Source of the DNA: Paecilomyces variotii | Lineage: Eukaryota | Direction: 5' to 3' (one strand) | Length of the DNA: 64,000 nt | NCBI GenBank assembly: GCA_004022145.1 | Contig: RCNU01000012.1 | Part shown: positions 1 through 64,000 of the stretch, piece after piece | How the letters are laid out: each line of letters opens with the position of its first letter | Numbering within the stretch: position 1 is the first letter of the stretch | The notes under the pieces: model-generated | Seen by the model: only the letters and a program-made list of their open reading frames with translations | Databases searched by the model: none | What the model was told of the DNA's origin: nothing | Made by a program: the position numbers and the translations under genes

Positions 1-3000
1 TGTGGCGCTCATTTTGTTTCAAGTTGTATTTGTCGCTGTTTTTGAAGATCGATTTGATCAATTGCGGGTTCTTAGCCAGAATAGATTTGTACAACTTCTT
101 TTGCACCACAGACATCGTCACTGGGACGATGATCTGCGCCATTGGCGGAAGGAAAGTGAGGACCTGGGCTTTCGTCCGGCGGAGGAAGAAGGGCCTGATC
201 ATTTCGTGTAGCTCAGGAACGTTTTCCTTGGTAAGAGTTGCATATTTCTCGGCTAGCGCTTGTGCGTTCATAGTCGGGTCGCAGAATTGGAGCAGGTTGA
301 ATAGCTCGCGAACGTTGTTCTGCAAAGGAGTACCAGTCAGGAGAACTTTGAACGGAAATTGTATCTTCGACAAAGCTTCATAAAGCTGGTTTCTATCGTT
401 CTTCAACCTCTGTCCCTCATCCACCACAAGACCGGCCCATGGTATGTTCGAAACAGTTCTGACTGCTTTGTCGTCACTGAGGGTTTCATAGGACGTGATG
501 ACGATATGAGCTCTCAGATCCGAGCTTCCTTCCGGAAACATTTCGTACTTGTAGGCTAGTTTGCGGGCAACGCTGCCCCCGTAAAAAGTGACCACACGGA
601 GCGAAGGAGCCCAGGTCTTGATTTCACGCCGCCAATTTGGGCAAGTGGAATTGGGGACAACGACAAGAAACGGCCAGCATTTATGATCCTGTATCAGGGT
701 CGCAAACAGGCTGATGATTTGGATGGTTTTCCCCAGACCCATTTCATCGGCGAGAATGGCATTTTGTTTCTTATACCACATGTAGTACAGCCAGTTAAGG
801 CCATCCTTCTGGTAGTCCATGATCTGCCCACCCGTCAGGATGGTCGGTTGACTACGCTTCATCAAGGTGGATTCGAAATCCTGAGATCGGATCTTGGCTA
901 GATGCTTTCTCAGCACACCGGACTTGGGAACACGGACATAGTCACGCAGGACCCAATCCTCATAAGCTGCCTTGAAGTCGTTCCATCTTTCAGTGTCTGA
1001 AGGGTCAGGAACCGATTCCCATACGGCATCTTCGTATGAGAGCCCCTTGAACTTAACATAGGCTTCCTTTACCTCCTTCACCCGTGCCCTGTCGATTTCC
1101 AAGGTCCGGTTACTTACAACGTTGGAGTAGCGGACATCGAAGACGATATCAACCCGTAGATATTCTTCGGGAATCGCATCCTCCGTAGTCATCTGTGGTT
1201 TCAGATTCTTGGGTGACTTGTCGAATGCTCTCCGCATGGCAGCGGCCGCTACGCCAAAGACCCAAGTACCCGGCATCCACTGAGTTCGATAGAAGGACAT
1301 GCCTTTCCATTTGACGAGATATTCCTTTTCATCTTCCTTCATAGCCTCCGCAGTGGTTCCGGGAACGTAGCTCTCCAAATTCGTCGGCCGCCAGGCTACT
1401 AGCGCTGCTATTTCTCCAGGCACGGATGAGCAATCCTTGCATATCCAACGCCGTGAATATTCCTTGAAGCGTGCATTGGCACGCTCAGCAGGTGTCATGT
1501 CTTCACTTTCCCAGGCGGGTTCTTGTTCAGATTTTGGAGGGAGATGCTCGAAGTGAAAGGCTCTATAGCAGTCCGAGCAGCGGAAAAGGACATTATCCAC
1601 GTTGTCAATAAGGGACCTGTCGACTGGGGTGATCGGGTCCAGGCCCCCATTCTTCTCTCGCAGTTGCTGCTCCTGGCGCGCTGTCAACCGCTCCCGAAGA
1701 GGCTTCGACATAGGACCCGGGGCCTTGCATTCAGTGCAGAAGCCATGGTGGGGAGAGTACCAATCCTTTGTATGGGAAACTCCAATACAACGTCTACACT
1801 GTAGTATGAAATGGTCCGGTCCGACCTTGGTGACTAGATGCTCTCGCGAACCACGTGGTCCCAAGCAGACTTTATGGTACGCACTGGTACACCCCTGGCA
1901 GAAAACGAGTGGCCCTTTGACTTCGTCGTCTTTGGAAGTATAACAAGTATCGCAGACATTGCGATGGCGGAGTCGGAATTCATTATCCTTCGGGACCTTT
2001 TCGAAATACTCCTTCGCAGCAGAGTACTTCTTTTCTCTCGAAGTGGCCTCGTTCTCGGAGATATCAGATTCGACTCTTTCTCTGAGACTTTTCCGCGGCT
2101 GTCCCCTTGTCCTTGTTGAGAAACGAGCGCCTCTTGGGGCACTGTATTCGCTACCAGACTCTGAGTACCCGGACGTCCTCTGCCGCTTGGAGCGTCGTAT
2201 GGCAAGCGTCTGAGGCTTGCGCTTCCTCAACGATCTTGTCGTGAAAGAGGTTGCGAGATCATCACTTGAAGACGAAGAGTCGTCCACTTCTTCCTCCTCA
2301 TCGCTGCTCTCAGGCACCGCACGTGGAGGTCGGCCTCGAGTGGATTGACGCCTTGTAGTCCACCCTGATTCTGAAGACGAGGCGAGGTATTCGTCTTCCG
2401 ATGGCGGCGGGGGAGGTCCAACAATAAGACGAATTGAGCGCAACGATCCGTCGGTAGCATTCTGGCGAGAAAGACTCTCGCTACTTGCATCTTCTTCATC
2501 TGAAAAGACCAAATTCATCGAACTCACGAATTCTGCACTGCCTTGCCTTAATGATCTGCGTGACCTTGTAGAATCCATATCTCCACGTCTCTGTCGACTC
2601 TGCTTGTTCGAATCGTTGAACTTGGCTAGAGCATCGTCGCCATTGGTAAGAGTAGGAAGTCGGGATGAGGAGACCTTGATGTGGAAAGTGAAGATTAGTG
2701 AGCCTGATAGTGAATGGAATATAAAATCACAGGTGACCACAACTCAACTCACAAGATCCTTATCTCCGCTCCTAAATTCAACCCAGTAGTAAGGCCCCCA
2801 TGGCGTATTCCCTCTGCTTAGAATGCGTCGCACTTTATCATGGCCGGGGAGGGACTCATATTCATCGACATCCTGAATCTGCGGAACCTCGATTCCAGAG
2901 AACTCTGACTTTGATCCTCCATCGCCTTGTGTATGGGTCGGCCTTTCATGAGCAGAAGCAGGTCGAGATTTCTGTTCGCTGTGGTCTCTGCTAGACGCGG

Positions 3001-3106
3001 TTGGCACAGCGAACTGCTCGAGGAGCTCTGCGACCAACTCATCTCCGTCATCGGACCCGGAGGTTATATCGTGATACCCATTCTGAAAATCTGACAAGCC
3101 AGACAT
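1..3106 (-). CDS. CHD3/Mi-2/Mit1-like chromatin remodeler (PHD finger, chromodomains, SNF2 ATPase); 3' end lies outside the window
   Basis: ATG at 3106 (MSGLSDFQ...), intron ~2752-2704 (GTGAGT...CAG), then a long minus-strand frame running off the window edge. It encodes a Cys/His PHD-like region (CTSAYHKVC...LQCRRC...FRCSDC..AFHFEHL), a chromodomain (YLVKWKGMSFYRTQW) and SNF2 motifs ([25 protein letters not shown]). Confidence 0.88.
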
Positions 3107-3658
3107 CGTGTACTATCAAAACCGTTTCCTTCCGGTTCAAAACGCGCGCGACAAGTACATTCCACTGCGCAAGAGGCGGGTCGGATATTAGACGCGGACG
3201 GGGAAACGCGAACGTGACGGGGACATCTAAGGGGGCGAATGGACAAACTCCAAACGAGAACACTGAAGGCGCAGGGGAAAAAAAGAAAACACACAGGTCG
3301 CGCCACACTATCCCAGAAACCTGGAGTTATAATGAACAAGCAGTCGTTGTGCTTCAAGATATCATTTCCTTCAATATCCGGGGCGCGAGAGACGCGGTCA
3401 CGGGGTGGGAATAACGTGTTGCCGGGTACTTTCTTAAGTAAGTATTATTGACAAATGACGATCCGACGGACTAACAGAGTCAAATATACATACTTACAAC
3501 ACTCGCTTGAAACTGGAACTGAAATCAAATCACATTTGAAAGCCACAACGGCCCTTCTTGTCAAAAAGGAGAGGCCAGCATTAATCTAATCTATGACTTT
3601 TCCTGCCGTTCTATCATGCATTTGATCGCCGTTATCTCATGCTCAAAATCAAATAATT

Positions 3659-5425
3659 CTATCCGAGCTTGATAGGGTGCTTTCTACGCAGCGCACCGCC
3701 GTATCGATAAATCAAAGCAGGCACCGGAGTCAGACCAAGGGCAACAAAGCCCAGCAGGGAGTTTCCCCAGCCCAGACCCAACCTGTCATACATAGAGGGG
3801 CCTGCAAGGGGCAGGAACGCACCGAAAAGACATCTCATCGCCGTCAATCCGGCCACTGCAGAGGCTGCATATTGTCCGGACACATCGATGAAATAGGTCT
3901 GGATCGGCGCATAAATTCCCATCATGCCGAAGCCAAACGGGAGCAGACCGATGATCGGTACAATCCAATGAACATGCTTATCTGCCGACCACCCGTACCA
4001 GAAAAAGCTGATAGGGATGAATAAAGCAAAGTAAAGACAACTTGCAAGGCGCATTTCTGGCTCAAACACGCCTTGGTTGGCCTTTGTTAAGTGGATGACG
4101 GTCTTATCTGAGGTTTTTGCAACGACAGTGATGCCGAGCATAAATCCAAGACCGATACCTAGGTATGCGAGACCGCATAATTCGATAGGCCAGCCGTAGT
4201 CGTTGATGAACAGCGATGTGATAGTGGTAAAAAGAAGATATAAAAGCCCAAAGACGAAGGACAGATATAGCGCGAGGAAAAAGAGTATCGGTGATCTAGC
4301 GAGCATCCTAACGGGTCTATTGATACTCTGGATGATCAGGAAGAATGGACTCGCAGTTTCATCTTTCAGCTCGTAAACACTTCGCAGATCAGGGCGCTCT
4401 TGTTCTCTCTGGAGCCGGCGAGTCTTCCGGCGGAGTAATACAGATGGATTTGTCTCACGGCCCGTAACAATATTAATGACACTTACGACACCGCAGGCTA
4501 TGAGCAAGACCCAAAAGACCCATCTCCAACCAGCGCGCTGCGCAATGAATCCACCGATCAGAGGGCCAACAACGGGTCCAAATAATGGACCGAGCGTAAA
4601 CATCGCGTTGGCTTTTCCTCGCTGCTGCAGAGGGAAGAGATCAGATATTATCCCACCGCCTATAGTTAAACAGGCGGAACCGCCTATACCGGCTAGCAGC
4701 CGGAAGACAATAAGACTGGCCATATTAGGGGACAAGGCACACCCTATTTGGAATACCGTAAAGAAGAAGTTTGCGCAGTTGAGGATAGGCTGCCGTCCAT
4801 AGATCTCACTCAGCGGAGAGAATACAAGGGGGCCAATCTATTTTGTTTCTGTGAGTACTTTTCTTCAAGTGTCAAAGAAATCGCAGGGACGGGCTTTTGT
4901 ATGTATATACGTACTGAGAAGCCAAGAACAAAGATGCTGATTGCCAGAGCACTTAGAATAGTAGAAGTGACATGGAAAGTCTCGTCCGCATATTCTATTC
5001 CTGGCGCCGGAATAGAGGACGCCAAAGGACTGAATTGAGGCATCTGTTAGAGTTTCCGAGATATATAGCTTTTTGAATAATATCGGAAGTCTAGACGACT
5101 CGACCAAAAAGGAGAACTCCTCAGAGGTCTGGTCCTAGCTGGATCTAACAAATAACAACCGCACCTAAGAAACGCGACGAAGCTCACAAGGCCCAGTAGA
5201 AACCATTTGCGTTTGCTTGGAAAATTCCTAAAGGGTTTCTTTAGCACCGACATCACCGACTTTACATTTCAGAATCTCTTACTGAGGGTTTTGACTGTCT
5301 TCCAAGCTGTCCCAGCCGACAATTCCATTTGCCAAGTCCGATAGTTTATCTTGACCTAAAACCACTGGCTTTGGGCCTTTCTCTTCGTCCGTTGACGGGT
5401 CGATGGATAATGCTTCATTGCTCAT
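3659..5425 (-). CDS. MFS multidrug transporter, DHA1 family
   Basis: ATG at 5425 (MSNEALS...VGWDSLEDSQNP), several short introns, RNFPSKRKW, FRLLAGIGGS, LGPLFGPVVGPLIGGFI..AGWRW and PEMRL motifs; 12-TM-type hydrophobic pattern. Confidence 0.92.
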
Positions 5426-7469
5426 GACGCCTGCTGAAGTCGAAATGGACTAAAGCATAAGAAGAGACCCTTGAAATTTGCTTTTCTAAAAGAGCAAAAC
5501 ATATCAACCCACGGCGTCAGGAGTTTTTGACAGAAAAACGGACTTATCGGCCTCCATTATTATTATTTCCAATACCAGCACAATTGTTTGCTTATGCGTG
5601 TTGATCTGGGCACGGTCAACCTTATCTCGGTCGGAGATCAGTAGATGACCCGGTAATAATTATTAATTTCACCCCGCGTACACGGCAAATCCAAATGCAA
5701 AATTACCGACAATCGTTGTTGATGCATCACTATTCACCTAATATTAATTCACGGGAATAGCGGACATTAATACCGACCGGAGTCCAGAAGCTCTCCATTC
5801 CGTATCATAGTCGTGGCTACTGTAACTTGGCCCCGCAGAATGGAGTTGGTTGTGGTGCAATCGCTCTTCGCAAGATTCGATTCCTTCTTCCCCGTGGGCC
5901 AGCCCATTGATACTTTCGTGGCCCTCAAAAGTCACTCGTTTAAACATCCCCGCGTGGAAGGAAGGTGATGAAGTACATACTTTGATCTCTCCCTACCCAG
6001 AGCTATATCCGAGAAAGAAAAGGACCTTCAGTGCACGGTAGGTTCGTATTTTGTTCTCCCTTCCCGTATCATCCTGGAACAGTATCTTTAGAGCCTCTAG
6101 GCATTTGAGGGGATTATGGTTAGGCTGGATCTTTTACTGTTGAATATCGTTATATCTATTAGGGGATTCTCTGCTGTTTCTCGAGTAATATAATAATACT
6201 CATTGTCGGGAGACACTGAAGCTGTATGAACTGGGAAGTCTGGCGGTGAACAATTATGACAACAAGAGGATCCATCCTGTGCTAAATCTGCATATGAACT
6301 ATTACTATTTGGGCATATCACTGGAGCCGGATCTCGAGAAAGCACTGAGGCGAGAATCTCTAAACAAAGTTGAGCAGAGTGCGGAGCTACGTCTTCCAGC
6401 ATCAAGAGCTAATTATATGACATGCTGGTATCATTTAAACTCTTCTATAGCATTTTTTTCTTTGGAAAATACTAAATAAGCTTAGGTCAATGTCTTCACC
6501 CATCGGGAAAGGCCTGGAAGATTTGGCAGATCTACTTGTCAGCATGACTGGTTCCGCGATTAGCAACAATCATAAAGTCCCTCATACCGCTGATTCTGTC
6601 CCCACGGCCAGCTCTTCTGCCCCAGCTACTGTTCCAATACTAGATAGACCTCGGGACTTGTGAGACTGAAATATTCAGCGATTTCCCCTTAAATCTGGAG
6701 GCCGAAAGGGACCCGTTGCCCTCCTTTGAGGTAGCTTCAGGTATCTTTGAGTGTTTGCTCAATTTGACACCTCCATACGACGATATGACTTGAAAACCTT
6801 TTTCCAAAATCGAAATTAAACCGGATATTCAATAAAAAGGTACAGCGTTCGGAGATCTTGAGATCTTTTGAAGAATATAAGAGGAAGCTCGGGTAAAGGA
6901 CAGCGATCAATGTTAATTAAAATCGACCTCTGTTTTGAGCAGAGCAAAGACTGTCATTGCTGGCTCTGCGGGAGATATCCAGACGAAGCAGGTCTGGTAA
7001 GGAATTGACATCAGACATTACACCCTGTGGAAGAGTCTACCGTGATAAACCGTGAATAATGTGACGCTTTGGATATATTGATGGCTTCCGATTTCACGAC
7101 CACGTACGCCGATGGAGGTCACAGCCACATATATACATACATACAATCTTCAACCACGTAGGATTACCATATATCATAATTGAATCTTATCAAATATATA
7201 TTAAGCTAAATATTACAGTGCTGCTGTATAGAGGAAACTGGAATAGTTAACAAGCAGTCACGTGAGGAGTCATACAGCGTTTAGTTTATCTTATCGCCGA
7301 CGGAAAAAGTTCTTGGGAGCTAAGTAAGTAGCTCTTCTGCCCCCGAGAAGGAAACCATCGTCCGCCTTTTCATGTTGGGTTCAACCATGAGCTTATCCTA
7401 GAGTCTCTCATTAGAATTAACTCTTCACTCCTACGATCTTCAGAGTATACATAATCTAACCCTCACCCA

Positions 7470-9032
7470 ATGCCTCCTCCACACGCTTACTCTCATTTGC
7501 GGGCCTATCTGCGTCTGTCCGGAGCTCCAGCGCGCACTGTGAATTCTCTATCCTCTATTCGACATGCCTCCTTAACCTCAGCAATTGATCGAGGGATCCG
7601 CAAATCCCGCAACGTCGAATCGCCATCATTCTCACGCCGCGATCGTCCCTCTGAGAGGGAGGATCGTGGCCGTCCGGAGAAGGAAGATTTCCGCCGTCGT
7701 AATCATCATCGCAGACAGGACGAACAACAGGAATCAAAAGATGTCGAATTCGACGAGGACGAATTCATCCGGTCGGGAAACTTCCGCGCCCTTCCTCGAG
7801 AGTATCAGGCACCAAGGGTATCTCGTTTCAGAGGAAATGGAGACTCATACGGGAATAAACCGTCATCGCATCATCGCAAAACCTACGAAGAGGATCGTTT
7901 CTCGTTATCGAAGAATCGAGATAATAATAAGGACAAGAGGGAGAAGGAGAAGGAGAAGGAAAAGTATGAACTTCGAGAACCTCGATATACAGACTCGCGA
8001 CCTGAACGGGTGAAAGCCCACGTGAAGATCCCCGAGACGATTCCTTACACGACACCAGCGTCGGAATTCATCTACGGTACTACCTCCGTCGAAGCCTGTC
8101 TTCGGTGCTCGCGCCGCCAGCTATACAAACTCTACATCTATCAGTCCGTCGATGAAGAACTCTCCCAGACAAAGATCACTCTTCGGAAACTGGCCCTTTC
8201 CAGGGGCGTCCCCGTCAAAATGGCCTTTGGCGGCTGGGACCGTCTCCTGGACAAGATGAGCGCCGGACGACCGCATAACGGAGTGATTCTGGAAGCATCG
8301 CCCATCCCGCGCTTACCAGTGACGAGTCTCGATGCCGTTTCTTCACCGGAAACAGACCATTTCACAGCATCGCTAGCTCCGCAATCTCGCGAAGAAGCCG
8401 CCGTGAACGGGACAGATAATCGCATCTCCAAGATATCACCGATCCAAACCCTCCCACAGACCGAGACTCCAACAAACTATTACCCTCTCACCCTCCTCCT
8501 CGACGGTATTCTCGACCCTGGCAATCTAGGGGCCATCCTCCGCTCCGCATACTACCTTGGCGTCTCCGCCGTCTGCTTCACAGGCCGAAACTCTGCCCCC
8601 CTCTCCCCCGTGACTATCAAAGCCTCCGCCGGCGCAGCAGAGAACATGACCCTGCTCAAGGTCAACAACGCCGTAGACTTCATCAAACAAAGTCGCCGGA
8701 ATGGCTGGCGCTTCTACGCCGCTGACGCCCCCGGTCCTGGTACCGCAATGTCCTCGAACGTCCTCGCAGACGGCTCTGGTCGTGCAGGAACGCTTTTGCA
8801 ACAAGCACCATCGGTGCTTATGCTCGGATCTGAGGGCACGGGTCTCAGTCCGCACGTCAAGGCCCATGCGGATTCCTTTGTCGGGATTCCTGGTGCTCGA
8901 CTTGGTCTCGAGGGCGATCTCACGGCTGATCCTGCACGGGTTGACAGTCTGAACGTCAGTGTTGCTGCGGCATTGTTGATCGAGATGTTTATGCGAACTC
9001 CGCTTGTCGTGTCTGAAAACCATAAGAATTGA
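7470..9032 (+). CDS. MRM1: Mitochondrial large-subunit rRNA 2'-O-methyltransferase (SpoU/TrmH SPOUT family, MRM1/Pet56-like)
   Basis: 520-aa single ORF with an Arg/Ser-rich presequence-like N-terminus, EFIYG, RPHNGVILE, LDGILDPGNLGAILRSA, GSEGTGL and DSLNVSVAAA SPOUT motifs. Confidence 0.88.
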   Translation: MPPPHAYSHLRAYLRLSGAPARTVNSLSSIRHASLTSAIDRGIRKSRNVESPSFSRRDRPSEREDRGRPEKEDFRRRNHHRRQDEQQESKDVEFDEDEFIRSGNFRALPREYQAPRVSRFRGNGDSYGNKPSSHHRKTYEEDRFSLSKNRDNNKDKREKEKEKEKYELREPRYTDSRPERVKAHVKIPETIPYTTPASEFIYGTTSVEACLRCSRRQLYKLYIYQSVDEELSQTKITLRKLALSRGVPVKMAFGGWDRLLDKMSAGRPHNGVILEASPIPRLPVTSLDAVSSPETDHFTASLAPQSREEAAVNGTDNRISKISPIQTLPQTETPTNYYPLTLLLDGILDPGNLGAILRSAYYLGVSAVCFTGRNSAPLSPVTIKASAGAAENMTLLKVNNAVDFIKQSRRNGWRFYAADAPGPGTAMSSNVLADGSGRAGTLLQQAPSVLMLGSEGTGLSPHVKAHADSFVGIPGARLGLEGDLTADPARVDSLNVSVAAALLIEMFMRTPLVVSENHKN

Positions 9033-9411
9033 TCCAAAAATCGAGGCACGGGAGTAGAAGCATAAAATATCAAAAGGATATCCTCCGATGACATGAAGTT
9101 TCAATTTGATGTGGACTACTCGCATTTGCATTGACTCGGCGTTTACTCGTTCTGGGGAGGGAGCCAACTCCCGCGGCTTGTGACTAATTAGTACTACCAG
9201 TCATTCTTCCGTTGATTTGTTAGGATTCATTAAGATATATTGCATCAATAGACAATCTCATGACTAGCTATACCATCATTAACCACCATCCGGGCATATC
9301 ACATGAACCTCACGAATCCTGCCAGCAGTAAAAACATTCAGGTCAGATTACGCGGAACCCCACAGAGCCGCGCATCATTCAGGAAAAGATGGCCAGCAAC
9401 CGCTAGCCAAC

Positions 9412-10839
9412 TTACTCCTGGGACGGGGGCGCAGATGTGTTCTGGGTTGGTTCCGTCCTCTGCACGGCTCCGAAGCGCTTGTTGCCAACATCGAAGATCT
9501 GGAGTGCCAAACAGATTGTTGTCAGCCACAGTTCCCATAGTAAAATAGTAAATTATTGGGCTCGAACTTACCGCATAGACGCTCTTGAGGAAAGTGTCAC
9601 CCAGGATATCGAAAGGATTCTCACCACGGCTCTGAATGCCGCCATAGACGTAGCCCGACTTGGCCTCTGCGAACCCGAGGTCCTCCTTCTGGACGGTAAA
9701 TTGCTTGTCACCCACGGCAAAGGTGACAGTAGGCAGCTTGTCCGCCGGGGTGTCGCTCGGGTAAATATATCCCTGGCTGTCCGAATCATAGGAAGCCCCA
9801 GGAATGGCGTCGTAGATGGCCTTGACGGTCTCATCATCCACAAGGGCGAGAGTGGTACCTGTGTCGGCAATGGCCTTGTTCCCCGAGCGCGTGATGGTCT
9901 TGCCATTGACAGTAGCCGAGGTGGAGTCGAACTGCCAGAAGCCCTGGCTGTTGTCCACCGGGGCGTAATAGATCTCCTGGCCCTTGACTACGTCCTGGTC
10001 GATGTAGCCAAAAGTGTAGAACGACTCGCCCTTGTCGGGATCATTCTTGTCGCGCCACGAACCCAAGTTGGCCGTGAAGAGCTCGGCCGACTGAGGGATC
10101 TCATCCTCCGCGATCATGTTCTCGACCGGCGTCTTGACAGCAGTGGGCTTGACCGTGTTGATGTTACCCCAGGCGAGGCCCAGCAGACCGTCTCCTGAAC
10201 CTTGCTGAAACTGAGTAGAGATCTCCTTGGCCAGCTCGACGGCCTGGTTCTTGATGACAAGACCTCCGATATTGACATTGTCCGTGCCAACAGAACCCGA
10301 AGCAGTGGAGGAGTCTCCATAGGCGATCTGCCACGTCTCGCCCTGAGAGGTCTTGAACGTACTGGACTTGCTGGGGTCAAAAATAGTATGGCCCTGGGCC
10401 TGAGCCGTGATACTAGAGGGCAGTTCCGTCGACCAGACCTAGTTCATGTCAGCACTTCCCTTCCCAACTGTTCTTCTCCATTCTGGCAGAGACAACATAC
10501 CCAAAGATCCGCTGAACCAGTATCGAAGTCCAGCTTCAGGTTCTGAGCAGGGGTACCGATGCCCACCTCGGCCAGATACTCCGAGTCATTCTGCACGTCC
10601 TCGGCCGGGACATCTCCCGTCTTATCACCGCTCTTCTTCTGCAGCTTATGGACAATGCGAGCTTTGCCTCCCACGGGCTTGTCTGTATACTGCCTGCCAG
10701 TCTGCTGGATACGGCTCGCAACAAAGTAGGGGCCTTCCATGGTGGGCGCGAAGCCCCATTTGCGCATGGCATGGACATAAGACTTGGTGCCAGAGCGGCG
10801 ATAGTTGGGATTGGCGATGAGCCTGATTCTGCCAGCCAT
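9412..10839 (-). CDS. Pepsin-family (A1) aspartic endopeptidase, aspergillopepsin-like, no obvious signal peptide
   Basis: ATG at 10839 (MAGRIRLIANPNYRRSGTKSY), both catalytic motifs (DFDTGSADLWV; IADTGTTL), DGLLGLAW and ILGDTFLKSVYA|IFD; introns ~10498-10439 and ~9571-9499; TAA at 9414-9412. Confidence 0.9.
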
Positions 10840-13109
10840 GGTGTTTTGGGACTGATAATAAAGATACGGTGGGTTGGTATTGAAGTAGAGTACTACTTGT
10901 AGGATACGGGGTAGGTTGATCGTATCAGAGCACACGTGGGGTGTGGTCAACTGAGAACGACACAAAGGGAAGCTTGGGGAATCTAAAACAGATCTCAAGC
11001 TCCAGAGGGCAGAGCTCCTCCTTATGTATCCGAGACCGCAGCACGCGATCACATCCCACGGTGAAGCAACATCCGCATTCACTCCTCCAGTGGCTGCCAG
11101 CAGAGAAAGAGCAGACGGTCTGAGACTATCGCCCTTTGCCGTCCTCCATGTGTTTCGTCATTGCTCCTGCCCCGCCTGGAGGGCGACAGATGACACTAGA
11201 GAAGTCATGGAAGACGCGATGGACTGGATGATGTGCAGGCATTCGGTTTCAGCTCTGGGATGCCCAGAGAGACAGAAGTTGAGAGTATCATACGGGAAGC
11301 GGAGAAGAAAACAAACAATCCCGGCTGGCTACAGGCGACTGTGGCGGAGTTGATCGTCTCATAGTGCTGCTACTAATAGTCTAATACACACCCTGGCCCT
11401 GCAGAATGATGTCTCCGGGATCCGCGATGCAACGCGTCAGATTCTTAAAACACACGAGGAGATCGATCGAAGTTATCAGATCCAGTCAGCTTACGCCGTG
11501 GCCCCCCCTGGACCTTGATCAAAGTTCAGAACAAGCACGGTTGTGGCTGGAGCGGCCGAAAGTCTCTGATCATAAGCATCAGAAGGCGTATCGTGGTTGC
11601 TTGAACCGTCCAGGAACGTATCAGGATGCGAAACGCTATCGTCCCGCGCGACGGTCTCGTCTCCAACGGGACCCATGATGAGATAGACACACGAGGGAGA
11701 TTAGAGCGAAGCTCAGCCGATCGGCCCTAAAATGCTATGTAGCGAAGCTCCGGAGCGTTCCGTTTATTTTTGAGAGATCTGTGGTGCAATAATAATAAAC
11801 GACTTGGGACTCATTTCTTTGAGGCATGTACAGTACATACAAACTCTGACGTCGAGAAGTGGTATATGGTAATATTGTTTCTCTCGGGAGTCGAGATTTC
11901 CCCCTGGACGCCACAGCTTGGGGGTGCCGTCAAGCATTGCCCAGAGACGCACGGTGTTATACTTAGCCTAAGCATTGGCGTGATGCAGTCATCGCATGCG
12001 TCAGAGAGAGCATGCTTCCTGAAAGTGACGCAGCCACATAATACCGACTGGTCCGGCTGACCTGGTCAAGAGAAGGAAATAATACTTGTAGAGTATAGCA
12101 TCATCGTCGACTGACATCAATGAGGGATGGATAGTTAATTAGCCAGTGGCTGCATAACTGACAAGGGCCTCATCGAGAGTACAATATATCCATTAGCTGG
12201 CTTTCGCCATCGCAAAAATAGAAGCCGGCCACCTGCAGAGCGACGGCTCACTCAGGATATGCAGCTCCCCTCACTCGGAGTCACTAGGAAGTTAGGAACC
12301 TTGCACCTCTCGAGAAGAAGCTCTTGGCCACGCACAACTGTCCACTGGCACAAGAGAGAGAGCATCCGCGCCTCAGCAAGAAACTTGATCAGACGGCGCC
12401 AATCGACCAGACTAATAACTGGCCTGTCCCCTGGCTATGAAAGTTCCTTGATTGCTCGATTTCTGGCAGACCTAGACAGGGTTCCTGGCCCGGGAGAAAG
12501 CCATAATGATAATATCCGCTAACTACTAACTACTAAGTACTAACTATATCGCGCTACGTCTCGGACAAGTTCTCAAACTAGCCGTCCTGTAACGTGGCTC
12601 GCTTCTACGGAGATCGGGGACAAGAATAATACAAGAATAATAACATGCGGAGAGGAGGCAAGCATAATAATGTCGGATCCACTGCAGCGTAGTCTATTCT
12701 TCAAGAGTTATTTCATCATAGTAGCAGACAAATACTCTAATTCGACGAGGAACCGCGATCCTTGATCCTAGCAATCGGAAGTATAAGCAGAATATAATTA
12801 AAGAAGTGTGAGCTGAGAGGACGGAAAGAAACCACACCATCCAGCAATCATCCGACAACCTCTGTTGGTGACCGTTCTCACTTTCCTCTAACGGACAGGG
12901 AGAAAGTAATGAAGTCAAGATGAAATACGTCTCTGAAGACATCAAATCATTATTCGAATCTATCGAGGAACAACGCCAGACCGGAAACAAGACACGCACG
13001 CACTCCTCATCCCGAACCGGATATTTACCCAACCAATAAACTAGAGTATAGAACACACACGACCAGGGTGCTTCGGGGCTCTTGGGAAAACTGAAAGGAG
13101 AGTCTTCTA

Positions 13110-16100
13110 TTATTTCTTTTTGCCCTTCGACTTGGATGCGGTCGTTGAGGAGACGCTGCCGGCTCTGGAGGTCGCGGTCGAGGTGTTTTTGCTGCCACCC
13201 TTGACGGCCTTGACTTGCTTGTTCTGTAAACACAAGTTAGTTCTTGTGTTTGAAGATGGAATAGATGAGCGGGAACACAGGACAACGCTTACCACGACTC
13301 CGTTCTTGCTCTTCTTCTTCGCCGGCGCCTCCTCTTCCTCGTTTTCATCCTCCTCGTCGCGGTCACGGCCGCGGCCTTTGCCGCCCTCGCCGTTACTCTT
13401 GCCATCCGGTCCTTCAAACTCACGAGCGATCGTGTTCAGGAGCGTCGTGCAACGTCGGCCGATCTCAACCGGAGTACGGCTGAGGAAGAACCAGTCGAAG
13501 CGGAACAGAGGGCTCTCTCGGATCTCGTCCCGGATCTTCTCGTAAAGGCCCTCGCCATCCACGCCGTAGCGGTCCAGCATGACCAGCAGGAAGCGGTCTT
13601 CCTCTTCAGTGTAGACTTTCTTGTTGGTCGTGGAGACAGTGTAGTTGATCTTAAGCTGCTGCAGAGGGACGCGATACATTTCCATCTTCTTGCGGAGCAT
13701 CTTGCGCTGATGGTTCATCTTTCGCATCTTCTCCTCTCCCTGCTCGATCACACGCAGGTACTTGGGATAGTCCTGGATCTCCGTGTATCGCTTCCAGAAG
13801 ACCTTGGCATACTCCTTCACCTCTTCCGGCGTTTTGCTGTCGACCTCCGTAGCAATACCTTCGTAGTCAGTCCGGCCAAATTTGGCGGAACCGTTGATGA
13901 ATTGCTGGAAGTCTCGACGGTTCCAGTTGGCGAAACCTTCCTCAGACATGCGAGCCTTCTCTGCCTGCTCTTCTTCCGTCAGTGGCACAGCATTGTCGAT
14001 TTCCTGCTGTTCCAAGTCACGCTCGGCTTCGCGTTCGCTCAGTTCCTCTTCCGGTCCATCGGGGAGGACGGCTTTGTAACCAATCTCCTTATGGAAGTAC
14101 GCCGTCTCCTTCTCCTGTAGCTCTTGCAGACCTGGCGGGAAGAACTGCCAGTCATGGATGGCAATCTGCTTAGGAGCCCGAGGAACCTTGGGCTTGGGAT
14201 CAGCAGTTCTGCCACCAGTAGACAAAGCCTGTCTGTAGTACTTGTCAATGGAATAAAACTGCTCCTTGCGCTCGCGCTTGGCAGGCTCGATCCAGTTGAG
14301 GCTGATGTTCTCTTTCTTGCGCTCGGTGAAATCCTGCCCATTCCATTCGTACGCATTGTCGGTAGTGAATTTTTGGAGTTCATCGATACCAAGCTTTTCA
14401 TATTTCTTGTTGAGCTCGGCAGTACGCTCCTCGCCCTTCTTGAGGATCTCATCCAGAATATCCTCACTAACATCATTGCCGGCGGCCAGCGCTCCCGTGC
14501 CACCCTTAGTCTGGAAGACACTGGCAGCACCATGCTGGATCATGCCAAGCAATTCATCCTTCGACGCAGCGTTCTTGACTTGCTGTTGAGCCCGACCCTG
14601 TTGGATGACAAGCTGATCCAACCGTAGCTTTTGAGCAGCACGCTCCAGCACCTTCTCTTCAATGGCATTCTCCGTAACAAACCGGAAGACGACCACCTGC
14701 TTTGTCTGTCCGATACGATGCGCACGGTCCATAGCTTGAAGATCTGCCTGAGGATTCCAGTCGCTATCATACAGAACAACGATATCCGCAGTCGTGAGGT
14801 TGATTCCAAGGCCACCTGCTCTGGTGGTGAGAAGGAAGATGAACTTCTCCGAATTCGGCTTGTTGTACTCGTCGATAGCAGCAATACGATCCTCGTGAGC
14901 AGTTGTACCATCGATTCTGCAGTACTGGTGGTCTCGGAAGACACAGTAATCCTCCAGGATGTCCAAAACTCGGCTCATCTGTGAGAAGATGAGGACACGG
15001 CTTCCCTGCTTCTTCATACGAGTCAAGATCTTGTCCAGGATAACCATCTTGCCTGCGTTGTAGACAAGATGCTCATCTGTCGTGTAAGGAGGACCGGGTT
15101 CAGCTCCCTCGAACAGGTACGGGTGGTTGCAGCACTTGCGGAGCTGCATGACGATGTTCAGCAGGCGAGTCTTCGATTCGCGCTTGCCAGCAGCGCCGTT
15201 GACAGCATCGATATCCTTTTCCAGGATCTTCTGGTACCATTTGACCTGCATTTCAGACATTCCCACATACACATTGATTTCCTTCTTGGGTAACAAACTC
15301 TTCTCGACATCGCTCTTGACACGACGGAGAAGGAACGGTCGCAAGACGCGGTGTAACTGCTGGACAACGGTATCTTGGTCGGCATCTTGGCTGGAGAACC
15401 ATTGATCGAAGGCCTCAGAATCACCAAAGACATCGGGCAGGAGGAAGTTGAGGAGAGCCCAGAGCTCATGGAGGTTGTTTTGTAACGGGGTTCCGGTAAT
15501 CAGCAGACGATTGCGAGAGTTGAAGACTCGAATGATCTGAGACAGGGACGATTCTTCGTTCTTGATACGATGGGCCTCGTCAATGATGATGTACTCCCAA
15601 GCGAACTTCTTCAGATGCGATTTCTCCCTGAGGATCATCTCGTAACTGGTGATGCAGACGTCGAATTTCTCATCGACAAGGCGTTCAGTGATCAAGCGCT
15701 GGCGTTCCTCCTTGTCACCCTGAAGGACCAGGACGTTGACCTCTGGTGTCCATTTCTGGAACTCCCGCTTCCAGTTGTCGAGGGTAGATTTGGGGACAGC
15801 CACCAAATGGGGGCCCGTAATGCCACAGATATGGCGCAGGTACCCGATGAAAGAAATGGTCTGCAACGTCTTCCCGAGACCCATCTCGTCTGCCAGAATA
15901 CCGGAAATTCCATTCTCGTGGAGCGATACTAGCCAGTTCAGACCTGCGATCTGGTAGTCACGCATTTCACCGTGGATGAAAGCGGGCGACTCTCGGAAGA
16001 CCGTATTCGTCTGACCGCCTGATTTTTCGTCTCGCAATAGCTCTGCATCCTCCTCCTGTTCTGTCCTACGGCGCCTCTCGTTTCCAGCACCGCCCTTGCG

Positions 16101-16782
16101 CGAAGACACTTTCTTGGCATTGGCCTCTTCCTCCTCATTTTGCCGGTCAATCTCGGCCATGATCTCCTTGATTCGGGGATTGGGGTTCGTTTCGATAAAG
16201 TGACGGAACAGGTCCGTCAAACCGAGTAGATAGCGGAATCTTCGAATCGAGTCATCTTCCTGTACCGGCACTAATGTTAACGATTGATGAATCTCGTCCA
16301 TCGTAGGCTACGTCCACCTACCTTTGACTCGTCCAGACGGCCGTGCTTCTTGCCCAGCACACTCTTGCGCAGCTGGAAAGCTTCCGATCTTTTCTTCCGG
16401 CCATCCAAGGGGGCCACATCGCCTGCAATACTGCTAGCCGTTGTATTCGGGTTGGTATCCGAATCCTATAGCACCGTCAGCAAATCTGATCTCTCCATCG
16501 ACGCCAGGCAGCGTGGAGGCAATTTATACCGTATAATCCGGAGTATCCTGGTAATCCTGCATTGGAATGAATCAGCATCGCACATCTAGATAAGGAGAAC
16601 ACGCGAAGAGCTCCAGATATAGACAACCCATCGCGGAAGAGCCAGATAATACTGACCGTCATGTTCGCGTCAGGCTTATCAACGGGAATGGAAGTAACTG
16701 CCTCCTCATTCGCGTCGCTCATCGGAGTGTCTGCCTGAGACGTGGGATCCGAGTCGGGGATGGAGGAGCGCGCGGGTGCCAT
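13110..16782 (-). CDS. isw: ISWI-family chromatin remodeling ATPase (SNF2 helicase, HAND-SANT-SLIDE)
   Basis: ATG 16782 (MAPARSS), introns ~16656-16468, ~16320-16261 and ~13292-13225; motifs [48 protein letters not shown] ([10 protein letters not shown]...[11 protein letters not shown]). Confidence 0.96.
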
Positions 16783-17410
16783 CTCTGCTTCGAGCGCACC
16801 GGAGTGCGACTGTTTATAGTATCAAGATTCAAGGGATGCTTGCTTGCTTAGATGCTTGAGCTGAGGAATTGACCAGAGATAGAGATGGAAACACCGCAGA
16901 GGTCTGCGGGGGGGGGGGGCGTTCTTCTCTAGGATTCTCAACGGCAGTAGGGAAGCATGGCAAGTAGAATGGGGGAAGAGGAGTTAACTGGTCGCGCTGG
17001 ACGGCAAATGGAATTTGATCGGAGGAAGCACAGCGCGTGGCTGCGGGACGCGCTGATTGGGCGGGATCAGGGCGGTGGCCGTCTGAGTCAGCAGGAGCGG
17101 AAGAAGGAGTTTCCCCGCCGTGTCACGTGGGCGTTTCCCGGCCAGGCGACGCAAAACCTCTTGTGATTCCACGATTCGATCCAAATATCTCCCAGCGAAC
17201 TGTTCAGCTCCTGCGCCTGGCCGATCTAGGACGTGAACCCGGTTCGACTGCCTGCATATATACCTGTTTCCTTTGCTCCCTCCTCCTCCTTCTCGCCCTC
17301 GAACCGACTCCGCCCTCTCGTTCGTCCACGCCCCACCTGTGCCACCTGTACCTGGGGGGTATCTACATTCGACATCAGGTGGAAGGCAGTCTCTTCCCAA
17401 TTCGGCCACC

Positions 17411-18277
17411 ATGGATTCCATGCGGTCCCTGAATACCTCTCTGCCGTCGGCCTCCCGTTCTCAACCTCCGGAGCAGCTTCTCCAGGCCTTCAAGAGTGCT
17501 GCCCTGTCTGTGACCAACCTCTATAAAACTGCCATCACCGACCAGGCCCAAGCGAGACAGGCCGGTTATCAAGATGCCATTGAAGACCTATTGAGTTTCC
17601 TCGACAGGGAGAATCTCGGTCTGGGAGATGGGGAAGGCTGGAAGGTCCGACGATGGGCAACTGAACGAGCGGACGGGACCGGCGTGGCTTCCAGCGACAG
17701 TGATGATGAGCGTGGGGATATTGAGAAACCAACAAGGGGCTCGACTCCAGCAACTGCACGCAACCAACGACTAGATACAGACATATCGACGCAGCCATCT
17801 CGATCCGCCTCTCCTCGAATAGAGCCGGCTGCGCAACCCCAGTCGCAGCCACAGCCGCAACCGCAACAGCAGGTGGTTCACCCTGCAGCCGAAGAGTCGA
17901 ATCTTTCCGCTAGACCAACTATTTTCACCTTTACCGCTGGACCCCAGTTTCCACAGTCCTACGAGCAAGATATCGACATGGCCTCTGAGAATACGCCAGC
18001 GGTGAATAGCAGTTCATCGGAAGACGACGTCTCTGTCTCCTCGAATCTCTCCGCTCCGTCCGTCGGTGTCTCAGTCTTGTCTCGAAACCCTCGATCGCAA
18101 CACCGACACGCCAACTCTCCTCGCAACAACGCACGATCTTCAACAAGAGAGGCTTCCGCTGGCCTTGGGGCTGGTCTGGGATCGAAAAGGAAATTCAACG
18201 TTCCCGACTTCTTTGACCTCTCTGGTCTAGGAGCGCGGGATATGTTTGGAGGTGGCAAACGCGGCCGTTTCACATAG
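17411..18277 (+). CDS. Conserved fungal protein, HAPSTR1/C16orf72 (TAPR1-like) family candidate
   Basis: ATG at 17411 in CACCATGG context; N-terminal helix EQLLQAFKSAALSVTNLYK...QAGYQDAIEDL, disordered middle, basic C-terminal KRK/KRGR (NLS-like). The family assignment is from memory of the motif. Confidence 0.7.
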   Translation: MDSMRSLNTSLPSASRSQPPEQLLQAFKSAALSVTNLYKTAITDQAQARQAGYQDAIEDLLSFLDRENLGLGDGEGWKVRRWATERADGTGVASSDSDDERGDIEKPTRGSTPATARNQRLDTDISTQPSRSASPRIEPAAQPQSQPQPQPQQQVVHPAAEESNLSARPTIFTFTAGPQFPQSYEQDIDMASENTPAVNSSSSEDDVSVSSNLSAPSVGVSVLSRNPRSQHRHANSPRNNARSSTREASAGLGAGLGSKRKFNVPDFFDLSGLGARDMFGGGKRGRFT

Positions 18278-18654
18278 AGAAAGACGATTTTGACGATGGG
18301 ACGATCATATTCCCTTTTCTTATCACGCAACGATTGATGTTGTCCAGGAATCGGAGGCAACCCAGAAGCATTTCGAGGAGTTTTTGCATGTGTAGTTTCG
18401 TGGCCTTCCTTTTGTTTCTGTTTAATTTCTTTTTAACTATTTATTCTTGCTTCTATTTCACATATTTTATTATACATAGACAATATCAGAGAACGTGATA
18501 CCCGGGGCAGTTGTCATCTTCCTGCTCTTCCCGTTCTGTTTGTCACTCTCTTTTCACTTCCGGCTTTCTTGCGTTTCAAGATGTAGCATAACTGTATCAG
18601 TAGTACTGACTCGAACCTCTTTAATCCACTCTAATCACTTGGAGGATTAGTTAC

Positions 18655-18997
18655 TCAATTGAATGCTCTCCAAATACCCATTCCAACCAGCGTCGCTGAG
18701 ATGGAAAATATTCCCAGTTTTCGCGATCCCATCTTATATTTCGTGGCACTCTTCAGGATCTCTTGCTCCTGCTTCCGCAGATTGTTCATCCCCGTATAAT
18801 AGCTGTAGATTCCCAGTCCGATAAACGCAGCCGACCCTGAAGAGAGCATTAGAACTCTGGCATTCTCCAGCAGAAGGGGAATATAGTATACCGGTCGCCC
18901 TGCAGGCCAAGCAGTCATCATATCCTTCTTGTGCGAGGGCCTTTTTGGCATCAGTCGCTTGCAGATCATAAGGGTTGCTGTCCTTGGGGGGAGCCAT
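18655..18997 (-). CDS. Small mitochondrial membrane protein, DUF4536/DMAC1-like
   Basis: MAPPKDSNP...DDCLACRATG joined across an intron (~18890-18838, GTATAC...TTCAG) to SAAFIGLGIYSY...LVGMGIWRAFN; CxxCR-TG plus two TM helices is the DUF4536 pattern. Confidence 0.8.
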
Positions 18998-19282
18998 GGC
19001 TGGTTCTGCTGTAAGCACACGCCATGTTAGTAACAGCAGGTAAAGAAGAAACAAATAGAATGACAACTCAATCTCGAATACCTTATTGACTCTAAAGTCT
19101 CACTCAAAGCAGTTCCCCGGCGCAGTAATTATCAAAACTCGCGGAGCTTTCGAAAGCCGCCGACAAAGGCGGGAATCGGCGGCAGAACCGGGGTCCAGCG
19201 ATATAGTTATCAACTTGACGAGCTGGGGGACAATCGCCTTGGCAGCTCCGATGTCCAGGACGCTTCGCAGCTCACCGCCACC

Positions 19283-21266
19283 ATGAGCGGCGCTATTGAG
19301 GCGCTCTACGTTTACGATGAGCATAAGTAAGTTCCTCTCCAGGTTTGATGCAAACTATACCGCTGACAAGCATCCCAGTCGTCCTATTCTAGAACACGTC
19401 TATCGCGCCCGCCCGCCCTCCGCATCCACCATCCTACCCCTCTACCTTGCACACCCCGCGCCGCGCCCTTCGCTGATCTATCTTCCGAGCACATCACCGC
19501 CAGTGACGGTTTTTTCGGTTGTGCACTCGAATCTGACGTTCATCGTGCCCAGCGATGTGGACGCGGAGCCGCTATTGGTGCTGGAATTCCTGCACCGCGT
19601 GATCGATGTGTTGGAAGAGTTCGTGGGAGCGCCGCTGCTCTCCAGCAAGATACAGGCAAACTATGATGTGATTGCACAGCTGTTGGTGGAAATGTGCGAT
19701 GCGGGGATCGTGTGTAATACAGAGCCAAACGTGTTGCAGGAGACGGTGGAGGTTCCGAATTGGATGGGCAAACTGTTGGGCGGAGTAGGGTTACCAGGGT
19801 TAGTATATCTGCAATGGCATATTATGCTATTTATCAGGTACATTGGAGTAAATATTGACATGTATTGTGCATCAAGGACCGCTTCGCCGTCACTGGGCCC
19901 TCCGAACCCGCTGAAACAGTCCTTATCCTCCACTACGGCCAACATGGCCCAAGGGCCTGCGATTCCATGGCGACGACCAGGTGTGCGACATACTTCCAAC
20001 GAGCTATATGTGGATATTATCGAGTCTTTATCTGTGACGATTGCACCATCTGGTCGGCTGCTGTCCGCTTTGGTATCGGGCACCATCGCCTTCACGGCCA
20101 AGATATCAGGAGTTCCAGATCTAGTCCTGAATCTCACCGCCGCAGGCGGACAACATACAATTGCCAAGAAGATCGAGCTTCCCGTGTTCCATCCTTGTGT
20201 GCGGCTGGGCCGGTGGAGAGAACGACCGGGTGAGCTGAGCTTTATCCCTCCAGACGGCCGCTTCATTCTTGCGGGATATGAGGTCAATCTCCTTCCTATT
20301 GACCCCGATCTCGACACTGCTCCTACCCATATGGAGAAGCTATTTCTACCTGCCATTGTCGACATCCGAAAGTCCCTTGGCCCCACAGGACAGGACTTTG
20401 AGGTCCGTCTGGTATTAAACACAAACTTCCCCGGCTCTTCGTCCTCACGACCCGCAGGAGGAGGCTTCGGCCGCGGTGGATCGGGCACATCTACGCCTTC
20501 ATTCCTTGGAGGAGGTGCCAGCGGGAGCTCTTCCGCTCCGGTCCTAGACGAGGTCGTGGTCACGGTTCCTATCCCGAAGACTGTTCGTAATATCACAGAT
20601 ATGCAACCCAGCCGGGGCGAAGCCCAATATCAACCTGGAGACGACGTTCTCGAATGGCGCGTACCCACGAAAGATGCCGGGACTATCTCAGGGACCGCGA
20701 CTCTATACTGCACAGTTGTAGGAAATCTACCAGCAGACGAGGACATCGACGAAGACATCGAATTCGGCAACGACCCAAGCACAAGAGCCACCGCCGATGC
20801 AGCGGACGCCAATCTTCTCCAAGGCTACTACAACGCAGACACATACCAGACTCCCAGCAAACCAAAAAAGAAAAAGACCAAGAAAACAAAATCCAAAAAA
20901 TCCCGCTCTGCAGCTGCCACCTCCACAGATACACCAGAGGACTCCGCCTCTCCATCCTCGCAGACACCACCCCCACCACCCCCAAACCCTCCATCCCAAC
21001 AACAAGAACAACAGCAGCAGCCATCAACATCACTATCCCTCAATTCTCAACAACCCCGCAAAAGCAAAGCCCAACTCAACGCCTCTCTAATGCCCACTTC
21101 CGCATCAGTCTCCTTCTCCGTGAGAGGATGGCTCCCCTCCGGAATCAAAGTCGAGAGTGTAATCATCGACCCCCGACGAAGCCGTGGCCTTGGCGAAGGT
21201 GTACGACCATACAAGGGCGTCAAGTATCTATGTATGAGTCGACGGGGCGTCGAGCGAAGATGCTAA
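19283..21266 (+). CDS. Adaptor complex mu subunit, AP-3 mu (APM3-like)
   Basis: ATG 19283 (MSGAIEALYVYDEH), intron from ~19327 (GTAAGT), second intron ~19799-19877; EPLLVLEFLHR, IPWRRPGVRHTSNELYVD, FHPCVRL, SFIPPDGRFILAGY and PYKGVKY motifs. Confidence 0.9.
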
Positions 21267-22020
21267 CTAACTAACTAACTAGTTAGTTATCAGTCAGTCT
21301 CAAAAAGAAAGAAACTACCGCTGTGATTCAGAGCCATATCTAGATGGGGGAACTGTTGGGAACCGAATATGGTATTTATTATGAAGATATCATTCAATCA
21401 TGTTTTTTGCGCGATCTGATAATGCATTTTCTGGTCCTAGGGAAGGGAAGAGGGTAGCCGGAATAGATAGATTTATTATTATTAAAGTGAAGTCCCTTCA
21501 TATTAGCACAGTACAATGATAAACTGCGCGGTGGGCAGCTAGCTCAGCGTCAGCATTTCATTTTTATTTTTATTTTCTTTTTTGACGTAGATGTCAATAT
21601 CAACATTAGTCTATCTTGGATTCCAAATATGCACTTTCTTTCTCTGAAAGTAAGAAGCTACTACCACGTACTACTGCAAGGGTGCGCGAAGAGTAAAGAA
21701 TTAAAAGTGGAAAGGACTGGAAGATCCTACCATTTAGCACGAGAGTAGATATCTATACATAGCACAAACACAAAAGATATCTCTCAAGATATTACATTAT
21801 CAACAAAATGGAACTAACAAACAGAATAGTATCGAACAGTTCGATGAGAGTATTATTACAACTAGAAAAAAATATGAAAAGAAAAGAAAAGAAAAAGACA
21901 GAATAAGCTGAAATCAAATTCATCCGATCCATCCATCGTTTTCCCGGTAGTACTTACATCCAATCGTCAATGGCCATAACAATTTACCGTTCTCCGGGAC
22001 CACTGTAGGGAGAAAATGGT

Positions 22021-24109
22021 TTACGGCTTCGATCGTCGATCGATGAACTGCTTGATGAAGTAGATGACTGGGACGCATGTGAGTAAGAATGTGACCCATG
22101 CTGTCGAATGGTCGATAAAAAAACAGGGGTATCTCCTTTTGGCGAATATGATGGTACAGAATCCAGGGTATGTGCTTTGCTTCCGAGAAAATTGTCTACT
22201 CCTTGGGCTCCGGGCCTTCAGGGCTCTCTTCCTCTGTATCTAACCCAGAAGTGGCAGTAAGAGATCTGGAGAGAAAGCCCAGACAAGAGAGATGCAATGC
22301 TAAAAAAGATGAAGGGATAGAGACAAGGGATGTAAGGCATAAAGATAAACTTACGAATAGCTAGGACTGCAGCTCTCCCAGCACCAGCCTTAACAGTACC
22401 TCCGCCAAGCGTTAAAATAGCACGAAGCAAGCGGAAGCGGATCTTACGTCCCTCGCGGTCAAAGTCAGGTGTCAGCTGGCTAGCGACCCTGAACTTGGCC
22501 AGCTTCCCGGCATACGGAGGATAGCGAATAGTGATAACGCTCTCGAGCCAGCTTGGAGTAGTCGTGACCGGACGGCGATGCACGAAACAATCGAAACTGG
22601 CCTTGCCACGGTATGCACCATGTCCACTTTCACCGACACCGCCGAATTCGAGTGTCGGAATGTGAAAAGCAGCGTCGTTGACCGCGGCGCCACCGGAACG
22701 TGTGCTTCGAAGGACTGATAATCATTAATACTGAATGATCGAGTTTATAACTCGCTGAGAGATATAGGGGCCTACCTTTCTCTGCCTCCTCGCTCGTACC
22801 AAACGCATAAATACCAAGGGGGGTAGCTTGCACTCTATTGGCGATCTCGATGGCCTCGTCCAAACTATCCACGGGGAGAAGGGAGATAATCGGGCCAAAG
22901 CTCTCCTGGGTCAGCAGGGCATCTTCGGTAGACTCTACCTGGACGATAGTGGGCTCGATAAAGCGCGTCTTCTCATCCAGGGTGCCTCCCACGATAATCT
23001 TGCCCTGGCTGCTGTCGATCATAGACTTGAGACGTCTGAACGCACCATCGTTGATGATACGCGCGAAGTCGGGGGACGCCTTGGCTCCCTGGGGATAGAA
23101 TTCGTTGTACGCCTTCTTGAACTCTTCGATCACTGCGGGGAGAATTCCCCTCTCCACAAGGATGTAGTTCTGCGAAGTACAGACCTGACCCGCATTCAAC
23201 GTCTTGCCCCAAAGCATTCTGCGCGCAACCAGTCTTGGATTGGCGTTCTTGGTCACAATGGCCGGGTTCATTCCGCCCAGCTCCAGTACGACGGGCGTCA
23301 GATGTTCAGCAGCAGCCTTGGCGACGATTCTACCGACAGGGGCACTACCGGTGAAGAAGATTTTATCCCATCGTTCCTCAAGCAGGGCTTGCGTCTCAGG
23401 GATACCACCCTGAACAATGGTATAGGATGAAGGGTCCAATGAGGCTTCAATGATCTGCTGCATGACAACGGCGCTGCGAGAGGAGTTCTGGCTAGGCTTG
23501 ATGACAACGGTATTGCCTCCAGCAATAGCCCCAATGACGGGCCCAAGCGTAAGCTGGAAGGGGAAGTTGAATGATCTGTCGCGATATCATACCCTGTCAA
23601 TCATCGATTATAGCTAGCGTGTTTTGATTTGTTCAATGAACTCACCCAATAACGAGCACTATTCCCAGCGGATCCTTCCTGATTCTCGGGTTCACGAATT
23701 TGAACGAAAAGTCGATATACGAGGGCTTCTCATCTTTGACCCACTGTTCCAGATGGCGAGTAACGAAAATGATGTCGTTTTCGAGCCATCCGATCTCTCC
23801 GCTGTAGGCCTCGAAAGCGGGCTTTCCCAGATCATAGCTGAGAGCCTCTTGGATCAAGTCCTCCCGTTCCTTGATACTAGATGATCCCATAGTCAGCCAC
23901 TGCCGCAACCATGTCAAGCCGCTATCTCGATGGATATAGAGACCCTGTGCTGATAAAACTTACGCCCAATACAGCTTCCGGAGCTGGACCAGTCTGTACT
24001 CGACGGGTCGCGTCTTGTTCTCGTTGAATGAGTCGCGGAGCTTTGCCACGCGCTGAGGGATCTCCTCGAGTGGTGTGTATTTAATCTCTGGAATGGTAGT
24101 GACACCCAT
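22021..24109 (-). CDS. Class 3 / fatty aldehyde dehydrogenase (HFD1/ALDH3A-like) with C-terminal membrane anchor
   Basis: ATG 24109 (MGVTTIPEIKYTP), DPLGIVLVIG|SFNFP, FFTGS, LELGG, NAGQVC (catalytic Cys), ESFGP and EFGGVGESGHGAYRG; hydrophobic tail; several introns. Choice of last exon is less certain. Confidence 0.9.
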
Positions 24110-25069
24110 TATTTCTGCGCCACGGGCTGTGTGTTTGTTTGAAGATGCTAGTGTGGATGTTGTGTATGTTATACAGAAATTAAATTAATTGCTCCAAGCT
24201 GCAGGCCACCGTACGTCATTGGACAGTGGACACGGGAAGAAGGCGACGCGCGGATAAGCGATAAGCACAGCAAGTTATGAAAAGAAATAGATGGAATGGC
24301 TTAGCTCCTTGTACGAGAGATGAATCGATAGGGATGGGATGTCCCTTTGCTGAAATAGTGTAACTAAATAGAAGAATTGGGGAACGTGAAATGCGGAGGC
24401 GGCGAGTCACGGAGCTGCCCGCTCGGCCTTGGAGTTCAGGCACATGCTTGCGGTTTCGCCGCGGCCGATGATCGTGGGCATACAGCTCGGCGTGGATGAT
24501 CGTCCCGGCCGGACTCGACATTAACTAGATATTGATATTCTATCTGGAAGAGCCACTTGTGGGATGCGCAAAGCAGGCCAGTAAACCGAGCTGTACAGTC
24601 TAACATAGTCGCACACTACGACAGCTGCGATTGCTTCGATTCTTATGTCCAGTTATCCTTATCTTATCGAACCCTTTCAGTCTCAGTTACAGCTTCAGTT
24701 CCAGGGGCTTTGATCTTACGCAATTGGACATTATCGATACTACGAGTAATGATGCAAATAAATTCAAGAGAATCATATTGATCTCGAAATCGTGGACCAT
24801 CCGTTCCACATAACCAATCAAAAAAAAAAACACAAAGACGTCAATGGTACGTCGCAGCTAGGTACAATATACAGTAGGAAATCGAAATGCAAATGCAGTT
24901 TTCCACAAGACATTCATGACATATGCGCCATTATGGGGCATCAAGAAAACACAAAAATGTTGCTCAACAACAGAGATGTTCCCGAGGGAAATGTCCCCCT
25001 CTTTTTATGCACAGGGTTCTGGGGCGACCTGGCAAGACATTGGCCTTTCTATTTCGAAAAGTAAACCCC

Positions 25070-26811
25070 TTATTTGAACTGATCCTCCGTCACACCTTTA
25101 CCCATGGCGCTGGTGCTGCTGACACCACCAGTCACCATCTTCAGAAGGTTGTCAACGTAGTTGGCGCCACTCCACTTCTGGTGCGTGACGACGTCGACCT
25201 TGTTGTCCATCTCGGGCTCCTGCACCAGCTCGCCGTACGCGCGCATGCCCTGCTTGGCGTACGCCTTGGCGAACGTATCCGTGATGAGAGCGGTGGTGTG
25301 GAGACCAGCCAGGGTGATGAACTGCCAGGCGTAGCCCAGCTTTCCGAGACGCTGGATGTAAGTCTCCTGCTCGTCGCGAGGCATGGCGGCCTTCCAGTTG
25401 AAGGAAGGAGACAGGTTGTACGCCAGCTTCTGCTCGGGCCAGACAGCGTGCACACCTTCGGCGAATTCCTTGGCCTGAGCGTAGTCGGGCAGCTTGCTCT
25501 CCATCCAGATGAGGTCGGCGAAGGGAGCGTAGGCAACCGCGCGGTTGACGGCACACTGGGTACCGCCACGGTAGCGGTAGTAACCCTCACGGGTACGAGC
25601 GGCTTCCCAGTCGAAGTAGATATCGACACCGGTGATCTCCTTGGCGATGGCGCGGGCCTCGCTGTTGCTCTTGCCCTTGACGGCCTGCTTGTACTTCTCG
25701 ATGAGCTCCTTCTTGTTGACGTGAACACCAGCGTTGATGGTGTCGACAACAGCCTCATCGAAGAGCTTCAGACCGGCCTGGGCGGTCCACTGATCCTCAA
25801 TGGCCTGGAGCTGGTTTCCGTTCTTTCCAGCCTGCTCCGCAGCAACCATGAGGTCGTTAAGGGGCTGCAGGTTGGGGTTGGTGGCACCAACGATGAAGGC
25901 GTGGTCACGGTGGTCAATGGTCGAGGTGATCAGGGTGGCAGCCTCGGAGTCAGTTCGGGCGATGGCGAGGAGATCGGTACCCATGATATCGGCCTGGGCA
26001 CGGATGGCAACCAGACGGTTGATGTGCTCGCTGATCGGGACCAGGACCTTTCCAGCCATGTGTCCACACTTCTTGGTACCAGGGGCCTGGTCCTCAATAT
26101 GGATACCGGCAGCACCTCTCTCGATGAAGAGCTTGGTGAGCTTCATGACGGCAGTCAGACCACCGTGGCCAGTGTCCGCATCAGCAACGATGGGTCGGAG
26201 GTAGTCAATGTTGGCAACCTTGTCACGCTTCTCCTTGGGAGTGGTGATGCGCTCCTCACGCTGCTTGCGGTCGTGGAAGAGCTGGGCCATGAAGAGCTGG
26301 TTGACCTTTCGGGGGACAGTGTCCTAGTGAACTTGTCAGTATGGTTTTAATTTGTCCATTGATTCGTGAACCAAGCAACTTACCATAGGGTAGTCTGCAA
26401 GATCGGGAGAGGGCTCGTCGGTGGAGGAGGCGGTGGAGGAGCTCTGCCATCCGGAAACGTAGACGGTCTCGAGGTACTTGGCCATCTGGGTGAGCATGGT
26501 AGGCTCGAGACAGCCATAGGTGAAGCTAGCGGTTTTGTTCTAATGCCATCACATGTCAGCAATTGCTTGTATACATCAGCGAAGGTTTCGGGACGGACCT
26601 TGAAGTTCTCCTCGACGATCTTCCAGAGCTTCTTGCTCTGCACGTTGGAGGGGTATTCAATCTTCAGGTTTCCACGCTTGGCCACGATCTGCTCAGCAGT
26701 GAAGGGACGCTTGGTGTACCTCCATCGGGGGTCTTGCCACCATCTCTTGACGGCCTCGACCTCTTCCCGGTACTGCTGGTCCTCCTGCTCGAAAAGTGCC
26801 TTGCTGCTCAT
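25070..26811 (-). CDS. acuD: Isocitrate lyase
   Basis: Signature [35 protein letters not shown], ends TEDQFK; two introns (~26599-26541, ~26382-26324); strongly biased codon usage. Confidence 0.97.
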
Positions 26812-27091
26812 CTTGGCGATGCGGTAGGGACGATAGGGATCAAGTAGGATTCCGATTGATTCTTAAGATAGATAATAGAACGATGTCCCTTGGTCGACGA
26901 CGTCAGAGGACTCGTGAAAGCGGAGCGTCAACGGACTGACGCCTTGAGATAAAAAAAAGTATATATATGTAGCCTCGTCTGTTGAGACCGGGGCTTGGTT
27001 TATGATTAAGCCTCCAAAAGGTAAAAATATAGGATAAATTGTTTTAAGAGAAATAGTTTGGAGGAAGAAATGTCAGGATCATAAATGCCAG

Positions 27092-28184
27092 CTCCAGGAG
27101 CTGGAAATCACAAGCCAAACCCGGGGTACTTATTATTCCTTCGTCCGCCATGGCGAATGCGTCAGAAGGTGCTTCCCCGGCAAACTTTCGGCTCAGCGGG
27201 ACAGCAGCTCGATTGTTACAGGCCGGTATTTCATCTGACGAAGACCGGGGGAACCCTCTGACAGGACGAAAGGCGAGACAGAGTCATAGCCATTATTATT
27301 ACTGCTGGCCCGGGTAACCATGGATTTCAAGAAGCACAAGCTGGGCCTCCGAATACAGGAAGCTCATGGGCCGATTCCAGCATCACGGTCTGTGTGTGGC
27401 TCGGGAGAGAGGATGGACCCGGCCAGTTGATCCTCGGTCTAATGGACGGTCGTGCTCCCTGCCCAGCGTCAGTACGTTTTGGGCTTAATGTCTTGCCACC
27501 AGGCCGTTCATCGTTCTGGAGAGAGCGGGGCAGTTCATGATTCACCTGTCTGTAGCAACACCTGGGCCTCTGGATTATTATTCCTCCTCCTGGCTTTCTC
27601 CGAGTTTGAGCCTTCTTTTTTCCATCCCCAAGCGCCCTTTTCTGGGGAAAATACGAGTTAGTTTGACTTAGTGGAAAGAATGATGGTGGGGGAAGACAAG
27701 CGGAATTGGGGGAGGTTGGAGAATAATACTAGTTGGAGGATGACGTCTGCTCTCTTCTGACAAAGACGGCGACAAGTCGAATGATTCTGGTAATTTATTT
27801 ATTTTACTGTTACGGCTGTCGTACCCAGATAATAATCATAATAATACGAGATGATGCGTTCTTCCGGACAGCGCCATGATTCTCGCAGGTCTCCACGACG
27901 ATGGAGTTACCAGCATTCCAGAAGACGATCGGACTCCTCCTATTATTTTCAATAATAATTCGAAAAGAAATGTGGCTTTCGAAATTCACCGAGACTTGAG
28001 TCATCCTTCCCGTCCGGTCTCGGTGCAAGTTCGCGGGCCTCCGCTGTGACCAAAAAACCGTCCGACCCCGGTATTCGGGATCCACGTACCAGTGAGTAGT
28101 AATTTGAGGGTTTTACTACGCGAGCAGCCAGTTGCTCCGTACTTGATTAGTCGATCGCTGGATATCTTTACAATTTGGCCTCGG
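27092..28184. promoter_or_regulatory. Candidate acuD upstream regulatory sites (CreA SYGGRG, FarA/FarB CCTCGG, CSRE/FacB-like)
   Basis: SYGGRG matches at 27092-27097, 27121-27126, 27175-27180 and 27245-27250; CCTCGG at 27432-27437 and 28179-28184; CGGTCTAATGGA at 27435-27446. These fit known Aspergillus acuD regulation, but the motifs are short. Confidence 0.5.
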
Positions 28185-30636
28185 CTCTTCTGATGAACCA
28201 ATGATCTCGGCCCACTGCAGATCCTCCATCAGCGTATCGATACAACTTACCGCCAGATAACTCATTACAGAGCATTACCCAGTACCAGAACTAATCATGA
28301 CTACTAGTTAGTTAGTTAGCTGCTTAGGGAAAAGTAGTAGTAGGCACGTCAGTCTGTCGCAACGTTTAGATACATCATACTAGAGTCTTCGTCTGGTTCC
28401 TATAATAGATGATTCTGGCTTGGTCCCCATGGATTCCCAGCAACCGCCATTCCGATTTCCGCCACGACGGATTCTCCAGCACGATCTGGATTGGATCTGG
28501 GGTTCCCAGTGTCTGGGGGAAGCTTTAGCATTCAAACCGTGAAATGGTATCTGCCCAACCAAGTACTGTACAACTTACTTAACATTTCAAACCTCCTGAC
28601 AGATAGAGATAATCATCATCTCCATCGCACCTTTGTTTGTGGAACAGAGTACTTACCATAGCTACTACTACTCAGAATACGTATGGTATGAGCAACTAAC
28701 AGAGTCTAGACTTACAGTATTTTTTTTACTACATTAGCAGTCTAATAATACAATATATACCAGCAGAGAAAAGTCCACCTTTAGTGCAATACGTACTCTT
28801 TTTCTCTCCCCCTTGTCCAAAGCTCCGTTGAACCTCGGCTGAAGCTCGCAGCGCGATCACCAGCCCAATCACACCGCAGATCCTTCTCTCAAACCGCATC
28901 CCATAATACGGAATCACGATCAAAAACCGGAAGAAAGGGTAATTCTAATCCAGTGGTTAGTTAAATTATCGATAAACAAATATAATACAGCTACGCGAAA
29001 TTCTGCGGGTGAGAAATAATTATTAACTATAGATGCGCTTCCGCATATCTTAATCACATTACCCTAGTTAGTTAACTATTGATTATTACCATCCCGTGTT
29101 GTTTCATTGCTTTGACTCCCCTCCCTCGGGGGATATCGGATGCATACCTGAGATGGTATCATTTAAGGACGAAAATTGTAAGTTACATATGCCACAGCGT
29201 CATTAATAATTGTATGAGGGTAGTTATATTATATCCTGCGCGGATAAAACGGACACTGTGCAGAATTCTCGCAATTATCACCATCCTATATAGTTATACC
29301 ATGCAGAGATAGTTTAAGTACATAGTCCTCATCTCGCTCGGACACACACCGAGATATTATTAACTCATTCATTCCGACCCCTGCTCTTGTATCGTTGTGA
29401 TGAAATGCAGCTGGTCCATTTAGATCAAGGATGAAAAGCAGGAGTTCGCCCTATTCTAGCTAGTATAGTAGTTGGGCAGGAAACGAATAGTTATATTTCA
29501 CCGTTGTAGTAATTAAAAGTATCATTTGTAGATTAACGATTTTATCAGACTGGTGTTGTGTGTCTCTGCATATGCCAGTAACTGCTGCTAAGAGTCCATG
29601 TGTGCATGTGTCGAAGATTGAATGGCAGCGTCAGACCTGAACACCTTGAATTGCTTGCTTGCTTCTAGGTCTAGGGAGGATTTGAACCCACATTCAACTC
29701 TATCCAGATGAGAGCCGGAAATTAAGTCCAAATACGCGATCATATCACTTAGACCACATTATTATCTGAATCTGGGATCTTTCCTTGATTGTTTCTAGCT
29801 GGTGTATTTGGGTCTCTGACGGGCTGTTAAAAGGGACAGGTATCTCTGTTAGAGCAAAAAGACTGGCATACAAGGCCTAATTAACTCAGATATTTAGCTC
29901 TTGATTCACATCATCGACATTCGCACTTTATATGTTTCTACTCTCGCAGCATAGGGCTACAATATTGACAACACTCTTTCAAAATAGATCTTTATCGTTT
30001 CGGAGATATTCATGTAGAAATCACATTGCTCTTTAATGATGCTACTGCATCTTCTATCGAGTCACAATCCCTTGCAGTCGCAGGGTCAGGCTGCATCCCC
30101 TAAAGAGTCGAGTCATCTTTCTCGTGCAATGTGTGCATCAACTTCGAATCTACTCGATTATCTTTAAATTTTTTCTAAGAATGCCGCACTCCCGATCTTC
30201 GCTCAGACCGTAGTATTCTCACTCGCTTTCTTCAATTTGCCCATGAATGCACCCCATGTAACGAAGACACATGGAGATAACAAAATTAGAATTACCTTCA
30301 AATGGAATAGAGACTGAAGAAGAATCTAGCAAACGTATCGACTTAAAAGGAAAATGGTCAAGTGCAAATGCATGAGCCACCTTCGAGTGAGATTGCCCCA
30401 GATGCGTAACAGGGAAAATAAATGAGAAACGTCACTTCGTCAGCAATCACCCGCATCGCGAAGAGCGTTGTAAAATTGTCTCCGTATCAAAACTAGGCAA
30501 GCTCAAACAGATCACGTGATGAACAAGGAGAAAGAAATATGGCTGCCTTTTTCTGTTCTTTTCTAACGTCTAAATCACAGCAGAATTAAAAATCTAGCAT
30601 CGCTCGACATGGAAGATCAATGTTTGCTTTTCGGTC

Positions 30637-33108
30637 TTAGTAAGGGTATTGCATGGAGACAGCCTTGCTGTAGGTCTCGTAGGGCGTGATGGCTCCCAGA
30701 GCACGTCTCATGTGCGCATTTAAAATATCGAGTCCGTAGACATAGCTGGCGTTGACCCAGCCGAATCTATGGTTCAAAGTTAGCGACTGAAAAGAAAATG
30801 AAAAGCGCAGTGAGACATGGCATCCAGCTTACCCTTCCCTAGGAACTCCCTTGAAATCGGTGCCTTGGTTTCCGTATTCGGCATCAACTCGGTGCGGATC
30901 GATGGGACGGGTGACGTCGTACTTCTCAACGACGACTCCGTTAAAGTCGACAAACGCCTTGGTGATCATATACAGCCACTTATAGGCTAGTCTCTCGGCT
31001 TCATCCTGGTAACCATAACGCAGTAGTCCAGTCCAGGCCAACATCTGCTGAGGCGCCCAGCCGTAAGGGTAGTCCCATTGCCGGTTGGGCCTGTCGAGGG
31101 AAATTTCACCACGCGACTTCTCCGTTCCAGAAACCAATCCACCATAGGCCTCAAATCTGGGCAACGCCTTGCGGACCAGCTCTGAAGCCTGGTGTGGAGT
31201 GGCCACGCCCGACCACATGGCCCAGAAGGTCGTCGCACTCTCGTACGAGGTGCGCACCTTATTGACGGTATCATAATCGAAGTACATACCCTCTTCGTCG
31301 TTCCACAGGTACTTGTCCATGGCCACCTTGCGCCTTCGTGCGCGACGATCCCAGACAGAAGAACTTTCATGCGTGATATGCTGGGTCGCAGGCGTGCGAA
31401 ATTCTTCAGGGATCTCCAGCTTATCGTCAAAGAATGTACGGATCGTCCGGCCAATGTCGACCTCATATTTATACAGAAGGGAATTCAGGTCAACGGTTGC
31501 GAGATTGGCACAGACCCGTTCAAGACGATAAGACGTGTCATGGCCTGATTCTCGGACAGCTCTGTCGTGTAGGAAATAGTCGTCGAGTTCAGGTTCATGG
31601 ACCTTGCCCTCGTTATAGGCCTGAACGAACTCGCGGAATGTCATACCATGCTTCTCTGCGTAGGGAGTGAGGAGATGAAGGAAGTGGGTTGGCTCCGTCT
31701 CGGGTGGGACACCCAGACCTTCTGGGCGATATCTCGACAGACCAGTCTCCTGATCAAATCGTGGCTCTGACGTCCAAACACTATAGTATTCCTTGATGGC
31801 CGCGAGGATAGCCTTCCGCAGGAAGTCAATGGCATCAGGCTCCGTCTTGATCTTGTCGTACACACGCAGTGCCATGTCGGTAAGGAACGGTGGCTGAGAA
31901 CGGTTCAGATAGTATGTTCGATTTGCATTGAGGATCTTCCCGTAATGCCTGATGCAGAAGCAGAAGTTCAGGACCATTGACTTCGCCAGATCGACCCGGT
32001 CACTGGCAATGAGACCTAACGACTCCATATAGCTGTCCCACCCATAAAGCTCATTGAAGCGGCCACCAGGGACGACGAATGGCATTCCCTGGAGTTCTTT
32101 CTTCTCGGTTGCCTCGTTGTAAACCTCCTGCATTTCCAGAGCGAGAAGACCAGGTTTGGCATTGAGGTCTCTGACATATTGCGGAGTGATTTCGTGATCA
32201 AGCAGAAGTACATCCAGGCGGAGCTCAGGATGAGACTTGGCAATATTCGTATAATACTCGAATTGTTCGGGCGCATTCGGCGGGACATAGATACGAGGGC
32301 GAGGGTCATCAGTCCAATCCTTCGGGTCTCTCCCCGCAACCTGGATGTTCGACCCATCGATCCTCCTGGTAAGATTGTTCCAGAAAGTAGTCTTGATCAG
32401 GCGAGACAGACGCGAGACAGGGTTCTCGCTGAGACGGGCCTCGTCCAAGATTACATGTTTCCGGCCATAATCTTTAGCTATAGTAAGCTCCTGCAGCAGG
32501 TTTGAAAGCATGTATGTTCCCCGCACATCGAATTTGTTGTATCCGGACGAGGCAGCCGTTCCTACTGACAAAACCTGTCCATAAGTCAGTATGTACGTCT
32601 CTCTGCAGGGCTCCTACATGAGATCGTCACGGGAACGCACCTTTGGTCCTACATCCTCGATGGTAATCTGCATGTTCTGGTCGGTGTCCTCCCTCTCCAA
32701 TAAAGTCTTCAGCGTGGCATCAACATCAATCAAAAACTTGCGGGGTTGAGCGGGCACCGGATCTATAGGTCACACAGGGCAGTCAGTATTCCGTCCAGCT
32801 AGAGAACATAGGTCCAAACCGCTAGCCAGGGCAGGGAAAACTTACCGAGACTCCCTCTCCGCGCATTCCTTCCCAGGAAGCTCTGAACATCTTCACGATT
32901 GAACGTCTTCAGGTTCTAGCAGCAAGGTAACCATTCAGTAAACTGCCAGTCCACAAGGTCATCTTTCACCCCGCATGCCACTTACCGACGAGAAGGCACG
33001 CCTGCGGTCCTTCGCGCTGCCATGCGCTTCATTCCCGTAGTAAACGTCGGGATCGGAGAAAGGGTCGCTGGATTGGTTCCGACGGTGACCGGGTTTTGAG
33101 GAGCTCAT
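30637..33108 (-). CDS. treB: Neutral trehalase (GH37, with N-terminal PKA sites and Ca-binding motif)
   Basis: ATG 33108 ([25 protein letters not shown]...RRRAFS), [45 protein letters not shown] and [12 protein letters not shown]; multiple introns; TAA at 30639-30637. Confidence 0.95.
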
Positions 33109-34161
33109 CGTATGGCTGCTTTCGGTCGGCACTTAAGCGCAACGAAGGGGGTTCCAGAACAGCAAGGGTAGCAGTTCACGAACAGGGTAGTGGTGACTAA
33201 CGCCAGAGAAGGCTTTGTTGTGAAGATGTGATGATGTGACGCCTGGACTTCCTCGTGTCTGTATGCTGTGCGCAGTATTTGTGTGTGCTGATAGCGCTGT
33301 AGCCTTAAATACTTGGGTTGACGCAAGAGCGGTCAGAGAGCTTCGATCGAGACCAGCTAAGTAGAGGAGGCGGTGGACTAAGCAAGACAAAGGGGAGGTG
33401 AGAACGGGAGACAGGAGAGAGGAGACAGGTCGCGTGAAGTGTTGTAGAAAGCGATGAGATTGTTAGAAGACTGGAAACTCGAAGATACGTTCTTTGGAGG
33501 GGTTATCAGTCCTTCGCCTCCCACGCTCGTGAGGTTTTACTCCCGTGGGAGTTTCTTCCCGCTCAGAGAGAGTGACGAAAGGGCAACCTATGATGTCGCC
33601 GCTCCACTCCAGCCCACCTTTCCTCTGTCCAGAATCTCCGGATCAATGCGGTCTTGTCGCGCAACGCTGCTTTTGTGAGAACTCTCGGCGGCTCACTCTC
33701 GACTGATTGGGTCTACACGTCCAATTACCAATTTACCAGCTGAATAACTTACCTTGAGCTGGCGAGTCTATACGTTGAGCTATACCATAAGAGTTGCTAC
33801 TACATAGTTGACTAACTATCATATGAGGGGCCATGCTGACGTATCGGGATCATCCTTCTAGATTCCTCCGACTCTCTGGCTCTGCTATTCTTGGCAATAA
33901 TCCGACGTGGGGTACCGACAAAGGTGTCGCAAGAAAGGTAATTGTTTAGTCTGCCGTTGGTAGAAGTGGCTTCCAGTCGGGCCCTCTCCCGACTACACAC
34001 GTAATACTCGACCTTTATAGGACGATCATTAGGTCTGAATATTTCTGTATTAATATGCATGGCAATTCGCTGCCATTGTGAGTATGTGCCATCAAAAAAA
34101 AACCCCCGGTCAGATCTAGAATCCCCAGCATATGCCGGACACACTGTTACACAGCCTATAC

Positions 34162-35185
34162 TCAGATTTTAGCACTGACGGCGCTACCGCCGTCCACCGT
34201 GATTGTCGCGCCGTTTACATACGACCCAGCTCTGCTGCTTAGGAACAAGCACGAGCCAGCTACATCCTCCGGGGTGCCGATACGGCCGAGTGGGATTCCC
34301 GCCTCGATGACATCGCGGAATTTGTCGAGCGTGGCTGCCATCATTTTGCTCTGGAACGGCCCGCAAGCGAGTGTATTCGATCTGTCCAGTAAGAACAATT
34401 GTCAGCCAATGGTCACGAGACCAGCAGTCGGTGAAGCGATTGTACGAACGTGATATTCCTCTTTCCTAGGTGATTTGCCAGCACTCGACTCAGGTGATGC
34501 AAGCCCGCCTTGCTGGAGCTGTATGCGAAGGTCTCAAGTGCAGGCACGCGTAGGCCGTCGATGCTGCCGATGTTGATAATCCGAGCGGGGTCTCCTTGGG
34601 TGGCTGCTTTCTCCAGGAGAGGCGTCAAGAGCTGGGTTACGAGGAAGACACGGTGGAGATTCAACGTCAGGACTCTCGTCCAGGCGGAAGATGGATACTC
34701 ATCGTAGGGGGCGCCCCAGTTCGAGCCGGAATTGTTCACAAGAACGTGCAGTTCTGCGCAGTAAAAGGATCCGTCAGATGAAAAAGCCGCTTCACGAGAT
34801 CGACTCGCTCTGCGAGTAACGAAACTTACTGCTTTCTCTCTTGGCAAATTCCTCGACTAGCCTCTTGCAGTCGTCCTCCTTGTAAAAGTCCGCCGGGATA
34901 GCATATGCCCTGCCCTTCCCCAAGGCATTGAGCTCGTTCACGGCTTTGTCGCAGGCCTTCGCATCTCGTGAAGTGATATAGACGGTTGCTCCGTTCGCGA
35001 CATAACCTTCAGAGATCATTCGACCAATACCCTTTGCGCCGCCGGTGACCAGCACCACTTTGCCCTATAGAAGTATAACACGCCTTCAGTATTCGTCTCT
35101 GATACCAAGAATCGGTACAAGTTACCGACCATTTTCAGGAGTTGATGATCCCTACCTCGACGTTGAACAAACTCCTGAGATCCAT
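34162..35185 (-). CDS. Short-chain dehydrogenase/reductase (RhlG/FabG-like) with PTS1-like C-terminus (-AKI)
   Basis: ATG 35185 (MDLRSLFNVE|GKVVLVTGGAKGIG), NNSG, YSSSK catalytic motif, VNGATITVDGG; three introns; ends SAKI-stop. Confidence 0.9.
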
Positions 35186-35718
35186 ATTGTATCGAACAAA
35201 CAATAGCTATAGTCAAAGTACGGGTAGTATTATTCAAAGGAAAGCAGAAATATCAAATTATCATTTTATTTTGATCTGCGGAGAAAGCTACCCCCCATAT
35301 TCTTATCCGATGGGCTGGCCTCGATCCGGAATGGGACCAACAACAATACCGAGGCTCATTGGGACGGAATAATGTTTACTCCGGACAATTATGTCATTTC
35401 TCCTTTTGGAACTAAATTAGGGCACGGTCGTCAGGGTTCGCGGGGCATGGATGCGCTACTCCAGTTCTAGTGATGTGATAACTAAACCTCTTGGAAAGAT
35501 CTCGCCTTCTCTCCAAGCATCATCTTTGATACCCGATTAATTCTTGCATCTACCATAGATTTTTTTACGCATCATATGCATTTCCTCCCTATTACAAACT
35601 AAGAAATCCGTCTTCAATTTTATTCTCATTTTCCCTCAAAAGAGGCCCTGACAAAAAAAAAAAAAAAAAAAAAAAACTAGAAATTATATAAACCTTTAAA
35701 AAACACCCCCAAAACAAG

Positions 35719-36723
35719 ATGGAAGAATTACAAGCCAAACACCGCAAAGAACAACGAGACCTGCAAGCGCGTATCACTCAGAAAAAGAAATCCGCTACGA
35801 AGAAGACTCGCAAGGGCGTCAACGATGAATGTGAGCGACTACAGCGCGAACTGGCAGAAAAGCAACAGGCGGAGATTCGTCAGTTGAATGGAGAGCCGCC
35901 TGAACCGCCTGTTGATGGACTTGATGAGCTCGCGTTGAGTGATGATAATGATCTGGATAAAAAGGAGGAGGAGGAGCGTTCAGTAGCAGCGGCGTCGGAA
36001 GAGAAGACGGTTGAGGAGGGAAACAATACTCCGCAGGCTACTGCTGCTACTGCTGCTGCTGCTGCTGCTAGGCCGGTGAAGAAGCCGAATCGTCAAAAGG
36101 CGCGTCTTGCGCGACGGGCTGCAGAGCAGGCTGCGCAGGCTGCGGCCGCTGCTGATGAAGCTGCGAATCAGACGGATCGTCGCGGAAACGAGAAGGAGGT
36201 GATGGACGCGACTTTCAAGCGGCTTGGTCTGCGGGAGTTGGAGATCAACCCGGATGGACACTGTCTCTACTCTGCTATTGCTAGCGAGCTGGATGAAATG
36301 GGGCTTGGTCTGAGACCGGATCCGAATAGGATCCTTCTGCCGTCGACGACCCAGTCGCGGATTGATACGGTGGCGTCGCCTAAGCATGATGGGTACCGTG
36401 CCGTGCGAGCTGTGGCAGCGGATTATATCCTCGAGCACAAGGATGACTTTGAGCCGTTTATGGAAGAGCCTTTGGACGAATATACGAGGAAGATTCGGCT
36501 AACGGCTGAGTGGGGTGGGCAATTGGAGCTACAGGCCATCGCGAGAGCGTATGGCGTAGAGATCAACGTCGTACAGAGTGATGGAAGGATAGAGAAGATC
36601 GAACCGGGAGATACAGACGACTTGGATGAAGAAGAGAGAGGCAAGCGCAAGATCTGGTTGGCTTACTACAGACACACCTATGGCCTAGGAGAACACTACA
36701 ACGCTCTACTCAAGAAACCTTAA
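35719..36723 (+). CDS. OTU2: OTU-domain deubiquitinase (Otu2/OTUD6B-like)
   Basis: MEELQAKHRKEQRDLQ N-terminus, INPDGHCLYSAIA catalytic Cys motif, WGGQLEL, YYRHTYGLGEHYNAL. A 24-nt poly(A) tract lies upstream (35653-35676). Confidence 0.92.
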   Translation: MEELQAKHRKEQRDLQARITQKKKSATKKTRKGVNDECERLQRELAEKQQAEIRQLNGEPPEPPVDGLDELALSDDNDLDKKEEEERSVAAASEEKTVEEGNNTPQATAATAAAAAARPVKKPNRQKARLARRAAEQAAQAAAAADEAANQTDRRGNEKEVMDATFKRLGLRELEINPDGHCLYSAIASELDEMGLGLRPDPNRILLPSTTQSRIDTVASPKHDGYRAVRAVAADYILEHKDDFEPFMEEPLDEYTRKIRLTAEWGGQLELQAIARAYGVEINVVQSDGRIEKIEPGDTDDLDEEERGKRKIWLAYYRHTYGLGEHYNALLKKP

Positions 36724-36858
36724 GGCTGCAGGGTTTGGTGGTATTATCACAGTCGCGTCTCAATGGGTTTCGAAGAAGCCGATTTATTTCTTTCATAGAG
36801 AATCGCGACAACTCGATTTCGAGTGCAGCCAAGGTATCCAATCGACGGTTTATCTTAA

Positions 36859-37871
36859 TCAGTGCATACGCCACACGGAAACGCGGTCTCGCACTACTCC
36901 AGATTCGTCCTTACCCACGTCGTGTGTCCGCTCGGGCTGCCAGAAGGATACTCGTTCCATTCCGTTGTCGCTTGCGGGCCGTAGGGGGTTGGCCTTGACC
37001 CGGCCTTTATCATCATACGGTATCTCCTCGCCCGGGTAGCTGAGATGCTCCATATATGCGTCCGAGGGTGCGGCAAATGGTGGACCAGGTGCCAAAGGAT
37101 CCTTGTGTGTCGGAAATTCGAGGCAGATCAGATTACCCCGCGGTGCAGGTGCCAGCAGTTCGGTGTGACGGAGAGCCCATTTGGGTCGCATCGATGGATT
37201 CAGTGCGCAGAAGAACTATAGTCCCGAAAGAAACCGAGGCAGAGACGTCCTGTCAGAATTGAGTTCTTTCCCCCATTTTGCATAGCAGGTATAGAAAGCA
37301 TTGCGAGCATTGGATTCGACAAATAGAGCAAAGAATAGAATAATATATGAACAGCGAATAGCAAAGGGGATCCCAGGGTGATAAATACCGTGTAATCGTA
37401 GACCAGATCGAAGCCGTTGCGCGGAACTCCAATCTTCTCCAGCCAGTCGTCCTGGAAGAAGTCGCCCTGGACGAATGTCACGGATCCCCGTCCAATCTGC
37501 GGATCCCGCACCGGGTACTTGTCTGCATTCTTCGCTTCCTCTTGCTTGCAGGCCTCGATGGCAGAGGCACTGTATTCGAGTCCGTAGGCATCATATCCAA
37601 AGCTGGCCAGGAGCAGCACGTCAACCCCCCTCCCGCAACCTGGAACCAGGGCCTTCTTCCTCTTGATTCCGTCCTCTATCGTCTCCACGGGCTTTCCAAG
37701 CAGGGCTCGACCCTGCGTCAGGGTGTCTTCCAGAGCTGGGTTAGGGAATCCCCTATCCCAGGGAAGGACATCACCACGGTTCCAGAGCTCTTCCCAACCG
37801 TCCCTGTAACGCTCACCTGGGTACTTCGACAGGCGCTCATGCAGAATGGCGGTTGGCTCCGGATTGGACAT
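36859..37871 (-). CDS. Halide/thiol S-methyltransferase (TPMT family, Aspergillus HMT-like)
   Basis: First ATG 37871 (MSNPEP); GWEELW..LPWDRGFPNPALED, ALVPGCGRGVDV, GDFF, YDYT|FFCALNPSMRP.WA across an intron (~37387-37216), LICLEFP and GPPF. It may be extended 5' to GTG 38000 (see findings). Confidence 0.9.
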
Positions 37872-39642
37872 CGTGCGCGGGACCGTGGTAGACAGCCAAC
37901 GTGTTCCGAGAGCACTGTATCTGGATGATGAGAAGGCAGCTCGTTTACTGCTCACCTTCAAAAGGTTTCTGGAGAGCGGTAACCTGAGGACAGACGCCAC
38001 TTTGGATATTATAGAAAAAAGCGATAAATCAACGGAGAAAAGGACAAGTATAGTAGGTACCGTGCCAGTGAGGGGTGAGGGGTACGACGAGACCGAAGAA
38101 GCGGGAGGGCAGCAGCACCAGCAACTCAATAGGACAAGACCTCTGTAAATATATTCGAAACCGAAGCCTCAAAGATATCTCCCTAACCTGATGATTCTGT
38201 GTAAGGCCTCGAATATTCCTTTTCTTTCTAGAAGTTCAGCTCCATCGTCAACCTGAGATGTACTCGAGCTCTCCAAGACTCCAACTCTCCGCACGGTGCC
38301 GGAGTCGGAGCCCCACTGCTGGCCAAGTATGAGATGTTAGCGCTAGATACACTTCACGAAGTCCTTGAGAGGAACAGCCCCGAAAGAGATGGGATTGGCT
38401 ACTTATCTTCAATAATTTGTACTCGAGAATAATAAGCATCGCAAACGGGCGTACTTAGCTGCAGCGAAGTTATCTCAAAATCAACGGCACAGTTGGTAAA
38501 CTATTGCTCCGTACGTTTGTCTTCAGTAACGTAGAGTCTGCAGGTCCGAAAAAGGGCGATCAATCATCAAACATAGTGACAGCAAACGGCGCTCGGCTGC
38601 CTGCATCTGCCAATTTTCTGGGTAAGTCACCGCTGTTTATTTGCGGTTAGAAGCGGTATGGTTACTTACATCTCAGATTCTACCTCGTTGCTATCTGGTC
38701 TGTTCAAGCCAAGCTGTTATAAGTCGTCGAGGACCCAATTCTCTCTCCTAGATCAGTGCCTTGCCTCTGTTCATTATTGTACCGCAACCTGTGGACCATC
38801 AATGAAACGAACCTGGAGAGGATAGTTGATTTAGCCCATAGATACGGAACAAACGGCACGGTGGTCTCGAACGATGAGTGGACAGAAAGACCAGCTTTGC
38901 TGCCGCCGTCGCATTGACCACTGCCAAAAAGTATCCAACAGTCATCCTCCGCCCTTGGCGTCCATGGGTTATCTCGTTCTCTGTGCTTGTTTCTCGGTAG
39001 TTAAATCAAACGTCGAAATGGAGTTTTTCGGATATTTTTCCTGGCGGGAATCGTACTCTGTACTAACTGCCGCGGTTCTTTCCGCTCTCAGTCCCGCTGG
39101 ATAAGAGTACAGCCCGGCAAGAGCTAGTTACACCGTACACCGTACTTCACAGATGTGATTCCAGTCTGGATAGGAAAGGTCTAATCTGATCCGGCGTGAA
39201 GACGCCAATTTAGCGGAATTCACGGTGGGGACCTTTTGAGGCCTGAAGACCACGCCTGCCTTGTATGGTCCCGGCTTGATATTGACGCGATTCCTCCACT
39301 TTTCTATTTCTTGCCTGCTTGTTCTCCTTCTGTACGTAGCACAGCCGTACTCACGTATTTCGTCGGGGCCTGTTGCTCTATTTCTGCGGTGGATGGTCAT
39401 CCTGCAGTCGACTGTTATATGTATATCGACTGACCTACTGCTGCCGCTGGTAGACCGACTCATTTTGTCATCTTTCCGCCAAGGCATATCTTAAAGATCC
39501 AGAGATATCCAGCTTACCTGTTGAAAGTCCCCGTTTCTCAACCCTCCTTGCCTGCTGTGATATCGAATACAAAATTTGTGTCTGCGATAAGATAACCGCT
39601 GTACTTTCGACCTGGAAGTAAACAGCGGGTCCTCAGCTGGAG

Positions 39643-41425
39643 ATGGACAAACATATGGGCGTTTCCCCGCCTCAGGCCATGGCCAGCGATGAGGAGAGAG
39701 CAATGCATTCGAACGGAATCTCAGAAGAGACTGACTCGGACACACATTCGATATCCCCAGCCTCGAGTCTTCCACCAATTCTGGAGGGTAAAAGCCCCGA
39801 AGATGCCTTCCCTACGGAGCGGGCTACCTCGATATATGAAGAACCTATTCCGGTGCCTCGATCTAGGCGTCGAGGTCTGTTTGCCCAATTCACTCTCCTG
39901 GCAGAGGTCGAGAATCCCAAGACCTACCCGCGGAGGACCAAGTGGTTCATCACCTTCATTGTGGCCGTGGCGGCCGCAGCAGCACCCATGGGGAGCTCAA
40001 TCTTCTTCCGTAGGTGACCCGGTAGCTATCCTTGAGTCTGTTCGGTGCTGATGACGCTGGAATTTAGCGTCTCTATCTCAGGTAGCGAAAGATCTAAACT
40101 CCACGCCTACTGTGACAAACTTGTCTATCGCCCTGTACATGCTCAGCATGTCTATTTTCCCACTGTGGTGGTCGTCATTTAGTGAGGCACTTGGCCGACG
40201 GACTATATACCTTGTGTCCTTCGTGCTATTCGCGGTATTCAATGTTCTATCGGCGGTTTCGACTTCCATTGCGATGCTCATCGTTTTCCGGATGCTGAGC
40301 GGCGGAGCCTCTGCATCAGTCCAGGCCGTTGGAGCTGGTACGATTGCGGACCTCTGGGAGCCGCGGGAGAGAGGAAGAGCGATGGGCATATTCTATCTTG
40401 GTCCGCTGTGTGGGCCCTTGTTCGCCCCCATCATCGGTGGTGCTCTGGCCCAGCACTGGGGCTGGAGAAGTACGCAATGGTTCTCGGTGATCTATGGAGG
40501 TGTGGCTTTGCTGTTCATCTTCGTCGCTCTCCCGGAGACTCTTGTGTCGCGCAAGACCCCTATCGTAGAAGTGGAACCAACAGTGCCGATGGAGCGACCT
40601 CTCAGTCGGGTATCTTCTCGACAGGTTTTGCACTCGACAACTCGAGTGCTGAAGGCACTGAAGATAGTTATCCTGGATCCTCTCAAGATCATCTTGTACC
40701 TGCGTTTCCCGCCTGTCTTGCTCACGGTGTACTATGCAAGTATCACCTTTGGGTCCTTGTACGTCTTGAACGTCAGTATCGAGGATTCCTTTGGAAAACC
40801 TCCTTACAACTTTTCCACGATCATTGTAGGCTTGCTTTACATTCCGAACTCCCTAGGCTATGTGACCGCAAGTCTATTCGGTGGAAAATGGATGGATAGC
40901 ATTATGCAACGCGAAGCGAGAAAGGCGAACAGATATGACGAAAAGGGCAAGCTTGTCTACCGTCCCGAAGATAGGATGCGCGAGAACGCGCTGCTGGGAG
41001 CTATTATCTATCCCGGTGCTCTTATCTGGTACGGTTGGACTGTCGAGCGGGGTGCCTTCTGGCTGGTCCCGGTGAGTATTCATTCCACCTGTTTATCTCT
41101 GGGAAATCAATGGACTAACGAAATCTAGATGATTGCTAACTTTTTCTTTGGCATTGGCTCAATGCTCATCTTCAGTATGGCAACAACCATGCTGACAGAG
41201 TTTATGCCCAAGAAATCATCTTCCGGGGTCGCGCTGAATAATTTCATGCGTAACATTTTTTCATGCGTTGGCTCCATCGTTGCCGCTCCTATCATTAATG
41301 CCATTGGCAATGGTTGGCTTTTTACAATTCTCGGGTTGGTTGCGATCATCAGTAGTTCATCGCTCCTTTTTATGAGGGTCTTTGGTGCTCGATGGCGACA
41401 GAAGATGGACGGGCACATGAACTGA
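39643..41425 (+). CDS. MFS multidrug transporter, DHA1 family (Qdr3/Dtr1-like)
   Basis: EVENPKTYPRRTKW, SEALGRR, VGAGTIADLWEPRERGRAMG, GPLCGPLFAPIIGG..WGWR and PEDRM; introns ~40010-40067 and ~41072-41128. Confidence 0.92.
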
Positions 41426-42619
41426 TTTTGGGTCTCTCGAGCCCATGCCTGCGTTACTGCGTCAGATAAGGGTTCATGCACTCAGCATACACTGCCACGA
41501 TAATGATGGCGTTTGGATTTCTTTCAATGTGTGCTTTTTTCTCTCCTGCATTTTCCGGCTTTTCCATTAGTACCATCACCCATGAAGTACGTATGTGCAT
41601 CATCACGAGCAGTCACGCAAGCATCGTGGTTTCTTTTGCGGGGTTCACTTCAGGCGCACCAGACGGCTAGGGAATAGATATTCTTCTTTTAGAGGTGCTC
41701 CTCGGCTTTCTTCACAGATGCACTTCCAGTCAAAGGCGGCGCTTCGCTGTAGCTCTCGTTGGGAAGCTGAGGGAAAAGGCACAAACAATTAGCATCTTGC
41801 GTTCATGTGAGCGAGACTAGCTAACCTTTACTGTCAATAACATTAGATCACCAAATGGAGACTATCTGGATTCAATTTTCTGCCCGTAAGTGAGTGGATT
41901 AATGGAAAGAAAGGGATTTTCTCAAGGGCTACCCGCGGACATAACCCAGTCAGCTGAGGGCGGGCGTCTGGCCCCATTCATTGACTACCGGCCTAAAGCT
42001 AGTACGTAGAACTGTAAGACACACCTTATAGAGTCCCACGTTGTAACGGCCTTATTATTTGCCCCTTTTCTCATATGGTCATCTTCTAGTCGTCCATACA
42101 TACTCAGGAGCAACCAATCCGATCTAGAGGTAACCCGTACTGAAGCCACGACATACATATCCACTAGATATCTAGATAGTATTCTTCTCATACTCGTCCC
42201 GTTTGAGGCGTAAGTTCAGGAACTTGCGAATGGCAAGTTCATCTACGCGATATCAGGGGTGTGCAACGGGGCTGCAGTGCGTGGGAGAAAATCGCGCTAT
42301 GGGAAGATGACAGGGACTAGAAACGTTATTTCATGTCGTTTTCAAGTATTCATATTCAAAGTATGCATGGTGTAGATCAGGTAAATATATTTTATTATTA
42401 TATTTATGTTAATTCTCCTATGTTAATTATATCCAATCCGACTCGGTTATCCGACATCGGATACCGTTTTAGTAAATAGTATTCTCAAGCGTGTAGTTGA
42501 TATGATCCTTGAGCTCTGTTTCTTTTTACTTCTTGTCCGGAAAAAGGTAATGCTATAATTACTGTTTTAGGCTGGTGGAACGGGAGGTATGAAGAGGGGT
42601 TATCTGTTCAAGGTAAGGG

Positions 42620-43050
42620 ATGGGTGGTGTCAGGATAGAAAGGAGTGATGGTGGACCAAGCTTTTTTTTGATCATCCGGCCAATTCCTACGCTGTGTGCA
42701 ACAGTAGTGAGAGTTAGCCTTAGTTGCAACTTATTCGTCGTCCAATGTCAGGAGTCTCTTGCACGATGCAAATGGCAATTGGTTCAGACGGCGCCGGAAT
42801 TGTTCCGTAACGAGTCAATCAAAGCATGTGCGGAGAGGGTGCAGAAGATAAGAGCTCATCCCATGGATCTTCCCATAAACGGCAATATATGGCTGATCCA
42901 AGCGTTACGGATGCGTTCTGACAGGACAAGGGACAAGAGGGGTTTATGTAGGAGAATCCCGGTTGAGACTCGGAGAAGGTGCTGATGCGATTATCAAGCT
43001 GACCTCAGCCAGTAATAGACTCACGCAGACATGTAGATCTATCAGCAAGC
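42620..43050 (+). pseudogene. Possible decayed SDR oxidoreductase remnant
   Basis: Fragments ESLAR...APELFRNE...RAHP.DLP and PG*DSEK/GADAIIKLTSA, broken by stops and frameshifts, resemble the C-terminal half of 17beta-HSD-like SDRs. Recognised by eye only. Confidence 0.3.
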
Positions 43051-44222
43051 TCGGTGGTGCCAGCGTCTTGGCCGTTTTGCCTGTCAATCCCTGAACGCCG
43101 GCATAATCTTAAAGTCACATGCTGGGTTCTTTTCCCAAATAACGATCTGGCAGCACTGTCGAAAAGAGGCGGGACCGTACGTGATACATCACCTGTGATG
43201 CCCGACCAAGGAGGCAAAAGGATTACCACAACGAAAAGCATGTAGCCCCTTTTGTCCTTCTGGTTTCGATTTCTTAATTTTGGCCTTCCTTTACTCCCAA
43301 TTGAGACCTGATGTATGTGCCACGTAGAGACGAAGTTCTAATTGATGTGATCAGTCGCCACAATTGGTCTGCAACGTATTGAAACCGGACAACAGAACTG
43401 TGATGGCAAGAGGGACTTTTTTCGGGTATTTGACGGGTCAGAGAAGGTGAAGCATCGAGAACCACCGGAAGTTAATGCAGCAGTTCATCTGATGACAGAG
43501 TGCTCATTCTGTTGCATATCGCCACACCGAATGCATCCATTTGCACACTTGCATCTAGGTCGTCATGCAGTGATGCTCCAATGTGCCCGAATATCATGTG
43601 TACGCTACAAATCCCATCGCGATGGGCTTTGAGACTGGGCTTCCATTGGACTGCCATTTTGGGCTCTTCTCGTCGTCCAATTCCCAAGCCGTTTCACAGA
43701 CGCCTAGAATCTGAGAATAGACAAAGTCTAGACTGATCCATGTTGAGCACAGCCTTGTATACTCATCAGCTCTGGGGACTGGATGTGAACGTGTCTCGAC
43801 AGATGAATAGAGGAGAGAGAAAGAGCCGTATCGAAGCGCCCTCAGACCGCGCTGGCCGTCTGATCTTCGTTTTGCCTCGACTTCACGGCCACTGTGTGGA
43901 ATGCGCCCACGCAGGAACCTACCTCACAACGCCCGAGAACTGGACGGATTGATCGCCTTTGGCTTCACTGTTGTTTCTGCAGGGCAGAGAGTGGCCACAC
44001 CCCTGAAATTCCTGTCGCTGGATCTGCGTCTCATCTAGTAAACGTGAGAGCATTCTCCAGTGCTCACAGAGCGTGAAGCCCACCGCGGGGGAATGGTGTG
44101 TCGTCTGGCAAGTCATCTCTGCGTGTCCGGTACTAGGTAATTAATTGATTGATTGATTGATTATTATTATTACAGTAATGCTGGGACAATCATCGAGGGC
44201 GGCCAATCTGCGGTTGCCAGAA

Positions 44223-46215
44223 CGGTTATATGGGTCGCGAGGTCGCGAGGTGGCGTCTCGCGAGGTCGCGAGGTTTTTGTTACCAGTAGGTTACTGGTAA
44301 ATTATTATTTTATATTAAAATTATACTAATATATACTAATAGAGAATAAAATCTAAAATTTTTAAATCTCGCGGGGTGGTAAGTACAGGTAAATCTTATC
44401 TCGCGGGGCGGGAAGGGGGAAGGGGGGAGTGGAGACGAAAGAGGACGAGGGAAGAATGAAAAGGCTGAAGAGCGAGTGAAAGAGCGTGATGGAGAAAGGA
44501 CGAGGAGACCCACCCCCCGCGAGACGAAGGAAAGAACGGGAGAGCGGGAGGAAAAGGAAGCAAAGACAGGCGAGGAGGGCGACTGAAAGAAAGCGGGAGG
44601 GGACGAAGAAGAGGGAAGATGGGGAAGAAAGAGGAAGAAGAGAGGAGGATAAGAGGGAAGAGGAATAGTAGGGAGGAAGGAGTGATAGTAGGAGGAGTGG
44701 GGACGAAGAAAGAGGGAAGAGAGGAAGGGAGAAGGAAGCATGAAGGGGAAGAGGAAGAGAGGCGCGCGGTGGGGGCGAGAGAGAGAGAGGAGAAAGAGAA
44801 AAGGAGAAGGAGAAGGGGAAAGGGAAAAACGAAGAAGAGAGGAGAATGGAGAGTAAGAGAAGGAAACGGGAAAGAGGAGAAGAGAAAATAAAAATAAGCG
44901 AGAGGAGGACGAAAAGAGGAAAAGAAGGAGAAAGAATAGAGAAAGATGAGGAAGAAAAGGGAAAGAGAGGAAGAGGAGGACAAGGATAAAAGAGGAGAGA
45001 GGAGGAAGGGAGGGAGGGGAAGGAAGGAGGGGGAAAGGGAGTAAGAGAGAGAAAAGAAGAAAAACGGAGAGGGGGGAGAAAGAGGAAAAGAGCGAGAAGG
45101 AAGGACGAAGGAGAGGAAGAAAGGGGAAAAGTATGGAAGAGGGACGAAAAAAGAAAAAGAATGAGAGAAGTGAGGGAGGGAGGTGTGTGGATAAAGAAGA
45201 TTGAGGCGGAAAGAGAGAGAAGGAAAAAGAGGAGAAGGGGGATGAGGGGATAGGAGGAATGGAGAGGAAGAAAGGGGAAATAGAGGAAAGTTTCGAAAAT
45301 AGGAGAAAAGAAGAAAAGTAGGATGTGATTGGAGATAAAGTGAAGAGAGGGGAAAAGGGAGGAAGAGAGGAAAAAGAAGAAAATGATGAGTGGGGGTAAA
45401 ATGAAAGGAGCGAGAAAAAGGACGAATGAGAAGAAAATAAATAGGAGGGACAAAAAAAAGGAAAGTAAGAGACGCGGGGATAATGAATAATAGAATATAT
45501 TTAAATTATGATAGAATTAAGTATTAGATAGTTTAATATGTACTAGGAATACTATTATATGGGTAGATTATAAGATTTAAAGTTTAAATTATATTAATAT
45601 AAATTATAATATATTATTCGTTTTAAATTTAAAATTATAATTATACTTTATATATTTATAATATATATATATAGAAAAAAAGAGAGAATATATTTAATCT
45701 TAAAATTATTATTAATTATAACTTAATATAATTAAATATTATTAGTAAAATACTAATATATTAAATAATTACTAATATATATTAATAAATATTAATATAT
45801 ATTAATAATTTATTATTTAATATTTATTAAAAAATATTAAATATTATTAGTAAATCCAGATTTATTTAGTAGCACTAATAGCCTGTATTTGCTTAATTTT
45901 AATACAGATCTAACAGTTATTTACCTGGTCTCGCGGGGTGGTATAATTGTAATTTATAACTAAACTATTTTAATTCTATTAGTAAATTTAGTAATATCTA
46001 GTATAAAATACAGCAATTACAATCTTACCGCCCCGCGAGATAAGATTTACCTGTACTTACCACCCCGCCAGATTTAAAAATTTTAGATTTTATTCCCTAT
46101 TAATATATATTAATATAATTTTAATATAAAATAGTAATTTACTAGTAATCTACTGGTAACAAAAACCTCGCCACCTCGCGAGACGCCGCCTCGCGACCTC
46201 GCGACCAACCCACCG
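44223..46215. mobile_element. Non-autonomous foldback / long-TIR DNA element, RIP-like AT-rich, 8-bp TSD
   Basis: TGCCAGAA is directly repeated at 44215-44222 and 46216-46223; ends are CGGT...ACCG; clean inverted repeat 44233-44411 vs 46028-46206, extendable much further inward once T>G is allowed; no credible ORF. Confidence 0.88.
44412..45470 (+). repeat. ~1 kb A/G-rich tract that is the T>G (and C>A) rewritten arm of the palindrome
   Basis: Almost no T or C on the + strand; aligns to the reverse complement of 45481-46027 after T>G substitution. Confidence 0.8.
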
Positions 46216-47475
46216 TGCCAGAACATCGCGTCGTCCCGGTCCGCCGCCTCACCCGCTAGTCCCGATGGGGGTTGGCCCAAGCGTTTCCCAAGTCAACCTC
46301 GAGTCTCGTTCTCGAAGCTCTCTGCTCCCTTCTAGTGAAGCTGCCTCCATCGGTTTGCCTTGCAATTCCAGACTTGAGGATGTGTTCAATGCTACAGACA
46401 CTTTCTGAAGCCCAATGCTTGGGTTATCTCGCGCTGTGCCCTGACCGCAGCGTCATCGTTTACTTCGTGGACTCACCGATATAGTTCCCCATCGAGTGGG
46501 GACTTTGATGGATTATCGTGCATCACTTCGCACAATGACGCCCAGCCTCTGGGATCTCAAGTGCTGCGTATCACAGATCACTTTTCCCTGCATTTCTGTG
46601 CCCACTATACTCCCCCGGATACTGTCCTAATTGGCCCTGTGGCCTGAGGCGTTGGGCAGAAACCCCGTGGCATCCGCCGCATGAACGAGCACTCCCTCCG
46701 GGGTCGTGCTCTGTACTTAGCAGCGAAACACATATCTCATGATGCGAGATGCAAGGAATGGCCTACTGCACAGGAATTGATCTTGGAATGATCTCCTATC
46801 TGCTCATTTCTGCCCCTCTCTCAGAGGGGTAGGAATTTATATCCCCGATATCCACTCCGATACAACTTAGCGGGCGGTCTCCACTAATCAACTCTGTGGA
46901 GTATTCTCTACCTAGTACCTAGTGTACCTACTGCTTCTTTGCAGCTTCATAGTTACCAATCCTGTTCAGGCAGCGTTCAGACCTAACTACTGCAGCTTCA
47001 CCTGCAGGCGGAGTCATCACCCTGCTGCTCGTCTCCGCCCGATCTTCCGTACTTGACCGGAACATCCATATGAACCCATCGGATACTGAGACGTGGCCCA
47101 ATGGCATCGATTGCCCCGGCAATTGCTCCATTATGTCATGGCAATGGAAGCTCATTGCAGCATCTCCCTGCTCATCGCACTAGCTAACAACTGCAGGATG
47201 GGTTGCTTTGTGTTTGCGTTCGCTGAAGCCCAGCGGCCCGGGTCAGCGTAACTAGCATGTGCTCCGCTCTCCTCTAGTTTCCTGATATCTGAACGGACGC
47301 CCTGCTGTCGATATCGTCCTCTCCCGGCCCTGTATTTCTGTTTCCTGTTCCCCAGAGGCTCGCTGTGTAACAGCTTGCAGACAATTCTTCCTATCTCATT
47401 GTTCCGATCTGGTTGCCACGCGAAACTTCCGAGATAGCCTGCAGCGTCGTAGAGGCTCCGTCATTCGTCGCGGCA

Positions 47476-50400
47476 ATGGGCAAAGGCTCGAAGAACAAGC
47501 GCAAGAATAAGAACAATAAAACTGTATTGAACATCAACGATCCGCCCACCGCAGACAATACAGCAAACGAGGCCGGCGTTGAAGCAATCGTCTCCGGTGA
47601 AGATGGCGCCCAAACGGTTCCAGTATGCAGAACTTCCAGTGTTCCAGTACCAGACATTCGAGCGTCAATATCAAAGCTTCGATCCTAGAACCCTGCAATT
47701 TTCATATCATCCCATCCTTCATCCAGCTACTGGTCCTCTGACGGCAGAAAATGTTCAGGACAAGGAAAACCTCGAGACGGAAAAGAGGCCCGATGCAGAT
47801 ACCCCTGAGATAGATGGTTCTCCCACCGAGCCTTCCAGTTCAGAGGGTGGCTCTTCCCCTGAATCCAACGGTAAGCCACATATGACTCCTCTTTAGCTAC
47901 AGTTATGATTACGATTGGTGCTGGATCACATAAATATGGTATTAATGCTGGACAGACCCCGATTCCTCCGCGACCGAACCAGAATCACCTTCAGAGATAA
48001 CGACCGCGGAGAGCAATGAAGAAGGGAGTAAGAATGAGGAACCAGTGGTGGAAAATAATGAGCTCCCACAGGAAACAGGTGCTGAGATTGTCCCAGAAGA
48101 CAATGAGTACGGTAGTCGGGATGATGCCTCAGCTCCCTCAGAAAATGAGAATGGAGAGCATGTTAACCCCGCAGAGACATCCGCAGCTCATGAAGTGGAG
48201 ACTTCAGATCACGATGGCGGAGAAGCCGGATCGGATACACACGGCGATAATCCTCCCTGCGAGGGTGAGGGTAAGTATTACTGTGCACCACCCCCTGCTG
48301 GTGATTAACAAATCAATAGAGGACAATTTTCCTGATGTTGACCCATCCGCAGAAGCAGATAAGGTCGCCGTTGAGAAAGAGGAAATCGCAAAACAAGAAG
48401 CCGAAGATGCTCGGGAAGAGACAAATGCGAATTTTGTGGGGGATGACGCTGCTTTTGTCGATGACCTCCCTTCAGAAGACCAGGAACCCGGCCCAGAAAC
48501 AGAACCCCAAGAGTCGCCGGAAGATGACGAAGCCAACGAACAAGAGATCTCCGAAAGCATAGAACCAGACCAGAATGGCTCGTCGCCAGATGCCCCTGCT
48601 GAGGACCCCGTCCCCTCGACCGCTGGAGAGGGAGAAGAGAGTCCAGAGACGCAAGCAGAACCAGAGGAACCCACGCACGAACCTGCAGAGTCCGACGAAG
48701 TTTCTGCACCACAAGAGGCAGAAACGGAGAACCCTTGGAATTCCGAATCCGTTGATGCAGCTGCCGAAGCCGACTTCCTAGAGCAACGTGCAGTGGAAGA
48801 CACCGTGGATAATACGGCAGAAAGCGAGGGGAATGATGATTCTGCCGGCGAAGGTGCAGCATCAGAAGAATCTCCAGCTGAGCCTTCAGAGGACACGGCT
48901 TCGGACCAACAACATGCCGAAGAAACCCCCGATGCTGTTGAAACTGGTCAAGAGGCAGGTGACTGCGACAAAGACTCCCTAGGCGAACCAATGCCTGAGG
49001 AGGACCTTGCGCCGTCTGATGATACTCTTGCAGACGAGGAAGCCGCCGAAGATAGTGCGGAAGATGCAGCGAAAGAGACGCCTCCTGAGGAACAACAGAT
49101 TGACCAAAACACTGCCGAAGTCGCCGGTAATGACGAGACAGCTCTTGATGGAGATTCAACGGAGGAATCTCCTTTTGAAGATGCTTCTGTTGAAGAGCAT
49201 CCGGCCGAGGAGCCTGCCGAGGAACTCGCAGCCAAAGAAGTAGCCGCCGACGAGATTGCTGCTGATGGAGATCTTGCGGATGAGCCTGTTGAACCAGTCG
49301 ACGAGACTCCTGCCGAAGAACCAGTCGCTGAAGAACCTGCCGCTGAAGAACCTGCCGCTGAAGAACCTGCCGCTGAAGAACCTGCCGCTGAAGAACCTGC
49401 CGCTGAAGAACCTGCCGCTGAAGAACCTGCCGCTGAAGAACCTGCCGCTGAAGAACCTGCCGCTGAAGAACCTGCCGCTGAAAAACCTACTTCTGAAGAG
49501 CTACCGGTCGAGGAGACACCAGTTGAGGAGGCACCAGTTGAGGAGGCACCAGCTGCCGTAGAACTACCCGCCCAAGATCACCCTACTGAAGAAGCTCCCG
49601 CACATGAGCCTGCTCCCGAGGAGTCACCAGCGGAACAGCTTACTACTGAGGAGACTCCGGCCGAAGTATCACCAGCGGAGGACCTCCCTGGGGAGATTCT
49701 GCCAGCTGTCGCTGAGGGCGTTGTCACCGAATCATCTGTTGAAGCGCCAGCTGAAACGGAACCAGCAATCCCTAGTCAGAGAAATATTCCAGCTGCTGAA
49801 GATCATACCGACGCCCCTTCTCCCCAGGAGGGCGAAGCGGAAGAAATCGCTGACAACCAGGAAGACCGCGCAGCGGAACAGGACATTGCTGTGGAGGAGT
49901 CGCCCGACGATGGTGCAGCTCCTGGCATCCCCACAGAAGCGGCATTGCCCGAACGCTCTCGGCGGCGTAAGAGACAATCATCAGGTTGGAAGCGCGACTA
50001 TCATCACTCTAAGAGCTCATCGGATGGCCACCGCTCCCAGCTGGAGCGCCAGAAGAGCGAACGGGGCCTTTTCAAGGACCGGTGGGCCATGGCTTTAGAA
50101 GAGGCCAAGAGACAACGTGAGGAGAAGCTCCGAGAAGCCGAACGCCGGAAAAGAGAAGAAAGACTCCGTGCAGAGAAAGAGCAATGTGCAGCAGAACGCG
50201 CGAAACGTGCGGAGAGGGATGAGGCTGCGAGATCAAGACGTCGCTCTTCGGAACACTCGTCGAGCCATGATCGACGTCGAGGAGAGTCGGCGTCAAAATC
50301 AGCACCGAACGCACTATCTGCCCGTGGTATCTTGAAATATATGACCTCCGGAGAGTCGGATACAAATGGTCCTCTTTTAAAACTAAACGCCGCCAAGGCA

Positions 50401-50724
50401 GCACCTCTAGTAACGGAGCCTGCAAGGAGATCTTCAAGCAGCCATGCACGCTCTCATCACAGTCGCTCTCACGATGAGAGACGGTCGAGTGGACGATCTG
50501 GTGCCTCTGGTACTGAAGACAGCGAAAGTGCTCGACGAGAGCAGCGCAGAGCACGACGGAAAGCAGAAGAGGAAGAACAAAAACGAGTAAGGGAGGCTTA
50601 TGGTGCCAACGCAGGAGAGCCCCACCACCGCCGTCACAGACACCATCGGCCGCAGCCATCGCCCCGTGAATCGAGATTTAAGGAAGCCCTTGGTCTTTTC
50701 AAATCTGCAATTACAGCTCACTGA
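47476..50724 (+). CDS. Large acidic low-complexity protein with EEPAA repeats and a basic/coiled-coil C-terminus, function unknown
   Basis: ATG 47476 ([12 protein letters not shown]), introns ~47623-47747 (GTATGC..CAG), ~47871-47955 (GTAAGC..CAG) and ~48271-48320 (GTAAGT..TAG), then a 2.4 kb open exon to TGA 50724. Confidence 0.8.
49330..49479 (+). repeat. Coding minisatellite (GAAGAACCTGCCGCT) x10, encoding EEPAA
   Basis: Ten perfect 15-bp units counted directly, with degenerate units on both sides. Confidence 0.97.
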
Positions 50725-51760
50725 TTTACGTTGTTGCTTCGGATAGCATTTGTTCTCTGCTTTTTATTTCTACCCTGTATTCCCATATTAGCGAGCGCTT
50801 TCCTCTTTTCCTTTATCTACTTGGGACAGAACGACTTGATGGTCGGATGATGGTACTATTAACCTAAAGGGATACAGGCCCAATAGCGAGGGGAAGGCTG
50901 TTGTTATATTTGACAACGATTGGCGTGCTTGATATGGATATTACGATTTTCTTTGCTACTTTTGTATGGTGCTTGTTTATCCATCCACTTCTTCTCAATG
51001 TATTTTTTTATATCTCAAATGTATAGGGAGTTTCCTAGCTCATATTGGCTTATTCTCTACAGATAGTCAGGAAAGCCTCCTTTGTCTTATTACCAGAACG
51101 ACACCCAGCTTACCAGGGCCTTGTGTTAGCTCTCTAGTGTTGGCATTGAGTCGTGATAGCTTGACTTGGCTGAACTCGGATCGGTTTATACTATTAACTA
51201 TAGGACAATCTATGGTCAAATTTATAACCTAGGACTAGTGAACTTTAGCAAACTCCAGAATGTAAACCATGATACAGTTAATGTAGACCAAAAGAAAGTC
51301 ACTAATCAAAGGATTTCTCCACCACTTAGAGCTTTAAGATCTACCTTGTTCCTGGCCACGAGGCAGTAGTCTTATGAATGCGGTAGAATCAGCCGGGGTT
51401 TTACTGTTATTAGTATTGGCCCCCCATTACTTTACATCGGCTGATTGTATTCTTTCTATGTTGAGGACGAGTCTACGGTTCCGACGTCCGGGTACGTTTA
51501 CTGCGGAAGATACTAATTTGACGGTATATGAGGCATTGTTCTGTTCTTTCTGTGACTCGAGCGGTTTGATGCGCTGCAGGGTCTATATTAGTGTTTGGTC
51601 GTGCGTGTTTCATGAATGTATAAAGTTGGCCTAGCTAATTAACTAGATATTTCCCGTGGAATGAAATAATATGGTAGTATAGCATGCAAAGCAAAAGAGG
51701 TACTATTTTGTTCTTCCCATTTCAGCAATAATAGTTGTGGTGTAATTTCAATTTCACTTT

Positions 51761-53784
51761 TCACACTGGAATGGCCATGCCGTCACCTCTCAGATCGCTA
51801 CCGGCACTGTAGACAATTCTTCCATCCTCATAATGACATCTGATCACCTGTCCACGGCCAAACATGCCTCTCTTCCAGCCCTTCAGGACCGTGACCTGGT
51901 GGCCGAGCTTCTTCAGTCCCTCGACGGCCTCGTCGCTGATGCCCTCTTCCACATATACTGTGCGGTCCAGCACCTTTCCGACTTCGGGCATACCGGCGCC
52001 AATGCAGATACGTGGGGAGTCTAGTGCAGCCTGCGGGTTGTAGCCGAAAGCAAGCATGTTCAAGAGAACTTGGACGTGGCCCTGCGGCTGCATGAAGCCA
52101 CCCATAACTCCATAAACGGAGTGCAAGCTGCCGTCGGAGGGATTTGTGATCATGGCCGGGATAATGGTGTGGTAGGGTCTTTTCCGTGGCGCCAGAACGT
52201 TGGGGTGGCCTTCCTTGAGAGAGAAGTTGGCACCGCGGTTCTGCAGCGTGAAACCACAGCCTTCGGGGATGATGCAGGTGCCAAATCCGCCGTAGTTGCT
52301 GTTGATGAAGGAGATACCGTTACCTTGTTTGTCGGTGACGGCGAAATAGACGGTGTCACAGTGGTTGTGGGCTGGGCTTCCGTGGTCGAGAATATCGGAG
52401 GCTTTGTCCGGATTGAAGAGCTTGGCTCGTTCAGCGAGATAGGGTCTGGAGATGAGACCCTGAGAGGGGACCTTCTCGACGTCCGGATCGGTCACCCACC
52501 ATGAGGCATCTGCGAATGCGATCCGTAGACTCTCTATGACCGCATGGAGGTATTCTGCGGAGTTGTGCTGTTCTTGAGTGAACTTGGGGATTTTGCCGGC
52601 AAGTTCAAGTTCCTCGAGGATACCCAACGCCATGAGGGCGACGATACCCTGGCCGTTGGGGGGATGCTCCCAAACCTCGACTCCCTCGTTGGGTGCACCG
52701 TCAGTTCCTGGGGTCTGCTTTTCTGCGACATTCTGGCCCTTAAACTTCAAGGAAATGGCATCGACCTCCTGGCTGCCGGTCTCTGCGTGATGCTTCAGGT
52801 CATCCAGGGTCAGGAACCCACCAAGATCCTGCACAACCTTTACCAGGGCCTGTCCAATACGTCCTTCGTAGAATCCCTTTTTCCCCTCTGCCGCTAGAGT
52901 CCGGAAAGTCTTGGCCAAGGTTGGGTTCTTCATGATCTCGCCAGGACGAGGATATCTCACCCCATCCTTGGCCTTGGGATCAGCCTTGAGCATCTCCCTG
53001 AAGTTCGGAGAAGCATCACGGATCAGATGTTCACTTTCTGACCACTATATCTGGTCAGTGGCGTTGTTTCGTGCTTTTTTGTAGTAGCTATTGGCAAGGT
53101 GCAGGTGAGATTAGATTTGACTTACGAAGTACGATGCGAGTTCTGAGACAGGGAAACCCTCCTCCCCAAGCTCAATTGCCGGCGTCAAGATCTGCTCCAG
53201 AGACAGCTTCCCACTGCCGAACTTTTCGACAGTGTCAACCCAGCCTGCTGCCGCACCGGGCACCGTCACAGCGTGCACACTGGTCATAGGGATGCTGCCA
53301 CCTTCATCGGGTGCGATATCCAATGCTTTCTTGATCTTCTCCAGAGAGCCATTGGCAGAATATCGGCCGGAGCCGTTGAGAGCGCTGATCTTCTTCGTTT
53401 TGGCATTGTAGAAGAGGCAAAACATGTCACCTCCAATACCAGTCGATGACGGTTCCGTAATGTTTAATGCAGCCGCTGTCATCACGGGCCCTGTCAGTAA
53501 CGTCTCATTATATTAATAGTCAGAGACCGAATTAACCTACCAACTGCCACAGCAGCATCCTATAGTCCACGTTAGTTGATCAAGCTTAGCCATTAGATCA
53601 TCTATATCAATGTACTTACCGCTGCATTTCCACCTTCTCTCAGGATCCTCTGGCCCGCAGCAGCGGCCAGAGGCTGTGTACAGGCCACGATACCATTAGT
53701 ACTGTGAACCACACTCCTTCTGCTCGAGAAGGGAACGAAATCCGGGTTCTCGGCCGGGTAAATGGCCTTGGCGTTGAGAGGCAT
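51761..53784 (-). CDS. Gamma-glutamyltranspeptidase family Ntn-hydrolase (YwrD-like)
   Basis: ATG 53784 (MPLNAKAIY), GGNAA|DAAVAV|AAALNITEPSSTGIGGD, HCDTVYFAVTD (nucleophile Thr), LQNRG, KRPYHTIIP, GVMGGFMQPQGH and SDLRGDG; includes a 19-nt micro-exon at 53541-53559. Confidence 0.93.
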
Positions 53785-54627
53785 CTTCACGCGGTCCGCT
53801 CAGCGGGGGGAATCAAATTGCGGGGTGTCTGGAGCAGTTATACAGGAAGATGACAGTGCAGTCAGAAAAGAACAGGGCGATTCGACGGGGATGCTACGTG
53901 ATTATATACCTAAGTACCCCGAAGCCCTGGCTCGTGGTTTTCCGCGGGGTTAAGGAACAAATAGATATAGGGAAAGATAGAGCGCCTTTTCCAGGCCTAT
54001 CTCGAGATTCTACCCCGCTATGTATGGCGCGTTGCCCGATCGAGACACAGCAGGGCATTTGGGTTTAACCATCGTCCGCCTTCTGGATCGCATTGAATAC
54101 GGTAAAAGGTATTTAATATCAATACGACCAAGTTGAAGCTTGTCGACCTCGACGGGCACTCTCCGCGGTGGAGTGTGACTCCTGAAGACCTTCCGAGGTC
54201 GGGTGGCAGCGCTGCTGACCTTCCGCTTCGGGTACTTATTAGTATCGAGACCAGATAACGCTACTTTCTGACGGCTTCAGATACCAAGAAAAAGGAAATA
54301 TAGATACAACGGAATTGTTTCGTAATAATCCATGCAGATCTGAGACTGTCGGAAAGAAGACAAGCAGCTGGAGCGTAGAGTAGAAGCCCATCACGTCCAT
54401 GTCTCACATCCGGGCCTCGCAACCCGCAGCCCCGCCATCGTCGCCGTCAAAAGCTCCGACGTCCCCCCATCACGGCGTCATCGCTGATCCATCTCGATCT
54501 TCTGCGCTTCAGACCACCGATCGATCATCAGATCCGATGCGGATAGCACTGCTATTTCAGCTCCCAGTCCCCCGGCTCTAATGAGCTCTGCTCCTTGCTT
54601 GCTGTTTGATCCATTTTCCATGGCAGG

Positions 54628-56098
54628 ATGGTGGTGTTTGTCGACTATGATCGGGATACATACGACGATGCGTTGTATCCCCTTCCGGAGCACTCAAGAC
54701 CTCTGGACGCCTATGTCGTCCCCAGCAAGCCTCTGCTCTCCAAGCTGACGACTTCTCCCCTCGAAAGTGCTTCTTTTTCTGCCCAACCGGTCTCCCCGAA
54801 GCAACAAGGAAGCGGAGCTGCTGGACAGCCTGGGACACGCGACAGCGAGGAGAGCCCCGTCGAAGAACAGCAGAAGCCGAATGTCAATGCATTCTCTGCC
54901 GCTCTGAGTTGCTACCCGTACGGGCTGTCGATATGTGCTGCTGAGACAGGCTGTCTGGATGGTCTGCTGACTGGGCCACAGAATCGTCAAGGAAATTGCG
55001 AAATCGGTTGACTTGAACACGCTGCATGCGCTCTCGAGAACATGTCGTCAGTTTCGCGTGAACCTGCTGCCTTACCGCGACCAGCTGATCAAGCAGACCC
55101 TACGCTGCGAAAACGAATACATCGAGACTCTATCAGACATGCTAGGCGATGGCGCTGTCCTGCCGGATAACCTAAAGAACATCCTCCGCTTGCTGAGTCG
55201 AGACACAGTTGACCTTGGGAAGTTGACCAGCGGCAAAGTTGGGAGATGCGCCCGGGATATGGTTTCTGAATGCCGGAGATGCTCGAGGGTTGTGTGTAGG
55301 GTATACAAGGAGACCATGGTATTGTCTGTTGAAGTGCCGTCATATGCTAAAACTGTGTCTTAGAATTGCTGTATCAAACCGCCGAGCAGTGCTATGCTCA
55401 AGAACCGTCTGCGCCGTCTCTGCACAACATGCCGCACAGCACCGCTCCACTATCTTTTAACGCAATATTCCGCAACGACAGCTGACGACGCGATCGTATC
55501 GTCTCCTTCTACGGGTTTCACTGCGTCCGCTTTTATACGTGAACCATGTTCCTGCGAAGAGGCTGTCTGGCTGTGCCAGCCATGCGGTCAGACACTTCGC
55601 AGCGATGATACCACCTACAGACGGGTATGGACGTGGCGAACTCGTTACAGCACCTACCTTGGAGGAGGCCTAGGCACGGGTATCGGCGAAGGTTGCCAGG
55701 GTGTGAAATGCGGCCGAGGCGAACATTGCTTGGCAGCTCAGGAAATCGAGCTGGAAGTTTGCGACGCAGATGAACGAGCCGCTGGAGTACACGATCACCA
55801 TGTACACGGCAATGTGACTTCGCACAACCACGAGCGATCTGACTCACCCCATGTCGACTCTCTAGATAACAGGGACGGTGAGGAACCCGGATACTTCAAG
55901 CAGGAAATTGTCGGAATCGGGGGCGTCGTGAAATGCAAAGCAAAGAAGAGAGTTACAGTTGGGTCGTGTGTCCTCGAATACGAAGACGAACGGGAGACCG
56001 GCAAGTATTTGAGAAGAGAGGAAAGCGGCCAGGACAGAAGTTGGTGCGGATGGTGCTGGAGAGTTGTCCCTGGTAAGCATGACCGGCTTGAGCTGTAA
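54628..56098 (+). CDS. Uncharacterised fungal protein with F-box-like motif and Cys-rich putative zinc-binding regions
   Basis: ATG 54628 (MVVFVDYD), intron ~54918-54981 giving CYP|IVKEIAKSVDLNTLHALSRTCRQFR, intron ~55301-55363, CRRCSRVVCRNC, LCTTC, CSC..WLCQPC, CGRGEHC and WCGWC. Confidence 0.78.
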
Positions 56099-56610
56099 GC
56101 TTACTATGATACTGCTTCCGTCTTCAATGTTGGTTTTTCGGAGTCACAAAAACTTTCATTGGCATTGTCTTTTACGATACCTCACTCCACTGCTCGACGA
56201 GTCACGAAGCCAACGTAAAAGGCACACAATCATCGCCGTTCAACTAAAGCAGAAGGCTGGTTGGCGTTTCATGCACTTCTTCAGGTACGTGTGTTATGCA
56301 TGGCGCAAATATCATATTTTCGATGATCACGACAGCAGTTAGCTGCATGGAAAAATAATTGCTCTAGTTATATACATGCCTGAAACAATATAAACATTCA
56401 GCAGTTATTTCGACTACCTCATAGATCCCTCGTCATACAGCTCTTACCTGCAGATTCCGGTGGCATGAAAGCCACTGCTCTCAAAACATCTCTCGGCCCA
56501 TACCCAGTCCTGCAGTACACAATATCAGGATATGCGTAACATAACTATTCTTTCTATGATCCAAAAAAGAAGATCCCGAACTATGGTTCGGATGCAAAAA
56601 GCTAACTCAA

Positions 56611-56684
56611 TGGTCCCGACGAGGGTCGAACTCGCGACCTTGGCGTTATTAGCACCACGCTCTAACCGACTGAGCTACGGGACC
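56611..56684 (-). tRNA. tRNA-Ile (anticodon AAT)
   Basis: Reverse complement is GGTCCCGTAGCTCAGTCGGTTAGAGCGTGGTGCTAATAACGCCAAGGTCGCGAGTTCGACCCTCGTCGGGACCA: acceptor stem, D-loop GG, anticodon loop CT-AAT-AA, GTTCGA T-loop; oligo-T terminator downstream. Confidence 0.96.
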
Positions 56685-56899
56685 GAAGAAGTGACTGATG
56701 TGTCAATTTAGTGATCTTTGAGAGGGATCTACAAACACCGTGGACATTTCCGATTTCAACATCTTGAAGCTATCCATCTTTATGCTACTACTATATCATT
56801 ACTACTACTATTACTATAACTACGAAGGAAATCAGCTAACCTTGTATCACCTGAATGCAACTTGGCACGGGTAGCTAGCTCTTGGTCGCCTTCCCTTCC

Positions 56900-57950
56900 C
56901 TTGCGGGACTGGATAGAGAGTGGTCGCTTAGGCACCGTTGTATACTAACTATTTATATGCATCGAGGCCATTCAAGGAGGTGAGGCGAACACCATACGGC
57001 TCTATGGTCAGAACATACATCCTGTCCTCACTTCACGCGCCCAGATGGCCTTGTGGGACTCTGCCAGAAGCCAAAGCTTCGTTGTTAGAGGATCGATCAT
57101 TCCGATTCTCGTCCGTCTAGGGGCAATTGCTGTGAACATCTTTGCTGTTCCACTAAGCACTCTATTACGAGACACTGAGCACCAATATGCCTTGACACAG
57201 GGATCACCCTCCTTCAGGTCAGCCCAGGAGACTATCGTTGTCCTTGCTACAGAAGTTCAGATCTTTCAACGTCTTTCCAGAGAACGTGTACTAAATCGAG
57301 ATCATCGGACCTCCCCTGTACCACGAATCTTGGTAATCCAGCACAGGACCCTTTCAGTCAGGTTAAAAGCCGGCACGCTGCCCTTGCTGAGCTGACGGGG
57401 TGCCTGCGCCTACGCATGGGGGACGTTCTGTCTCCACAAGAGAAACGCACAATCGCCCTTCTCACTGCTTATCATAAGATGCAATCTGTGGTCCTCGCGG
57501 TTTCCCTATCTCCATTCGAAGTTGTAGCCAATGATTGTATACCAGATTTTCAGGAAATAGTCGAACAGTCTAACATCGCTCTCGATGCGTGGCTCAATCT
57601 GACGGCACACAACCGCCATTCACGTTTGAAATGAGACTGGAATTCGCACTCTCGTTCACCTGCCTTAGATGCCGCAAATTAAGAATCCGACGGTCGGCCC
57701 TGACCTCGTTTTGACAAGCGTCTGCGGTGTTAGGGTTTTATAAACGTACCCCTGCGGTAATTCCGGGGAAAAAAAAATCATGACGCTGGAGGAGTCCCAC
57801 GGTATGGCGCTGTATATAGTCCTAGCGACCTCCATGGGGCTGGAGTAAACACCAATATCAGTTCTTATGCCCGAAGGGGCCTGCATTGGACCCATAGGTG
57901 TCGTTCCGGCACGAGGCGTTTTCCCTCCAGGAACGAGCGTGCAAACACTG
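56900..57950 (+). pseudogene. Decayed C-terminal region of a fungal Zn2Cys6-type transcription factor
   Basis: Broken frames IIPILVRLGAIA, FRSAQETIVVLATEVQIFQR and QEKRTIALLTAYHKM...DCIPDFQEIVEQS.IALDA resemble fungal-specific TF C-terminal domains; stops and frameshifts; no zinc cluster seen. Confidence 0.5.
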
Positions 57951-58542
57951 CGAGGTGGACCGTCAATCGGACTCTTCTACGGGTTCCGCGGAATGAACGA
58001 GATATAGCTAGCGGTACTTGGGAAGCAGTCTCCGAATACAGTGATGATAATCGTCCCAATCAATCCCAGGGCTTCTTGCACAGGGGGGTGTTTTGACACT
58101 GATATTATCAACTGGGTGTCCAATGAGACCAAAAATAAAACAATGCCGTGTATGCCCTATGTATATCCTGTGGACAGATCCTGGTAGACTGCTTAAAGGG
58201 GCAAAAAATGTAATCCCGAGGTATATAATATCCATAGCTTAGTCTACATTAATTACTGAATTAGGTAGGGTTATCATAGCTACAAGTATACGAACATATT
58301 TACTGTTCGACAGGCCGCCTTAGTGACGACATTTTTGAACAATAGCGAGAACATACTTAACCCCACGGATAATTCAATGAACTGTTAAATCTAGGTAAGC
58401 TGCCCTGGCATTAGAAATCCAAACTTAATAAAACGCTTACCGTTAAATTGAAGATCTCCTAACCCACCTATAACCTGCTCCAAATATACAGTAGTAGAGA
58501 ATAGGATAATGAATCACTGTTTGCGCCGCTTCTAACATGCAA

Positions 58543-58616
58543 GGTCCCGTAGCTCAGTCGGTTAGAGCGTGGTGCTAATAACGCCAAGGTCGCGAGTTCG
58601 ACCCTCGTCGGGACCA
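58543..58616 (+). tRNA. tRNA-Ile (anticodon AAT)
   Basis: Identical 74-nt sequence to the minus-strand copy at 56611-56684; TTTTTT terminator at ~58627. Confidence 0.96.
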
Positions 58617-61600
58617 GCGTATATCCTTTTTTGATTCCGTTCAATCCATTCTCTGGACGAGAATCGAAGTGGGAAGTTGTATTATTTTTTTTTTGTTGGG
58701 AAAATTGCATGTCTAGAGGCGGGGTTTGTGTAGGGAGAAAAACGTGGAGAGGAAATATTTAGCCGAACGGGAATGATGAAGTATATAGATAGAATCGGAG
58801 AAATTGATTTACAGGATACTCACCAAAGCCAGTTCATGAGCTTCTTTCTACCTGAAGGGCGCAGAAGCAGAAAGAGAAATGTAACATCCTTTGTTTAGTA
58901 GTTATCGCCGGGATTAATAGCTAGTGTAAATGTATGTACTGTACAACAATATATGAAGCCGAAGCGCTGAATTTACATCTGCACTATTTACAGGCCAAAC
59001 CTACTGCAATATGCTTGTGTGAAGATCTAGGATCACGGAAGCAAAGATTCCGAGAAAGCATATGAGAAGGGAATGATCTCTGGATTGCTTGAAGAACTAA
59101 TCGACACCGGAAAATATCAGCTATTTATGCTCCTCGACTCTATCCCAATGCCTCGACAGTTCTGAGCTGAGCTGAACATCTAATGAAACTGTTCCATGGT
59201 TCTACTCCCGTCTTTATTGATTCCATGCAGGTCGATCTAGGTAGCTTCCCGTTGCAGCTGCTATCCGGTTTGTATAGGGAACACAGCAGGTTTGCAGCTC
59301 GCCCCTGTAGGAACCGCGAGATCTGACAGCTTGTCGTCAATATATATATATATACCCATCAATATCTATACCAATAATAAACTCGGTCCCGGAAGACGAA
59401 ATCAGGCAATGGTAAACCCGTCGGAGCGCAAAGCGCACGTCCAGGCGATCTGTCAATTATCCGCTTGCAGCAGGTTCTTCGATATCCAAATTATAGGATA
59501 GAATCTACTAGATCACCAAGGTCTAGATTCTTTGTATGCTATAGGAAATAAATGGGTTTAACCCCCTCTAGAACTAGTATCTAGCAAGTCAAGCAATCCA
59601 AGCAGCTTAGATATATCAGCCAACTAGTTCAAGTCAGACACATGCTTCCGTGCCTTTATGATTTGACGTACCCTGCGCGAAGGGAATGAGGAAGTAATGC
59701 TGGAAGGTAAACTGCATATAACACTTCAGAAATATCATATGCCCTAGTTACTGAAAGAGAGACCATGATGGATGTGATCTGGGCGTGTGGAATATGCCAT
59801 TTCCTTATAAGACCCAGGGAACCCGATGGCAAGGAGGTAATCATCGTGCCCAGTAGGTTCTACCATATGAAAGAACCTGCTACAAAAGGATGAGACCTTC
59901 TACACATCTTTTAGAGGCGGCATGGTGCGTCTAGTTGCAATGTGTCCTCTAGGTTATGGAAATTGTGACCGAAACAGTAGTAGGTACCAGGTAGACTACA
60001 CGTTTACATAGACAATTATAGCCTCCTAGGGGATGTTATATCCGGAAGACTACGGTATATACTCAGAGAGCAGAGCTATACAGGGAGAGATACATACCCT
60101 AAGCCGACATAACTTGAGAAACCAACTGTTGCTGTTGTATAGAATTAGAGATATATGGAAAGTGATTACTTCTTATAGTAAGTGATAAGACTATAAATGT
60201 AATAGCTACATATATAGAAAGATATCAGCATTCAAAGAAGTAAGTATATACAGTCGTGAAAGCTAGGTTATAGTGTCAACTTTAGTATTCACTTACTGCA
60301 CAAACAATTTATCTCTTCATTGATATCGATAGAAATATCTGCAAAGACAAACAGAACAATTGGACCTGACTCTCCACAAGACCGTGGTTGATTCGGAGTT
60401 AACTAGAAATCCATGTAGAAAATATATTCAATACTTATGTACATTTGATCTCTGTTCCGGTTAGTAATGCATAATGAAGCTATGGAACCTGCATTGCTAT
60501 CTAAATATCACTTTCTTAAGGGCATATCCGGGCATCTCACTCAATTCTATGCTACCTAGTGAATGGTATCCCTCTGAAATCTAGAGAAAACAACAACATG
60601 CGAGCCAGATATTGCTCCTAGTGGCTAGAACGAGCCCCCCAATGAAAACCTAGGATTTAGATAGTATGGTCTGATCTCCCAGCCACAAGAGACCAACCCC
60701 TTCAGCCGCGCCCATACGGAGATTATTTCTCTCTATCTTGCTATCTATGGACCGCAATCTTCAGGCCTCGACTGAACTCTATATCGGCGTTAACCTTCCC
60801 AGCCGATAGGTCGAGTATCACTCTCTAACGTCGATAAGCACCTAACGTAGATCAAAACTCAAAGCAACAAGTCAGCACGGCCGACGCAGGGCTTCTCGAA
60901 GCCAGGCTAAGGCTTCCATGGAATCTCATCCCTCGTGGCACGAATCATGTCCTGCATGTAACCGCGTCACACGGGACCACATGGTCAGACTAGGGTGTAA
61001 GATGTTGGAAACCAGCGCCAACTCCATCTTTTTTAGGATGATCTTTTCCCACGTGGCGGGGATTTGGATAGCGCCCTCCCGCCACGAGATAGGCAATATT
61101 CTAGAATCCTTCCCCCGTCGTTTCATAGTCCAAGCCCCAGATTGAAGCTGCAGTCCCTGTTGGATGGATGCAGTTTGTGAGAATTTAGTATCCAACGCTG
61201 GCGCCGGCGTCTGTTGGGGGCTGAAAAGAGTAGTGGAAAACGTGGTGAGCCTTGCAGTGCGCCGTCGGCATCTGGGCTGGCTGGTCTGCTAAACCAAGTG
61301 ATCAGCTTGCAGTAGTGGGGAGGAACCCTGAGAAGAGGTTGTCTGTGATCGACAGCAGATGCTGCTGCTCGCTAGACCATGCCATGCCAGGGAAAAGAAT
61401 CGAAGCCAAATTCAAGGTACAGTGGGGAAATGCATGGAACACAGAGAACAACCGAAGGAACAGGATCCTAGCGGAGGAGTAACATGGACATGACGACTAG
61501 ACATGGTAATGAGAAGAATATACTACCTTGATGATCTTTGACTATATAGTTACATAGGTAGGTGGATATGATAGTTACCTTTCTGCTCTCATACCGCCCG

Positions 61601-64000
61601 TCCCGTGCCGGATATGAGATATCAAAGGGAAGATCGAATCCATGAGATAGGTGCATGTATGATTTGTTAGGGATTCCTTTTGCTTTCGAGAAGCATGATA
61701 GTGTTCGAGATCTACACAGGGCTGCCACGAGAGCCAGAGGCACGTCATTCCGAGAGTCTTCTCCACGGTGGTTGGGGAAAGAGCGAAAATAGAAATATGC
61801 TAAAACAGACTTGCGTGCTGCAGCCAGTCAGAGCAATAGAGAGTTGTCGATCATGTTTCCTCAGGCAAGCTATGTCAGACCAACCGCAATGTGCCCAGGA
61901 CTTAGCGAGGCTTGCATTTGGGGGCGGGTTTTGCGTCGGTCGAGGGGCTTGATTTCCTAGACCGTCATTCAACTAGGAATTCGAAGATAGTGGGTAATCT
62001 CGCATCGCATCGCCTGCTGCTTTCTAACATGTAACGTGATGTATTGGATGGGGAAGTATGATTCAACGAAGCAATAGAGGGATGGAATAATCTGAGACAA
62101 ACCACGCGATGAAGATGCAAGGTTGCTGCCTGTGGTAGCGAATGAGAAGGCGAATGACGAGGTGCAGATGTTCTACTGTTGGGTTCCACGGACTGGACGT
62201 AGAATAGGTCTTCGTCGTTGGCCCTAGCATGTCGTTATAGCCTCAAGTGCTTCTCAGAAGATTACGCGAGGAACCAGCCCCGTCTTCATAGCTGCAGATG
62301 ACTAGCCATGGAAGCCAGGGAAGCCGCTTCTATGCATGACAAACATCGACCGCGTATGTTCGGACCAGACGGTCTCAGATCGTCGAGCAAATGGGCTCTC
62401 ATAAAGCCACCACACTGGTGACTGTGGTGAGAAGCCAGGGTCTGTTATCAAGTCGAACCCCGCATCTCTTGCCTCATTCGTCTTCTCCGACTAGTTAGAG
62501 TACTGCGATAGAGGCGGCCTAAAATCTCTAGAAACCTTCTAGAAGACAACGAGACACGGACGGGACGGGTAGGCTGATCCTGGTGGCAGACCAAGGATGC
62601 AGTTTCTTGCACCCTTGATGAACTGTTCTGCAGCTATCAGGGTTTACTCTGCGCTGGCCAATGGCTCTGGCAGGAGCGTGCAGCATCCCGCCTATTGTAG
62701 TTATAGAGCAGTATGTGTTCTCTCTCATCCCATCGCTAGCGCCACCAAGCTTTCGAGGCGATTTCTGCAGATTCCACGTCATCGATATGCTGCACGATAG
62801 TATCGCGGAATCTCATGCCGCCAATGTTCCATTCTGCTCAGGATTGGTCCTCTGAAATGTTCAATTGGCGTTGACCGTTTCGACATCGGCAAGTCTCGGG
62901 ATGGACGATCATCCCGCTTTGCTGTTGAGACCTGAGGATAATAACAATATGGCTCTTGCACTCGTCTTAACGTAAAGAATAAATCACGCCAAACTGAGAA
63001 TGGACAGGAACAGAGCGTATCAAAGGGCCAAGCGCCGGACTGAACTGGTGAGCGGGGCCTGTTGTATCCTACCCTAGTCGGTGTAAGATATCTCCACCGC
63101 TTCATCCTTGTACATGCGCCGAAGTTCTGTACATGTTCCGTGATACCAAGACTAAAGTACGTGAATAGTTCGAGACAGCCCAGCTGAGGAAAGATGAAAC
63201 AACCGGTCTAGAAGATGTCAACCATGTGCCGGGTCTGTATGACGCATCTGGTCGTCTGACTGCGTTAATCAACGGACATCTGCAGGTTCAACACAGTTCG
63301 TCTAGGTCTGCCAGGCACTATCCCCCACGTGTCGAAGGATTGTTGCCACGTCGGACGAAGAGCAGGCTCCGAGTCTAGGTGTTATGTTGACCGCGACCTG
63401 CCTGAAGGATTGACTACCCTGTCACTCACCCGTTTAGTTGGCGAAGATCCTGTTGCGGGAACCATTGTATGGGCGGTAGATCAACCGTCTCCATGTATTA
63501 TAGTGTATTCTCCGACAGAAACTCCCATGGCTATAATCTTTTGTGGCTTTCGCAGAACGAGGATAGATTAGCAGCAACGACAGTAGATAGATGTAACCGG
63601 GTTAATATTAACTTGTTATCTTGATCTGTTTATTACTAGCGAAACTCGGACTGTCATTGGCGTAAGGGACTCAAATGTCAGGAACCGTGGAAAGATGCGA
63701 AGCGGAGCGAGGCCAGAAATGGCAACCCGAGCAGTTGGTAATGTCAGACTGATATTATGTCCATCACTTCTTGTTCCGGACGCAGAGTCTGATGTTCTCC
63801 CCTATGGTAAACTGCATCCTATCCCCGCGTTAATAATAATCGTCTTCGTGGCAGTGCTATTGGAGTCGCTGCGATGTAGACGACGCTAATAACACCATCC
63901 ACATTGAAGTGTGAAATCCAAAGACTGTTGAACATTGGTAATGAGTCAATGACAAATCCAAGGCAGAATGGCAACGAGCCTATCCATAATTAGCAGCAAG

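Follow-up and report, generated by a model that had tools for sequence, protein, structure and literature searches.

A one-kilobase purine tract in a fungal foldback element as a very probable sequencing-read artefact

The changes made by RIP are confined to two transitions, C>T and G>A. A diversity-generating retroelement replaces one template base at random within a variable repeat, and has a reverse transcriptase nearby. Both of these systems, as well as the deaminases, leave mosaic patterns that depend on context. Letters can also be rewritten during sequencing: long reads are known to carry systematic, strand-specific miscalls that originate from modified bases, and Tan and colleagues reportedly described strand-specific nanopore miscalls at telomeres in 2022.

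The closest published cases come from nanopore sequencing. At inverted duplicates, base calling fails from the junction onward, garbling the second arm and missing bases (Spealman, Burrell, & Gresham, 2020, PMC7229812). The current is uplifted and calls fail in 80–100% of the reads that span the duplication; the wrong calls are of low phred score and low confidence, and no base caller covered in the portion of that study drawn on here repairs them (Spealman et al., 2020). A more recent account, represented here by part of its text, holds that strand-specific systematic nanopore miscalls of repeats enter assemblies, and that they can be detected because short reads from that strain lack them (Carvalho, Kim, & Uno, 2026, bioRxiv 10.64898/2026.07.13.738322). 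A literature search for earlier descriptions of inverted repeats miscalled as polypurine returned nothing to the point.

The locus considered here lies in Paecilomyces variotii (contig RCNU01000012.1, assembly GCA_004022145.1), of which one stretch of 64,000 nucleotides (nts), hereafter the window, was analysed on one strand. It contains an element with two long inverted arms, one of which is largely written in purines.

The foldback element and its neighbourhood

The object that hosts the purine tract is an AT-rich foldback transposon with terminal inverted repeats and an 8-bp target duplication. As assembled, this long-inverted-repeat element occupies 44224–46216 (1993 nts, no strand assigned), and no coding capacity was seen within these limits. 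The target-site duplication is the direct repeat GCCAGAAC, found on the plus strand at 44216–44223, where it abuts the end of the inverted repeat, and again at 46217–46224, directly outside the element. The 64-kb window holds four exact matches to this octamer (2.2 expected anywhere), two of which abut the element ends. Several other short sequences follow the outline of the element. Terminal GGTCGCGAGG repeats are confined to its two ends; GGTCGCGAGGTCGCGAGG has four matches with at most three mismatches, at both element ends only (0.05 expected); and CTCGCGGGGYGG occurs six times, every time within the element (0.46 expected). Within the window, blocks of at least 80% A+T are likewise found only in the foldback element, adjoining the purine tract.

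Both arms are intact in their outer parts. The outer stem of the left arm (44233–44415, plus strand) is 183 nts long and 95% complementary to that of the right arm, with which it pairs (46024–46206, minus strand). The inner right arm (45471–46023, plus strand), with a G+C content of 6–20%, is also intact and provides the readable template of 44412–44990. In this manner the arms can be traced to about 44990 on the left and 45471 on the right, the inner part after recoding.

The element is intergenic. It lies between a gene at 40112–41425, which encodes a major-facilitator transporter (Pfam MFS_1, E = 5.7e-35), and a long ORF at 48016–50724 that is acidic and repeat-rich. Foldback elements whose target duplication measures 8 bp are presumably hAT- or P-like as a class. 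Further copies were sought in metagenome contigs by means of the motif block beside the conversion onset, where neither an exact 24-mer of the block nor a gapped degenerate pattern of it found a match, and a literature search yielded no useful match to a foldback family in fungi.

A purine code with sharp borders and two steps

The tract itself, 44412–45470, is 1059 nts long and is composed of 491 A, 463 G, 59 T, and 46 C. Nowhere else in the window does the purine content reach 88% over 100 nts. When 44412–45000 was aligned locally with the reverse complement of 45471–46029, with T read as G, the score was 640, against 114.5 ± 13.4 (maximum 149) for 50 shuffles. Identity alone scored 44 (shuffles 18.9 ± 2.1), and the recodings T>A and A>G, which served as controls, scored 45 and 48, near chance.

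The inner left arm in purine code corresponds to 44412–44990 on the plus strand, where T>G holds throughout and C>A joins it from about 44875. Substitutions in this part were counted from an anchored global alignment to the reverse complement of 45471–46059. Aligned purines pass nearly untouched, A at 218 of 224 positions and G at 27 of 30. Aligned T is written as G in 213 of 232 instances, kept in 16, and written as A in three. Aligned C is kept in 28 of 47 instances, written as A in 18 and as G in one, and 17 of the 18 C>A changes lie past 44851. In the cleanest part of the tract, 44551–44850, the corresponding counts are 126/128 for A>A, 127/136 for T>G, and 13/13 each for C>C and G>G. Overall, about 95% of the aligned letters are recoverable under a one-letter recoding of the tract. 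Relative to the right arm, 46 bases are inserted and 24 deleted; the 579 nts of tract stand for 589 nts of partner (30-nt anchor included), without net loss. Escaped T residues show a slight context effect (6 of 28 in TTT vs. 3 of 51 in ATA) that is too weak to distinguish a k-mer read-out from a per-base one. The preliminary description had proposed that the tract is the opposite arm with T as G and C as A, the latter only further in, and had called for an arm alignment and a substitution table. The table given here bears out the proposal in both of its parts, and the two sequence examples quoted in its favour are correct.

Beyond the left arm, the purine-coded core (44991–45470, plus strand) comprises 480 nts in which A and G are about equally frequent and T and C are few, and for which no decodable partner was found. 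A palindrome with both of its halves recoded would appear as an A↔G mirror, and over the whole core, taken as 44986–45470, such a mirror scored 95, against 66 ± 13. When every possible mirror centre was scanned, z did not exceed 1.9 (H = 220) or 2.4 (H = 120), and nothing stood out around 45228, where the centre would be expected; the best score within 45150–45350 was 75, against a mean of 58 ± 15 and a positive control of 362. The core was also compared, as a possible recoded copy, with each arm and with 3 kb of each flank, and gave no significant match (z −1.0 to 3.5, under a permissive code for which shuffles already score about 270). The orientation test in this comparison speaks against a weak mirror match about 44918, and we regard both signals as low-complexity noise. 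From its composition, in which A roughly equals G, the core is presumed to be the AT-rich, non-palindromic centre of the element in the same purine code.

The code is entered by a step. Before the onset, none of the 55 T residues in 179 columns of the same arm is read as G; from 44412 to 44850, 168 of 179 are, and 11 are kept. T is still intact at 44401 and is first written as G at 44412, placing the switch within 11 bases, inside the 11-nt T-free motif CGCGGGGCGG. Directly before the onset stands the CTCGCGGGGCGG motif (44400–44411, plus strand). At the other end, normal four-letter sequence resumes at a CGCGGGG motif (45473–45479, plus strand): T occurs 1–7 times per 40 nts before this motif, with a slight rise, to 2–7, from about 45180, and 15–19 times after it. 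Both borders are sharp and located at CGCGGGG motifs. G+C-rich islands inside the tract, such as 44509–44525, are traversed without a reset of the decoding. With respect to the arms, the onset falls 187 nts inside the left one, and the end of the tract coincides with the start of the right one. The abrupt onset at 44412 had been recognized in the preliminary description, as had the small indels considered below; its statement that conversion fades at about 45470 is at odds with the jump in T at that border.

A second step follows the first. Up to 44850, C is kept at 26 of 27 positions; after 44851, 17 of 19 aligned C residues are written as A. C is last kept near 44869 and first becomes A near 44878, some 460 nts past the onset for T. 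This delay bears on the idea that the sequence was corrupted in software, after base calling, either by clearing of the low bit of a 2-bit code or through hallucination by a neural polisher confronted with an abnormal read pile-up at the palindrome. In the usual code (A = 00, C = 01, G = 10, T = 11), clearing the low bit turns T into G and C into A and leaves A and G unchanged, so that the tract is, by simple arithmetic, the low-bit-cleared image of its partner; sharp borders would also be in keeping with such an event. A mask of this kind, however, does not leave C intact over the first ~460 nts while T is converted, nor does it let 16 of 232 T residues survive or introduce 28 indel events into 453 columns, and corruption at the software level is accordingly very unlikely.

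Those indels are a property of the tract only. They amount to 28 events in the 453 columns of 44412–44850, against none in the 179 columns of the adjacent stems (Fisher p = 1.2e-4). Mismatches that the recoding does not account for follow a different distribution, numbering 12 in 453 columns of the tract versus 9 in 179 columns of the stems. Since they are not raised in the tract, it bears no sign of age. Seven of the nine stem mismatches are transitions, which is compatible with RIP or with ordinary decay between the outer stems; the tract has six transitions in its 453 columns, and T>C is absent. Taken together, indels, kept T residues, and other mismatches give the tract an "error" of about 10% relative to its recoded partner, a level that resembles a raw long read.

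Origin of the tract

On the strength of the step-like onset, the conversion in two stages, the sharp borders at CGCGGGG motifs, and the confinement of indels to the tract, we infer from internal evidence that the purine tract is very probably a sequencing-read artefact and not genomic sequence. That the thresholds for T and for C were crossed at different times argues for two signal channels rather than for one chemistry acting on DNA. If the tract were real DNA, one arm and the core would have been subject to an undescribed, strand-specific process of T>G and then C>A transversion. Candidate routes would be an 8-oxoguanine-type transversion or an editing enzyme that acts on the extruded strand of a hairpin or cruciform. 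A:T>C:G changes arise when oxidised dGTP is incorporated, and G:C>T:A changes when oxidised G serves as template. Seen from the other strand, T>G becomes A>C and C>A becomes G>T, both of them hallmark classes of 8-oxoguanine, and the change is strictly strand-specific and restricted to a structure-forming element. Against this, a conversion of about 92%, with a step from 0 to 94% inside 11 nts and a further step for C, is unlike known hypermutation; the indels co-localise with the tract (p = 1.2e-4); A and G show no extra divergence; and none of 19 public sequencing runs has enough words for the flanks plus the tract. A genuine mutational process at this locus is thus very unlikely.

The runs in question, from eight studies, contain part of 42500–48000, for which 581 words were sampled. 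By label, the runs that contain the flanks include food-fermentation and grain metagenomes. Counted in 31-mers, by simple arithmetic, 0.63 of the words lie wholly in the unique flanks, 0.17 belong to intact element sequence, and 0.19–0.20 come from the tract; a run with flanks and tract would need a share of about 0.82, and one with everything a share of 1.0. The best shares were 0.73 and 0.72, in two runs. Three runs stood at 0.63–0.64, the value for flanks only, and 14 metagenome runs at 0.48–0.58. A share of at least 0.82 was reached by none of the 19, of which none is known as the source strain. The shares fit an absence of the tract, with the proviso that a share does not identify the words behind it and that strain differences lower it.

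If the tract is a misreading, its most likely physical cause is bright-to-dim mislabelling within each channel of a two-colour, two-amplitude fluorescence read-out. We take PacBio Sequel-type chemistry to be of this design, with T and G in one colour, T being the brighter, and C and A in the other, C being the brighter; a literature search on the two-colour amplitude scheme found nothing to the point. With the dyes paired in this way, the counts follow a bright-to-dim pattern: T>G at 213 of 232 positions and C>A at 17 of 19 after 44851, with A (218 of 224) and G (27 of 30) unchanged. We know of no published case in which within-colour amplitude confusion in SMRT reads persists for a kilobase. 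The alternative would be a nanopore basecaller faced with a shifted or rescaled current in a near-pure A/T, hairpin-forming stretch.

The same two changes, T>G and C>A, result from the loss of one colour in the newer blue/green two-channel scheme of Illumina. We reject it as the principal source, since indels are almost absent from short reads, which could not yield a coherent tract of 1 kb.

A different kind of misreading would follow from dense base modification on one strand of the arm that makes a single-molecule caller read T as G, or A as C on the opposite strand. In that case the artefact would reflect genuine epigenetic chemistry. The limitation of the conversion to one strand speaks for this reading, and strand specificity of miscalls is a subject of the part of the preprint by Carvalho et al. 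(2026, bioRxiv 10.64898/2026.07.13.738322) considered here. The other arm, however, has the same sequence and was read normally; a second modification, starting 460 nts later, would be required for C; and the borders are sharp to about 11 nts. Modification is accordingly a scarcely credible source of the tract.

Under the artefact reading, the true locus would be an AT-rich foldback transposon of about 2 kb, with arms of about 750 nts, a core of a few hundred nts, and the 8-bp duplication. One or a few single-molecule reads, decoded under a shifted decision rule, would have supplied its core and three quarters of the left arm, namely the inner part. All T would first have been called G; about 460 nts on, all C would have been called A as well, with A and G unaltered throughout; and normal decoding would have returned at the next G+C-rich motif. 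About 45% of the positions differ from correct reads, and the locus is an inverted repeat, from which we infer that polishing reads could not align there and may have left a stretch resembling a raw read in the assembly.

The place of the event also calls for comment. By simple arithmetic, the chance that a random event in a single read lies entirely within this 2-kb foldback, the only one of the 64-kb window, is about 1.5%. Some link to the element is therefore needed, and its composition (6–12% G+C in the inner arm) or structure must contribute. The preliminary description had considered an artefact induced by the hairpin most likely. Its first half is favoured by the two steps, by the indels found only in the tract, and by the run shares; the hairpin is no more than a candidate cause, as the tract includes the core with only the inner three quarters of one arm, and the arm is unshortened.

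If the tract is indeed an artefact, a kilobase of mis-decoded raw read can outlast polishing within an otherwise clean contig. The signature by which similar places might be recognized is simple: a tract of only A and G, or of only C and T, that matches nearby sequence once T is equated with G and C with A. Such tracts give rise to false ORFs, of which a 363-codon frame on the minus strand of this tract is an example. They also mimic polypurine or triplex-forming DNA and make palindromes look broken. If the tract is instead real, it represents a new kind of strand-specific transversion mutagenesis or editing with no known counterpart, whose borders are sharp to the base at G+C-rich clamps.

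Comparison with known systems

RIP resembles the process seen here in that it targets duplicated fungal DNA and yields AT-rich, strongly skewed tracts. It differs in the changes themselves, as this tract has transversions, raised G+C, and near-complete conversion. With 213 T>G, 18 C>A, and no T>C, RIP is rejected as the source of the tract, because these changes are transversions, a point on which the preliminary description was right. Mutagenesis by a diversity-generating retroelement fares no better, as the replacement is deterministic (T>G) and not random; no reverse-transcriptase-like ORF was seen among the 15 ORFs of 41000–49500, four of which were scanned against Pfam.

The nanopore failure at inverted duplicates shares more with this locus. 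In both there is a long inverted repeat of which one arm is read well and the other mis-called, and the 1059 nts of tract are comparable in length with the well-read arm (Spealman et al., 2020, PMC7229812). The difference, as far as the part of that study drawn on here describes the failure, is that the present tract is a clean one-letter recoding, unshortened (579 vs. 589 nts), which includes the core. Its position may differ as well. On the minus strand the tract runs from 45470 to 44412; it begins where the right arm gives way to the core, whereas the second arm starts only at about 44990, and it ends 187 nts short of the arm end. Nor is the tract shortened by missed bases in the manner set out in that part of the study, inserted bases outnumbering deleted ones (46 vs. 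24). The published pattern, as given there, fits the tract poorly.

A second likeness is to the strand-specific repeat miscalls, in which, too, regular sequence is rewritten on one strand and kept in the final assembly (Carvalho et al., 2026, bioRxiv 10.64898/2026.07.13.738322). The cases in the part of that preprint considered here are short tandem repeats, with AAGAC read as AAAC, whereas the present tract is non-tandem, 1 kb long, and shows T>G and then C>A.

Amplitude confusion within the colours of SMRT sequencing predicts T>G together with C>A, A and G left untouched, colours that fail separately, and the indels of a raw read. It leaves unexplained why the event should be tied to the foldback element.

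The element itself has the most familiar relatives. With the foldback or long-TIR DNA transposons it has in common the long inverted arms, the short G+C-rich subterminal repeats, the 8-bp direct repeat, the lack of an ORF, and the intergenic site. The real feature here is a non-autonomous foldback transposon of an ordinary kind.

Divergence and local hairpins in the two arms

The two arms of the AT-rich foldback element (44224-46216) have diverged to different extents along their length. Between the outer stems (44233-44411 versus 46028-46206), 9 of 179 positions differ, seven of the nine by transitions, and several of these differences lie in CpG-containing motifs. The inner arms, compared after decoding, differ less (12 of 453 positions, half of the 12 being transitions). 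Decay seems to proceed faster in the outer, G+C-rich ends of the element than in its AT-rich interior.

Each arm also bears a local hairpin of its own. That of the right arm pairs 45929-45954 with 46015-46040, its 26-nt stems being 88% complementary and enclosing a 60-nt loop, and it is mirrored in the left arm at ~44400-44425 / 44497-44524. Both are clamped by CTCGCGGGGYGG motifs. In the left arm, the onset of conversion, that is, of the T-to-G recoding that begins at 44412, falls inside the 5′ stem of this hairpin.

Occupancy of the insertion site

Three public sequencing runs of organism A (X17-X19) contain 0.63-0.64 of the words sampled from 42500-48000, exactly the fraction of words that lies in the unique flanks. 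The strains behind these runs may carry an empty site, which would make the element an insertion polymorphism; alternatively, their contigs may simply fail to assemble it. At 44139-44172, ~45 nt upstream of the insertion site, lies a short microsatellite of compound structure in which (GATT)n gives way to (ATT)n.

Open frames in and beside the tract

Downstream, a plus-strand ORF of 902 codons (48016-50724) would encode a very acidic product with ~12 tandem AEEPA-type units in one run. Its sole Pfam match, to Extensin_1, falls below threshold, scoring 36.7 bits where the cut-off is 105. The opposite strand carries several long ORFs as well, which are probably artefacts of base composition.

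The purine tract (44412-45470) is overlapped by three minus-strand open frames of 363 (44362-45453), 195 (44396-44983) and 143 codons (44310-44741), all abundant in S, L, F and P. A Pfam scan of the 363-residue frame returned no match. These frames are a by-product of base composition: they are long because the pyrimidine strand, almost devoid of A and G, is unable to spell stop codons, and they could mislead gene callers.
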